A model generated the notes under the pieces. The model made no database searches. It was not told the DNA's origin and saw only the letters and a program-made list of their open reading frames with translations. 53,787 nt of DNA from a virus (lineage: Duplodnaviria; Caudoviricetes): the IMG/VR virus record IMGVR_UViG_3300008267_000208, positions 1 to 53,787 of that record; one strand, given 5' to 3'. The translations under genes were made by a program, and so were the position numbers. Below, in pieces: positions 1 through 53,787 of the stretch (position 1 is the first letter of the stretch; every line of letters starts with the position of its first letter).

Positions 1-302
1 CGTGTTGGTGGAAGATTTATATTTTCACAATAATTCTTATACGCATCTCCTGTCCAGATATTGCAATCGTTTTTTAAGAGATATTCTATTGATGTCTCAC
101 CACGTAAGAACCATAATAACTCTGTTACAATTGATTTCCAACTCATCTTCTTGGTTGTAAGAAGTGGAAATCCTTCACTCATTTTATGACGGATTTGTCT
201 ACCAAATACACTTAGTGTTCCACCGTTTCTAGTTTCTTTTTTTACACCATTTTCTAAAATATCTTTTAGTAAATTTTGGTAATCTAAATCTAATTTATTC
301 AT
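1..302 (-). CDS. thyA: Thymidylate synthase, N-terminal part (runs off the window)
   Basis: Manual translation from ATG at 302: [68 protein letters not shown]. The FPLLTTKK and ELLWFL motifs are typical of ThyA. The start overlaps the upstream stop (ATGA). Confidence 0.95.
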
Positions 303-961
303 AACCAATAACGGTTTTTATAAGGTTTATTTTCTTTTTGTTTTTTTAAAAATGTAGTATAATCAAAACCTAAATTATTTTCTTTGTAATAAGATATTAA
401 TTCATTTACTGAATTCCAAGTTTGGATGAAATTTTGTTCTAAATCATATTCTTTTATTTGTTTTTTAGGTTTGTTATTATTACCTAATAAAGCTTTACTC
501 ATTTTTTGTTTAGTTTCTTCTGTTCTTTTTTTTCCTAAATTAGCTTTTTTTAGTTTTTCTGTTCTTTCAGGATTTTTATAGCACTCATGTCCTTTTCTTA
601 AATTATCTAATGCTTCTCCTTCTCTTTTTTTCCCTTTATTTTTATTAGATATTATTATTCTTGTTTCTTCAGAATGAGTAATAGGACCAAATGGTTTTGT
701 TGTTTTATTGTAATATAATGGATTATTAACTACATCAAAATATTTTAACCAGTATTCTTCTCTTTCATCTAATTGATTAATATCCCCAACATATTCTAAA
801 ATTTCAGTTATAATATCCTGGTTCCAATCTATGTTGTATTTTTTAATATCTTTTTTCCAATCTACTCCACTTCCATAATAGTTAGGATCATTTCCATTGT
901 GTTGACCTATATATGATTTTTCGGTCAGAAGTAATGTTTTTTTATAAATGTATGCTTTCAT
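299..961 (-). CDS. Free-standing GIY-YIG (Seg-like) homing endonuclease with NUMOD3-type repeats
   Basis: AYIY...YIGQH...YYGSG, YYN, then HSEETR / [10 protein letters not shown] repeats and a C-terminal NUMOD1-like YDL...WNS segment. Confidence 0.85.
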
Positions 962-1005
962 AATATTGTTTTTATTATAAATATTATGAAATACAGGAAC
1001 ATTAT

Positions 1006-1077
1006 CTATTTTCGGAAAAATCCATTGTCAAGTATGTCTTGAAGGAGGTTTGTATATGTTTTATCTAGATTGTTCAT
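1006..1077 (-). pseudogene. Orphaned thyA 5' fragment (23 aa)
   Basis: MNNLDKTYTNLLQDILDNG-FFRK* aligns without gaps to the ThyA start [19 protein letters not shown]. Confidence 0.75.
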
Positions 1078-1186
1078 TCACTATAATTTTAACTTTACCT
1101 GATGTAATTAATCCAATTACTTTCTCACATTCTTTCCAGTTTTTACAACCGCTTAAATCAATTTTAATTATATTTCTCTTATTCAT
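1061..1186 (-). CDS. Small hypothetical protein (41 aa)
   Basis: Manual ORF MNKRNIIKIDLSGCKNWKECEKVIG..., tightly packed with its neighbours. Confidence 0.5.
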   Translation of the reverse strand: MNKRNIIKIDLSGCKNWKECEKVIGLITSGKVKIIVNEQSR

Positions 1187-1331
1187 ACAAATGTGGATTA
1201 TTTTCTAAAATGGTAGCAATTGCTCCAACTATTTCCTCAGGACCAAATGAAGTCTTCCAATCACATTCCTCTGTAACTTGTTCTACCCACTCCATGTAGA
1301 GTTTGTATAGTTCTTCTCTATTGACTTTCAT
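1179..1331 (-). CDS. Small hypothetical protein (50 aa)
   Basis: Manual ORF MKVNREELYKLYMEWVEQVTEECDWKT..., with overlapping start/stop junctions. Confidence 0.6.
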   Translation of the reverse strand: MKVNREELYKLYMEWVEQVTEECDWKTSFGPEEIVGAIATILENNPHLYE

Positions 1332-1549
1332 TTATAAAGTTCTTTTAATAGGTCATCATACTTTTTTGATGAATGAGTTATAGATGAAAAAAACTCTCTC
1401 ATAGTACCTGCTAACTTCAGTTGCTTTTCGTATTGCTCCTGTTGAGCAGCTTTATAACCTAACTCAATAGCATCAATCATAGATGTATTATTTAAAGGTT
1501 TCCCTTCAAAATTCTCTTTATATATTTTTTCTAAAGTATCTTTATTCAT
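1328..1549 (-). CDS. Hypothetical protein
   Basis: ORF track entry; ATG at 1549 preferred over the upstream TTG. Confidence 0.6.
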   Translation of the reverse strand: MNKDTLEKIYKENFEGKPLNNTSMIDAIELGYKAAQQEQYEKQLKLAGTMREFFSSITHSSKKYDDLLKELYK

Positions 1550-1685
1550 TGACTTCAAGTTTTGGTCGGTATGAGTTTACTAATTCCATTATCTCTCTAG
1601 TTAATGATCCTGCGGTTTTAGTTCCATCAAGATTCCATCGGATGATGAGATATTCAATTTCTGAGTATAGTATTTCGCTATTCAT
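1542..1685 (-). CDS. Small hypothetical protein (47 aa)
   Basis: Manual ORF MNSEILYSEIEYLIIRWNLDGTKTAG... fills the gap between neighbours. Confidence 0.55.
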   Translation of the reverse strand: MNSEILYSEIEYLIIRWNLDGTKTAGSLTREIMELVNSYRPKLEVNE

Positions 1686-1687
1686 AT

Positions 1688-1939
1688 CTAGTCTTCTAAA
1701 TTTAAACCATAGCTATTAAGTAGCTCTCTTATTTCTTCTCTAAGTTTATCTGCTACATCTATTTCTGTATCTGTAGCTTGATTTTTAGTTGAATCAAGAA
1801 TACCAACACCATGCTTAACAGTACTACGTAGCATTTGATCTAAATCCCACATAGCCATTTTCCATTTGTAACCATCTAATGCTACTCTTGCGTCTTGTGA
1901 TTCTTCAAGTGAATCGAATTCTAGAATTATCTTTCCCAT
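1688..1939 (-). CDS. Hypothetical phage protein
   Basis: 83-aa ORF with a promoter and GTTATG start context. Confidence 0.7.
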   Translation of the reverse strand: MGKIILEFDSLEESQDARVALDGYKWKMAMWDLDQMLRSTVKHGVGILDSTKNQATDTEIDVADKLREEIRELLNSYGLNLED

Positions 1940-1953
1940 AACTTTTTTATTTT

Positions 1954-1984
1954 AAATATACGAATAAAAATCTTGTAGTCCTAG
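1954..1984 (-). promoter_or_regulatory. Class A promoter CTAGG-N19-TATATTT
   Basis: The same bipartite motif with exact 19-nt spacing occurs at six intergenic sites. Confidence 0.7.
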
Positions 1985-2337
1985 TTTTTGATAAGAAATT
2001 TGTTTCTTAGTGGATAGTACCATTCATATAGGAAAAAGTTATGCCATTTAAAATGGCGATCTACATCATCAATAAATTGCATCAGGTACTCTGATAATTC
2101 ATGTAGTTCATCCTCAGTTGGTTTCTTGTCTTTGTAGTACTCCTTAACCTTCTGCATGACAGTATTCAGATCTGTAGTCATCAAGTCACCATATGTGATT
2201 GCATAACTTGGAAAGTCACAAATATCAAATACTTGATTGTACTTTAGTTTCTTAGTTGGTAATTTATACTTGGTTTCTTCTGATGAAGCAGACCAATATG
2301 TGTACCAAATGCTGTTAATCCATCTTGAATAGCTCAT
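1981..2337 (-). CDS. Hypothetical protein
   Basis: 118-aa ORF within the operon. Confidence 0.65.
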   Translation of the reverse strand: MSYSRWINSIWYTYWSASSEETKYKLPTKKLKYNQVFDICDFPSYAITYGDLMTTDLNTVMQKVKEYYKDKKPTEDELHELSEYLMQFIDDVDRHFKWHNFFLYEWYYPLRNKFLIKN

Positions 2338-2528
2338 TTTTTATGTGGGTCTCTTTGAATGTCAATTCCGAATTGGAAATTTAAAAATTTAAAACTTAAT
2401 ACAAATTGAGGAGTATATACTCCTGTTTCGAAAAAACTATATTTGTTGTAAAGCAAACATATGGTAGGAATTAGGTGTATTTCACCTAATCCCTTAATAC
2501 CAAACCAATTAAAGTCGTACTTGCCCAT
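2334..2528 (-). CDS. Hypothetical protein
   Basis: 64-aa ORF coupled to folE. Confidence 0.55.
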   Translation of the reverse strand: MGKYDFNWFGIKGLGEIHLIPTICLLYNKYSFFETGVYTPQFVLSFKFLNFQFGIDIQRDPHKK

Positions 2529-3163
2529 TATAGATCTTTTCCGTTTTTAGCAATTGCATGTAAAAACTCTTCACGAATTAAATTTCCTGGTTCCATAAAT
2601 ACACCACTAAATTTATTTGTAGTCATAGTGGAGGTAGGATGTTTAATTCCTCGATTTGAACAACACATATGTTTAGAAGCAATACTAACTGCTACTGATT
2701 TGCAATCCAATTTATTAGCTAGGAAACCATGGATTTGTTGTGTTAGTGATTCCTGCATTTGTGGACGACGAGCAAACCAATCTACTACACGGTTCAATTT
2801 ACTTAAACCAACAATTTTTTCTCCAGGTACGTATGCTACTGAGGCATATCCTGTAAATGGAAGATTGTGGTGTGCACACATACTAACAACAGGAATACCT
2901 GTTTGAATTACTACACCTGTATAGTTTTCCTCATTGGGGAATACAGTCATTGATGGTTCTTCTGTAATTGAACCTAGTACTAGATCTTTCAACCATGCTT
3001 TAGCTACACGACGAGGTGTATCAATGGTTTGTGGATCAGCCATATGATCAAATCCCATTGATTTTAGAAATGCACCATAATGTACAGATGCTTCTGTAAT
3101 CATGTTTTCAATTTCCTCTGGTGTGCGAGGAGTATTTTCGTTTGCTTTTTGAATATATTTCAT
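2528..3163 (-). CDS. folE: GTP cyclohydrolase I
   Basis: TPRRVAK, SMCAHH, GLSKLNR, RPQMQE and HMC..RG motifs. Confidence 0.95.
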   Translation of the reverse strand: MKYIQKANENTPRTPEEIENMITEASVHYGAFLKSMGFDHMADPQTIDTPRRVAKAWLKDLVLGSITEEPSMTVFPNEENYTGVVIQTGIPVVSMCAHHNLPFTGYASVAYVPGEKIVGLSKLNRVVDWFARRPQMQESLTQQIHGFLANKLDCKSVAVSIASKHMCCSNRGIKHPTSTMTTNKFSGVFMEPGNLIREEFLHAIAKNGKDL

Positions 3164-3164
3164 T

Positions 3165-3569
3165 TTAATTTAATTGATTTAGAATAGTGGTTAATCCGTT
3201 TAATTCGTTTTTAGTAGTATTTTTATCTACTGATTGACGATATTTTTCTACATATTTGAAAATAATACTGTATAGCATTTTGCAGAAAAATGGATCAAGT
3301 GATGTTTCAATAAAGATTTTGTGATTGGCAATTTTAACTCTATTTTCAGATAAAATCAATGCATAGTTTTTATCTTCTGTTTGAATGTGGACATGATTTG
3401 AAATAGGAGATACTAAAATAGAATTTTTTGAATTCGATGCCATTTTTACTACAACATCTTTGATTAGTTTCTCATTAGAATTCAATTCTCGTTTTCCACC
3501 ATATGAATTTCTCATACGAGTTTTGTAACGTAAATAAGCCCATTTTGCGTGAATTTTTAGCTTTTTCAT
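3165..3569 (-). CDS. Hypothetical basic protein
   Basis: 134-aa ORF behind a class A promoter. Confidence 0.65.
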   Translation of the reverse strand: MKKLKIHAKWAYLRYKTRMRNSYGGKRELNSNEKLIKDVVVKMASNSKNSILVSPISNHVHIQTEDKNYALILSENRVKIANHKIFIETSLDPFFCKMLYSIIFKYVEKYRQSVDKNTTKNELNGLTTILNQLN

Positions 3570-3598
3570 AACCTTAGTTGTTTAAATTTATTTAAGTT

Positions 3599-3629
3599 AA
3601 ATATATAAAATAAAATCTTGAAATCCTAA
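3599..3629 (-). promoter_or_regulatory. Class A promoter TTAGG-N19-TATATTT
   Basis: Motif match with 19-nt spacer. Confidence 0.65.
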
Positions 3630-3637
3630 TTCTTTAT

Positions 3638-4503
3638 TTAATTTGTATTTAATATTACTTCTAATGGATCACAGCATGGTAACTCATTAATAAACAAAGT
3701 ATCTGAAGTTAACATGACGGGGCAGCTATATTGATATTTAGCAACTATAGTAGTAGGAGCAGGATATGTTCCGCTTAAACTAAATCCATTAGCTACAAGT
3801 ACTCCATTTACAAACCATTGAGGAGGTGGTACTGGGGAATTTGGTTTGAATCTCCATGCTTCTGCTGTATTTAGTGTATATAAAGATGTATTTCTACCAG
3901 GTGGAAATGCAGCTAATGTACCTGCATTATTTTGTATACCTAAACATGCTCTACCTCCATTCCAAGTAGCACATGTTTGTTTCTTTAGAATGTGAACTTC
4001 AATTATATTAGTAAACTCATGGATTGATATTTGAAATGTTGATTTTTGAGTATTACATTGAAAGTGAGCTACATCTGAAAAACTAGTCCAATCATTGATC
4101 TTGGAAAAAGTGCAGCAGCTGTTGGAATAGAGGCAGTAAATGCCCAAGGAGAAAAATTATTAGCATAAGCTAAATTGAAAGATATAATTCCATTTGTACT
4201 CAAAACATATTGAATATATGGTTGTCCGTAAAAACAAAACGTAAATGGTAATGTTTGTACTGGAGACCATCTATCATCAATTGGAATTGGTAATAAAGTA
4301 CCTGTTGTATAAGGGAATGGATTGTAGGGAATGGATTGAACCAAATATGTGTTAGTTCCTAGTACTGTTGTATCTAACCTACATGTTAAATTAAGAGAAA
4401 TGTCACCACATATAGTGGTATCATTTCCTCCCAATATGCGAATTGATGGTACTTGTGAAAATAGTAAATTAGATATTAATAATAGTCCTAATAATAGTCT
4501 CAT
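3638..4503 (-). pseudogene. Frameshifted secreted protein resembling the N-terminal region of Bacteroidota T9SS-cargo (gliding-motility-associated) proteins
   Basis: Signal peptide ...LFS|Q. Motifs IPYNPF, DDRWS..LPFTFCFYG and SNG/TNGIISF lie in one frame. TNIIEVHI, CATWNGG, GIQN, PPGRN and EAWRF lie in the next frame. The frame change is near 4074-4082. Confidence 0.65.
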
Positions 4504-4516
4504 ATATTTTATATTT

Positions 4517-4636
4517 TAAAATGCAGACTGAAGCAGAGTACGTGTATTTACTTTCCTGCTAGCTTTTCAAAGATACACACTAGAGTCTTCCCAATCCTCC
4601 TCAGAAACCAGTTACGGTTACAGGTACTGCATTTTA
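4517..4636 (-). ncRNA. Candidate structured RNA of unknown family (120 nt)
   Basis: GC-enriched intergenic segment closed by TAAAATGCAG/CTGCATTTTA. Nested stems: CTGAGG-AGG/TCT-G-CTTCAG and GTGTAT-CTTT/AAAG-ATACAC. Confidence 0.45.
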
Positions 4637-5470
4637 TACATTTAATGTTTTATCCCAAGCTGAGATATGTAATCTTGTAAGACCCCTAAACACATACTTC
4701 TTAGCCATCTCTAGTACGAATTGAGTACGTTCATGAAAGTCAGTTTGGCTATCTAAACCTGGCATACAAACAACGTTTTTAAGTGGAATATTAAATGGCT
4801 CAATAAAGTCACGGAATATTTCCTTAACATCATCTTCAGTTGAAATAACGAACTTAAATTGATAGTTATTGTGCTCCATAATACGTTTGATGGCTGCAGG
4901 AACAATACGTTGTTTTTCAGTCATTCCTGAGTTGGATAGCTTAGGTGAGCAATTGATTTGATCTAACAGTTCAAATAATTCATCTGTAATTACTATAGTA
5001 CCATTTGTTTCTATCTCATTGTATGGAGTTTTACCATATACTCCTGGTTTCATTGGGTCTATTTGATCCCAATATTTAAAGAAATTAACAATAGCTTCTT
5101 GATGTCCTTTAATTGTAGGTTCACCACCAGTCCAAATGATATGGATAGTACCGTTCCTAATATGTTCATAGATGCCTTGTTCTTTCCATTGATCAATTAG
5201 ATATTGGAATTCTTTTTCTTCACCTCTCCATAACCATTGAGAAGTACTATCACAAGTCCATGTTGCCTTACCTTCTAATTCTAAATCGCCTTTGAATATT
5301 TCGCCATCCTCTAATGATGCTTCTTTTAGAAGTTTATTAGTGAATAAACGAGACATTCCGCATGTTAAGTTACAGTTTCCTAAACGAACGAAGTATGAAG
5401 GAATACCCGAAGATATCCCTTCTCCTTGAACTGAATAGAAATCACTACTAATTAGTAATTTATCTTTCAT
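4634..5470 (-). CDS. queE: 7-carboxy-7-deazaguanine synthase (radical SAM)
   Basis: FYSVQGEG, FVRLGNCNLTC...CDS, TGGEP, IETNGT, SPKL. Confidence 0.93.
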   Translation of the reverse strand: MKDKLLISSDFYSVQGEGISSGIPSYFVRLGNCNLTCGMSRLFTNKLLKEASLEDGEIFKGDLELEGKATWTCDSTSQWLWRGEEKEFQYLIDQWKEQGIYEHIRNGTIHIIWTGGEPTIKGHQEAIVNFFKYWDQIDPMKPGVYGKTPYNEIETNGTIVITDELFELLDQINCSPKLSNSGMTEKQRIVPAAIKRIMEHNNYQFKFVISTEDDVKEIFRDFIEPFNIPLKNVVCMPGLDSQTDFHERTQFVLEMAKKYVFRGLTRLHISAWDKTLNV

Positions 5471-5525
5471 TTTATAATATAATTAAATTGTATATCTCCG
5501 TATGTTGTAGTTGATGTCCACATAA

Positions 5526-5993
5526 TTAATTTCCTTTATAGATTGCTGTATTTTTATTGTGTTCCATAAATTCTACTTGAGTTACTTTTACTCTACCTTC
5601 GGTTTCTTCTTGAATAAAAATATTTAGTTTTTCGTAAATGTATTTAGCAAATTGTTCTGCTCCGGTAGCTGGGATAACACGTAGTTGAATAATACCATCT
5701 TTCCACATTTCATAAAATGTCTCTAAATATGGATCATCTTCTGCTACAATAGTGGTATGGTCAAACATATGATCCATCCATACTTTAGGATTCATACCGT
5801 CAATTCTACCTTTAGCACGTTTCATGCCGCCAAAGTCCCACACCCAATTGCGTTCGTCTAATTCACCTTCGAACCATACTCTAAATGATACTCCATAACC
5901 ATGCAGGAAGCTACAATGTGTTCCTTCTGCTTTCCATTGACGGAATACACAGCTAAAACCATCAAATAGTTTTGTTGATTGAAATTTACCCAT
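5526..5993 (-). CDS. queD: 6-carboxy-5,6,7,8-tetrahydropterin synthase
   Basis: HCSFLHGY, WDFGG, FDHT, AEQFAKYI, VEFMEH; located in the que cluster. Confidence 0.9.
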   Translation of the reverse strand: MGKFQSTKLFDGFSCVFRQWKAEGTHCSFLHGYGVSFRVWFEGELDERNWVWDFGGMKRAKGRIDGMNPKVWMDHMFDHTTIVAEDDPYLETFYEMWKDGIIQLRVIPATGAEQFAKYIYEKLNIFIQEETEGRVKVTQVEFMEHNKNTAIYKGN

Positions 5994-6237
5994 TGATAAG
6001 ATTATTTAATTGTTGATAACTTAATACTCCTGTATGGCGACGAACTTCATTATCATTTTCTAAGATAATAGTAGTTGGAACACTTCTAATATTATATTTG
6101 TCAACAAAAGATGCATCGTAGTCTGTATCAATTTTTGTTACAGAAATATTCTTTTCTCGTTTTAATTGATCAACCATTGGACTCATAGATTGACATGCTG
6201 TACACCATCCGGCGCTAAAATAGATAATTTGTTTCAT
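5986..6237 (-). CDS. Thioredoxin-family protein
   Basis: FSAGWCTAC and IRSVPT cis-Pro motif. Confidence 0.88.
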   Translation of the reverse strand: MKQIIYFSAGWCTACQSMSPMVDQLKREKNISVTKIDTDYDASFVDKYNIRSVPTTIILENDNEVRRHTGVLSYQQLNNLING

Positions 6238-6238
6238 T

Positions 6239-7114
6239 TTAATTGTGGTTTGTTAAAATTTGTTCAACATGGGATACTGCTGTTTCCCAACTAACAGGAC
6301 CTGTTTCGTCTGCATAAGGTACAGGATCAGGACGACCTAATTTCATAAATGCTTCAATACGTTCTACTGAACTAGCTGATTTGTAATCTGAATACCATTG
6401 ACCTGACATCCCACTTAGTTTTTGTACTGGAATGAAAATTGGCTTATAACTTGTATTAGTACGATAATATACTTCATTAAAGTCTAAATTAAGTTTTCCT
6501 AAACAATCCATTCCATCTTTTAAGATACCAAACTTATCAGTATCGATATATGGAGTATAAATGTTTACATTTTCTGCTCCCCAATTTCCAATAATGAACG
6601 CATCAAAATCTGCATCTCTAAAATCTTGTCTACAATCAGGATAAATTTGATGATCTCCAGCATGGATTCCCATTGCAATAGAACATTCAGTACCTTTTTT
6701 ATCTGCAATTGATAAAGCAACTGCTTGAATAATTGAACTGAATATTTTGTTACGATTAGGTACTACTGTATCTTTCATGTTTTCAGCAGCATAGTGTCCT
6801 TCAGGTACTTCATCTCCACCTTCTACCAATGATGAATTTAACAATTGCGCTAAACCATCTAATTTAATGATTTGGTGTTTAACTTTAGGATATGGATTTT
6901 CTTTACTATTCCAATTATCCAAATTTTGATTAATATATTGTACTAAATCAGTAGCACGCTCTAATTCAACTTTATGTTTTTGACCATAGTCAAATGAAAG
7001 TGCTGTTACCTCATAATCGTTTGCTAATAAATGGATTAGTAATGTGCTGCTATCCATTCCTCCTGAAAGAGATAGCACTGCTTGTTTTTTAGAATGGGAA
7101 GCCAATTGATTCAT
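6239..7114 (-). CDS. queC: 7-cyano-7-deazaguanine synthase (atypical, lacks Zn cysteines)
   Basis: SGGMDS PP-loop, FDYGQKH, VPNRN, YPDCR. Confidence 0.9.
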   Translation of the reverse strand: MNQLASHSKKQAVLSLSGGMDSSTLLIHLLANDYEVTALSFDYGQKHKVELERATDLVQYINQNLDNWNSKENPYPKVKHQIIKLDGLAQLLNSSLVEGGDEVPEGHYAAENMKDTVVPNRNKIFSSIIQAVALSIADKKGTECSIAMGIHAGDHQIYPDCRQDFRDADFDAFIIGNWGAENVNIYTPYIDTDKFGILKDGMDCLGKLNLDFNEVYYRTNTSYKPIFIPVQKLSGMSGQWYSDYKSASSVERIEAFMKLGRPDPVPYADETGPVSWETAVSHVEQILTNHN

Positions 7115-7349
7115 CAGTGGTAGTAGTTTTAGTTGGTTCAGTAATAGTAGTAGTTAGGCCATTAAAATATTTTCTTAAAAATTCTGGATTGTACATTACA
7201 ATTTTACCAGTATATTTTGGATTACTAACTTGTTTAATTATAGTTGATTGTGAGGATAATTGAGCAGCACGATATACTTCTTTGCCTAATTGTTGTCCTG
7301 CTGCTCTTCCTAGAAAATCATACAGCGATACGAATTCTTCTTGTTTCAT
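7089..7349 (-). CDS. Hypothetical protein
   Basis: 86-aa ORF coupled between the TGT-like gene and queC. Confidence 0.65.
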   Translation of the reverse strand: MKQEEFVSLYDFLGRAAGQQLGKEVYRAAQLSSQSTIIKQVSNPKYTGKIVMYNPEFLRKYFNGLTTTITEPTKTTTTDESIGFPF

Positions 7350-8134
7350 AAATTATTTATTTGTTTAAATTGTTTAACATTGTAATTGAGCAATTCAATA
7401 TCAATTTCACTTAATGACATTTCAAAACATTCATTCATATTTGCTGTTGGTTTTACTTCTAAACCAAGAGTGTCATATTTTAATCCTTGAATAGTAGCCA
7501 TTACTGGATTTGAAGTATCAATTGATTCAATATATGAACTATCTTTATGATATCCAAATTCTTGAGGTACTGAACATCCAAGAAGGTGAATTCTATCATT
7601 GTCATGAATTACTTCTATGTTGTGCATTTTATTGATAGTATCAATTCTACCTAATGCTTTACCTATTGCTTTATTTTCATGTGGGTGTACTTCATTGTAG
7701 TATGAAGCACCATAACTAAATGCTATCTTTTTATATCCTAAATCTTTGTAGATTTGGTAGCAAATAACTGCTTCATATAATGCTTTTGCTTGTACAACAG
7801 CAATAAATGTTGTGTCAGGGTATTTCTCTTGATATTGAATCCATCTTTTAGCAGATACAACTGATTGTGTTTGGTCTTCCCAATAATCAGGTACAAAAAA
7901 TTCATTAGGTTGCAATGTATCTAACCAATAAAATAGTCTATCTTCACTATATGGAACACCCAATTCATGAAGTGAATTATCCATCATAATGTGTCGTCCA
8001 TTTGCTTTAGATCTCATGAAGAAGTCCTTATATTCTTCATATTGATCCATTAAATGGGGCAAGCAGTAATCATAATCATTGAATTGTAAACTTTGTTCCA
8101 ATAAACATAATGGAACTTCATGTGAAATTTTCAT
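7346..8134 (-). CDS. TGT-fold guanine transglycosylase, putative DpdA-like DNA-modifying enzyme
   Basis: MDNS, VPD, AVVQ, IHLLG and SIDTS occur in the order seen in TGT/DpdA barrels; the gene heads the que cluster. Confidence 0.7.
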   Translation of the reverse strand: MKISHEVPLCLLEQSLQFNDYDYCLPHLMDQYEEYKDFFMRSKANGRHIMMDNSLHELGVPYSEDRLFYWLDTLQPNEFFVPDYWEDQTQSVVSAKRWIQYQEKYPDTTFIAVVQAKALYEAVICYQIYKDLGYKKIAFSYGASYYNEVHPHENKAIGKALGRIDTINKMHNIEVIHDNDRIHLLGCSVPQEFGYHKDSSYIESIDTSNPVMATIQGLKYDTLGLEVKPTANMNECFEMSLSEIDIELLNYNVKQFKQINNL

Positions 8135-8139
8135 AAATT

Positions 8140-8643
8140 TTATTTTTTATTAATTAACCATTTTGGATATTCACTGAATGCTTCATCTAGTGTACCTTCA
8201 AATGTACTAATAAAATCATCAGCATCATATTTGCTACCTCTAAAATTACGTATTAATTCTTTCTTCAAGTACTCAATACGATTTGCTTCATCAACATCAG
8301 CATCTTCAAATAATTTCTTTAATCTTCGATTATACGAAGTAATAATATCTCTCTCAAGTTGAAACAGAGAATCTCTACCGCCTTTGTGATTATCACGAAG
8401 GTGTAAAACATCCTCAGCCATCCAGTAGTATTCGTATTGAATTTGGGTCCAGTATGGAGAATAGTCAAAATCTTTGTTTTTGATCTTGTCCTTATAGTAA
8501 GCCATGTTGGAGAGCGTTTTGTGAATAGGGAATCGCCTCCACCAATAGTACATGTTTTTGATTCTCTTTTTCTCTCTAACCGGGACTTTAATAGTTACTG
8601 TTCTATTAAATTCTTTTTTTAAAAACTCATTTATCCTATCCAT
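8140..8643 (-). CDS. Hypothetical protein
   Basis: 167-aa ORF behind a promoter. Confidence 0.7.
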   Translation of the reverse strand: MDRINEFLKKEFNRTVTIKVPVREKKRIKNMYYWWRRFPIHKTLSNMAYYKDKIKNKDFDYSPYWTQIQYEYYWMAEDVLHLRDNHKGGRDSLFQLERDIITSYNRRLKKLFEDADVDEANRIEYLKKELIRNFRGSKYDADDFISTFEGTLDEAFSEYPKWLINKK

Positions 8644-8661
8644 AACTTCTTTGTGTACTAT

Positions 8662-8692
8662 AAATATATAAAGGAGGATTTTGTAATCCTAG
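8662..8692 (-). promoter_or_regulatory. Class A promoter CTAGG-N19-TATATTT, overlapping an ATATTTAT motif
   Basis: Motif match; upstream of the modification cluster. Confidence 0.7.
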
Positions 8693-8696
8693 TCCT

Positions 8697-9641
8697 TTAG
8701 TAGGTCTTTATTTCATCTTCATCAGATTTCTTTCGTTTAAAGATGGGTTGAATATAGTTGTACCATGATTTAGTTGGTTCAGAAGGTTCCACTACTGGTG
8801 GTTTCTCGTCGTATATTGCTAGTGGTTGTGGATTTTTTACTTGATTAAAAGCAAAATTAGCCGCTATAACTAAACTAATTGCTAGTGGATCAAACACCAA
8901 TATAATTAGTAAAATAAACCAGTTAATGATTTTATCCATTGGGTATCCCGTTAGCTTAGCTATATACTTGAGTGGACCTAGTTCGCCTGCTAATTCAGTT
9001 TTAGATTCGATTTCCAATATTTTCATATCTAAAGCAGTTATGCTGTCAGTTGAAGCTATTATTTTATCGTCAATTGCGTCTTTATTTTTGATAGCTGTAT
9101 TGAGTTGGGATTCAAATGCTTTTCGATTGCCTGAATTTGCTGTAGTAACAATCTGTCCTGTTTTTCTGTCTACTGATTGAGTAGTACTTCCTGTTGCTAG
9201 AGCATTTCTTAACTCACTTATATCTTTAGATAGTCCATTTTTTTCAAGTTTTCTATCTGTAAGCTGCTGTTCGAATCGTTCCTTTTTAACTTTATATACT
9301 TGAGTTTCTTTATCTACAACACCTACTTTATTGGCTGTTTCCTGATATGCATTACTTAGAAAGCCATAAATGCCAGCCGAAGTAATCAATATTAGTACTC
9401 CTAAAGCAATTGATAAATATGTTCTTAATATTTTATTTACTGTAGACCAGTATTGGTATAAGAATGAAGCGATAACTAATTTAGAAACTTCTAATGAAGC
9501 AGCCATTACCATAACCGCCATACTAGCTCCTACAAATAATTTAGATAACCCAGTAATTGAATACAGACCCGCCGAGGCACTCACGGACAAAGCCGAGAGT
9601 GCTATTAGGGTGGGTAGTATTAATTGTTTTATATTTTTCAT
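8697..9641 (-). CDS. Membrane protein: 3 N-terminal TM helices, coiled coil, C-terminal TM helix
   Basis: Hydrophobicity pattern and a heptad-rich middle region. Confidence 0.75.
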   Translation of the reverse strand: MKNIKQLILPTLIALSALSVSASAGLYSITGLSKLFVGASMAVMVMAASLEVSKLVIASFLYQYWSTVNKILRTYLSIALGVLILITSAGIYGFLSNAYQETANKVGVVDKETQVYKVKKERFEQQLTDRKLEKNGLSKDISELRNALATGSTTQSVDRKTGQIVTTANSGNRKAFESQLNTAIKNKDAIDDKIIASTDSITALDMKILEIESKTELAGELGPLKYIAKLTGYPMDKIINWFILLIILVFDPLAISLVIAANFAFNQVKNPQPLAIYDEKPPVVEPSEPTKSWYNYIQPIFKRKKSDEDEIKTY

Positions 9642-9644
9642 AAC

Positions 9645-11369
9645 TTATCCTTCGCAACTTACGCAGTCACTTAAACGCTGTAAGTTGTCTCCTCTTAAAA
9701 CTGATTCTGTTCTTAAATAATATAGTGTTTTAATTCCTGATGTATGTGCTTCTTTGTGTACTTGTGAAATCCATTTTGGAGTATCATTTGGATCAAAACA
9801 TAGATTCAATGAAATTGCTTGATCAATATATTTTTGACGAATAGCATTTTGACGAACAATTTCTAATTGATTGATTTCTTTGAATGTTAAAAATACTTCT
9901 TTTTCTTCAGGAGTTAGAATATAGTCTGGCAAACCAATTACTGAACCTTGATCTTTTAGAATTTGTTCCCAAACACTATCAATGTTGTATCCTTTTTTCT
10001 TAAGTAGTTCCTCTAGAATTTTATTACGTTTAATAAATACTCCTTTTGCTGTTTTTAAATTATAAACATTTGCAGGAATAGGTTCAATTGAAGGTGAAAC
10101 CCCACCTGAAATGTGAGCATTAGAAACAGTTGGTGCAATTGCTAAGTGATGGGTATGTCTTAAACCTGTACCTTTACACCATTCTGGTTCACCATATAGT
10201 TCTGCTTGTTCACGAGATGCTTTTAATGCTTCTTGTTGAATAAATTCAGATATAACTCTTGTTTGAGCACTTGCTTGAATACCTACAAATGGTAGACCTT
10301 TTGATTGTAAATAAGTATGCCATCCTAAAACACCAATTCCAATTGCTCTACCTTTAGTAGCAGAACGAACTGTGTTTTCCATGAACTTAATGTTTTTAGC
10401 TCTATCAATAAATTCTTGTAATGCACCTTCTAGAAACCAACATGTTAGTTCAGGCAATGTCATTCCATTTTCAAATTTATAATCTTTCCATTCGTCCCAA
10501 CGTGCTAAATTCAATGAAGATAAACAACAAATAAATGAATGTAATTCATCTGTGTAAAGTGAAATTTCACTACAAATATTAGTCATTGAAACATGTAAGT
10601 TGTTTTTCTTATATGCTTCTGGAGATGCATTATTAACATTATCTTCAAACATAATGTATGGTTCGCCTGTTTCCAAACGTGTTTTAAGTATTTCACCCCA
10701 TAATTTTAATGCTTTAGGATCTCTGTTGTCCAAATCCGCCATGAATTTATCATCAATTACTACACATTGGTGTAGATTTAAACATTGACGATTCACATCT
10801 CCTTTTGGTCTGCGAATACTCATGAACTCTTCAATATCAGGATGATGTATACTTAAATTAACAGAGGCTGCTCCTCTGCGAACTGAACCCTGATTAGTGG
10901 CTAAAATTGTTGAATCATATATTTTACACCAAGGCACTACTCCTTCACTTACACCATTGTCTTTAATTGATTTACCGCGTCCTCTAATACGTGATACACC
11001 AATACCAACACCTCCACCTTGAGATGATAAACGCATTAGTTCTGAATTAGCATCAGCAATGCCTTCAATGCTATCGCCTACATCAATTCCAAAACATGAA
11101 ATAGGCATTCCACGTTCTGTACCCATGTTTGATAGTACAGGTGATGCTAAACATAGCCAATTTTTAACAATTGCTTCATAGAATAGCGGTTGTAAATCTT
11201 TACGTTTTAGACGGCGAGCAGCAAATTTACTTACTCGCTTATATGCATCAAATACATTTTCATCAGGTAATAAATATCCTTTTGAAATCATACTTACTGC
11301 AATATCATCCATCCAATTTGGGTAATCTTTACCCTTAATCCAATTTGTTGTGTCTACTTGTATGCTCAT
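9645..11369 (-). CDS. nrdA: Class Ia ribonucleotide reductase alpha subunit
   Basis: ISCF, GGGVG, TNICSEI, AIAPT, KTLYY and C-terminal CVSCEG; no ATP cone evident. Confidence 0.96.
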   Translation of the reverse strand: MSIQVDTTNWIKGKDYPNWMDDIAVSMISKGYLLPDENVFDAYKRVSKFAARRLKRKDLQPLFYEAIVKNWLCLASPVLSNMGTERGMPISCFGIDVGDSIEGIADANSELMRLSSQGGGVGIGVSRIRGRGKSIKDNGVSEGVVPWCKIYDSTILATNQGSVRRGAASVNLSIHHPDIEEFMSIRRPKGDVNRQCLNLHQCVVIDDKFMADLDNRDPKALKLWGEILKTRLETGEPYIMFEDNVNNASPEAYKKNNLHVSMTNICSEISLYTDELHSFICCLSSLNLARWDEWKDYKFENGMTLPELTCWFLEGALQEFIDRAKNIKFMENTVRSATKGRAIGIGVLGWHTYLQSKGLPFVGIQASAQTRVISEFIQQEALKASREQAELYGEPEWCKGTGLRHTHHLAIAPTVSNAHISGGVSPSIEPIPANVYNLKTAKGVFIKRNKILEELLKKKGYNIDSVWEQILKDQGSVIGLPDYILTPEEKEVFLTFKEINQLEIVRQNAIRQKYIDQAISLNLCFDPNDTPKWISQVHKEAHTSGIKTLYYLRTESVLRGDNLQRLSDCVSCEG

Positions 11370-11378
11370 AATTTAATT

Positions 11379-11642
11379 TTAAAATCTGTCGTCTGCTCCA
11401 GGAGCAATAATATGTTTTGGATCTTTTTCTCCAAATGAATTTAATATTTTTTCTTGTGGGGTAATTTTAAAATGTACACCTTTAATGGTTATTTCACCTC
11501 CATCTTTAAGAGTTTTCTTAAACAATGTATCTTGTTTTTCACTCCATTCACTGCTTAATGCAATTATTTCTGGTTTTTCAGCTCGAATTCCATTGACATA
11601 AATAGTAACTCCTGATCTAATAGATTGTGGTTTAATTGACAT
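11379..11642 (-). CDS. Hypothetical protein
   Basis: 87-aa ORF. Confidence 0.65.
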   Translation of the reverse strand: MSIKPQSIRSGVTIYVNGIRAEKPEIIALSSEWSEKQDTLFKKTLKDGGEITIKGVHFKITPQEKILNSFGEKDPKHIIAPGADDRF

Positions 11643-11643
11643 T

Positions 11644-11766
11644 TTATTTACTTAATAAATTAATTAATATGACTATTTGGATACCTAAAACTATAACGCC
11701 AATCATAGTTCTTATAAGTTCCATTCTGCTTTTATATTTTGCTAATTTTTGTTCTAAATTTCTCAT
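11644..11766 (-). CDS. Small membrane protein (40 aa)
   Basis: Manual ORF MRNLEQKLAKYKSRMELIRTMIGVIVLGIQIVILINLLSK. Confidence 0.55.
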   Translation of the reverse strand: MRNLEQKLAKYKSRMELIRTMIGVIVLGIQIVILINLLSK

Positions 11767-11789
11767 AAGTCATTTCCATATTCTCACAT

Positions 11790-12293
11790 TTATATTTTAT
11801 TGTATTTTTTTCTATTATCTGAGATCATATATGGTCTTGAATTATCCCATCGTATAGTTCCTCCTTTACTTAAAGGAATTATATGATCTACTTCCCAATA
11901 TGTCCCATAATTTCCCCAATTCATGTTTTCATCAAATTGTTTTTCTAAATGTAACATAAATTCTTCTCTACTACAACCTATAAGATCTAAAGTTTTTTGA
12001 CTTTTGTATTCTTTCAACATTAATTTGTAAACTCTATTTCTTAAATTAAATATTACTCGTTGTTGTGGAGTAGAATTTTTTTTATATTCTCGTTGGTATT
12101 TTTTCCAATCATCATTATTTTCTCTCCATTTATTATAATATTCTGTTCTAGCTTCTTTGTTTTGTTTGTTATATTTTTTACTTTCATTTCCCCAACATGG
12201 TTTACATTTTGGAGAATAGTTATTTCGAGTTTTTCTCCAATAAAAGTTTTCCACAGGTTGGATGATTTGACATTTTGTGCATTTTTTTTCCAT
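11790..12293 (-). CDS. Free-standing HNH homing endonuclease
   Basis: N-terminal CxxC...CxxC; WEVDHIIPLSKGG...N...NRKK; located between nrdB and nrdA. Confidence 0.85.
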   Translation of the reverse strand: MEKKCTKCQIIQPVENFYWRKTRNNYSPKCKPCWGNESKKYNKQNKEARTEYYNKWRENNDDWKKYQREYKKNSTPQQRVIFNLRNRVYKLMLKEYKSQKTLDLIGCSREEFMLHLEKQFDENMNWGNYGTYWEVDHIIPLSKGGTIRWDNSRPYMISDNRKKYNKI

Positions 12294-12340
12294 GTATTGT
12301 TTTTATTATACATATTGTAAAAGGACAAATAGTTGACCCT

Positions 12341-13291
12341 TTATAAATCACTCCAGTCACCTGTGGATTTTGAGTAATTGGTTACCCGTCCTGCAAAGAA
12401 ATCTTGTTGGGTTTTTCCGCTTGTCAAGTGTCCAAACCATTCCATCTGTTTAAGCAAACTAGGCTCAATATCGTTATAGATAGCGTTATATCCTAATTCA
12501 GTTATTTTTTCATTTGCTCTTGACTTAATAAAATTCTTAAGTTGATCTACATTTAATCCTTCTACTTCTCCCATTTCGAATGCTTTGTCAATGAAATCAA
12601 ATTCTAATTGAACAGACAATTGACATGCTTCTATAATTTTATTTCTTAGTTCATCTGTATTTAATTCAGGCTGTTCTTGAAGTAATATCCTAAATAACCA
12701 GCATCCTGCTTTCGAATGTAATGATTCATCTCTAACACTCCACTCGACAATTTGAGAAGTTCCTTTCATTAAATTACGTAATTGAAAAGACATTAAAATT
12801 GCAAACGATGAAAATAAATTTACACCTTCAGTAAATGCTGAGAATATGGCTAATGAAATTGCTTTTTCCTCCATTGTATCACCTGGGACTTCAATTAAAC
12901 GTTCGATTTTGTTTTTGGAGGTTTCATCTTCCATGAACGCAGCAAAGTCATCTAATCCTAATTCCTCATTTAAACGAGCATATGCTTCAGCATGAATACT
13001 TTCAAAATCAGCAAACACACGAGCCATTGCTTGTATTTCTGGTTTAGGGAACCAAACAGATACTTTTGTTGACCAATAGTCATTTACATGCACCTCAGTT
13101 TGAGCAAACGATTTTAAAATATTTCCAATTAGATTCTTTTCAGACTCATTAAGTTTTAATTTCCAATCATTCAAATCAGAAGCTAATGGAACTTCATCTG
13201 CTAGCCAATGTGCTCTATGTTGATTCTTATAGAAATCAAATGCATCTTGGTATTCAAATGGCTTGTAAAATATACGTGGTTCAGTGATCAT
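12341..13291 (-). CDS. nrdB: Class Ia ribonucleotide reductase beta subunit
   Basis: ESIHAEAY, TEG..LFSSF, DESLH and DFFA..VTNY motifs. Confidence 0.96.
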   Translation of the reverse strand: MITEPRIFYKPFEYQDAFDFYKNQHRAHWLADEVPLASDLNDWKLKLNESEKNLIGNILKSFAQTEVHVNDYWSTKVSVWFPKPEIQAMARVFADFESIHAEAYARLNEELGLDDFAAFMEDETSKNKIERLIEVPGDTMEEKAISLAIFSAFTEGVNLFSSFAILMSFQLRNLMKGTSQIVEWSVRDESLHSKAGCWLFRILLQEQPELNTDELRNKIIEACQLSVQLEFDFIDKAFEMGEVEGLNVDQLKNFIKSRANEKITELGYNAIYNDIEPSLLKQMEWFGHLTSGKTQQDFFAGRVTNYSKSTGDWSDL

Positions 13292-13292
13292 G

Positions 13293-14672
13293 TCAGTTAT
13301 TTAATTTAAAAAATTGTTGTGCTAAGTATTCTCTATCTAAGTCATCCACAACACTTCCGCTTGTTTTAGAATTTGATCTGTTACTTTTTACCATTTGTTC
13401 TTCTTCTTCTTCACTTATTTCATTTAGAATTTCAATGTGTCCTGTTGATGTATCTACATCAGCATTAAATGACATACCATCCATTCCATATCTATTTTTC
13501 ATAAAGTGAAAACGTCCTGTTCCATTTACTTTGTCTTTCTTTTGTCGCGAAAGTGATAGAGCTACATCTGCAATCATAATTTTATCATATGATCCAGCTG
13601 CCTTATCACCTTCAATGATGTTATCTTTTGCACCTGCTCGATTTACTTGAGATACACTCCAAATTGGTAATTTAAGTTCTCGTGCTAAACCTTTTGTGCT
13701 AGTATAAATATCATCAATTTCGTCTTTACGTTCACGATTCGTTCTTTTTGATGATAAAAGGTCAATATAGTCAATGATAATCAAATCTGGTTTGAAATCT
13801 AGGTCAATACATTTTTTAATATGTGATTCAATAGTTGAAATTGATGCTCTACCCATTGGATATTCACGTACAATTAAATTACCTGGTAGTTCATTTATTG
13901 CTTGTTCTACTTCGGGTCTGTGGTTTCGAATTTTATCAACAGGAATGTTTGTGAAGAAAGCATCGTATCGTCTTCCTACATAACTTTCACCTAACTCTAA
14001 TGTATAGTGAATAACATTGAAACCTAACTGTACAGCATACGCTCCCATAGCAATCAAACACCATGACTTACCACCACCTGGATTTCCGAATATTAAACCT
14101 AAATCGCCTTCACCTAATCCACCTTGAATCATTTCGTTAAATGTTTTCCAAGGAGTCGGAACAGGATTTCTATCATCTTCAGTGAATCGAGATTCGATAT
14201 CTTTGTTGTATTCATGGCCAATATTTTTGTCTTGACCTGAACGTAAAGCGCTATCAACTAATGTACGTATGGAGTCATAGTCGCCTGCTTTAAGTAAATC
14301 AACCGAATTTAAAAGCGCTCGTTTTAGTTGTTGATTTTTACAGAAGTTAGTAAATTCTTCTTTAACATAAGATAAATCGGATTCATCTGAAGAGCGATAT
14401 GCTTCTTTTAATTGTTCTTTAATGGACAGTTGTAGAACTTCATTATCTACTCGTTTCATTTCTACTTTTAAAACGTCCATTGTTGGGTTGGTGTGGTATT
14501 TTGTGTAATACCGAAGTACCTCATTTACAACCCATTTATGGGCTGTATTACTGAAATATTCATCCGTAATGATATCGCTAACATTTTGGAGGAATGGTTT
14601 ATCAGTTAGTAAGGCCGATATTACCTTAGTTTGGAACGAAATTCCATAACTTTCTAGACTTTGTAATGTCAT
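13293..14672 (-). CDS. Replicative DnaB/gp41-like helicase
   Basis: GNPGGGKS, TLE, IIIDYIDLL, SQVNR, KNRYG. Confidence 0.93.
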   Translation of the reverse strand: MTLQSLESYGISFQTKVISALLTDKPFLQNVSDIITDEYFSNTAHKWVVNEVLRYYTKYHTNPTMDVLKVEMKRVDNEVLQLSIKEQLKEAYRSSDESDLSYVKEEFTNFCKNQQLKRALLNSVDLLKAGDYDSIRTLVDSALRSGQDKNIGHEYNKDIESRFTEDDRNPVPTPWKTFNEMIQGGLGEGDLGLIFGNPGGGKSWCLIAMGAYAVQLGFNVIHYTLELGESYVGRRYDAFFTNIPVDKIRNHRPEVEQAINELPGNLIVREYPMGRASISTIESHIKKCIDLDFKPDLIIIDYIDLLSSKRTNRERKDEIDDIYTSTKGLARELKLPIWSVSQVNRAGAKDNIIEGDKAAGSYDKIMIADVALSLSRQKKDKVNGTGRFHFMKNRYGMDGMSFNADVDTSTGHIEILNEISEEEEEQMVKSNRSNSKTSGSVVDDLDREYLAQQFFKLNN

Positions 14673-14681
14673 AACTTTTAT

Positions 14682-15728
14682 TTATTTTGTTTTATTATAT
14701 CTATCTACTGTACTCCAGTTATCTCTAATCCAATATTCAACATTTTTCAAAACATTTCCTAAACCATCTTTATGATAGAATCTTAAAAACGTTTCTGTAT
14801 CTAATTCATATGGGGATTCTTTAACTTGCTCTAATATATAACCTTTTTCTTGGTCATCCAACATAGGATTACTTAAATCCATAATCTTATAAGCTTTTCT
14901 TAAATTGTCAAAATTTTCCAATGCTCTACAATATATAACATGTTCTTTAAATTTTAAAGCACAAATATCATAAATGTGATCCATATTTAATTCTTCTGAA
15001 CCCATTACTTCAGGAAATAATTTTTGAAACTTACCTGGTCCTAATCCTTTAACACCACCTACTTTATCTGAGTCATCACCCATTAGTGTTTTATATATAA
15101 GAAAATTAGATGGATGCACACCAAATCTTTCTTTAACAGCTTGAGGTGTAATGAATTCCTTTTCTACAGACCGGTACATTACAATATTTTCATCTACTAA
15201 TTGTAAGAAATCGTTATCCGCTGATACAAGATATACTTTGTTTTCTTTATTTTTAGTAATTTCCTTGCTTAAAAATGCTATAATATCGTCTGCTTCAACT
15301 CCATCTAGTGATAGAATTTTAATAGGCAAACATTGTAAATAATGAATTAAATGAATAATTTGATTTGTTTTTGATTCATTTTCTTGATCCAAATTACTAA
15401 ACGAATTTTTATTAACTCGATTAACATTTCTTCCTGATTTATATTCGGGTAGTAAGTTCTTCCGGTTTATGGAAGAACCTACTCCATCGAATACAACGTA
15501 TACGGATGTTGGTTTTAGTTGTTTAACCAATGAACCTAACGAGCGTAAAAATCCACCTAAACCCCCGATATGTGTTCCTTCAGAGTTTATATAGTTAAGT
15601 ACCGCAAAATTTCTCAAAAATAGATTTAAACCATCTACAATTAAAATTCTTTCACCTTGTTCTTCTGGGGTTATTTGTTCCCCCTCCTTGACATTATCAA
15701 GGAGTTTAAGTAAATCTTTACTATTCAT
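14682..15728 (-). CDS. 5'-3' exonuclease / flap endonuclease (Pol I N-terminal, T4 RNase H-like)
   Basis: IVDG.N, VFDG, YKSGR, EADD, SADNDFLQL, GDDSD..GVKGLG. Confidence 0.93.
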   Translation of the reverse strand: MNSKDLLKLLDNVKEGEQITPEEQGERILIVDGLNLFLRNFAVLNYINSEGTHIGGLGGFLRSLGSLVKQLKPTSVYVVFDGVGSSINRKNLLPEYKSGRNVNRVNKNSFSNLDQENESKTNQIIHLIHYLQCLPIKILSLDGVEADDIIAFLSKEITKNKENKVYLVSADNDFLQLVDENIVMYRSVEKEFITPQAVKERFGVHPSNFLIYKTLMGDDSDKVGGVKGLGPGKFQKLFPEVMGSEELNMDHIYDICALKFKEHVIYCRALENFDNLRKAYKIMDLSNPMLDDQEKGYILEQVKESPYELDTETFLRFYHKDGLGNVLKNVEYWIRDNWSTVDRYNKTK

Positions 15729-15734
15729 AACTTA

Positions 15735-16826
15735 TTAATCTTCAGATTCTACAATGTCAGAAATATCTGCTTTTTCATCCCATTCGGAATTATCTTCAAC
15801 AGTTTTATATTCTCCTTTACCTAAAATATCTGCCCATTCATGTGAATGTTCTTTTTTGTATTTATTAACTTCTTTAGGATCGTCAGCTATAAAACCATGT
15901 ACTGTACTGATAACAGTATTTTTAGTAGTAATTCCATTTACGTGGTTTTTATCACACGATACTTTTGTTCGTAAAGCAAATTCAACATCTTTTTTATCTT
16001 TAGTTGCTTTGATCTTTGAAGTACCACTATTAGTAATGTTACCAAATGTGATACACAATGAAGCATCATAATAAAATGTGTTTCCTCCTTTGTTAGTCAT
16101 TCTAGGGCGAGCCATAGGACCTTCTGCTGGTGCAACACCTGTTTTATTGATAATTAGGAATGTATTAGTGTATTTACTTTCCTCTTTACGAGATAAAATG
16201 ATTCTCTGATTAATAAAATTACCAAATTGTGTTGCAATTGCTCCTGCATTCCACATTGGGTTGTTTCTACCTTGTTCAATGCTCATTCTACATGCAATAG
16301 ATCCTACTGAATCCCATAGGAATAACAAATCGTATGGTAGATTTCCTTTGGCTTGTTCATCTAATATATCAACTATAAAGTCAGCTACGTCCTCAATTGA
16401 ACTCAACTTACCTCTATCTTTATAGATGAAAAAACCATCATAATCTACTATATTGCCTTCTTTATCTAGTACCTCATTTATTTCGAAACCCATTGTTCGC
16501 CAATGCTCCCAACTATGTTTCATTTCAGTAATGATAAGAATAGGTAATATACCCATCTTTTGAGCAGATACTGCGGCCTCAATAGACGTGGTGGTTTTTC
16601 CAGTGTTACTGGCACCACGTACTATATTGATATGCCCCATTGCTATTCCAGGAATCGATAATGCATCTTGCATTGCCGGTGAGAATGGAATCCATGCTTG
16701 TTCTTTGAATTTTACATTGCCTCCTAATGATTTTTTCTCCTTAAATTTATTTAAATCAAAATTAGATTTAAGTTCTTTAGAGACTGCTTCCATTAGTGAA
16801 TCTTTTTCACTATTTTTCTTGGCCAT
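15735..16826 (-). CDS. RecA/UvsX-like recombinase
   Basis: Walker A GASNTGKTT, WDSVG, IIN, GG..F.Y.AS, KNHV. Confidence 0.85.
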   Translation of the reverse strand: MAKKNSEKDSLMEAVSKELKSNFDLNKFKEKKSLGGNVKFKEQAWIPFSPAMQDALSIPGIAMGHINIVRGASNTGKTTTSIEAAVSAQKMGILPILIITEMKHSWEHWRTMGFEINEVLDKEGNIVDYDGFFIYKDRGKLSSIEDVADFIVDILDEQAKGNLPYDLLFLWDSVGSIACRMSIEQGRNNPMWNAGAIATQFGNFINQRIILSRKEESKYTNTFLIINKTGVAPAEGPMARPRMTNKGGNTFYYDASLCITFGNITNSGTSKIKATKDKKDVEFALRTKVSCDKNHVNGITTKNTVISTVHGFIADDPKEVNKYKKEHSHEWADILGKGEYKTVEDNSEWDEKADISDIVESED

Positions 16827-16843
16827 AACTTTTTATTTAAATA

Positions 16844-17692
16844 TTAGTCTTCGTCTTCTTCGAATAAAGCTTCGAATTTGTCTGCTTTTGATTTTTTAAC
16901 GGGAGTCTTAATCTCGTAATTGCTTGATTTAGCTGGTTTTTCATCTTCCCAAGGTAAATCGTTTTTAGGAGATTCAACTTCGTCTTCTACTTCATCAATA
17001 ACTTCATCACTTGCATCTTCTGGGTTTAGGAAATTTTGAAGTGTTTCTTTCAACTTATCAAAAGTCATTTTATATGCACTTTGAACTTCCAAAATATCTG
17101 GTTGTTCTTCCAACCATGCTTCGATATCAAGTTTGCTAGTACTTAGTGGAGTTGTTTTTGGTTTAATACGAATTGATGACTTCAATCCCTGACGACCACC
17201 AATATCACCCATAACTGCTTCAACTGTAAAGTCACGACCTTCATTGATGTCTGTGTAGTCACCATAATCTTCATCATCGGCAATACCTAACAGTTGCATG
17301 TAAATTTCTTTACCAAATTCCCAAAGGCGAACACCTTTGTCTTCTTCTCCACGTACAATTACTGGAGCGAATATACGCATTTTTGGTTCTAATTTTTTAG
17401 ATAGTTTCCAATTTTCCTTGTCGCTGGTTTGACGAAGTTGTTTTGTAAATTCTACAATTGGATCTTTTTCGCCCCAATTAGTAAGGGCATAAATTGGGAA
17501 CTTTGAGAACCCGTAATGTACAAAAATTTCCTTAAATGGATTGTTTTTGTCGTTTTTAGACGGCACAATACGAATTTGGTATTTACCTTCTTGTTTTGGT
17601 TTCCATAGATACTTTGCGTAATCTACTTTTTCTTTTTTCTGCCCGGATGTCTGTAAGGCACTCAGTTTGTTTTTGATTGATTTTAAATCCAT
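16844..17692 (-). CDS. Single-stranded DNA-binding protein, gp32-like
   Basis: WKP...IRIVP, LWEFGK.IY, D...GRDF, acidic C-terminal tail. Confidence 0.82.
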   Translation of the reverse strand: MDLKSIKNKLSALQTSGQKKEKVDYAKYLWKPKQEGKYQIRIVPSKNDKNNPFKEIFVHYGFSKFPIYALTNWGEKDPIVEFTKQLRQTSDKENWKLSKKLEPKMRIFAPVIVRGEEDKGVRLWEFGKEIYMQLLGIADDEDYGDYTDINEGRDFTVEAVMGDIGGRQGLKSSIRIKPKTTPLSTSKLDIEAWLEEQPDILEVQSAYKMTFDKLKETLQNFLNPEDASDEVIDEVEDEVESPKNDLPWEDEKPAKSSNYEIKTPVKKSKADKFEALFEEDED

Positions 17693-17719
17693 CTTTATTT
17701 GGTTTTTATTATTACTATT

Positions 17720-17750
17720 TAATATACTACCTTTTTTTCTGGAGGCCTAG
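17720..17750 (-). promoter_or_regulatory. Class A promoter CTAGG-N19-TATATTA
   Basis: Motif match upstream of the SSB gene. Confidence 0.7.
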
Positions 17751-17826
17751 TTTTAGCTATCGAAGCTCTTAGAATGCCTTTATATTTGTAGTGTTGTTCT
17801 TAGTGTAGTTATGCCGTTGATGTGGT

Positions 17827-18324
17827 TTATTTACTAGGTACTGCAATCAAAATTTCAACATTGCTTCCCACAGTTCTACTAAATTTAAAACTCTTAATGG
17901 GATTTTTAGCTTGTTGCATTACTAATTGCATAGCAGCGCCTTGTGTTTGGCCTACCGCTCTATATACCTTAACATTTTCAACTCCTGAAATCATTTTTGC
18001 TGGTATACTTCCTGGGATGGCTTCAAAACCTTCGTTTTTTACTAGTTTTTGGAAGTCTTTAAGACTTAAAACATCATTTTCTGTTTGTTTTTCAGTTTTA
18101 ACTATGTCTTTAATTTGATCTTTTTGTTCTTGACTAAAAGCACTATTGTTTAATAGTGAAGCTAAAATAGTAGCTGTGATTAGTCCTTTTTTAACGTAAC
18201 TTTTTACTTTATCCATAACATTTGAAAAATCTATAGCTTCATCTAATGACAAAATATCATCAAGTATATCTTGTTCTTTTGATGACAATTGAACCTCTTT
18301 TAATAAATCAACTAACTTTATCAT
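17827..18324 (-). CDS. Hypothetical protein, probable internal head protein
   Basis: MIKLVDLLKE leader, internal hydrophobic helix, ATATTTAT motif just upstream. Confidence 0.7.
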   Translation of the reverse strand: MIKLVDLLKEVQLSSKEQDILDDILSLDEAIDFSNVMDKVKSYVKKGLITATILASLLNNSAFSQEQKDQIKDIVKTEKQTENDVLSLKDFQKLVKNEGFEAIPGSIPAKMISGVENVKVYRAVGQTQGAAMQLVMQQAKNPIKSFKFSRTVGSNVEILIAVPSK

Positions 18325-18336
18325 GGTGATAAATAT

Positions 18337-18723
18337 TTACAAATCTATAATCTTATATATCTTTGTATTAAGTTGTTTAACTTCTCCGTGTTGAGTTAAT
18401 AAAATGCAATTACGATATTCTTGCCAATTTACTTTGAAAAATGGATCTGTTTCACCACCATTCAATTTTCTAATTAAATCGTTTAATGCATTTATCGTAT
18501 ATAGTGTATTTGATTCTTTTTTGCGATGTACCAATATTGTATTGGCGGGGATGCCATTGATATTTCCTTGCTCTACATTATATGTAACAACATACTCATT
18601 TGTGCTCTTAACAAAGAGAACAAACATTTTGTTGTACATAATATCATATGTAGTAGCCAAATTGGATATCAAATCGTCCAGATGGTTTTGCTGAGTAAAT
18701 GTAGCAAATAATCTATTGTTCAT
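18337..18723 (-). CDS. Conserved-looking hypothetical protein
   Basis: The ORF track starts at 18795. An ATATTTAT motif at 18757-18764 favours the MNNRLF start at 18723. Confidence 0.7.
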   Translation of the reverse strand: MNNRLFATFTQQNHLDDLISNLATTYDIMYNKMFVLFVKSTNEYVVTYNVEQGNINGIPANTILVHRKKESNTLYTINALNDLIRKLNGGETDPFFKVNWQEYRNCILLTQHGEVKQLNTKIYKIIDL

Positions 18724-18802
18724 AGTGTCACTTTCAGTTATAAAATCGTACTGATTATAAATATCAACTGAGGGTTCAAACGCGAGTAATTCCATAACTT
18801 AT

Positions 18803-20083
18803 TTATATTATTGACATAGTTCCGTAATTAGAACCTTTTGTCATTTTGGTTTTTAAATTATATTTTTTAAATACTTGATTAATTTGTTCTAATATGTTGT
18901 CTTCTTCATTGTAATCAATTAAAATTGCGTCATAAGTGTATAATACAATCTTTGTTGATTTGCTCTTCAATATCTTAACAATATCCCACAATATAAGAAC
19001 ATTTGTTGATGTCTCCAAGTTTTGGAGTGTATAGTTGAATAGTTTTTGAGGATTTAAATCTTTTATTTCCTTAGTTAATTTATGGTCCGAAATAGGACAT
19101 TCTATAAATCCATCTGTTTGAAACGTTTCCCATAATTTATCTACATGCTTTTGAATTAACTGAAAATAAGGTATATGTTGGTATTCCTTATATATCCCCC
19201 CATACAATTGTCTAAACATTAATATTTTTGCTTCATCTATTTCTATACCTGCTTCTCTAGCAAAATATTGATATGGTGTTTCATTTTCAAAACTATATCC
19301 TACTAATTGAGCAGCTAGTGTTGGATGGTAAGCACTAATATCTATTTCAATAAAGTAATCATTTTCAGGAATAAATGCTTCTCTACAACCATCTTCTTTC
19401 TTTAAAGCTGCAAAATTAATACCATTGAAGCTATTGGAAGGCCTTCCGGTTGTAGTATGTAAGTTATATTGGGTGTATATTGCATCATCATGTATAGAAA
19501 ACGCGTCGTTATTTGGTTCAAAGAATTTATTAAATACATCTGGATTGGTTTTGATTCCGTTTCTTTCAATTGAAAAAAACACACTGGTTAATTTATTGTA
19601 AAACTTTACATTATGGGGCGTAACACAATGTTGTTTTATTTTGTCAAAAATAAGTTCACATTTTTCATAATGTTTAACAGCAGGTATAATGGTATTTATT
19701 ATCCCTTTATCTCCATGTCTTTGATAGAAAAAATCATGTGCCGACGTATTTGGTTCAATATATTCAGGTATACCAAATGAAATATCTACGGTGTTTCTAA
19801 GTGGAAAAAAATATATAAATGATTTTCTATTGCGTACATAAATTTCCTCGTAAGAAGCAAGTAAATTGTTTATAGGCGTTTTATTCAATGATAATGTCTC
19901 GGAATGATCAAGACATACCATATATCCTTTATCGTTATTTAACGGTTTAATATATAGTAAAGATACACGATTTAATGATGGATGTATATTGTCATTAAAG
20001 TATATAGGCTCTATAAATACTTTGTCATAACCTTTATAAAATAATTCTGCTAACTGTTCGTTAGTTTCCACTACATAAAACAT
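18803..20083 (-). CDS. Short, divergent family A DNA polymerase
   Basis: TTTGRPSN, motif A EIDISAYHP, motif B AK.LMFRQLYGG, motif C LYTYDAIL. Confidence 0.8.
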   Translation of the reverse strand: MFYVVETNEQLAELFYKGYDKVFIEPIYFNDNIHPSLNRVSLLYIKPLNNDKGYMVCLDHSETLSLNKTPINNLLASYEEIYVRNRKSFIYFFPLRNTVDISFGIPEYIEPNTSAHDFFYQRHGDKGIINTIIPAVKHYEKCELIFDKIKQHCVTPHNVKFYNKLTSVFFSIERNGIKTNPDVFNKFFEPNNDAFSIHDDAIYTQYNLHTTTGRPSNSFNGINFAALKKEDGCREAFIPENDYFIEIDISAYHPTLAAQLVGYSFENETPYQYFAREAGIEIDEAKILMFRQLYGGIYKEYQHIPYFQLIQKHVDKLWETFQTDGFIECPISDHKLTKEIKDLNPQKLFNYTLQNLETSTNVLILWDIVKILKSKSTKIVLYTYDAILIDYNEEDNILEQINQVFKKYNLKTKMTKGSNYGTMSII

Positions 20084-20101
20084 AACCTATTTATTTGCCC
20101 T

Positions 20102-20132
20102 AAATATAAAAATTATTTTTATGGAATCCTAG
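20102..20132 (-). promoter_or_regulatory. Class A promoter CTAGG-N19-TATATTT
   Basis: Motif match upstream of the polymerase gene. Confidence 0.7.
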
Positions 20133-20142
20133 TTCTTTAGTT

Positions 20143-20217
20143 AAAAAAAGAAAACACCCTAGGTAGCGACTCCGTTGGGTGTTTTCATAGCCGAAGCTAT
20201 AGACGGTCCTAAGCCGT
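20143..20217 (-). ncRNA. Three-hairpin small RNA ending in an intrinsic terminator, with segments antisense to 23S rRNA H69-H70
   Basis: Hairpins ACGG-CUUAGGA-CCGU, AUAGC-UUCG-GCUAU and GAAAACACCC...GUCGCUAC...GGGUGUUUUC followed by U7. Confidence 0.7.
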
Positions 20218-20223
20218 ATATCT

Positions 20224-20640
20224 TTATATTTTACTCAATTGGAAATGCATTCCATCTTTTCTAGTCCAAGTACCACCCCAATCAAAACCAGCATCTGTAA
20301 AACATTTTACAAATCCTGCTGACAGTACTGGTGTTTTATTAAGACCATTCCATGCTGCATTCACATCAATTGCTATGCCCCAAGAATGTAGTGACATGCT
20401 AGATAAACCTCTCTTCTTTCTAATATTAAAACATCCGTCCCATGTTTTTAATTCTTTTACGAATCCTGTTGTGATGAGATTTTTAAATGCTAGTGAAAGT
20501 GGAGCAACTAAGTCTTTATTGCAATATAATCTTTTAGGTATAACACCTATTTCTAATTCAGTTGGTACATCCCATAGAACCATATTAGATTCTTTTGTTG
20601 GATCGCCATATTTTTTTAATGCTTGTTGTGAAGTTACCAT
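20224..20640 (-). CDS. M15-family Zn peptidase, probable endolysin
   Basis: R...SLHSWGIAIDVN...WGG.W...DGMHFQ. Confidence 0.9.
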   Translation of the reverse strand: MVTSQQALKKYGDPTKESNMVLWDVPTELEIGVIPKRLYCNKDLVAPLSLAFKNLITTGFVKELKTWDGCFNIRKKRGLSSMSLHSWGIAIDVNAAWNGLNKTPVLSAGFVKCFTDAGFDWGGTWTRKDGMHFQLSKI

Positions 20641-21248
20641 TATTTATAATATTTTGTGAAATCGTTTCTTAAATACTCTGAGAGCATTGGTAATTTTTGT
20701 TGTTTACTTGTTAACTCAGTTATATTTTTGTTTGTTATAAATACTTGAGATTTATCTCCTGTTAACTGCCAAGGTAAATTAAATGGTTGGTATAGTTGAT
20801 ATAGAATACTTGAATCTTTATTTACTAATTTATCGTGTGTATCTTTATTGATTTCAAGATAAATAATTTCATTGGTTTTTTTACAAAAATATCTTCTGTA
20901 TTCTCCTATTTGGTAATCGGTTTGGGTTGGAATATTAGGAGAGAAAGTTGGTATTGATATAATTTGGTCTACATCGATTTTTTGTATATCAATATATTCC
21001 GCTGTTCGAATATCTTCTTGATTTATATTTAATATTATATCTGAATTCTGGGAAATTGAAGTTGAAGAATATTCAAATACAGGAATAAGTTTTTCTGAGG
21101 GAAGATCTTGAGGGGTTCTACCCGTAAATAATTCTTTTTTAGATGTTTTCCAATAGTATCCTATGTAATTTTCTTTTGTAGATGAGTAAACATATTCACC
21201 TCCATTAGTGTATAAATTTGCTTGTATTTGAGATAAAGGATAATACAT
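20640..21248 (-). CDS. Hypothetical protein (baseplate region)
   Basis: 202-aa ORF in the late operon. Confidence 0.7.
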   Translation of the reverse strand: MYYPLSQIQANLYTNGGEYVYSSTKENYIGYYWKTSKKELFTGRTPQDLPSEKLIPVFEYSSTSISQNSDIILNINQEDIRTAEYIDIQKIDVDQIISIPTFSPNIPTQTDYQIGEYRRYFCKKTNEIIYLEINKDTHDKLVNKDSSILYQLYQPFNLPWQLTGDKSQVFITNKNITELTSKQQKLPMLSEYLRNDFTKYYK

Positions 21249-21250
21249 TT

Positions 21251-24050
21251 TTAAATTCTATTTGAAACGTGAACGTGATCATCATGATTTGCAAATCCAA
21301 AAGTTAATAATGCTTTTGGATTTCCTTTTTCGACATTTTTCTTATATCCTAATCTTTGAAGAGCAGCAACAAATTCATCTATTTTTGCTCGATTAGAAGC
21401 TCTTGGGTTAACAGCTATTCCATCTATTATTGCTATATCTACTGCATCTCCAGCAGTATGGCGACTTGGAGGAGTTGATTTATGTCCGCTTATTGCGGTT
21501 GTAATACTTACTACAACTCCCGCATCTACTGCTGCTTTACTTATATCTCTTAATAAACTATCTTTTATAGGATCTTTTGAAGGTGTAGATCCTCTTACTA
21601 CTCCATCTTTAAAATTTACATTAGGATATTTAGCATTAACTGTTCTTACACCATTAGAAGGAGATGGTGGATTAGTAGTAGTAGATGAAGGTTTTGATTG
21701 ACCTTGAGGATTAATATTTTTTGATACTGTTTCAGTGTATTCTCCTTTAGATATACAATATGAATCTAAAGTAGTAACCCATTTATTATTTTCTATTTTA
21801 TGTTCTAGATTTTTTATTAAAAACTCAACTGTTTCAGGATAATTAGATGGCAGGATAATTAGATGGCAAATAAGCAGCATCAATTAAAAACTTACTATTA
21901 ATTTTCATACCTGAAAGTCCATCCATAGTTAAAGATAAATTGAATGGAATGAATCCAGTTCCTGGTTGGAGATTGGGTTTTAGTGTTTTAGGATCTGCAC
22001 CTTTTTTTACTAATTCATAATTTACATATGCATCGTGATAAAGTTGCTCATATTTAATTAAAGTAGTTATAGAATCTTTATAAGTATCGATTTCATCATC
22101 TGAATAAGTAAATTTTTCAAGGGATACTAAATATTTTACAAATGGCACATATACTCCTTCAAATTGATTTTTCATTTGAGCATATATGTCTTCATATTTT
22201 GTTACTAAATCTACCTTTTTAGTAGATCCATCATTTGTGTTTGAAATTAAATCTTTATATCTATCTTTTAATCCATTATTTAATCGGGATAAAGCAGTAG
22301 CGTTTTCTCCAACTGCTGAGCTATTAGCAGCAGCTGCTACTGTTATCATAGTAGACATAGCAGGAGAAAGTTCAGTTTTGAATCTAAAATCTCTTATAAA
22401 ACCTGACTGGTTATTATCTGGATTATATCCATATAGATAAAATTTAGCGTATTTATTATCTATATCATACGTATTTGATTGAATGCTTCCTGATCGAGCA
22501 AAGTGTTCTATTAATTTTTCACTATTAGGAAAAGGATTTTTATCAATGATTTTTATAGTATTGGTTATTTCATCAACAAATACTTCTAACTGATTCATTC
22601 CTCCTAATGCTCCATTAATTCCACTTACAATGCTTTTTAAAAAATCTATTAGAGCTACACTATTGGTTTCAACATCTACTAATTGATCAAGTTTATCTAA
22701 AATAAATCTAAAATTAACATATATGTTCATTATTTGACCATATTCTGATTTGCTAGAAGTGGAAATTTCAGAAAAAATAAATGGTTCTCCATCGGGTAAA
22801 AAATTATAAGTAAAGTTATTATCTATTAATACTTTACTAACAACGCACACTCTAGGATCTACACTTATTTGTAAAGGATTTAAATACATTAAATTAGATT
22901 CAGTATCGTAGTCAAATTTCATTAACGGAAGAGTTTTGTCTCCTGTTGTTACCTGATACATTACATATTTTTCTATGAATTCTAGAAAATTTCCTAGTCT
23001 GCAGTAATATTGGTGGAAGTTTGATGCTTTAATTGCATCTTTTCTTATTCCATCTACCGTTCCCGTTGTATTAATAGTAGGATTACTAAAATCAAAATTC
23101 CTTACAGTATCCGAACCATAAGGAATAAGGCTGCTCATAGTTTTAAGATATTGACCTATGTTGCTTCTAAAGGAGGCAACTTCAATTAATTCTGTTGTAG
23201 TAAGAGGAGCTCCACTTGATGATATAGCTGATGGGGTACCATTAACCATATTTGGGGAGAGAATATTGGTTTTAAAAGACTCAATTACGTCTCCAATACT
23301 TACTAAATCTAAAGTAATATCATAACTTCCATCTACATTAAAAGACCAATGAATATTGGAAACTTTAGCAAACATGGCATCATAATTTCCTTGAGAAGTT
23401 TTACGTTTTTGATTTATTTTTTTAAGAAATTCACCATATGAATTGCCTCCTTTTAAAAAATCACTTGCTAAACTATTATCTAAATCAGATCCTTTTTGTA
23501 ATACTCCATCATTAGTATAGTACATAGAATGTCCCCATTCTAATAAAACACTAAATCCTAATCTTAAATATAAAACATCTATAATATCAAATTGACTTTT
23601 ATTGAAAGCTTTAATTTGTACTGTTGCTCTTCTTAATGAACCTCTATTTTCATGTTTTATATGAGCAGATTTTATACCCATCATTGGGCGTAAACCAAAC
23701 TCTGTTCCCCCAATGCCGTATGCTGTAGATCCTAATATGCTGTTTCTTTCTGAAATTCCACTAAATAGTGTATTTCCACTATCTGATGTTCCATTAAACA
23801 GAACAAATCTTTCAGCTAATATATTATCTGATATTCCATCAATCTCTCTTAATGATATATTATTAATAATATCTTGCTTAATAATGTCTGTTGAAGATAC
23901 TAATTTTACCCATGAAGTATTAGCATTTAAATATACTATTTCTTCTGGGGTTCTTGTGCCTCCATCAACATATCCTGAACCATATATTTTTTGTCGTTGG
24001 TCAACCTGTTCATTTATTTCTTTGGGGAAACCTTCACCTAATAAATTCAT
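21251..24050 (-). CDS. Baseplate hub-like protein with a C-terminal M15-like peptidase domain, interrupted by a 16-bp tandem duplication
   Basis: ORFs 21843..24050 and 21251..21883 join in frame (YLPSNYP|ETVEF) when one repeat copy is removed. The C-terminus has SRH..GDAVDI...HDDHVH. Confidence 0.7.
21835..21866. repeat. Perfect 16-bp tandem duplication
   Basis: caggataattagatgg x2. Confidence 0.95.
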
Positions 24051-24053
24051 AAC

Positions 24054-24380
24054 TTATAAATTATTCAAAATCTTAAAACTGTTTATTACTCCAACATAAT
24101 TTGCAGGGATACGAATTTGCATTGCTTCGGGAATAATTAATGAATCTTGGGGTAGATCTGAAGGTAGAGAAGTACCTGCTACTGCTGTATTAGCAATAGA
24201 AATAATCCACCATAATGATTGATCTCCGTAGTATTGTTGAGCTAACACATCAAATCTATCACCTTGAGTTGTATAAACATATGTATCGTTATCTGATAGG
24301 GGAATCTCAGGATACTTAGTTGTTTGATAACTAGGTTTCTTATCTATTACAGTTGTAGAAATTGATTGGTAACGATTCAT
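24054..24380 (-). CDS. LysM-like baseplate wedge protein (gp53 / tail X-like)
   Basis: GDRFDVLAQQYYGDQSLWWIISIAN...QIRIP. Confidence 0.8.
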   Translation of the reverse strand: MNRYQSISTTVIDKKPSYQTTKYPEIPLSDNDTYVYTTQGDRFDVLAQQYYGDQSLWWIISIANTAVAGTSLPSDLPQDSLIIPEAMQIRIPANYVGVINSFKILNNL

Positions 24381-24386
24381 AATATT

Positions 24387-26162
24387 TTATGTTACTATTG
24401 CTCCCTCTATAGGTTGAATGCCACTAAATCCTCCGGCTGGTGGGATAATTGAAACATTTTCTTGATCATTGGTATTATCATAATTGGTGGTTTTGGCTCT
24501 CAATGCTATAAATCTTTCATCTCCATATTCTGAGATACTGTTATTTATACCTTCATATATATTTTGTTGTAATCTTGGTACAAAATCATGTATTGGTATA
24601 AAGTTAAATCCGTTAACTTTAATCAAATGTGGAAGTTCTTTAACTGAATCGTCATTTCCTCCTTCATCATTGATTCCTATTTCCCAAGTTGCATTATCTT
24701 CATTCATTTCATAACTAAAACCAGTTATAATACCAGGTTGCTCATGAAAATACCCTCCAATTGTTAATGTAACAATATTTCCTCTCATGTATCCACTATC
24801 ACTATAATCTGGAGCACAAACTGATGCTAAATAGTTCAATTTTTTATACATTGGAATCAGTTCAGCTTTTGATTGAGCTGCTACCGTCCAAGATAATGAA
24901 ACTTTTCTATCAAACCCAGTGTAATTATAGAATTTTTCACCTCTTCCTATATATCTTGTATCACTCCATTCTGAAGCATATGTATCTGAGATTTGGTTTA
25001 TGAATGCTCTAAAATGAATGTAATTTTTCTTAAATGGATTATCTGTTCTTAAATCGTATACTCCTATTCTAAATTTTACTAAATCATTTACAATGGGGTT
25101 ATCAAATACGTTTTCACTTTGATATATAGGATATATATTTATTTTATCATATGAAGATATAGATGCTGCTCCAAATGGGGATTTACTTTCAAAAGCTCCT
25201 GAAGTGTAACTTCTTAAATCTTTGACTTTTGTGTCTCCTGGGGTTCCTAAGTTTACTCGTTGTTCAATATTTTGAGATGTATAATCTGGGGATTTAGTAG
25301 TTATGCCTAATCCTTCTGGACTTAGTCCTCTTTTTCTTAATAATGCTCTAAAATCCCCAACAACAGATGTAGATCTATTTTGAATTACAAATGACTCATT
25401 CGGAACTGCAAAATCTTGAGAGATTGGGATTTCAAATATTTCTTTATTAGTATAAGTAAGAACATTGTTTTGATCTAATTTATTACCAGACTCAAATGTT
25501 TTATCAGTATAAACAGTTCTTTGATCTGCAAATCTAATATTTGTTTTTCCTATTCCTAATATAGAACCTGGTCCTCCTCCATACGATATTAAATTACCTT
25601 GGAGATTATTAAGTGAAACTCCATTAAATCCAAAATTATTGGTGGTGGAGTTTGTAGATATAAGACTTTGGAGTTTTACTAATCTATTTAAATCTATATT
25701 TTGCTCTGGGGTTACTTTGACCCCATATAAATTTTCATTATCTGAGGTAGGACCTGTTGAAGCAAATGGGTTTAAACCTTGTTTATTAACATGCAGCCCA
25801 AAAGCATTTCCACCGGCTTGTGTTAATGTACTTAAAGGAGTATATATTCCTTCATTTAACAAACCACTAGTTTGAGTTTTAACAGCTGTTCTAGAAAGTA
25901 AATTTTGTTTTGCTACAAATAAAATCCCACTTGGGTTTTTAGTATCTGTAAAATATTTACCTAATCTCTCAACATCTATAAGTGAGTCCGTTACGGCTTT
26001 ACTTCCACCTCTTAGGATAAAATCCTGGTCTAGAAAGCCATATTCTCCAAGTTCATCAGGAATGGGGGTTTGAATGTAAGGTTGATTTGAAGAACCTCCA
26101 TCAAATTGATCATTCCCATACTTAAGAGACTTAAGATTGGTTTTGAGATTAATTAATGCCAT
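24387..26162 (-). CDS. Baseplate / tube-initiator-like structural protein
   Basis: FRAFI..ISD.Y...W...Y.GRGE.FY.Y.GFDR and LTIG...PG.I; lies downstream of the tape measure gene. Confidence 0.6.
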   Translation of the reverse strand: MALINLKTNLKSLKYGNDQFDGGSSNQPYIQTPIPDELGEYGFLDQDFILRGGSKAVTDSLIDVERLGKYFTDTKNPSGILFVAKQNLLSRTAVKTQTSGLLNEGIYTPLSTLTQAGGNAFGLHVNKQGLNPFASTGPTSDNENLYGVKVTPEQNIDLNRLVKLQSLISTNSTTNNFGFNGVSLNNLQGNLISYGGGPGSILGIGKTNIRFADQRTVYTDKTFESGNKLDQNNVLTYTNKEIFEIPISQDFAVPNESFVIQNRSTSVVGDFRALLRKRGLSPEGLGITTKSPDYTSQNIEQRVNLGTPGDTKVKDLRSYTSGAFESKSPFGAASISSYDKINIYPIYQSENVFDNPIVNDLVKFRIGVYDLRTDNPFKKNYIHFRAFINQISDTYASEWSDTRYIGRGEKFYNYTGFDRKVSLSWTVAAQSKAELIPMYKKLNYLASVCAPDYSDSGYMRGNIVTLTIGGYFHEQPGIITGFSYEMNEDNATWEIGINDEGGNDDSVKELPHLIKVNGFNFIPIHDFVPRLQQNIYEGINNSISEYGDERFIALRAKTTNYDNTNDQENVSIIPPAGGFSGIQPIEGAIVT

Positions 26163-26488
26163 TAACCAGGTAGGTTATTGAGATATTGACCTTGAGCAAA
26201 TGTATTATTGATTGATCCTACACTTGGATCGCTTAATGGACCTGTTGGGATAGCTCCATCAATATCTAATAATGAAGGTTTTGGTAAAATGTTATTTACA
26301 CCATCATTGTATTGTTGAAATGCAGCATTTACTTCTGAAAAATCAGAACCATCTAATGAATAACCGGGTGCACTCCCATCCGCATGTAATTTTGACTGTT
26401 GAGTTGCTCCTGGGTTTGTTGATGGAGTTTGTCCATTACCATATGAGTAAGTTGAACCGTCCATTGTTAATTTATCTAAAAGTCCCAT
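26162..26488 (-). CDS. Hypothetical virion protein
   Basis: 108-aa ORF behind an ATATTTAT motif. Confidence 0.65.
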   Translation of the reverse strand: MGLLDKLTMDGSTYSYGNGQTPSTNPGATQQSKLHADGSAPGYSLDGSDFSEVNAAFQQYNDGVNNILPKPSLLDIDGAIPTGPLSDPSVGSINNTFAQGQYLNNLPG

Positions 26489-26501
26489 ATTTGTTTTTAT
26501 T

Positions 26502-26509
26502 ATAAATAT
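26502..26509 (-). promoter_or_regulatory. Class B (probably late) promoter motif ATATTTAT, representative copy
   Basis: Also at 977, 8660, 18329, 18757, 28750, 29811, 30392, 32186, 32489, 35858, 38960, 41349, 46541, 47701 and 51217, each shortly upstream of an ATG. Confidence 0.7.
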
Positions 26510-26514
26510 TGTGT

Positions 26515-28728
26515 TTATTGAGTTTTATATGTTCCAACTGTTACTGCTGTGCCTACTTTAGTAGAATCCATATATACTGATCCTTCTTTTGCTAAAATTT
26601 GGTTTAATACTGCTTTTACATTTTGCATTTCTACTACTAATGGAGAAATATCTGTTCCTCCTCCTCCACCACCACCTCCAGGAGATGATCTGCCTATGTT
26701 AGTTCCAATGACCATACCGTCATTTTTATCTAATTGGTATGTGCCTTTTTTAGTTGAAACTATTGTTTCACCCCCAGGCCCTATTATACCATCGCTCATC
26801 TTTGAATATACAACTCCTCCTACTACTGCGGCAGCTGCTAAACCTGCTAACGCGCCGATTGGATTCATAACTGCCCATGCTACTGCCATACCTGCAAGTA
26901 TTGCTGCTATTGAGGCGGCAACTATTTTTAAAGCACTAAATGCTACTTTCAATCTTTCAGTATTAGAAACAAAATTTACTATTTTATCTAACATTTTAGC
27001 CATAGGCCCTTCAACTAGACTTGCAACCATATTTTTTAACTTATCTATAGCTGCGTTAAATTTATCTTGGGCTGATATTCTTTCTAATGCTGATTGTGCT
27101 TGTTCTTCGTTTCCGATAGATGCCATTAATTGGTTAGCTTCTTCTACTTTTCCTGCAGCTTTTAATTCTTCAACTTTTGCTTTTATTTGAGCTTGAGTCT
27201 GTTCACCTAATTTATTTAAATTTTCTTGTTGTACCAAAGAATTAGCTAATTCATCGGCATTCATTCCTAAAGCTTTAGCTAAAGCCTCCTGTTGAATGAC
27301 ATTCATTTTAGAAAATTCAGCTGTTCCTCCTACTTGTTTAAGTATTTCAGCAGCTGCTTCTGCTGATTTACCATTTAGTGCTAATAATCTTGCTTGTTCT
27401 AAATTTAAATCTTTACCAGTAACTAATTCTGCTTCTAGTTCGTTTGCAATTGATGATTCAAAATCAAGCAAACCTTCCGCCATTTTTTTAGCTTGGTCTA
27501 AACTTATTCCTAATTTTTGAGTTTGTACAACCGCTTGTGCTATTAATCCTGGATTATTTTGGTATTGTAATCTTAATTGTCCTGAGATTTTGGCTACTTC
27601 ACCTAGTACTTTTTTATTATCTAGTTGAATTCCGGTTTGTTTGGCTAAAGAAGAGGTTTGTTTAATTGTAGATTTTACAACTTGATCTGCTGTTAATCCA
27701 TTGGACATAGCTATCTGTTGTAAACTTGCAGCTTCATCTACTGATAGTCCTATTTGTTTTGTTAAATATACTTGGTCTTTAACTTGTTGTTCACTAAACC
27801 CTCGAGTTGCACCAAAAGCACTTGCTAATTCTAGCTGGGCTGCTACTAAATTTTCTGTAGTTTCAAAAAGACTATTACCTGTGTTTTGAATTTCAACAAA
27901 TCTATCTCTTAAAGCTGTAGCTTCCTCTTTTGAGATAGCCATAGATTTAGATAAATTTGTAACTTGAGTATCTGCTTTAAATCCTAATTCTACTAAAGTT
28001 TTAAATGCTTTAATTATTAATCCTATAACTACTAGTGGGTCAGTAAGACTTGACAATAAACTTTTCCCCAAAGAACCTAATCCTGCACCTAATGCTGTAA
28101 GTCTGTTTCCACCTTCTGCTATGTTTTTATTCATAGCCTCTAATGCTGCATTTGTATCAACAAGATTTCCTAAAATTGGAATTTTAGATATCCCTTTTAT
28201 TAATTTCCCGGCAATTCCTAATTTTTGATTTATTCTTTCTTGTTCAGAGACTTGTTCTTGTAGTTGATCTACTTGTGTATTATTATATCCTTCAAGTTTT
28301 ATATATTCATTGATTAAAGTTCTTTGTTCATCTGTTAAACTAGAAGAAAGACTTAATGCTTCATCTTTTAAATTATTGATGTCTACTAAAACTCCACGCT
28401 CTTGGGATAAATGGGTAACCAATTGAGTAGCAAGAGCAGTTTGTTTAATATCTATCTGTTGGATTTGATTTTTAACATTCTTAACATCCAATAATCCTTG
28501 TCTAAGTTTAACTGCGTTGGATGCTATATCATCTGTTACTTTAGCCATTTTGTTAAACCTAGACTGAATATCTTTAGCGGTGGATTGAGATATTCTATCC
28601 ATTCCAGTCATTGCTGTTTCAAAAGCTGTTTGAATATTATCTGTAATGCTTCTTAAAGCATCTTCTACAATGGAGGCGGTTTGTAAAGCCCTATCTCTTA
28701 AATCATCTGGATTGTTTGGTGCAGCCAT
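26515..28728 (-). CDS. Tape measure protein
   Basis: Ala/Gln/Leu-rich helical protein with hydrophobic segments; follows the tube and chaperone genes. Confidence 0.8.
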   Translation of the reverse strand: MAAPNNPDDLRDRALQTASIVEDALRSITDNIQTAFETAMTGMDRISQSTAKDIQSRFNKMAKVTDDIASNAVKLRQGLLDVKNVKNQIQQIDIKQTALATQLVTHLSQERGVLVDINNLKDEALSLSSSLTDEQRTLINEYIKLEGYNNTQVDQLQEQVSEQERINQKLGIAGKLIKGISKIPILGNLVDTNAALEAMNKNIAEGGNRLTALGAGLGSLGKSLLSSLTDPLVVIGLIIKAFKTLVELGFKADTQVTNLSKSMAISKEEATALRDRFVEIQNTGNSLFETTENLVAAQLELASAFGATRGFSEQQVKDQVYLTKQIGLSVDEAASLQQIAMSNGLTADQVVKSTIKQTSSLAKQTGIQLDNKKVLGEVAKISGQLRLQYQNNPGLIAQAVVQTQKLGISLDQAKKMAEGLLDFESSIANELEAELVTGKDLNLEQARLLALNGKSAEAAAEILKQVGGTAEFSKMNVIQQEALAKALGMNADELANSLVQQENLNKLGEQTQAQIKAKVEELKAAGKVEEANQLMASIGNEEQAQSALERISAQDKFNAAIDKLKNMVASLVEGPMAKMLDKIVNFVSNTERLKVAFSALKIVAASIAAILAGMAVAWAVMNPIGALAGLAAAAVVGGVVYSKMSDGIIGPGGETIVSTKKGTYQLDKNDGMVIGTNIGRSSPGGGGGGGGTDISPLVVEMQNVKAVLNQILAKEGSVYMDSTKVGTAVTVGTYKTQ

Positions 28729-28760
28729 TAACTAAATTTATTATATGTTATAAATATTAA

Positions 28761-29082
28761 CTATTTATATTTTGTTGTTGGTTTACCAGAAGGGGTAACG
28801 GGTTTTGGAACACTCCCCCAATTTTCACGATTTATATTTCCTGATGGATCAATTAATGTTGATTTATTACCACCATCTTTAGAAGATGCCTTTTCATATG
28901 CTTCATTTTCTTTTTGATAAAATTCATTTATTTTATTAAAAGTGAATTGGCGCAACCATCTAGGCATAGCATAGACAGTTGGCCAATCATATCCTCCTTT
29001 TCCATAAAAACAAATTTCATGAATTTGGGTAAATAAATTTGCTCTTACTATTGGAGCGGTATCAGAAGTCAGGCCAAAAAAA
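28761..29082 (-). CDS. Tail assembly chaperone C-terminal extension, probably reached by frameshift
   Basis: No convincing start codon at its 5' end; overlaps the upstream ORF at a T7 run; W..VY.MP.W.R motif. Confidence 0.6.
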
Positions 29083-29781
29083 CTTAACCCCAACTGGAAT
29101 ATCGATTCTATTGGTAGCCCCGTCGGGAAAAAAAGTTAAATCAACATCAGGCTGATTTTCTTTAATATGTTTTCTTAATTCCCTCGAGTCTCGAGCTAGT
29201 AAGTGATTATCAACAAACTCTCGAATTGTTTTTGTTTCTCTATCTCCATTAACTGAAGTGATCATATATTTCAAACGTGTTGAAAGTTCAGGAGAAGCGT
29301 TTTTATTAATTTTTTTAAGACCTTCTAATTCAGTTTGAATTTTTTGTTCATCGCCATGAGTTAGAATCTTATAAGTAATATTAACACCAGTTGATAATAA
29401 TGTATAATTAAATTCGTTAATACCTTTGTTTGAATGCTCAAATGGTTTATTGTCAATACCTGACAAATCTACAGTATATTCAGTTCCATCATAATCAAAT
29501 GAATAATCTTTACCATATCCTAAGACACGAGCCGCAACCATAATTGCGTTTTTATCTCCTACAATTAGATCATTATAGTTGATTTTAGAGACAATAAGTG
29601 CTTGTAGCAGTTTGTCTAACACAATGCCTTTTTGAATATATGATTGGTTAGTAAGGATATCTTCTTCCTTAGCTGTCATATATTTCATTTCAATTTTTCC
29701 GCTTGATAGGGGATTTTCTTCTGGGTAGAGCAGACCTTTTGAAGGTAATTCAATAACTTCCGTTGGGATGTTGTTTTCCAT
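29062..29781 (-). CDS. Tail/baseplate hub assembly chaperone (gp26/gp51-like)
   Basis: ELPSKG..Y, MTAKEEDIL, GDKNAI..AR..YG; lies between tube and tape measure genes. Confidence 0.75.
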   Translation of the reverse strand: MENNIPTEVIELPSKGLLYPEENPLSSGKIEMKYMTAKEEDILTNQSYIQKGIVLDKLLQALIVSKINYNDLIVGDKNAIMVAARVLGYGKDYSFDYDGTEYTVDLSGIDNKPFEHSNKGINEFNYTLLSTGVNITYKILTHGDEQKIQTELEGLKKINKNASPELSTRLKYMITSVNGDRETKTIREFVDNHLLARDSRELRKHIKENQPDVDLTFFPDGATNRIDIPVGVKFFWPDF

Positions 29782-29812
29782 AAATTTAATTTAATGTAAC
29801 TTATTTTGTTAT

Positions 29813-29843
29813 AAATATAATAAAAATAAAGGAGCTCGCCAAG
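29813..29843 (-). promoter_or_regulatory. Class A promoter CTTGG-N19-TATATTT overlapping a terminator
   Basis: Motif match. Confidence 0.55.
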
Positions 29844-29861
29844 TTTAGGCGAGCTTTCTTT
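29822..29861 (-). terminator. Intrinsic terminator after the tail tube gene
   Basis: AGCTCGCC/GGCGAGCT stem with U-rich flanks on both sides. Confidence 0.75.
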
Positions 29862-29879
29862 AATTTGTTTTTGTTTGAA

Positions 29880-30368
29880 TTAGAAATTCAAGATACAATA
29901 GTCCATTCCTAAGTTAACAGTCAATTCTTGAGCTGATGCTTCATCGTCCCAACTGTAATCACCAAACTTAGCAGATTTGATAAATGCTCCTTTGATAATC
30001 CATTCTGAAACGATATCGCCTACAGGTCCTAGAACGTTAATAGTTACATCTTTCTTATAGAAATCTGAGTAACCATCACGGCCAGTAACAGATTCATGAT
30101 GTAAACGTACCCATTCCATTACTGATTGAGCACCTGAGGGAGTGATAGGATCAAACAATGTCATTTCGATATCATCCCATACTGCTTTACCTTTGATTTT
30201 ACGGTAAACATTGATGTGGTTTAATTTGATTTCATCCATTGTTACTCCTACAGCACCAATCTTTTTAATTGTATATGAAGGAATACCATCAACATACATA
30301 ATAAAGCGATTTTTTACCTTAGGTTCAAATGCTGTGAAAAATATTTCGTTTGGTGATATAATTGCCAT
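29880..30368 (-). CDS. Tail tube protein (gp19-like)
   Basis: FEPK..NRF, W..I..T..D, W.IKGAF; follows the sheath gene. Confidence 0.88.
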   Translation of the reverse strand: MAIISPNEIFFTAFEPKVKNRFIMYVDGIPSYTIKKIGAVGVTMDEIKLNHINVYRKIKGKAVWDDIEMTLFDPITPSGAQSVMEWVRLHHESVTGRDGYSDFYKKDVTINVLGPVGDIVSEWIIKGAFIKSAKFGDYSWDDEASAQELTVNLGMDYCILNF

Positions 30369-30414
30369 TTTCTTTTATATTTTTATTTGTTATAAATATA
30401 TACCTGTCTAATTT

Positions 30415-32160
30415 TTATGCGGGGAATGAAGCACCAGTTGGAGTAACGTTGAAATCTAAATAAATAAATTCAGCGGTTTTAGTTGGTTGTAAGTATATTT
30501 GACCAACTAACTCGTTTCTGTCAATTACATCAGGACCATTGTTTGTTTCGTTCATAATCACCTTAAACGCGTACAATCCTTGGCGTTGTTGAACGCTTGT
30601 TAAGTAAGGGTTAACTTGGCTTAAGAATTGATTTCTTGTTGCAATTGAGTTTTGTTCAAACACCAATGTATTTGCAATTTGAGAAATATACGATTTAAGA
30701 GCAATTAACAAACGACGAACGTTTACACGATCAAGAGCAGATGCTCTTAGTTGAAGTGTTTTCTGACCGTATACTACTACTCCTTGTCCTGGGAATGTTG
30801 CAATTGGATTTACTTTAGCAGCATACAGATCATTACGATTACCTTGTGATAATTTTTTCTCTGCTCTTACTACTGTATTTAATCCACCTCTGTTGATACC
30901 TGCTGGTGCAAACCAAGGTTCTGCTACTGAATCGTTATATGCATATACACCTGCAATTGCTGTTGAAGCTGGTACCCAAACGTATTCACCTGTTGAAGGT
31001 TCAACTACTTGCAACCATGGCCAATACATAGCTCCGTATGAAGTATCTCTTGAAGTAGCTGCTGATGAAGCATCAGAAATTGTTTTTCCATATGCTACTG
31101 GGTCAATTACATAGATAAAATCTCCACGGTTTTGAGCAACTTGAATTAACTCACCAACTGGTCCTGCAAAAGGAGCAGCACTATATAGTCCTGGAGTGAA
31201 TAATACATTAAATTTATAATCGTCAGTATTTGTAAACAAGTCAATCATGTTATCATAATCTGATCCTGTTACTCCTTGAGAATTACCATTACCTATTAAA
31301 CCAATTGTATTATAAAAATTAACTCCACCAGGTATGCTACCAATTGCTCCACCAAATGTTCCTGAAGCGTTTGTTGGAATTGAACCTGTAAATTGTGGTT
31401 TGAAATTTCCTGCGTTATCAAAGAAATTAGGTGTAGTATAGTTTACAGCACTTACTCTTACGTAATTTGATCTATTAGCAAATGAACCTGAGAATACAAT
31501 TTGAGAATTTGTTGAATCATATTCTTCTCTAAAATCACCAATTACACGAGAAATATAATTTGGAGAGTTTGGATCTAATGTTAAGTTTGTCCAAGTTTCT
31601 AGTACTACTGGTTGTAGTGTACCATCATTACCTCTTCTGATCAATAAATCAAATGTTCCAGAAGATGATCTAGCATTGACAATTTGCCATCTTACGTTAT
31701 CTGATGAACCACTAGGTAAATTTCCACCTGCTGTTTCAGTACTAGTACTATTCATAATAGTACCTTCAGAGAAAGTTTCAAGTACAAATGGAGATAATCC
31801 TGTTGATGGACCTCCAGAACCGGTTGGTATTCTTGAACTAGTTGCTGGAGAGTATGAAGCTCCTGAGCCAGATACTACTCTAGCTACTAATAGTGATTGA
31901 CCTCCATTAGCAAAATAATTATATGCTGTGATAGAGGTAAAATAAGTATAGTTTTTCTTGTTATCAGTACTACCGCTTTCTAAAGTAGTACCAAAAATAT
32001 TTTGGAATTGATTCCATGTAGTTACTACTGTTGGAATTTCAACTGGGCCTTTAACGGTTGGTCCAATGATCGCTGCTCCTACAGTAACTGGTCTTTTAGA
32101 CACAAAAGAAGAATCATTTTCTCTTGCTAAGACACCGGGTGATATTAGTACTTCTGCCAT
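30415..32160 (-). CDS. Tail sheath protein (gp18-like)
   Basis: SPGV...E.D, YF.NGG, PWFAPAG..RG, VNPI, GQKT, RVNVRRL, VFEQN. Confidence 0.95.
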   Translation of the reverse strand: MAEVLISPGVLARENDSSFVSKRPVTVGAAIIGPTVKGPVEIPTVVTTWNQFQNIFGTTLESGSTDNKKNYTYFTSITAYNYFANGGQSLLVARVVSGSGASYSPATSSRIPTGSGGPSTGLSPFVLETFSEGTIMNSTSTETAGGNLPSGSSDNVRWQIVNARSSSGTFDLLIRRGNDGTLQPVVLETWTNLTLDPNSPNYISRVIGDFREEYDSTNSQIVFSGSFANRSNYVRVSAVNYTTPNFFDNAGNFKPQFTGSIPTNASGTFGGAIGSIPGGVNFYNTIGLIGNGNSQGVTGSDYDNMIDLFTNTDDYKFNVLFTPGLYSAAPFAGPVGELIQVAQNRGDFIYVIDPVAYGKTISDASSAATSRDTSYGAMYWPWLQVVEPSTGEYVWVPASTAIAGVYAYNDSVAEPWFAPAGINRGGLNTVVRAEKKLSQGNRNDLYAAKVNPIATFPGQGVVVYGQKTLQLRASALDRVNVRRLLIALKSYISQIANTLVFEQNSIATRNQFLSQVNPYLTSVQQRQGLYAFKVIMNETNNGPDVIDRNELVGQIYLQPTKTAEFIYLDFNVTPTGASFPA

Positions 32161-32213
32161 TGTTTTTTAGTTATTTTAATTTATTATAAATATGGCAAAA
32201 CCTTTTAAAAATA

Positions 32214-32462
32214 TTAGCTACTTATAAATTCCCCTTTTTCAAGGTTAATAGATCCGTCACCATATTTTTGTTGTAGAGTTTCACCTACCTTAATTTCCTC
32301 TTGACGTAGTTGTTGTAAGTTGATCTTGAGTTGTTCTTTTTGCAATTCAAGATCTTGAAATCTCATTTCTAAAACTCCAAACTGTTCAACTAGTTGGATA
32401 CGTTTTTCTTGAATTAATTTTAGTGATTGAATTTCTTCTTGTGTTAAAACTTTTGTTGTCAT
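32214..32462 (-). CDS. Small coiled-coil protein
   Basis: Heptad pattern; KYGDGSINLEKGEF C-terminus. Confidence 0.7.
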   Translation of the reverse strand: MTTKVLTQEEIQSLKLIQEKRIQLVEQFGVLEMRFQDLELQKEQLKINLQQLRQEEIKVGETLQQKYGDGSINLEKGEFISS

Positions 32463-32506
32463 AAATTTTATTCTTAAATTGTACTACTATAAATATTTAA
32501 AAGTAT

Positions 32507-34174
32507 TTAATCTATAAAAAAGGTATATGAAGATAATAAAGGTTGAGATCCTACATTCCAATTTACTGTATCAGAAATAGTACCTGTAGTCCATATAGTT
32601 TGTCCATTTGAACTATCAATTTTGTAACCATTTACATTTTTTACATATTGAGTTGCTATTGGGTCTAATGACCAAGATGCTCTTAATAGGGATGTACTAG
32701 AACTTATAATGAGTGAAGTAGCTCCAGGAGCTGATCCGGATAGATAAGCATCATTTGTAGTTTTATATTCTACTCCACCTGCTAGTTTAATAGTTCTTCC
32801 TAATGGGGATGAGCTAGTTAAGTTAGAACAAATCCACCCTGCAGATCCTGTAATGGTAATTGGTTGGGAATTTGATGCAAGACCTAATAGTATATTAGAA
32901 GCAGTAAGAGAAGAACTAATAGTTATAGTATTATTTCCTTGTACTGTAAATCCTCCCCAATTGATAGTATTTGTATCTAAAATAAGACTTGAACCTGCAT
33001 TTGCTACAAGTGTAGTAGAGGTAGTACTTAAAGTTCCTCCTGTGGAGTTATTATATATTTTTGTTGCTGGTAGGCTGGTTCCATTTGTTATTGTTGAAGG
33101 AAATGTTACTGAACCCCCATTTGTTTTTATTTCTATGTCACTACTATTTAAATTAAGTAAATTGGTTATTGTTCTACCAGAAGCAGAGCCAGTTATTGTT
33201 AATGGAATTTTTATGAATGAGTCTGCTATAGAAATGTTTCCATAAATATTTACTCGATTACTAGAAGAACTTCCAGTAATTGTTCGAACTACGCCTACAG
33301 TTGAAATAGAAGAACTTATATTTAAACTTGAAGATAATATAACAGTATGTGTAGTACCATATAACCCATTATCTAAATATCTATTCCAGGTCATATTTCC
33401 TGTATCTAGAGCACATCCTATTGCTTGAAGATAATGACTATTAGTAAAAGTAATACCACTAGCGGTTACGTATGTTAATTTTCCACCTTTATAAATTAAA
33501 GAAGTAGCAAAGTTTATATATCCCGATCCACTAATAACTAAATTATTTTGAAGTATACCTTGAGGAGGAGGATTAACAGTAATTGAAGAAGTTCTATTTG
33601 TTAAAGGTGAAATATAGATAGTAGATGATCCACTAACTAAATTTACACTAGTCATATTTCCTTTTATAAATAAATTACTTCCATTTATATTCGTAATTAA
33701 ACTAGTAGTACCACTGTATATTGTTATGAAACTATCTGTAATAGAGCATGTGTCTATTAAATTAAGCGTTTTACCTAAGGATGACTGGATACTAAAAATT
33801 TTAAAATTAGATATAGATTTACCATTAGAAGTAATATTAATAGAAGTTGATAAACTATTTGAAGCATATGATACTATAGTTCCAGATCCTGTAATTCCAT
33901 TACTTCCCATTGATGGGGATAAAATTAAATCTCCTGCTACATTTAAATCACCAGATGCTGTAAATTGTCTATTGTATTCTGTAAAGCCAGATGATGAAAA
34001 AAATAGATTTCTAACATTTCCAGAAGATATGGTACAATTTCCACTATTAGAGGTAAAATAAGCATCATCATTAAATGTTGGAATCGCCCCATTTGCCGGA
34101 CCATTATCTGATAATGACCAACTTTGGGCTGAATTCCACACTCCATCTGAACTTCTAAAATAATATATAGCCAC
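32507..34174 (-). CDS. Beta-rich tail fibre / adhesin-like protein, paralogue of 38981..40543
   Basis: S/T/G/N/I-rich; shares the C-terminal IDSS.GQTIW...NW..GS motif. Confidence 0.65.
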   Translation of the reverse strand: MAIYYFRSSDGVWNSAQSWSLSDNGPANGAIPTFNDDAYFTSNSGNCTISSGNVRNLFFSSSGFTEYNRQFTASGDLNVAGDLILSPSMGSNGITGSGTIVSYASNSLSTSINITSNGKSISNFKIFSIQSSLGKTLNLIDTCSITDSFITIYSGTTSLITNINGSNLFIKGNMTSVNLVSGSSTIYISPLTNRTSSITVNPPPQGILQNNLVISGSGYINFATSLIYKGGKLTYVTASGITFTNSHYLQAIGCALDTGNMTWNRYLDNGLYGTTHTVILSSSLNISSSISTVGVVRTITGSSSSNRVNIYGNISIADSFIKIPLTITGSASGRTITNLLNLNSSDIEIKTNGGSVTFPSTITNGTSLPATKIYNNSTGGTLSTTSTTLVANAGSSLILDTNTINWGGFTVQGNNTITISSSLTASNILLGLASNSQPITITGSAGWICSNLTSSSPLGRTIKLAGGVEYKTTNDAYLSGSAPGATSLIISSSTSLLRASWSLDPIATQYVKNVNGYKIDSSNGQTIWTTGTISDTVNWNVGSQPLLSSYTFFID

Positions 34175-34178
34175 TATT

Positions 34179-35849
34179 TTATGATTTAATGTAGTTTATA
34201 GTTAAACTAACTTTTGTAACTGTTGGGACTGGTGAAGCAAGTACTCTAAATACAATTACATCATTAGCAGAGAATCCAGGTGTCCAAGTTGATAAACTTA
34301 AATCTCTTGCAAATCTAGCTCCACCTAATGAAGGAATCTCAGAACCTGCTATTGATGCTGAAGTAGCTAAAGAGTCAGTACTTACATATACACCAATATT
34401 ACATGCTCCTGCAGCATCCGATGCCATTGTCCATCCTGTAAATGTTCCATTACATGGCATAGATATGTATCCCTTTTCTCCTGCGGTTAATGTTCCTCCT
34501 CCTCCATCAATAGTGATACCAAAACTTCCACTTTTAATGTTTGGGGCAGTTGGTGCAAAAGAAGCACTTAATGCATAAGAAGAACTGAGAGCGTATGAGC
34601 TACTTAACGCATATGATGATGAAATAGAATATGAAGCACTTAATGCATATGAACTACTTAACGCGTATGATGATGAAATAGAATATGAAGCACTTACAGC
34701 ATGAGATGAACTTAAAGCGTATGAAGCGCTTAATGCGTAGGATGATGAAACAACATAAGAAGCACTTGTTGCGTAACTAGATGAACCTATTAAAGTAAAA
34801 CCGGAACCCATAGTTATATTACCAGCCATAGTACCACCAGCTAATCTAAGATATCTAGCATCTGCTGCTGTTTGATCTAATGGAGCTATTGGGTACCATT
34901 GACGTGATCCCGAGCTCCATATAAAACTATCACCATTATTTGCTGCAATGTCACCGGATATAATCCATACTAAACCATCAGATAATGAGGAAGTTACTGT
35001 TCCTGAACTGCTTAATATTAATGAAGCTGATGTACCTGTTGTTGTTGCTGATAATCCTGTTGCTATGTTGCCTGTAATTGAATCTGGAGATGTTCCATTT
35101 ACTGTTCTTACTGAAGATGTTATTGTTAGGCCATTTATTGTAATTCCGGGACCTTGTATTAAATTAACATATGAGGCAGTATCTGCTGTTCCTTTTAAAC
35201 TACCAGAAAAAGATCCAGTTGCTGTTAAATTAGTTCCGTCAAATTTTAATTTATTAACACCACCAAAAGCTCCTGCATTATTGTATTGGATTTCGGTATT
35301 ATTTCCTTGTGGGGACCCATCTCCACCTCCAAAAGCTGTAGAAGCAGTATAATACAATTCTCCTGTTGTATTATCAAATGTTACAACATGAGATTTATTA
35401 GCAGTTTCTAAGCCTTTAAATCTAACTGAACCTGTTGAATTTAATGATCCTGTAAAAATTAAAGTGTTAGTTGTATAATCAAATTTAAGATTAGATGAAC
35501 CACTAAAAGTACTTCCACTGTTAAATTGAATTTGAGTATCTTGACCTCCTGGAGTTCCTGATCCTCCCGATCCTGTATTGATAGTAATAGGAAATGTTGT
35601 TCCATTTCCTTTTGTAAAAGTAATTGTATTTGAAGTAACAGAAGCTGTTACTAAAGCATTTGGGGTAAAAGAAGCGGTTGTGGCTGTTCCGTTTAAAGAT
35701 CCACTAAATGAACCTGTAAATTGGGTATCTCCATTTCCTGTACCACTAACACTTCCATATATAGAATCAACGGGACCTATAAGATCATTTATGATACTTC
35801 GAGCGATGAAGCCAGAATCGCCATTATTTAATTCAGGTATATTACTCAT
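34179..35849 (-). CDS. Tail fibre protein with SYALS repeats
   Basis: IQFN/IQYN modules, FSGSL.GTA, 6-aa repeats, C-terminal NIKSGSFG domain. Confidence 0.7.
   Translation of the reverse strand: MSNIPELNNGDSGFIARSIINDLIGPVDSIYGSVSGTGNGDTQFTGSFSGSLNGTATTASFTPNALVTASVTSNTITFTKGNGTTFPITINTGSGGSGTPGGQDTQIQFNSGSTFSGSSNLKFDYTTNTLIFTGSLNSTGSVRFKGLETANKSHVVTFDNTTGELYYTASTAFGGGDGSPQGNNTEIQYNNAGAFGGVNKLKFDGTNLTATGSFSGSLKGTADTASYVNLIQGPGITINGLTITSSVRTVNGTSPDSITGNIATGLSATTTGTSASLILSSSGTVTSSLSDGLVWIISGDIAANNGDSFIWSSGSRQWYPIAPLDQTAADARYLRLAGGTMAGNITMGSGFTLIGSSSYATSASYVVSSSYALSASYALSSSHAVSASYSISSSYALSSSYALSASYSISSSYALSSSYALSSSYALSASFAPTAPNIKSGSFGITIDGGGGTLTAGEKGYISMPCNGTFTGWTMASDAAGACNIGVYVSTDSLATSASIAGSEIPSLGGARFARDLSLSTWTPGFSANDVIVFRVLASPVPTVTKVSLTINYIKS
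34555..34790 (-). repeat. Degenerate 18-bp (S-Y-A-L-S-S/A) coding repeats, including a ~54-bp duplication at 34597-34704
   Basis: Visible in both DNA and protein. Confidence 0.85.
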
Positions 35850-35864
35850 TTTTTATTATAAATA

Positions 35865-36728
35865 TTAAGTATTTTTAATATCGTTTATGTTGTTTACTAT
35901 TTGTTCGCTTACTCTAATTTTAACTACATCTTGTAGTTTTTTCAATGCGGTTACATCCTTTTGTAATACATCGGGGATAATATATCCATTCATTTTAATA
36001 CTGAATGTACTACTTACTATTCTTTCTTCTTTATCTGCTAGTTCTGTTTTAATAGTAAATGAATCAATCATCGCTCTAAACTGAAAACGAGAAGGATCGC
36101 CCCAATATGAATCAGAAGCATATTCAATTGCTTCAATAATTTTATTGAGCTGATCCATGTAGTAAGTATTGATGGTACAGGTATAAGTTACTGTAATGTA
36201 ATCGGGAACTACGACTGCGTAATATTGCTTTTGGGGTCTAACATTATTTAGTATGCTAAAATTGTCGTATGCGTTTTTAGGGCTATAACTTTTTCCTTGT
36301 ATTGAAATATTGTTTGGATTATTTGCATCTAATTTATTAGCAATTGTTCTTACTTTATCAATGCTATCTCTTTTGAACATGATGATCGGCATCATGATTC
36401 TACCTTGAGAATCTCTAAAGTATCCGAACTTTTGAAATGAAGCCCATTTTTCTGGTGAACCATAAATTATTGGAACTTCAATTCTTGTTCCGTTTTGTAT
36501 TACAAATGGTCTAATTACATTTTGAAAGTAATACATTATGGATTCATCAATATCCTGAATACCAATTGAGAATGGTTTTGTAGAATCTCCTGTAAAGGAA
36601 ACTTGTTTTCCTCTATTAACACCATTAGCGCTATTAGGATTTCCCATCTCAGTATCGAACGCTTTATGCTGTTCAGTACTAAGTTCTCTTTGTGTTTTAG
36701 GGATTGGAGTTCTACTATTTTTAGCCAT
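35865..36728 (-). CDS. Tail sheath stabiliser / terminator (gp15-like)
   Basis: VPIIYGSPEKW, P....Y, QLNKIIE; follows the neck genes. Confidence 0.7.
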   Translation of the reverse strand: MAKNSRTPIPKTQRELSTEQHKAFDTEMGNPNSANGVNRGKQVSFTGDSTKPFSIGIQDIDESIMYYFQNVIRPFVIQNGTRIEVPIIYGSPEKWASFQKFGYFRDSQGRIMMPIIMFKRDSIDKVRTIANKLDANNPNNISIQGKSYSPKNAYDNFSILNNVRPQKQYYAVVVPDYITVTYTCTINTYYMDQLNKIIEAIEYASDSYWGDPSRFQFRAMIDSFTIKTELADKEERIVSSTFSIKMNGYIIPDVLQKDVTALKKLQDVVKIRVSEQIVNNINDIKNT

Positions 36729-37293
36729 TATCTTTATATTTAAATATGAACTTTTTACAAGTTTTATATTTTCCCCCCAAATGAAGTCTCATATTAACTT
36801 CATGTACTCCTACTGATTGAGCAGCTATTTTAGAAGATTCATATTCTTTTATAAAATTACCATTTAAGTCATATTGCATTGTGGGTTTGTTTCTAGCTAA
36901 TATTCCTGCTTCTATTTGATGTTGGGGAATAGTCCAGTTTCCTTTTCTTTGTTTACTCATCATATCTCCAAATCCATCAGGTTTTGGTTTTGAATTGGAT
37001 TTACCTATTTTAGTTTTAGTTTCTTCAGTAAGATGGTATCCTCCTGTAGGTCCGTTTCCTCCAATATTTTTATTTTCTAATTTAAATCCCCAAGATTTAA
37101 ACAATGATATGTAATGCTTTTCCCAAAATTTCCATTCGGAGGATGGAATTTCATCAATTACATTGATTTGTAAATTTTTATATTTTTTATAAGTATGATC
37201 CGCCAATCTTATATTTATTGGATTTTTTGTTTTTCCTATATAAAAAGGAACCCCATTTTCTTTACTTAGATAATATATGAATGTTTTTTCCAT
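36721..37293 (-). CDS. Free-standing GIY-YIG homing endonuclease with NUMOD1 C-terminus
   Basis: FIYYL...FYIGKT...R..H, E...I, N...GG.G, QYDLNGNFIKEYES; ATG at 37293. Confidence 0.85.
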   Translation of the reverse strand: MEKTFIYYLSKENGVPFYIGKTKNPINIRLADHTYKKYKNLQINVIDEIPSSEWKFWEKHYISLFKSWGFKLENKNIGGNGPTGGYHLTEETKTKIGKSNSKPKPDGFGDMMSKQRKGNWTIPQHQIEAGILARNKPTMQYDLNGNFIKEYESSKIAAQSVGVHEVNMRLHLGGKYKTCKKFIFKYKDNG

Positions 37294-37294
37294 T

Positions 37295-37807
37295 TTATAG
37301 TAAACGAGTACGTTGAATGTTAATTCTGTCACTAGGCACGTAATGGGTTTCACAAGTTACTGAAACGTTATATCCAAATTCAGCTAATCCTGGATTTAAT
37401 GGATTTATTTCATTAGGATAGTCAGGATCTTTACCTGCCCAGAATTGAGTGATATTTGTATTATCTACTTCCCAATAACTTTCTTGATATAATATAATGT
37501 CTCCTACTTCAGGATGCACGTTTGCATCAACTAAATCATCTCTTAAGAATGCAAAAGTTACAGGCCAATCAAAGTTTACACCTAAATCACTTGTAGGACT
37601 TGTATTATCACCAACTGTAATTAATGCGTTTAATAGCACTGGTCCGTCAAAGAATTTCCCACCAGATGCTTCACCATACATGTTAATAACTGTTTCTTTT
37701 AACTTGTATTTATAAAAAGCACACTGTTGAGTGATGATGTCTCCCATCAACTCTCTATTCATTCTTCTTAGGAATGAAATATCTCTTGAGGATCCAAATA
37801 ATGCCAT
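37295..37807 (-). CDS. Neck protein (gp14-like)
   Basis: N.YGE, P.VGDII.Y...WEV; follows the gp13-like gene. Confidence 0.75.
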   Translation of the reverse strand: MALFGSSRDISFLRRMNRELMGDIITQQCAFYKYKLKETVINMYGEASGGKFFDGPVLLNALITVGDNTSPTSDLGVNFDWPVTFAFLRDDLVDANVHPEVGDIILYQESYWEVDNTNITQFWAGKDPDYPNEINPLNPGLAEFGYNVSVTCETHYVPSDRINIQRTRLL

Positions 37808-37808
37808 C

Positions 37809-38942
37809 TTATCCTATGAATATTACCATTGGTGACTTTGAGAGTTCGCTCATTGCTGAATCGCTTTCTGCTTGTTTTCTTGCTAATAATGCTTGACGAG
37901 AAGTTTCATCAAAATATACTCTTAATCTTTCTAGTAATGCTGTTTTATCTGTAGTAGCAGATGCTAATAAATCAGCTTGATTTAATGTAATTTCTCTATT
38001 TGGGATAGGAACTTGAGTATATTTTCCACGAACATATCCTAGCATTTCTTTACATAAAGCTAGTGTATATTCAAATATCCATTGTCTTCCTATTGAATTA
38101 ATTTGAGAGTATATTGGATTAGTGAAATTAGCATTTGATGCGTTTGTTACTGCTCCTGGTGCTTGTCCAATAACGCTATTATTTCTTTCCTCAATACTGA
38201 TATACTGGAACCAAATATAGTGATCATCATGAGGTGGTATAGGAAATATTCTTAATTTATTATTTATCAATTCAAATGAATATCCTGCTAATGAAATTTC
38301 ATTTTGCATTTCAACTGCTTGAGCAGATTGAAGTAATAGACTTGTTGGATACATTAGAAATCCTGTCGATCCAAATAAACCATAAGCACCAACTGCTGGA
38401 ACTCCACCTAGACCTGAGAATACACTTAAGTTATATACTTGGTTAACTGCTGGAGGTGGCTGCCAAAATATTCTTTTGATTTCCATTCCACCAGTTACGT
38501 TGTTTTCTATAGCCCATAGATTAAAATCATAATCTTGAACTCCAGCTATAGCTTTAAATGAACCACTATACCAAGTAACATTTCCTCCTACTCCTGCTTC
38601 AGAGCCATATTGTTGAGACAATCTAATTACTCCAGCCATTGAAGGTGTAGTAATAGCATGATTCATGTTTGAAGCAGTAGAAGAACCAATTACATTTAAT
38701 AAATTATCTCTTAATTGGAAAGCATATAATTCATTTCCGTATGTAGTAACGGCTTCTTCAAATGCAGCATAAAAATTTAAATCCTGCAATTCGACATCCA
38801 TAATTGGATATCCTAATCGTCTAGCGCAAAAAGTTGTTACTTTATCTGCGTCCGCTTGAAATTGTGGATCAAAATCATAGAATCCAAATGGAGTTTCTCC
38901 TGGAGAAAATGATGAGCTACCTGGATATATAGGAATATTCAT
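37809..38942 (-). CDS. Neck protein (gp13-like)
   Basis: RRLGYP..DVEL, WI.EY.LAL.K..LG.VRGKY, LN..DL. Confidence 0.85.
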   Translation of the reverse strand: MNIPIYPGSSSFSPGETPFGFYDFDPQFQADADKVTTFCARRLGYPIMDVELQDLNFYAAFEEAVTTYGNELYAFQLRDNLLNVIGSSTASNMNHAITTPSMAGVIRLSQQYGSEAGVGGNVTWYSGSFKAIAGVQDYDFNLWAIENNVTGGMEIKRIFWQPPPAVNQVYNLSVFSGLGGVPAVGAYGLFGSTGFLMYPTSLLLQSAQAVEMQNEISLAGYSFELINNKLRIFPIPPHDDHYIWFQYISIEERNNSVIGQAPGAVTNASNANFTNPIYSQINSIGRQWIFEYTLALCKEMLGYVRGKYTQVPIPNREITLNQADLLASATTDKTALLERLRVYFDETSRQALLARKQAESDSAMSELSKSPMVIFIG

Positions 38943-38980
38943 TGGAAAGTCAATTTATTATAAATATTGACTTTTTCAAT

Positions 38981-40543
38981 TTAATTCACAAATGTATATG
39001 CTACTGTTCCTGGTCTTGAACCTGTAGCCCAGTTAGTTGTTCCGTTTAATGTTGCTCCAAAACTCCAAATAGTTTGACCTTGAGATGAATCTATACGTGT
39101 ACCATTAATATATACTAATGATTGTAGTGCTCCATTATCTAATGTCCAAATTGATTGTGTTGTCGCATTGTTTGAGGTCATTGTAATGGGTGAGGCAGCA
39201 GTTGCTGTTAATTGAGTATTAGCTGTTGTTCTATATGAAGCACCTGATGAACTATTAGCTAATGTGATTGTTCTACCTATTGTTGAGCAGATTAAATTCG
39301 CACAAGTCCAACCTCCTGAACCTGTAAACGTTGTATTTCCTGTTGCTGCTAGTGTTAGGTTATTTGCAATAGAAATTGGTGTGTCTATCGTGTATGTTGC
39401 AGCACCGGGAAGTGTCAAATTGTAGAAGGGCATCCCATTTATTGTAACACTAGTATTTATAGGTATAGTGAATGTAGAAGTGCTGGTGTTAATAGTTCCT
39501 GCGGTGTAGGTTAATGTTCTTGCTGTGGTACCCCACGTTACTGTTCCTGCAGGGAATGTTACTATTGCTTCTGCACTTTTATTGATAGTAAGATTATTTT
39601 GGATAGTACCTGCGGATATTGATGCATTACCTGATCCACTCATTTCTATGGTTGCTGTACCTGATAAAGCAACAGAAGAGAGTGTTAAATTTCCTCCTAC
39701 ATATATCACATAACTCGCTCCATTAGCAATTCCAGCAACCGTAGCTACTGATAAAGCTCCTGATATATTCATATTTGAATTTAGTAGTAGAGTTTGTCCT
39801 GCAGCTGCTCCGAATGCTATACTGTTAAATAAAATAGAAGATACGTTATTGAATGTATTAGTAGTACCCCCTATGGACAATGTACCCGTAGAATTATATG
39901 AACCCGTCGTATAAATAAAATTAATTCCTGCAAATGCTGTAGTTGCTTGTGTTATGGTTCCTACTGAACTACTAATTTGTATAGTAGTTGCAGCTGCAGT
40001 TCCTGTGTAAGTGCCAGATAAAGTTCCAGTTCCTCTAAGTAAGTATAGTATACCTCCTGTAGTTGTTGTGAGACCTCCAGGTGATGTTAAATTTCCTCCA
40101 ATGCTTGCTGTAAAACCTCCACCTGCAATGTTATTTTGACCAGTATTACCTCCAAAATTACCATTAATAGTCCAATTGCTACCAAATGTATGTGTTGTAC
40201 CACCACCCCCAGCAAGAGCTAGTGTACCATCTAACACAACTCCATTTGATATAAGAGTTCCATTTCCTGTTTTTGATATACCACCACTTCCAGTGATAGT
40301 CATCCCTGAATTTAATGTAAGATTACCTACGACGGTTAGAGTGTTAGCTAAACTCATTGTACCTACGTAGGCTGAGCAACTAAGTAGTGAGCAAGCTGCA
40401 CCGGCGGTAATAGTACAGTTTTTACTACCACTAACCCCAGCACCTGTAAATAATGCGGTTGTTGCTGATGTTGGAACTGCAGTATCCCAGTTTCCTATTG
40501 TGCTCCAGTTGTTATTAGCTCCTAATCCAGTCCACGTAGGCAT
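38981..40543 (-). CDS. Beta-helix-like tail fibre / adhesin protein
   Basis: T/G/A-rich LTV.GNLT repeats; N-terminal WTG..NNWST..NW. Confidence 0.65.
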   Translation of the reverse strand: MPTWTGLGANNNWSTIGNWDTAVPTSATTALFTGAGVSGSKNCTITAGAACSLLSCSAYVGTMSLANTLTVVGNLTLNSGMTITGSGGISKTGNGTLISNGVVLDGTLALAGGGGTTHTFGSNWTINGNFGGNTGQNNIAGGGFTASIGGNLTSPGGLTTTTGGILYLLRGTGTLSGTYTGTAAATTIQISSSVGTITQATTAFAGINFIYTTGSYNSTGTLSIGGTTNTFNNVSSILFNSIAFGAAAGQTLLLNSNMNISGALSVATVAGIANGASYVIYVGGNLTLSSVALSGTATIEMSGSGNASISAGTIQNNLTINKSAEAIVTFPAGTVTWGTTARTLTYTAGTINTSTSTFTIPINTSVTINGMPFYNLTLPGAATYTIDTPISIANNLTLAATGNTTFTGSGGWTCANLICSTIGRTITLANSSSGASYRTTANTQLTATAASPITMTSNNATTQSIWTLDNGALQSLVYINGTRIDSSQGQTIWSFGATLNGTTNWATGSRPGTVAYTFVN

Positions 40544-40785
40544 TACTCAATAGGTTTTTCTTCGTTAATAGCAATTGTTGGAATTAAACTAGTAATTATA
40601 TTAGTTGCATTAATTCTTGTTATTTCAGAGGAAGCTCTATTGATAATATTTTGTTCTATTTCTTCTGTTGATTGAGGCATAAAATGAGGTACCTCTGCTG
40701 TAACAATAGTAGTATCGAAATTATATTCAACTACTGTAATTAATGTTTCTCCTGCTTGTCTTGTTGAAATAATCTTGTATGTCAT
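40543..40785 (-). CDS. Hypothetical protein (fibre-associated)
   Basis: 80-aa coupled ORF. Confidence 0.6.
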   Translation of the reverse strand: MTYKIISTRQAGETLITVVEYNFDTTIVTAEVPHFMPQSTEEIEQNIINRASSEITRINATNIITSLIPTIAINEEKPIE

Positions 40786-41312
40786 GACTTAATTGTATTT
40801 ATAATTAAATTTAATCTTGTTATTGTAGCTGCAGTATTTAAAGTAAATCCATAGACATCACCTGCTGTTATAGCAGTATCCCATCCAGTTAATATGGATG
40901 AAGATGCTTTTTGGGTAGCAGACATAGTAATCGGAGCTGAACCAGTAATTGAGGTTTGAGTTGGGAATCCTGAGAATGTTGATTTTCTTACATCTATATT
41001 ACAGGTTCCTGCTTGATCAGCCATTATTTCCCAATCTGTAATTGTTCCGTTATATGGGACTGTAATGTACCCTTTTTGGCCTACAGCTATAACTCCACCA
41101 TTTCCATCGATGGTAACACCAAAGCTTCCACTTTTAATATTGGAAATAAAGGTATCAGGAAGAGTGTGAGAATACAAACCAGAGGCAGTATTGTATGTTA
41201 CAATGTGGCCTGAACCAGTTGAAGAAGTTGATCCGGTTACTGATAGTGAACCAGATATAACCGAGTTATTTTGTGCAATGACACCATTGCGAGCTACAAA
41301 TTCGTTTGCCAT
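40782..41312 (-). CDS. Short fibre-adaptor-like protein sharing the NIKSGSFG domain with 34179..35849
   Basis: Direct alignment of the C-terminal ~115 aa. Confidence 0.65.
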   Translation of the reverse strand: MANEFVARNGVIAQNNSVISGSLSVTGSTSSTGSGHIVTYNTASGLYSHTLPDTFISNIKSGSFGVTIDGNGGVIAVGQKGYITVPYNGTITDWEIMADQAGTCNIDVRKSTFSGFPTQTSITGSAPITMSATQKASSSILTGWDTAITAGDVYGFTLNTAATITRLNLIINTIKS

Positions 41313-41361
41313 AATTTTTTAGTTTTCCCTATCCAACTAAATTCTATTATAAATATGCCAA

Positions 41362-44300
41362 TTACATGAAAGTTGCTAACATTTTTACTTGCCATCCCGA
41401 TGGAGTAGAAGCTCCTGTGTTTATTTGGATCTGACCTGATACTATAGACGAAGCGAATGTAATTGTGGAAGTATCACCTATATCTACTGTTGAATTATCG
41501 TAGTAAGATACTGTTGTGCCATTCCATGAAGTTACAAATTCACCTGCTCTAGAATTAGATCCATTGTATATTGTATATTTACCAAATGCTGAGGTAAATG
41601 AACCTGTGTTTAGTGTAAATAAGTTGTTTATACCAGGACTTGTACTTGGTGAAATTGCGAAAAAGTCGGTTAATGTAGCATCTAATGTTAATGTTTGAGC
41701 TATATTAAAGTTAGGAGAATATGATGCAGTAGCAGCTGTACCAGCAAATGTTGATGAATTTGAACCAGTATAGCTGTTAAATGAAGATGTTGTTACAAAA
41801 TCACCACTTGGGCCTCCTCCAGTTGCACTAATAGTAACAACTCCTATTCCGTTTGTTGGTGAAATTGATATTCCACTACCTGTTAAAATTTGTGATACAC
41901 CTGATCCGCCTCCACCAAATGCGGATGAAGCGGTATAGTAAAGTTGACCGGTTGTTGAGTCAATAGTTACAACATTTGCTTGGTTTACTGATGTTAAGCC
42001 TCGTACAACTAAACTACCGCTAATATTTAGTGAACCAGTCATATTATGCTGGTTATTTGAATTTAGTTCAAATTTTCTATTAGCATCTGAATCAAAACCA
42101 CCTGCAAAAAACTGAATAGGCTTGTTAGGTGATGCATTTCCTATATGAAGATGACTTCCCGTAGTATATAAGTAAGCATCATTTGCATTACCTACAGGGC
42201 CAGTAAAGTTACTACTATTGATACCCATATCAATATAGTTACCATTCTCATCTCCATTATTAGCAGTTGCTACAACGTCTGATGATGCTACAGCTCCTGC
42301 ATTAGTATTATGGATATTAAGCTGTAAATAGTTATTTAAATTACCTTTACCACTTATTACATTAAATGAAGTTGGGTGAGTTTGTTGAACATATAGTGCT
42401 TCAGGATTAGCTGTTGTATTAACATCTGAATTAATAATAATACTTGTAGAACCTGATTGATATATTGAACTGGTTGCTAAAGTAGTATCTGTAATGAAGT
42501 ATGGAACATGTGGGGCTTTTCCACCTAAGATATTAGAAGCAGTTCTTGCAAAACTAGCTGTACCAAGTAAAGATCCAGTAAATCCACCAGTTGTAATAAC
42601 AGATCCTGTTATATTGATTTGATTTTGAGTAGCAAAATTTAATGCTTCTGTACCATCTAGGTATGTTATATATCTATCCTCATAATCAATAGTTATATTT
42701 CCAGTTGAGTCTTTTAATTCTCTTCTTCTATATAATATAGATTCATTACCTGAATCATCATATATAATTCTATTTTCAAAATCAACAGAAACAATACCTG
42801 CAGTATCATTTAATTGGGTTTGCAGTTGATATGTATCTGAGGTATTAATTTGCAGAATTTGACCTGAAGTACCAGTGGGTAGACCATTTAAAGCATATGA
42901 AGCTGTATCTGAATAGCTACTAGATAAACTATACGATGATGATTCAGCAAATGAACTACTTAAACTATAAGAACTTGATAAAGCATAAGATGAGGAAATG
43001 GCGTAGCTTGATGATATGGTATATGAACTACTTAGAGCATATGAAGCACTTAAAGCAGGATTTGCACTATTGAATACTGATCCAGTTACATATGATGCTG
43101 TTATAGCTTGAGAAGCCCAAGAAGCCGTACCAATTAATTGTCCTGTAAATGAACCTGTAAATGAACCTGTATTACTTAAAAATTGGTCTACTCGATTTGC
43201 TGTTACAATTAATGATGGAATTGCAGGAGAGGCATCGATAGCACCTGAGCCTGTAGAATATAATCTTATGTTATTATTTGTAGCCGCCCATATCAATTGG
43301 AAATAATCACCCGCAGAAGCATCTACAAACCAATTCCAAGCCGCTAATGCTTTATCATTTGCACCACCTGCTAATGTTACAGCTGTATTTGTTTCTGGGA
43401 GGTCAGTTCCATTTTTTCTAAGCCATATATATGCTATACCATTAGTACCTGTAGTTTTATCAAGTTGGGCAGAAAACTGGATATCATATACTCCAGCATT
43501 CTCCATTTTAATGTAAGTATTATATGGGTTTGTAGATCCAGATAATGATACTCCATTTGAAATAGGAGCATTATTAAGAGACATTGAATATACTGCACCT
43601 ACTGTACCTATAGTTTGAATAGTAGTATCATAAAAACTACCATAAGATCCGGTTGCTGTATTATTTCCTCCACCTCCTCCGGTTGAGCTAATAGTAATAC
43701 CACCTACACCATCATCAGATAAACTAACATTGGAACCTTGTTTTAGATTTAAAACAGTTTGTGATCCATTATTTGTACCATTAGTTTGAAGTGTGATTGA
43801 AGTACCGGTACCTCCACCACCTCCACCACCTACACCTCTAAATAAACCTCCAGGTAATATAGTAAAGTCAGCAGCTACTGCAAATGTACCATCCCCTTTA
43901 ATTACTATAGCTCCTAAATAAATAGCATTCGCTGCTGTATTGGGGGCTTCAGAGAAAGTTTCAATGTTTAGATTAGCAATAGCCTCTGATTCGCTTGAAT
44001 ATATTGCATTACCATAATAAACTACTATGGCTTTAGATACTGAGTTTGGATACCAAAATACTCTTTGAGTTGACCAGCTATTATTAGCTACACTCGTTAA
44101 AGTACCGTTAAGTGAGTATTGAGTTGGATCAATTGTGGTGTATCCTGTTCCATTATTTGTATCATATACCCAATCAGATCCTGATTGTCTATATCTAAAT
44201 ATTTTAGAAACATTTGTTCCTGGATCAGTTACGTATGATGGATTATTTGGATCTGTTGGGTAATTAGCTCCATCGGCAAATGAAGTACCACTTCCGACTG

Positions 44301-45573
44301 TTAATCCACGAGAAGAGCTTGTTGCTAAAGCATGACCTGATAGTTTTAAGGGACCAAAAGCAGATATAAATATATTTGATCTTTGTTTCCAACCATAGGC
44401 TAAAGAAGGTTGTGTTTTTACACCATTTATCGTTGAATGATTTTGATGTAAAACAATACCTACAGGAATATATGTGTCTACTTGCCCATCAAAATATGGA
44501 GTACCTTGAGCATGTATCTGATTGCTTGAGCTTATTGATATAAACTGTTGATCAAATGAAGCACTTAAAGCATCGATAGTTTTAGTTAGGTTACCCCATT
44601 GTAGGTATTGGATTGTAGGATATGGATCATTATTTAATGATGCGTTAAGATTAACAATCATACCGCTACCACTTGATACCTGATATGTGTTTGAATTTAC
44701 CTGAGTTACTACTCCTCCGTGTAGTAAACCAGTATACAAATTACCTTCCATCCAACGTAAACGAGTTACGTTATTGAATCCACTACCGTTTTGACTAAAG
44801 TATAGGTCATTTGTTGAACCAGATACATAAATATAAGATGCGGAGATTGAAGTGTTTATATTTGTACTTACAGGATCAAATCTTATATATCCATTAACTT
44901 CTGTATCTCCATATATTTGGACTGATGGTGTTAATGTTGCTCCTAGGGCATATGCTCCCGATATTATAATGCTGCCTGATAGTAAGGTATTTCCTAGTAG
45001 TGTATTATTACCTACTTGAATAGTTGAGCCAGATACACTAAGAGATCCAGTTAAAGTAGTTGTTCCAATTAATGAATTTGAACCAGTAGTAATCATACTA
45101 CCAGTCAACACCATATTATTAGAAGCGCTATCAAATGTAAAATTATTTGAACCACTAAATACTCCATTCCCATTAAATTGAATAGATTTATTTGGATTTC
45201 CAGGAGATGTGGTTGTTCCTCCACCGAATGCTGATGAAGCAGTATAGTACAATTGACCACTTGCTGTATCAATTGTTAGAACATTTAATTGACTTGTTGA
45301 TGTAATTGACGGAAATAAAACACTTCCTGTGGAAACTAAAGATCCACTAATATTGACAGTATTTGTATTTTTATCAAATGTAAAAGTTCCACTACCGCTA
45401 GTGGCACCAGCATCGTTAAATTGAACTGATTGATCTGGGCCAGCAGGAGCTGCTACAGCAGTAACTGTAAACAGTGAACCTGTTCCATCGTAAATATCTG
45501 TACCATCGGTCTGTAAAACTCGCTGGTATGTGTTTTCTATATTCTCGTTTGTAAAATCTAATGGTCCTGACAT
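41362..45573 (-). CDS. Long modular tail fibre protein (1403 aa)
   Basis: VQFN/IQFN modules, GQLYYTASSAFGGG repeats, Gly linkers, SYALS repeats. Confidence 0.75.
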   Translation of the reverse strand: MSGPLDFTNENIENTYQRVLQTDGTDIYDGTGSLFTVTAVAAPAGPDQSVQFNDAGATSGSGTFTFDKNTNTVNISGSLVSTGSVLFPSITSTSQLNVLTIDTASGQLYYTASSAFGGGTTTSPGNPNKSIQFNGNGVFSGSNNFTFDSASNNMVLTGSMITTGSNSLIGTTTLTGSLSVSGSTIQVGNNTLLGNTLLSGSIIISGAYALGATLTPSVQIYGDTEVNGYIRFDPVSTNINTSISASYIYVSGSTNDLYFSQNGSGFNNVTRLRWMEGNLYTGLLHGGVVTQVNSNTYQVSSGSGMIVNLNASLNNDPYPTIQYLQWGNLTKTIDALSASFDQQFISISSSNQIHAQGTPYFDGQVDTYIPVGIVLHQNHSTINGVKTQPSLAYGWKQRSNIFISAFGPLKLSGHALATSSSRGLTVGSGTSFADGANYPTDPNNPSYVTDPGTNVSKIFRYRQSGSDWVYDTNNGTGYTTIDPTQYSLNGTLTSVANNSWSTQRVFWYPNSVSKAIVVYYGNAIYSSESEAIANLNIETFSEAPNTAANAIYLGAIVIKGDGTFAVAADFTILPGGLFRGVGGGGGGGTGTSITLQTNGTNNGSQTVLNLKQGSNVSLSDDGVGGITISSTGGGGGNNTATGSYGSFYDTTIQTIGTVGAVYSMSLNNAPISNGVSLSGSTNPYNTYIKMENAGVYDIQFSAQLDKTTGTNGIAYIWLRKNGTDLPETNTAVTLAGGANDKALAAWNWFVDASAGDYFQLIWAATNNNIRLYSTGSGAIDASPAIPSLIVTANRVDQFLSNTGSFTGSFTGQLIGTASWASQAITASYVTGSVFNSANPALSASYALSSSYTISSSYAISSSYALSSSYSLSSSFAESSSYSLSSSYSDTASYALNGLPTGTSGQILQINTSDTYQLQTQLNDTAGIVSVDFENRIIYDDSGNESILYRRRELKDSTGNITIDYEDRYITYLDGTEALNFATQNQINITGSVITTGGFTGSLLGTASFARTASNILGGKAPHVPYFITDTTLATSSIYQSGSTSIIINSDVNTTANPEALYVQQTHPTSFNVISGKGNLNNYLQLNIHNTNAGAVASSDVVATANNGDENGNYIDMGINSSNFTGPVGNANDAYLYTTGSHLHIGNASPNKPIQFFAGGFDSDANRKFELNSNNQHNMTGSLNISGSLVVRGLTSVNQANVVTIDSTTGQLYYTASSAFGGGGSGVSQILTGSGISISPTNGIGVVTISATGGGPSGDFVTTSSFNSYTGSNSSTFAGTAATASYSPNFNIAQTLTLDATLTDFFAISPSTSPGINNLFTLNTGSFTSAFGKYTIYNGSNSRAGEFVTSWNGTTVSYYDNSTVDIGDTSTITFASSIVSGQIQINTGASTPSGWQVKMLATFM

Positions 45574-45606
45574 AACAGATATAATATAACAAAGATTTTA
45601 CTGAAA

Positions 45607-46215
45607 TCAAAGTTTATTTAACAAACCTTCAACAATCTGATTTTTAGTTGATTCTGTTAATTCAACTTTTTGTGAATTAAGATATGTTGAAATGATTGAA
45701 TTTGCTTTGGTTTTCTTAAATACAATGTTATCTATACTTATGTCTTCTCTTAATAATAATCTCATTAAATTAACAACGTGTTCTTTAATGACCTTACTAA
45801 TATCGGGCGTAGATTCAGTTGGAGCAACGGTTGTAACAATGGATTCTGTGTTTTTAACATCCGTCACGGATACTTTAGGAGCGCTTTCTATAATCAAATC
45901 TGCGTCCTGTGATTTTACTTCAACAACTACTTTTTTAGATGCATCTACTGAAAATTCTGATTTCCAAGGAATGAAATATGTATCGTCTGCTATAACTTCT
46001 AATTTAATTTCCCCTTTCATGCTTTCAGGTAAAATTCCTTTTAGTCGTTTGATTGGGATTTTACAATTACCATGTTCATCAATTTTACCATTAAATAGTA
46101 GATTTAAATCTTCCGATTCTATGATTAAACGGGCTTTAGAATTTGAAAGTGAAGCACCATCGATTTTAACTTTACATTCAAATATTTCGGTTTTATCCGT
46201 GTATAATTTATACAT
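45607..46215 (-). CDS. Hypothetical virion-region protein
   Basis: 202-aa ORF. Confidence 0.7.
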   Translation of the reverse strand: MYKLYTDKTEIFECKVKIDGASLSNSKARLIIESEDLNLLFNGKIDEHGNCKIPIKRLKGILPESMKGEIKLEVIADDTYFIPWKSEFSVDASKKVVVEVKSQDADLIIESAPKVSVTDVKNTESIVTTVAPTESTPDISKVIKEHVVNLMRLLLREDISIDNIVFKKTKANSIISTYLNSQKVELTESTKNQIVEGLLNKL

Positions 46216-46535
46216 TATAGATCAATTTTAACATTTATTCCTAGTACTTCTTTAATTACCATTTCAACATCTTGAGCAGTTATTTTAACGTCTTTTACTT
46301 CTTTAGTTTGTTTCGTTTCATCGTATCCATTTACTTTACACCAAAGAGTAATAAAATGTTTTTTCTTTTTTTTATCTCCTAGAGTTTCAGCTGCTCCGCC
46401 TGGTCCTCCAGATATTATTTCAATTAATAGGGCAACATCATTCCAAGTAAATGGGTTTCTACTTTGATTTGGAAATGGATTTGTGTTCCAAGCAAAATTT
46501 GCATTTCCCCATCTAAAAGGAACTCTAGTTACCAT
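46215..46535 (-). CDS. Hypothetical protein
   Basis: 106-aa ORF behind an ATATTTAT motif. Confidence 0.65.
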   Translation of the reverse strand: MVTRVPFRWGNANFAWNTNPFPNQSRNPFTWNDVALLIEIISGGPGGAAETLGDKKKKKHFITLWCKVNGYDETKQTKEVKDVKITAQDVEMVIKEVLGINVKIDL

Positions 46536-46578
46536 ATATTATAAATATATAAAAACCTTAGGAATACTCAAACCTATC

Positions 46579-47001
46579 TTAGGTTGTCGCTATAAAGTAT
46601 TCGATTGTTGCTGAAGAACCAGATGGTTCTATTGAAACACCTGATATACTAGGTAATATAAAGTTAGATGAATTACTTCCGGATGCATTAGTTGATGTAA
46701 AAAATGAACTTCCAGTATCTACAGTAAACCAAAATGATTGAGCATTTGATGAGATCAATAATTGAATTGGAACTAAGGATTTATTAGTTACCCTAGCGTA
46801 TTTTATACTACCAGTAGTAAACGTTCCAGATGATGTTGGTGAAGTATTTATACTAAATAATGTCGTAATTGAACCACTAGGACAATTCATTATTCTATTA
46901 TCTATATTATTGATACCAGAGATAGTTTGAGTAGTATAAACTCCTCTATCTGTATCACCAATATTTATTTTTTCACTTATATATATTGTTAAATCAGCCA
47001 T
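46579..47001 (-). CDS. Ser/Thr-rich hypothetical virion protein
   Basis: 140 aa with five [ST]GS motifs. Confidence 0.7.
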   Translation of the reverse strand: MADLTIYISEKINIGDTDRGVYTTQTISGINNIDNRIMNCPSGSITTLFSINTSPTSSGTFTTGSIKYARVTNKSLVPIQLLISSNAQSFWFTVDTGSSFFTSTNASGSNSSNFILPSISGVSIEPSGSSATIEYFIATT

Positions 47002-47005
47002 GGTT

Positions 47006-47689
47006 TTAGTCTCTAAATTCTTCGTATGTTTTTAAAATTTCTTCTACTATCTCGTGACGGTGGTTTTTCTTTAAAGTAATTATTCTAACACCTTTAATTC
47101 GTTCTTCAAGTCGTGGAAAAAATCCAATACCCGAATCTTTTTTGCTTTTTAAATCCACCTGTGCTATATCACCACAGAAAACAATTTTACCACCTTTACC
47201 TAAACGTCCCAACATCATTTCTGTTTGACTATGGGTAATGTTTTGGCACTCATCAACGATTACAAACGCATTAGGAAACGTTCTACCACGCATGAATGCA
47301 AATGGTACAACTTCGATTTGATTTTCTAAAACCATTTTATCGATTTTTTCCTTATCGTATAATAGATATAAGTTAGCATATATAGGAGCCAACCATGGAT
47401 CCATTTTTTCCTTTAAATCACCAGGTAAGAAACCAATATCTTCTTTTGATACTGTAGCTCTAGTGATAATGATTTTATTCATTTCTTTCTTAAAAACCAT
47501 ATCTAAGGCTACTTGACAAGCTACTAATGTTTTACCTGAACCTGCCATTCCTTTTAATAGCACAACAGGGTTGTCTATAATCACTTGCTTAGCTTCCTTT
47601 TGTTCTTCGTTTAGGGATAATTTAAATTTAATATCTCCTTTTGGTTTTCTTTTCTCTAAGAAAACATCGTCATTTGGATTTTGAGGCAT
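47006..47689 (-). CDS. phoH: PhoH-family ATPase
   Basis: GMAGSGKT, GFLPGDL.EK, FMRGRTF, VDECQN, GD..Q.D, RH.IV. Confidence 0.95.
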   Translation of the reverse strand: MPQNPNDDVFLEKRKPKGDIKFKLSLNEEQKEAKQVIIDNPVVLLKGMAGSGKTLVACQVALDMVFKKEMNKIIITRATVSKEDIGFLPGDLKEKMDPWLAPIYANLYLLYDKEKIDKMVLENQIEVVPFAFMRGRTFPNAFVIVDECQNITHSQTEMMLGRLGKGGKIVFCGDIAQVDLKSKKDSGIGFFPRLEERIKGVRIITLKKNHRHEIVEEILKTYEEFRD

Positions 47690-47720
47690 ATGTTTTATTG
47701 ATAAATATTACAAGTATTGG

Positions 47721-47756
47721 AAAAAAAAAGAAAAGCCGGACTAGGTCCGGCTTCTC
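47721..47756 (-). terminator. Intrinsic terminator after the major capsid gene
   Basis: GAGAAGCCGGA-CCTAG-TCCGGCTTTTC followed by U9. Confidence 0.9.
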
Positions 47757-47781
47757 AATTTTAATTCTATATTAAATCATA

Positions 47782-49512
47782 TTATAGGCTATTCAAACCA
47801 CTAACAACGATTTTACCGTAGAATTCAGGACGTAACATTTTCTTAGCGTAACGAGTCATTAAACCTTTACGTGGAGTGAAGGTTGCAGGATCGTACACAA
47901 GAGGTGTCATGATTAATGGAATATACGGAGCAAACACAGCACCTGTTTCTAGGAATTGTTTACCACGGAAACCCATCAAGATAACGTTTTCAGTCATATA
48001 AGGATTCTTATAAACTGTGTAACGGTTATTGATAGCACCTACTTTCTGAACACCCATTGCGTATTCCATATTTGCAGCATCACCGTTAGAGTTTGCAGCA
48101 AATCCTGGGATTGATTCAAGGACTGTTGCTACTGTTGGAGAACATACTAAGAAGTTAGCACCACCACGAAGGGTTAATTGATGAATCTTGTTAGATACTT
48201 TCTGCATTTTAGTACCAAGAGTTTGGAACCAACCACCTTGAGTGTTATAGAAACCTGTTTGGGTAGTAGATGTTGGGAAATCAAATCCATTAGGATTTGC
48301 TGGGTTGTAGACACCATTATTCAATACTGTCCAGTATTCAGTTGCAGCAGCTGCATCTTCGATCAACATATCAAGGATTTCCAAATCAATTTCCATTGAA
48401 ATATACTCGCTCATTACGTTAGTTAATTCGGCTTCAGCATCGATATTCTGATAAGCGTTAAGATCCTGAGCAAATTCAGGTGTCCATACTGCTCTCAACT
48501 TTTTAGTCTTAGCAACAATCGCTTGTGATTGCATCTTAATGTTGATTTCTGGAATCGCAATTGTAGATGCGTTTTGAGCGTTTGGAACTGAGAATGAAGG
48601 AGCGGATGTATCTTCGAAATCACCACGGTTGTTATCTGCAGTAATTTTATTATAGAATACAGTTAATTGAGCTGCTGGAGCACCAGAGAATGCTGTAGTT
48701 GAACCTGAAATAAAGAATGAAATAGTACCTGCTGTATAGTTGTAAGTAGTAAATGCTGGTAGAGAATTAGCTACAGTAAATCCAGAACCACTTACATAAA
48801 ACGCACGAACTGCATCTGGATCAAAGTTAGTAAGAACAGAAGCTGTTGAAACTGTAACTTTGTAAATACCATTTGCTTTTACAGAAGCTGAATAAGCTGA
48901 ATCGTATCCTAATTCTGCCCAAGATGCTGTAACTACTGAACCTGTACCTGCTGCAAGTACTGGAGTAGTACCACCATTGCTTGAACCTGACATCCAAATA
49001 GATGCTGAGAATTGGTTAGTAGAGTAAGCAAAACGGCCTGCACCATATAAACCACCTGTTGTATCAGTAGTTTGGATTGGGAATTGACCTAGTGGGTTAC
49101 GAGCACCATAAAGTGAATTATTTTGACCAAATGGGTTTACGTTAGTACCATATTGGAAATCTAGGAAGAATACTAGTCCAGAAGGCAAATTCATTGGTTG
49201 TACAGAAACGAATTCTTTAGCAGCAATCGATCCGAATACTTTACGTACTAACGGAAGAGCGATACCTGCCCAGTTTTCAGACTGACCAACTTGGAAGTTA
49301 CCTGCACCAGAACCAGCACCTGTTTGGCTAGTTTCTACTACTAATTGTTTTGCTTGGTTCTCGAGGATAAGAGCCATGTTGTTTTTTTCTACCTCTGAAC
49401 CAAACCCTTCAAGTAAGCCTGTTTTAGACCACTTGGTTGCTAATCTAGCAGCATCACTTTGAAGTGATTTCCACGGATTAGCGGATTCGAGTAATTGATT
49501 GATTGAACTCAT
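47782..49512 (-). CDS. Major capsid protein (gp23-like) with a Ser/Thr-rich insertion
   Basis: ILENQ, LPLVR, VQPM..PSGLVF, AKTKKLRA.WTPE.AQDL, FAPYIPL, F.PRKG.MTRYA. Confidence 0.95.
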   Translation of the reverse strand: MSSINQLLESANPWKSLQSDAARLATKWSKTGLLEGFGSEVEKNNMALILENQAKQLVVETSQTGAGSGAGNFQVGQSENWAGIALPLVRKVFGSIAAKEFVSVQPMNLPSGLVFFLDFQYGTNVNPFGQNNSLYGARNPLGQFPIQTTDTTGGLYGAGRFAYSTNQFSASIWMSGSSNGGTTPVLAAGTGSVVTASWAELGYDSAYSASVKANGIYKVTVSTASVLTNFDPDAVRAFYVSGSGFTVANSLPAFTTYNYTAGTISFFISGSTTAFSGAPAAQLTVFYNKITADNNRGDFEDTSAPSFSVPNAQNASTIAIPEINIKMQSQAIVAKTKKLRAVWTPEFAQDLNAYQNIDAEAELTNVMSEYISMEIDLEILDMLIEDAAAATEYWTVLNNGVYNPANPNGFDFPTSTTQTGFYNTQGGWFQTLGTKMQKVSNKIHQLTLRGGANFLVCSPTVATVLESIPGFAANSNGDAANMEYAMGVQKVGAINNRYTVYKNPYMTENVILMGFRGKQFLETGAVFAPYIPLIMTPLVYDPATFTPRKGLMTRYAKKMLRPEFYGKIVVSGLNSL

Positions 49513-49552
49513 CGTTTTTAAAATTTGTTTTTAGTTTGTTTTTAAATTGTTT

Positions 49553-50542
49553 TTACTTGTTGTTTCCAAATGCTAATTCACGCATACGTGAGAAAGCATC
49601 ATTTTCGATAATTGGTTTTGATTTAGCTGTACCTAATGCTTTAGAAGCGGAACCTAATGATTCTTGAATTGGAGATTTTTTAACTGGTGTTTTCAAATTC
49701 TCTAATAGAGTTTCATAAACTAATTGTGCTTCTTTTTTAGATGTAGCTTTATCAAATGCTGTTAAAACCTTTACTTTTTGTGATTCAGTCAAAGACTTGT
49801 TACGGAAAATTTTGTTAGTGTAAAGAAGTTTAGCGTTTAATAAATTGATTTCGTTAAGTTCTGATTTAAGAGTTCTGATTGCCTCATAAGCTTCTTCAAG
49901 TTCCTCTTGCATTTCATTTTTAACGTCTTCTTCATAAACGTTTTCACTTTCAAGTTCAGCAAGAAGTTCATCAAGACCAATTTCTTCGTCCATATCTTCT
50001 TCAGCTAAAAGCTCATCAAGATCAACCATTTCATCGATTTCTTCTTCTTCAGATTCTTCAGCTTCAGCACCTTCTTCATTTTCCATACCTTCATGACCAG
50101 CTTCAAGTTCACCTGCGCTAACCATGTCTTTAATAACATCTTCAATGAAAGATTTTAAATCATCTTCGTCCATGTCTTCAATAGACATTTCTTCTTCAGA
50201 TTCTTCTTCTTCGGATTCCTCTTCTTCAGATTCTTCTTCTTCCTCTTTAGCTTCAAAAATAGATTCCTCCATTTCTTCACCTTCAAGTTCAGCAAGAAGT
50301 TCATCTAATGAAATTTCATCCATAGATTCTTTTTCTTCCATCATTTCTTCTGCCTCGTCTTCATACATTCCTTCCATCTTAGTTTCCTCTTCTTCCATTT
50401 CCTGGAGTTTAGCGGAGAGTTTTTCCTTAAGATACGGAGTGAATGCTTCTTCGAGAGCAGCTTTTGCGTTTGCTATTGCTGTTTCTTTGACAGATTTAGC
50501 ATCGGCGATTGCTTCTTTAAGCAAATCTCTGTTTGTTGCCAT
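49553..50542 (-). CDS. Prohead scaffold / core protein
   Basis: Very acidic coiled coil between the protease and capsid genes; LNEINLLNAKL; C-terminal RMRELA. Confidence 0.8.
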   Translation of the reverse strand: MATNRDLLKEAIADAKSVKETAIANAKAALEEAFTPYLKEKLSAKLQEMEEEETKMEGMYEDEAEEMMEEKESMDEISLDELLAELEGEEMEESIFEAKEEEEESEEEESEEEESEEEMSIEDMDEDDLKSFIEDVIKDMVSAGELEAGHEGMENEEGAEAEESEEEEIDEMVDLDELLAEEDMDEEIGLDELLAELESENVYEEDVKNEMQEELEEAYEAIRTLKSELNEINLLNAKLLYTNKIFRNKSLTESQKVKVLTAFDKATSKKEAQLVYETLLENLKTPVKKSPIQESLGSASKALGTAKSKPIIENDAFSRMRELAFGNNK

Positions 50543-50685
50543 TTTTTCCTTAAATTTGTTTGTTGGAAATACGTTTAATATGAGGAGAACCCTCGAAACG
50601 TAATAAAATTATTATAAGCAATGCCTCATAAATTGGGCACATTCTAATATACGTATATATGGATATACTCAAAGTCGCAGAAATG

Positions 50686-50740
50686 AAAAAAAGAAGCGCT
50701 CCTTTATAGGGAGCGCTAGTCTAAAGAGACTATCTTTAGA
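50686..50740 (-). terminator. Tandem hairpin plus intrinsic terminator
   Basis: TCTAAAGA/TCTTTAGA hairpin, then AGCGCTCC/GGAGCGCT with a U-tract. Confidence 0.8.
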
Positions 50741-50744
50741 GAGG

Positions 50745-51188
50745 CTATTTTCCTATTTGATAAATACCACCATCTACCCCAACAGCAAATTGGTTTGGGT
50801 GTGCTTTAATATAATCTTGGGCATAATCAATGATAACTTTTTTATAAGTATTTGAGTCCATATTTGTATTTCCTTTTAGATCTCCAGTTTTGTCAGCAAT
50901 TTTACTACCTAAATCAAAAAGATCATCTTCACTCATTTTATTTGCTTCTTTACCAAGAACATTATTGTAATATTCAGTTTGTTTATTTTTATCTTCTTTA
51001 GCTTGTTGATCCATTTGATATACTTTACCAATTCCTCCTAAAGTAGTTAAAGCTATTAATCCTTTAATAATCCAATCTTTAATTCCTTCATCAATATTTT
51101 CATTTTCTAAAACAACAATGGCATTGCTATATTGACTCTCAGTAATTAAACCTGCGAGTTTTTGCATGTGTAAGAATTCTTTATTCAT
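50745..51188 (-). CDS. Hypothetical protein, probable internal head protein
   Basis: Start MNKEFLHMQKLAGLITE at 51188 behind an ATATTTAT motif; internal hydrophobic helix. Confidence 0.7.
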   Translation of the reverse strand: MNKEFLHMQKLAGLITESQYSNAIVVLENENIDEGIKDWIIKGLIALTTLGGIGKVYQMDQQAKEDKNKQTEYYNNVLGKEANKMSEDDLFDLGSKIADKTGDLKGNTNMDSNTYKKVIIDYAQDYIKAHPNQFAVGVDGGIYQIGK

Positions 51189-51225
51189 GTTTTTATTTTT
51201 ATTTATGTTTTTATTTATAAATATA

Positions 51226-51843
51226 TTAAAATATCGGACACGTACCGTTTGAACAAAGTATTTCAGTAAGTATAGAATTAACTTTAGAATAGGGGTTTGA
51301 ATTAATTGATGTAGATAATCCCTCATGTATTTGTCCTACAGGATGCATCCATGAACCTGGATTTGAAGGTGTGGAAACAAAATCAAAACATAGTAGTTCA
51401 AAGTCGTCTTGTACTTCTAATACTTCACCTACTTGTTTTAAGCTGCCCATTCCACGAGATGAAACACCTACCTTAATACCTGATTCAATTAATGCTTTAA
51501 GGATATTTCCTGATGGTGTAGGTAAAATTTCAATTGCACCCATTACCATATCTCCTTTCCACCATATTTTTTTAATATTGTGGGATACATTTTTCAAGTT
51601 AATGATTTGAGAATCTGGATGGTCTAGTTCACCTAGAGCTCTATTTTCTCTAACCATATCCATGTATTTGTCTATCTCACGTTCCCATAACTCTTTAGCA
51701 TAGTATCTACCATTACCATTTTTTACTTCACAAGTAGCCAATATCCCTTCAACTATTGGGTTGCCAGATATCCTATCACGAGACTCAGTAAGTGATTTAG
51801 GTGATACATTGAATGGGGTGACTTCTATAAGTAGTGGTTTCAT
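51226..51843 (-). CDS. Prohead protease (gp21-like)
   Basis: NGNGRYY, ALGELDHP, NVSH, GVSSRGMGS, FDFVSTPS; start MKPLLIE at 51843. Confidence 0.95.
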   Translation of the reverse strand: MKPLLIEVTPFNVSPKSLTESRDRISGNPIVEGILATCEVKNGNGRYYAKELWEREIDKYMDMVRENRALGELDHPDSQIINLKNVSHNIKKIWWKGDMVMGAIEILPTPSGNILKALIESGIKVGVSSRGMGSLKQVGEVLEVQDDFELLCFDFVSTPSNPGSWMHPVGQIHEGLSTSINSNPYSKVNSILTEILCSNGTCPIF

Positions 51844-51847
51844 AATT

Positions 51848-53787
51848 TTAGTATCCTTTAATGTCAAATCCTATGCCACCTGATTTATATTGAGTGTCAG
51901 GATTAATATGTTGAGCTATAAGTGATAATATACGAGCATCTGTTCTGGTTATTTCTTTGTCTATCTCCCATTGATCTGCCCTAACATTATAATAGATATA
52001 TCTAGTTTTTGTTTCGCCAGGAACAACAGGTGATGGGGATTTAATTTGTATAATAACTTCTTCATATTCACCTTGTTGTGGTTTGGTATAAGTTACATCT
52101 TCAATAATACCACCCATTAAAGGTTTACCTCTAAATTTATTAAAAAATAGTTGGCCTAATTTCATTGTTCTTTGATCCTGACCTCGTTCGCGAGATACAT
52201 CAGTTGCTCTTTTGAAAAGTTCAGGTGATATTTCATTTACTAATTCTTCTTTAATAAGATTACGAATCAATGAACGAAGTTTTTGTTCCATTAAATTTTC
52301 ATTTATTTTTATTGATTGCATTCCTACTCTTTCTTTAACCATTTTTACAGCCATTTCTACTTTAGGAGAATTAACAACCATTACTTTGTTTCCATCTGTT
52401 TCGAATTTAACACCGTTATTTTTTAATTCAGATTTCAACATTGAAATTGCTTTATCTATACCTGAAATGGTTACTTTTTGGTTTTGTTCTTCGTTTTCTT
52501 TAAGTGCATTCAAGTTAGGAAGTAATAAATCTCCCTTACTCCAATATTGCTTAGAACCATCTTTATTGAATTTATCTTCTTTTGCCATTTCTACTGGTGC
52601 TTTAAATGGAAAATATTGTTTGAAGCTTTTACCTTTAAGAAGTGTAAATGGCTTATAGTTTTCTGATTTAGTAAGTAGAATTTTTGTTTGTTGAGGTATA
52701 TCTTTAATACAATCTAAAATGTATGGGTTGTTAGCACCTTTCATTAGATTATTATATAGAATACCAGATACATATAAAGTTCCATCTTCAAACACCATAA
52801 GGTCTTTCATGGATTGACTATTAGCAAAACGATTGAAGATTTGACCAGGAAGAGCAAGAACTGGGGGCACAAATCGTTTTCCGCCTCCTCCTCCTTTGGT
52901 TGAGATAGTCATCATTCCATAATTTCCTCCTCCTCTTACTTCATCTAAATTTTGTTTAATCCAGTTTTTAGCTTCATCTTCAGAATTAAATGTTTTTTCT
53001 TTTTTTCCATCCATTGTACTGTAAGTAAGAATCCAAAAACGACCTTCGGGTTCAAGACTCCATGTTTCGTTATGTCCTAAATTGCCTTCTTGTAACTTCA
53101 TTTTTTTTTCAACACCAGTAACACCTTTATCAGGCATTTCTTTTACTTTTTTAGGCATTGAAGTTTCTGCTTCTTTATCACCTAATGAGTCTTGAACATT
53201 TGATTTTGGTTCTTTGATTTTTATTTCAGTATCCAAATCACCATATCCACTTGACTTGTGTTTACCTTTAGGTTCTTTAGGTTCACCTAAACCTGGGGCT
53301 TCATTAGTGTATCCTAAACCTTTAACTCCAAACATTCCGTCTTTAGTATAGAATAAAGGATCCTTAGCTAAGTTTTTAACAACCATAGCTTTAATTTCAT
53401 CACCTGTTTTTCCAGCATTTTTCTCATCTCTCATTTCAGCATAAAAGCCTTTCATGATTTCATTGAAATTAATGTTATCAGCATTTTTAGTGTCTGAATT
53501 ATCGTAGGCGTGTGTTTGTTTGTCTTTAACTTCTTTGGATGTTTCTTTTTCTTCGGCTTTAACTTCTTCAGCTAAAATTTTCTTCCAATCGTAGATATCA
53601 AATCCTTTAGCTACAACACCACCTGCGGCTTCGCTAATGATTTGTTTTGATTTCAATACATTAGTTGCTGTATTAAAGTCAGTATATTGATTGAAGTATT
53701 CTGGAAATAAGCTACGAGCGTGTTTTAAGAATTGGTCTTTATTTCCGTTGCCACTCTTAATTGAGTTATATTGTTCTTGAAGTGTCA
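51848..53787 (-). CDS. Large head-associated protein (start codon probably at the window edge)
   Basis: The frame stays open to the window end, reading (A)TG ACA CTT CAA GAA = MTLQEQY. Many L/I-x-E sites; KNLAKDPLFYT motif. Confidence 0.7.
   Translation of the reverse strand, partial: TLQEQYNSIKSGNGNKDQFLKHARSLFPEYFNQYTDFNTATNVLKSKQIISEAAGGVVAKGFDIYDWKKILAEEVKAEEKETSKEVKDKQTHAYDNSDTKNADNINFNEIMKGFYAEMRDEKNAGKTGDEIKAMVVKNLAKDPLFYTKDGMFGVKGLGYTNEAPGLGEPKEPKGKHKSSGYGDLDTEIKIKEPKSNVQDSLGDKEAETSMPKKVKEMPDKGVTGVEKKMKLQEGNLGHNETWSLEPEGRFWILTYSTMDGKKEKTFNSEDEAKNWIKQNLDEVRGGGNYGMMTISTKGGGGGKRFVPPVLALPGQIFNRFANSQSMKDLMVFEDGTLYVSGILYNNLMKGANNPYILDCIKDIPQQTKILLTKSENYKPFTLLKGKSFKQYFPFKAPVEMAKEDKFNKDGSKQYWSKGDLLLPNLNALKENEEQNQKVTISGIDKAISMLKSELKNNGVKFETDGNKVMVVNSPKVEMAVKMVKERVGMQSIKINENLMEQKLRSLIRNLIKEELVNEISPELFKRATDVSRERGQDQRTMKLGQLFFNKFRGKPLMGGIIEDVTYTKPQQGEYEEVIIQIKSPSPVVPGETKTRYIYYNVRADQWEIDKEITRTDARILSLIAQHINPDTQYKSGGIGFDIKGY

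Follow-up and report, generated by a model that had tools for sequence, protein, structure and literature searches.

The window, that is the whole stretch of DNA analysed here, is a 53,787-base IMG/VR virus record with a completeness estimate of 33%. On its minus strand a short sequence with three hairpins lies between an endolysin gene and a gene of no known family. The letters of positions 20143 to 20217, which follow the endolysin stop, are exactly those given in the original prediction, and the minimum free energy fold reproduces all three hairpins drawn there (−24.2 kcal/mol, z = −2.07; equalled by 8 of 200 shuffles). The features of the locus are listed with their window coordinates; 23S rRNA positions are those of E. 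coli.

18803–20083, minus strand: downstream gene, an ORF of 426 aa without known family, starting about 60 nt past the element
20143–20222, minus strand: whole RNA element, composed of three hairpins between a short A-rich 5′ flank and a U7 tail
20143–20149, minus strand: U7 tail, judged by its sequence the likely transcript end at this locus
20150–20186, minus strand: hairpin 3, with a 10-bp stem (20186–20177 with 20159–20150) and a 17-nt loop (20176–20160)
20161–20169, minus strand: segment 2, UCGCUACCU, in the loop of hairpin 3, exact complement of 23S rRNA 1928–1936
20187–20201, minus strand: hairpin 2, (U)AUAGC-UUCG-GCUAU, of which AUAGC-UUCG-GCUAU proper occupies 20200–20187
20203–20213, minus strand: segment 1, CUUAGGACCGU, exact complement of 23S rRNA 1919–1929
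20203–20217, minus strand: hairpin 1, with ACGG (20217–20214), the loop CUUAGGA (20213–20207) and CCGU (20206–20203)
20224–20640, minus strand: upstream gene, an endolysin of 138 aa (family match to Peptidase_M15_4), with the stop codon TAA at 20226–20224

Hairpins 1 and 2 are separated by a C and a U. The endolysin stop codon lies 6 nt ahead of the ACGG strand of hairpin 1. Since this leaves no space for a separate promoter, the RNA probably derives from the 3′ end of the endolysin transcript. Pfam, PHROGs and PDB sequence searches of the neighbouring ORFs returned the endolysin as the only match and nothing for the 426-aa ORF. ARAGORN found no tRNA gene in the window, nor does the window contain an LSU rRNA match. 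Between the RNA and the 426-aa gene we note a conserved block (20084–20142, minus strand; also in L082–L090), which has a TTAGTATATTTAA-like sequence and then AAAGGTTATG at the start codon. The block resembles a Bacteroidota-type promoter; a sigma-70 scan of it gave nothing. On the plus strand a terminator scan called the complement of hairpin 1 together with a T-rich run (20203–20217), at a place which no plus-strand gene enters. Four RNA runs contained 0.05 of the sampled words in one case and next to none in three, and at 85% likeness none of their contigs covers 20144–20227, which says nothing either way on expression.

The original prediction had connected this RNA with helix 69 (H69) of 23S rRNA. 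We used the rrlH gene of E. coli K-12 as reference, in which the 24-mer named in the prediction is indeed found at 1914–1937. The features of H69 were read from the Rfam bacterial LSU consensus. There, positions 1919–1924 are the 3′ strand of H69, 1925–1929 form a C-UAA-G turn and 1930–1934 are unpaired; 1919–1936 are written in upper case but for one base. The two complementary stretches in the window, 11 nt facing 1919–1929 and 9 nt facing 1928–1936, are both exact as had been claimed, and past one bulged base (C20202) the sequence UAUAG is in addition complementary to 1914–1918. Chance was assessed with 200,000 mononucleotide shuffles of the 75 nt. An antisense match to 23S rRNA of at least 11 nt is seen in 7,393 shuffles (3.7%), one of at least 9 nt in 90,494 (45%), and an 11-mer with a separate abutting 9-mer in 23. 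Because a window of 54 kb offers about 700 such 75-nt stretches, the match within the window alone is only suggestive, not decisive. We also note that the 9-mer CGCUACCUA (20160–20168, minus strand) is complementary to E. coli 23S rRNA 828–836 as well; its core UCGCUAC has no second site.

Relatives of the element were sampled by synteny and by pattern. Synteny sampling by way of the downstream 426-aa gene makes no demand on the RNA element. Among 14 relatives of this gene with upstream DNA (56–77% identity), 10 carry the element directly upstream (L082–L090, L095). It is absent from this place in L091–L094, one of which has the element farther upstream, beside an inserted ORF (L115). On the contig of L093 and L115 the 426-aa homologue appears to be split a few codons past its start by an insertion which carries, by eye, an HNH-like ORF, with the RNA element upstream of the first piece.

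Three pattern scans of viral contigs left a different part of the element free in each. The scan for segment 1 and hairpin 2 yielded 50 loci, and in all 50 the undemanded UCGCU is present in the loop of the following hairpin. With hairpin 2 and UCGCU as pattern we obtained at least 119 matches; among those listed, 18 have by eye the three-hairpin layout and the other 101 look like unrelated DNA. The undemanded UUAGGAC(C/U) precedes hairpin 2 in 18 of the 18 element-like loci. The scan for hairpin 1 and UCGCU gave at least 120 stretches, with 86 distinct sequences among the matches listed. In total, 115 distinct elements were parsed from viral contigs, again among the matches listed. Part of the invariance described below is by construction, as the patterns prescribed either 9–10 nt in segment 1 or 5 nt in segment 2, and distant members with other loops would be missed by scans which are anchored on the conserved motifs.

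A blastn search of the element against cultured and deposited phages gave only chance-level matches and no cultured carrier, bar a variant of the element in the 735-kb uncultured phage LR756501. The 2.5-kb neighbourhood returned a single weak match to an endolysin, and an exact 22-mer of the window had no match in viral contigs. When one genome from each of 185,579 prokaryotic species was searched, a single match was obtained, located on a 163-kb contig of a metagenome-assembled genome (MAG) labelled uncultured Bacteroides. Among 401 genomes of the phylum of this MAG the family pattern matched the MAG alone (2 matched in the backwards control). It follows that the element is viral. The whole records, namely the 735-kb phage, the MAG and three phage genomes of 324, 360 and 271 kb which are rated as complete, hold one copy each, which argues against a multi-member guide family. 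A second match of the covariance model described below in the 324-kb genome (21 bits) falls in coding-looking sequence, and we took it as chance. Rfam 15 has nothing overlapping the element within window positions 19000–21500 at E up to 10, in agreement with the original statement that no described family could be recognised. At E up to 1, eight of ten diverse loci have no Rfam match on the element, and in the other two (L303, L296) the matches on or beside it are at chance level (E 0.5–0.95, far below gathering). The element of the window is thus one instance of a phage RNA gene, about 67–75 nt long, which is widespread and undescribed, and the family is abundant in uncultured large phages.

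The 115 elements are built alike, and only certain parts of them are fixed as sequence. These are hairpin 1, ACGG-N-UUAGGA-CCGU, and the motif UCGCUAY(Y) in the loop of hairpin 3. The spacer ahead of UUAGGA comprises 0, 1, 2 or 3 nt in 8, 82, 24 and 1 of the elements, and the base preceding UUAGGA is not fixed (C in 45, A in 45, U in 17, G in 8). In hairpins 2 and 3 the stems are conserved as structure only. Hairpin 2 has stems of 4–8 bp with 42 distinct 5′ strands and loops which are mostly UACG (36) or UUCG (33); hairpin 3 has stems of 6–14 bp with 84 distinct 5′ strands and loops of 8–28 nt. MAFFT alignments misplace these variable stems, and RNAalifold applied to one such alignment sees hairpin 2 only. 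We therefore built the covariance model (R1) from five copies of equal geometry. The model recovers 99 of 100 sources at E up to 0.01 and has a single match in the window, at 20151–20219 (71.7 bits, E ~1e-15).

Covariation was scored on 94 distinct, mutually related rows fitted to the model. Standard pairs make up 96.5% of the paired cells as compared to 71.2% in shuffles, and the covariation score of 0.664 (0.164 in shuffles) is reached by 0 of 500. If the partners are slid by one to three columns, pairing is seen in just 28–52% of the cells. Both sides change in a compensatory manner in 17 of 19 pairs, including all nine modelled pairs of hairpin 3. In hairpin 1 the pairs are AU in 94, CG in 94, GC in 93 and GC in 89 of the 94 rows; L171 (ACAG/CUGU) and the 735-kb phage (L266; ACGA/UCGU) each have one double change. 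G·U accounts for 71 of 1,761 paired cells, where the other strand would have A·C mismatches. The compensatory changes together with the G·U pairs indicate selection on a single-stranded RNA made from one strand. UUAGGACCG(U) and UCGCUAY are thus retained among the relatives, whereas the stems of the second and third hairpins covary, and just this, conserved rRNA-complementary segments with covarying stems, had been named beforehand as the check on the idea of an rRNA-directed RNA.

No gene is a constant neighbour of the element, since upstream and downstream genes both vary among the clades. In 9 of the 10 relatives found by synteny the preceding gene is a homologue of the 202-aa ORF of the window, as read from its last codons. 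It follows that in the window the endolysin was inserted between that gene and the RNA. Among the best 80 of 333 endolysin relatives (75–93% identity) we saw by eye no element within 170 nt past the stop. The endolysin is therefore not the partner of the RNA. It resembles a mobile cassette in that relatives of 75–93% identity precede many unrelated genes, with a swap point TAA|AGA... at the stop codon. Phage-encoded bS21 was considered as a companion gene; it is present in one of five records, which shows no link.

Such a setting could be expected if the element were a mere terminator plus 3′-UTR stabiliser, a cassette spread by recombination at gene boundaries among related phages. The element stands close behind a stop codon, the upstream genes are swapped at its 5′ edge, where the endolysin was inserted in the window, and 87 of the 115 elements have a T-rich tail behind hairpin 3. 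However, 28 elements have no T-rich tail, and most of the copies inside tRNA arrays are among them. Within flanks of 300–400 nt, tRNA genes are found near the element in 6 of 114 loci; each time the element shares the strand of the tRNAs and either fills the gap between two of them or directly follows one (e.g., Glu-element-Val and Phe-element-Lys). The other 108 loci have no adjoining tRNA in the flanks examined. From its position in tRNA arrays on the tRNA strand we conclude that the element is a stable RNA and more than a terminator. A terminator would further not explain why the loop sequences are conserved while the stems drift, and it has no need of two extra hairpins. In addition, a simple terminator scan (G+C-rich stem, loop of 3–8, U run) omits hairpin 3, whose loop of 17 nt in the window exceeds the limit of 8. 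As to the terminator tail originally predicted, the U7 run is there in the window but the hairpin before it is not one that such a scan accepts. Altogether we consider the terminator cassette a very improbable explanation.

The tRNA arrays bring another explanation to mind. The element could be a relic or mimic of tRNA-Leu(UAG), with an anticodon arm, a long variable arm and a T-like arm, and could act as decoy for an enzyme or a defence nuclease which reads the anticodon loop. The size is tRNA-like, six loci lie inside tRNA arrays, and the window's loop CUUAGGA recurs unchanged as the anticodon loop of a phage tRNA-Leu(UAG) at locus L102, with a hairpin following at the place of the variable arm. 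Yet ARAGORN never calls the element in arrays where the flanking tRNAs are called, and the Rfam tRNA model (RF00005) matches the neighbouring tRNAs and not the element. With a spacer of 0–3 nt before UUAGGA the loop is not fixed at 7 nt, there is neither an acceptor stem nor a D arm, and the loop of hairpin 3 varies between 8 and 28 nt. The fixed ACGG/CCGU stem and the UCGCUAY motif would also be left unexplained. We therefore regard a tRNA mimic as improbable.

We return to 23S rRNA, now with the family in hand. The part of segment 1 which the family keeps, UUAGGACCGU, has a unique complement in E. coli 23S rRNA, at 1919 (1919–1928). The complement of UCGCUAC likewise has a single site, at 1930, and the two sites are 1 nt apart. 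For random motifs the joint chance of a 10-mer complement anywhere in 23S rRNA and a 7-mer complement starting at most 3 nt away is ~1.3e-6. Together, hairpin 1 and the hairpin-3 loop motif give a gapless cover of 1919–1936, that is of 18 universally conserved consecutive bases; the second part accounts for 1929/30–1936, and it is the frequent extra pyrimidine in UCGCUAY(Y) which closes the gap. The bases past UCGCU were not demanded by any search pattern. The first of them is A in 103 of 115 elements and would pair with U1931, the second is C or U in 115 of 115 and can pair with G1930, and the third is C or U in 105 of 115 and can pair with G1929. Of the two RNA segments, the 5′ one is complementary to the 5′ part of the 23S rRNA target, an arrangement with permuted halves which we call padlock order. 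What had been noticed in the window, two parts of one RNA facing adjacent 23S rRNA stretches in permuted order, thus holds across the family for 1919–1936.

The proposed extension over 1914–1918 fared differently. It exists in the window with its one bulge, and complementarity to this part, the H69 loop, holds in the clade of the window only. Across the family the 5′ strand of hairpin 2 covaries, and in 76 elements found without a demand on hairpin 2 the antisense matches facing 1918–1912 amount to only 26–67%. Judged from these complementarities, the conserved target is 1919–1936, the H69 3′ strand and the following junction, and not the tip of H69 that forms bridge B2a, over which the original prediction had extended it. 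The base modifications of 23S rRNA at 1911, 1915 and 1917 lie outside this target.

If the partner were encoded by the phages themselves, a sense copy of the 18-mer might be expected in their genomes. A contiguous sense 18-mer with up to 3 mismatches is absent from the window, from the three complete phage genomes and from the 735-kb phage. Of 41 genomes sampled from the phylum of the MAG, 18 have an exact copy and one more has it with one mismatch; the position inside the LSU rRNA gene was confirmed in one sampled genome. The remaining sampled genomes probably lack assembled rRNA genes. 23S rRNA is the only candidate partner found.

The MAG is the only bacterial-labelled record which holds the element. 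It has, at 145283–145300 of contig C1 (L395 ~1380–1640, minus strand), a sense copy of the 18-mer with two mismatches, 17 kb from the element. This copy includes a 12-base palindrome, AGGTAGCTACCT, and sits in a stretch of about 250 nt without ORFs of at least 50 aa and without Rfam match. About 0.15 such two-mismatch matches are expected by chance in the MAG, and none occurs in the four other phage genomes.

The same searches bear on the possibility that the element acts as DNA, either as target or relic of a homing endonuclease for 23S rDNA or as a site for some other DNA-binding protein. The 23S rRNA stretch is also a known homing-endonuclease site, and free-standing HNH-like and GIY-YIG-like ORFs are by eye common near the element loci. 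But the compensatory changes and G·U pairs indicate single-stranded RNA, the halves are permuted and about 40 nt apart, and neither the window nor four whole phage genomes contain a contiguous site at up to 3 mismatches. A DNA-level site thus appears hardly conceivable to us.

Both motifs are unchanged across phages which differ in stems, flanks and neighbouring genes, and copies of the element span phages of differing base composition. The constancy of the motifs fits a target which is invariant between hosts. The conserved pairing stretches, UUAGGA in loop 1 and UCGCUAY in loop 3, are presented in loops, as in a trans-acting base-pairing small RNA. We cofolded six diverse elements with 23S rRNA 1900–1950. 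Segment 1 is predicted to invade H69 with ddG values of −11.5 to −18.5 kcal/mol; shuffles have a mean of about −5 to −6 (sd ~3), with the best of them at −14 to −20. The cofold program cannot draw the loop-3 contact simultaneously.

A structured RNA whose hairpin 1 and hairpin-3 loop are bound by a phage or host protein or by another RNA, with the fit to 23S rRNA a coincidence, is the alternative with which we are most concerned. It accepts the RNA family as real, invariant hairpins with specific loops are typical of protein-binding sites, and segment 1 is partly buried in hairpin 1. On the other hand, coincidence would have to place two independent conserved motifs on adjacent single sites of 23S rRNA, for which the joint chance was given above. 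Among the clades no gene is a constant neighbour, and neither four whole genomes nor the window showed a contiguous phage-encoded target; a split one is conceivable. We think this alternative unlikely, though not negligibly so. The element is fixed as sequence where it faces 23S rRNA and in the partner strand ACGG, and elsewhere it is kept as structure only; an invariant partner is the simplest explanation.

We therefore favour, with about equal weight on its being right or wrong, a trans-acting RNA which pairs with the H69 3′ strand and the following junction (1919–1936) in nascent or free 50S subunits. One could envisage the following steps. The RNA would be released from the 3′ UTR or by tRNA-processing enzymes and would be abundant. 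It would then act in trans through base pairing with host 23S rRNA, starting from the two loops opposite the less structured 23S rRNA positions 1923–1936. Strand exchange could next spread the pairing into CCGU·ACGG; such an exchange is possible because the 5′ strand of hairpin 1, ACGG, has the same letters as 23S rRNA 1919–1922. As a result the formation of H69 might be blocked, or the base of H69 held, on nascent 23S rRNA or on the free 50S subunit. A block of H69 would in turn interfere with 50S maturation or with subunit joining.

The further-reaching proposal, namely that large phages of several clades use a dedicated tRNA-sized RNA which docks at 23S rRNA 1919–1936 and so disables or re-tunes ribosome assembly or subunit joining, we put forward tentatively, as a possibility somewhat short of an even one. 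Two counterpoints deserve mention. Hairpin 1 locks up four bases of segment 1, and 1919–1924 form the 3′ strand of H69, so that full pairing needs both partners opened. Moreover, a ribosome-blocking RNA would harm phage translation too.

Small hairpin RNAs are familiar from plasmids and phages. RNA I, CopA, Sok and lambda OOP are stem–loop antisense RNAs which start pairing at their loops. The phage element likewise is a small hairpin RNA with a terminator-like 3′ hairpin, and its loops carry U-N-R-type turns (UUAG in loop 1, UCG in loop 3) as known antisense loops do. The partner of RNA I, CopA, Sok and OOP is a transcript from the same replicon, usually made from the opposite strand. For the phage element, by contrast, the searched phage genomes offered no contiguous target, and host rRNA is the only partner that fits. 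RNAs which pair with rRNA are known from archaea and eukaryotes as guides or chaperones, namely the C/D and H/ACA sRNAs and the U3 and U8 snoRNAs. These share with the phage element a short two-part complementarity to conserved rRNA. The phage element, by contrast, belongs to bacterial viruses and has the padlock order, not the order of an H/ACA pocket; we know of no natural counterpart of this order among guide RNAs. On reading the 115 elements we saw no conserved C/D or H/ACA boxes. Finally, the T4 species 1 and 2 RNAs and the E. coli 3′ETS-leuZ are small stable RNAs derived from tRNA transcripts. They resemble the element as non-tRNA RNAs between or beside tRNA genes, a likeness in gene setting, and are freed through tRNA processing, as the element would be; they differ from it in that 108 of the 114 element loci are without adjoining tRNAs in the examined flanks.

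It is established that phages alter translation by means of proteins and tRNAs. RNA pairing with the ribosome's own RNA we did not find described for phages in the full-text literature, nor is it present as a family in Rfam 15. Within the full-text literature (subscription journals lie outside its coverage) we found no paper on a phage RNA complementary to this rRNA site. If true, the element would represent the first case, in bacteria or their viruses, of a natural antisense RNA directed in trans against ribosomal RNA. The fixed parts point at a highly conserved and functionally central spot of the 50S subunit, and with so universal a target the RNA sequence would work against almost any bacterium. 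Should the 23S rRNA reading hold, it would reveal a new mode of host take-over, provide a natural template for antisense ribosome inhibitors and explain a non-tRNA gene within phage tRNA arrays. Should it fail, a very well defined orphan RNA family remains which deserves a name.

In PMC7162821 huge phages are described as carrying many translation genes, and the 735-kb phage is predicted there to infect Bacteroidetes. A review (PMC7038079, citing Kulik 2017) states that a PNA aimed at H69 inhibits growth of E. coli, from which it appears that the H69 region is vulnerable. As described in this review, the PNA resembles the phage element in addressing the H69 region via base pairing; it is, however, man-made, contiguous and aimed at the hairpin, whereas the phage RNA would cover 1919–1936 in two pieces.

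Two observations concern sequences close to some of the elements. In one clade without T-rich tail a conserved GAAAGCTTGC is found 8–25 nt past the element (L270, L292, L293, L299, L303 and relatives). This motif may be a further hairpin or a gene start. A tRNA-free spacer of 140 nt lies in the phage tRNA array of L102 (598–737), adjoining an element-bearing array, and could hold another small RNA.
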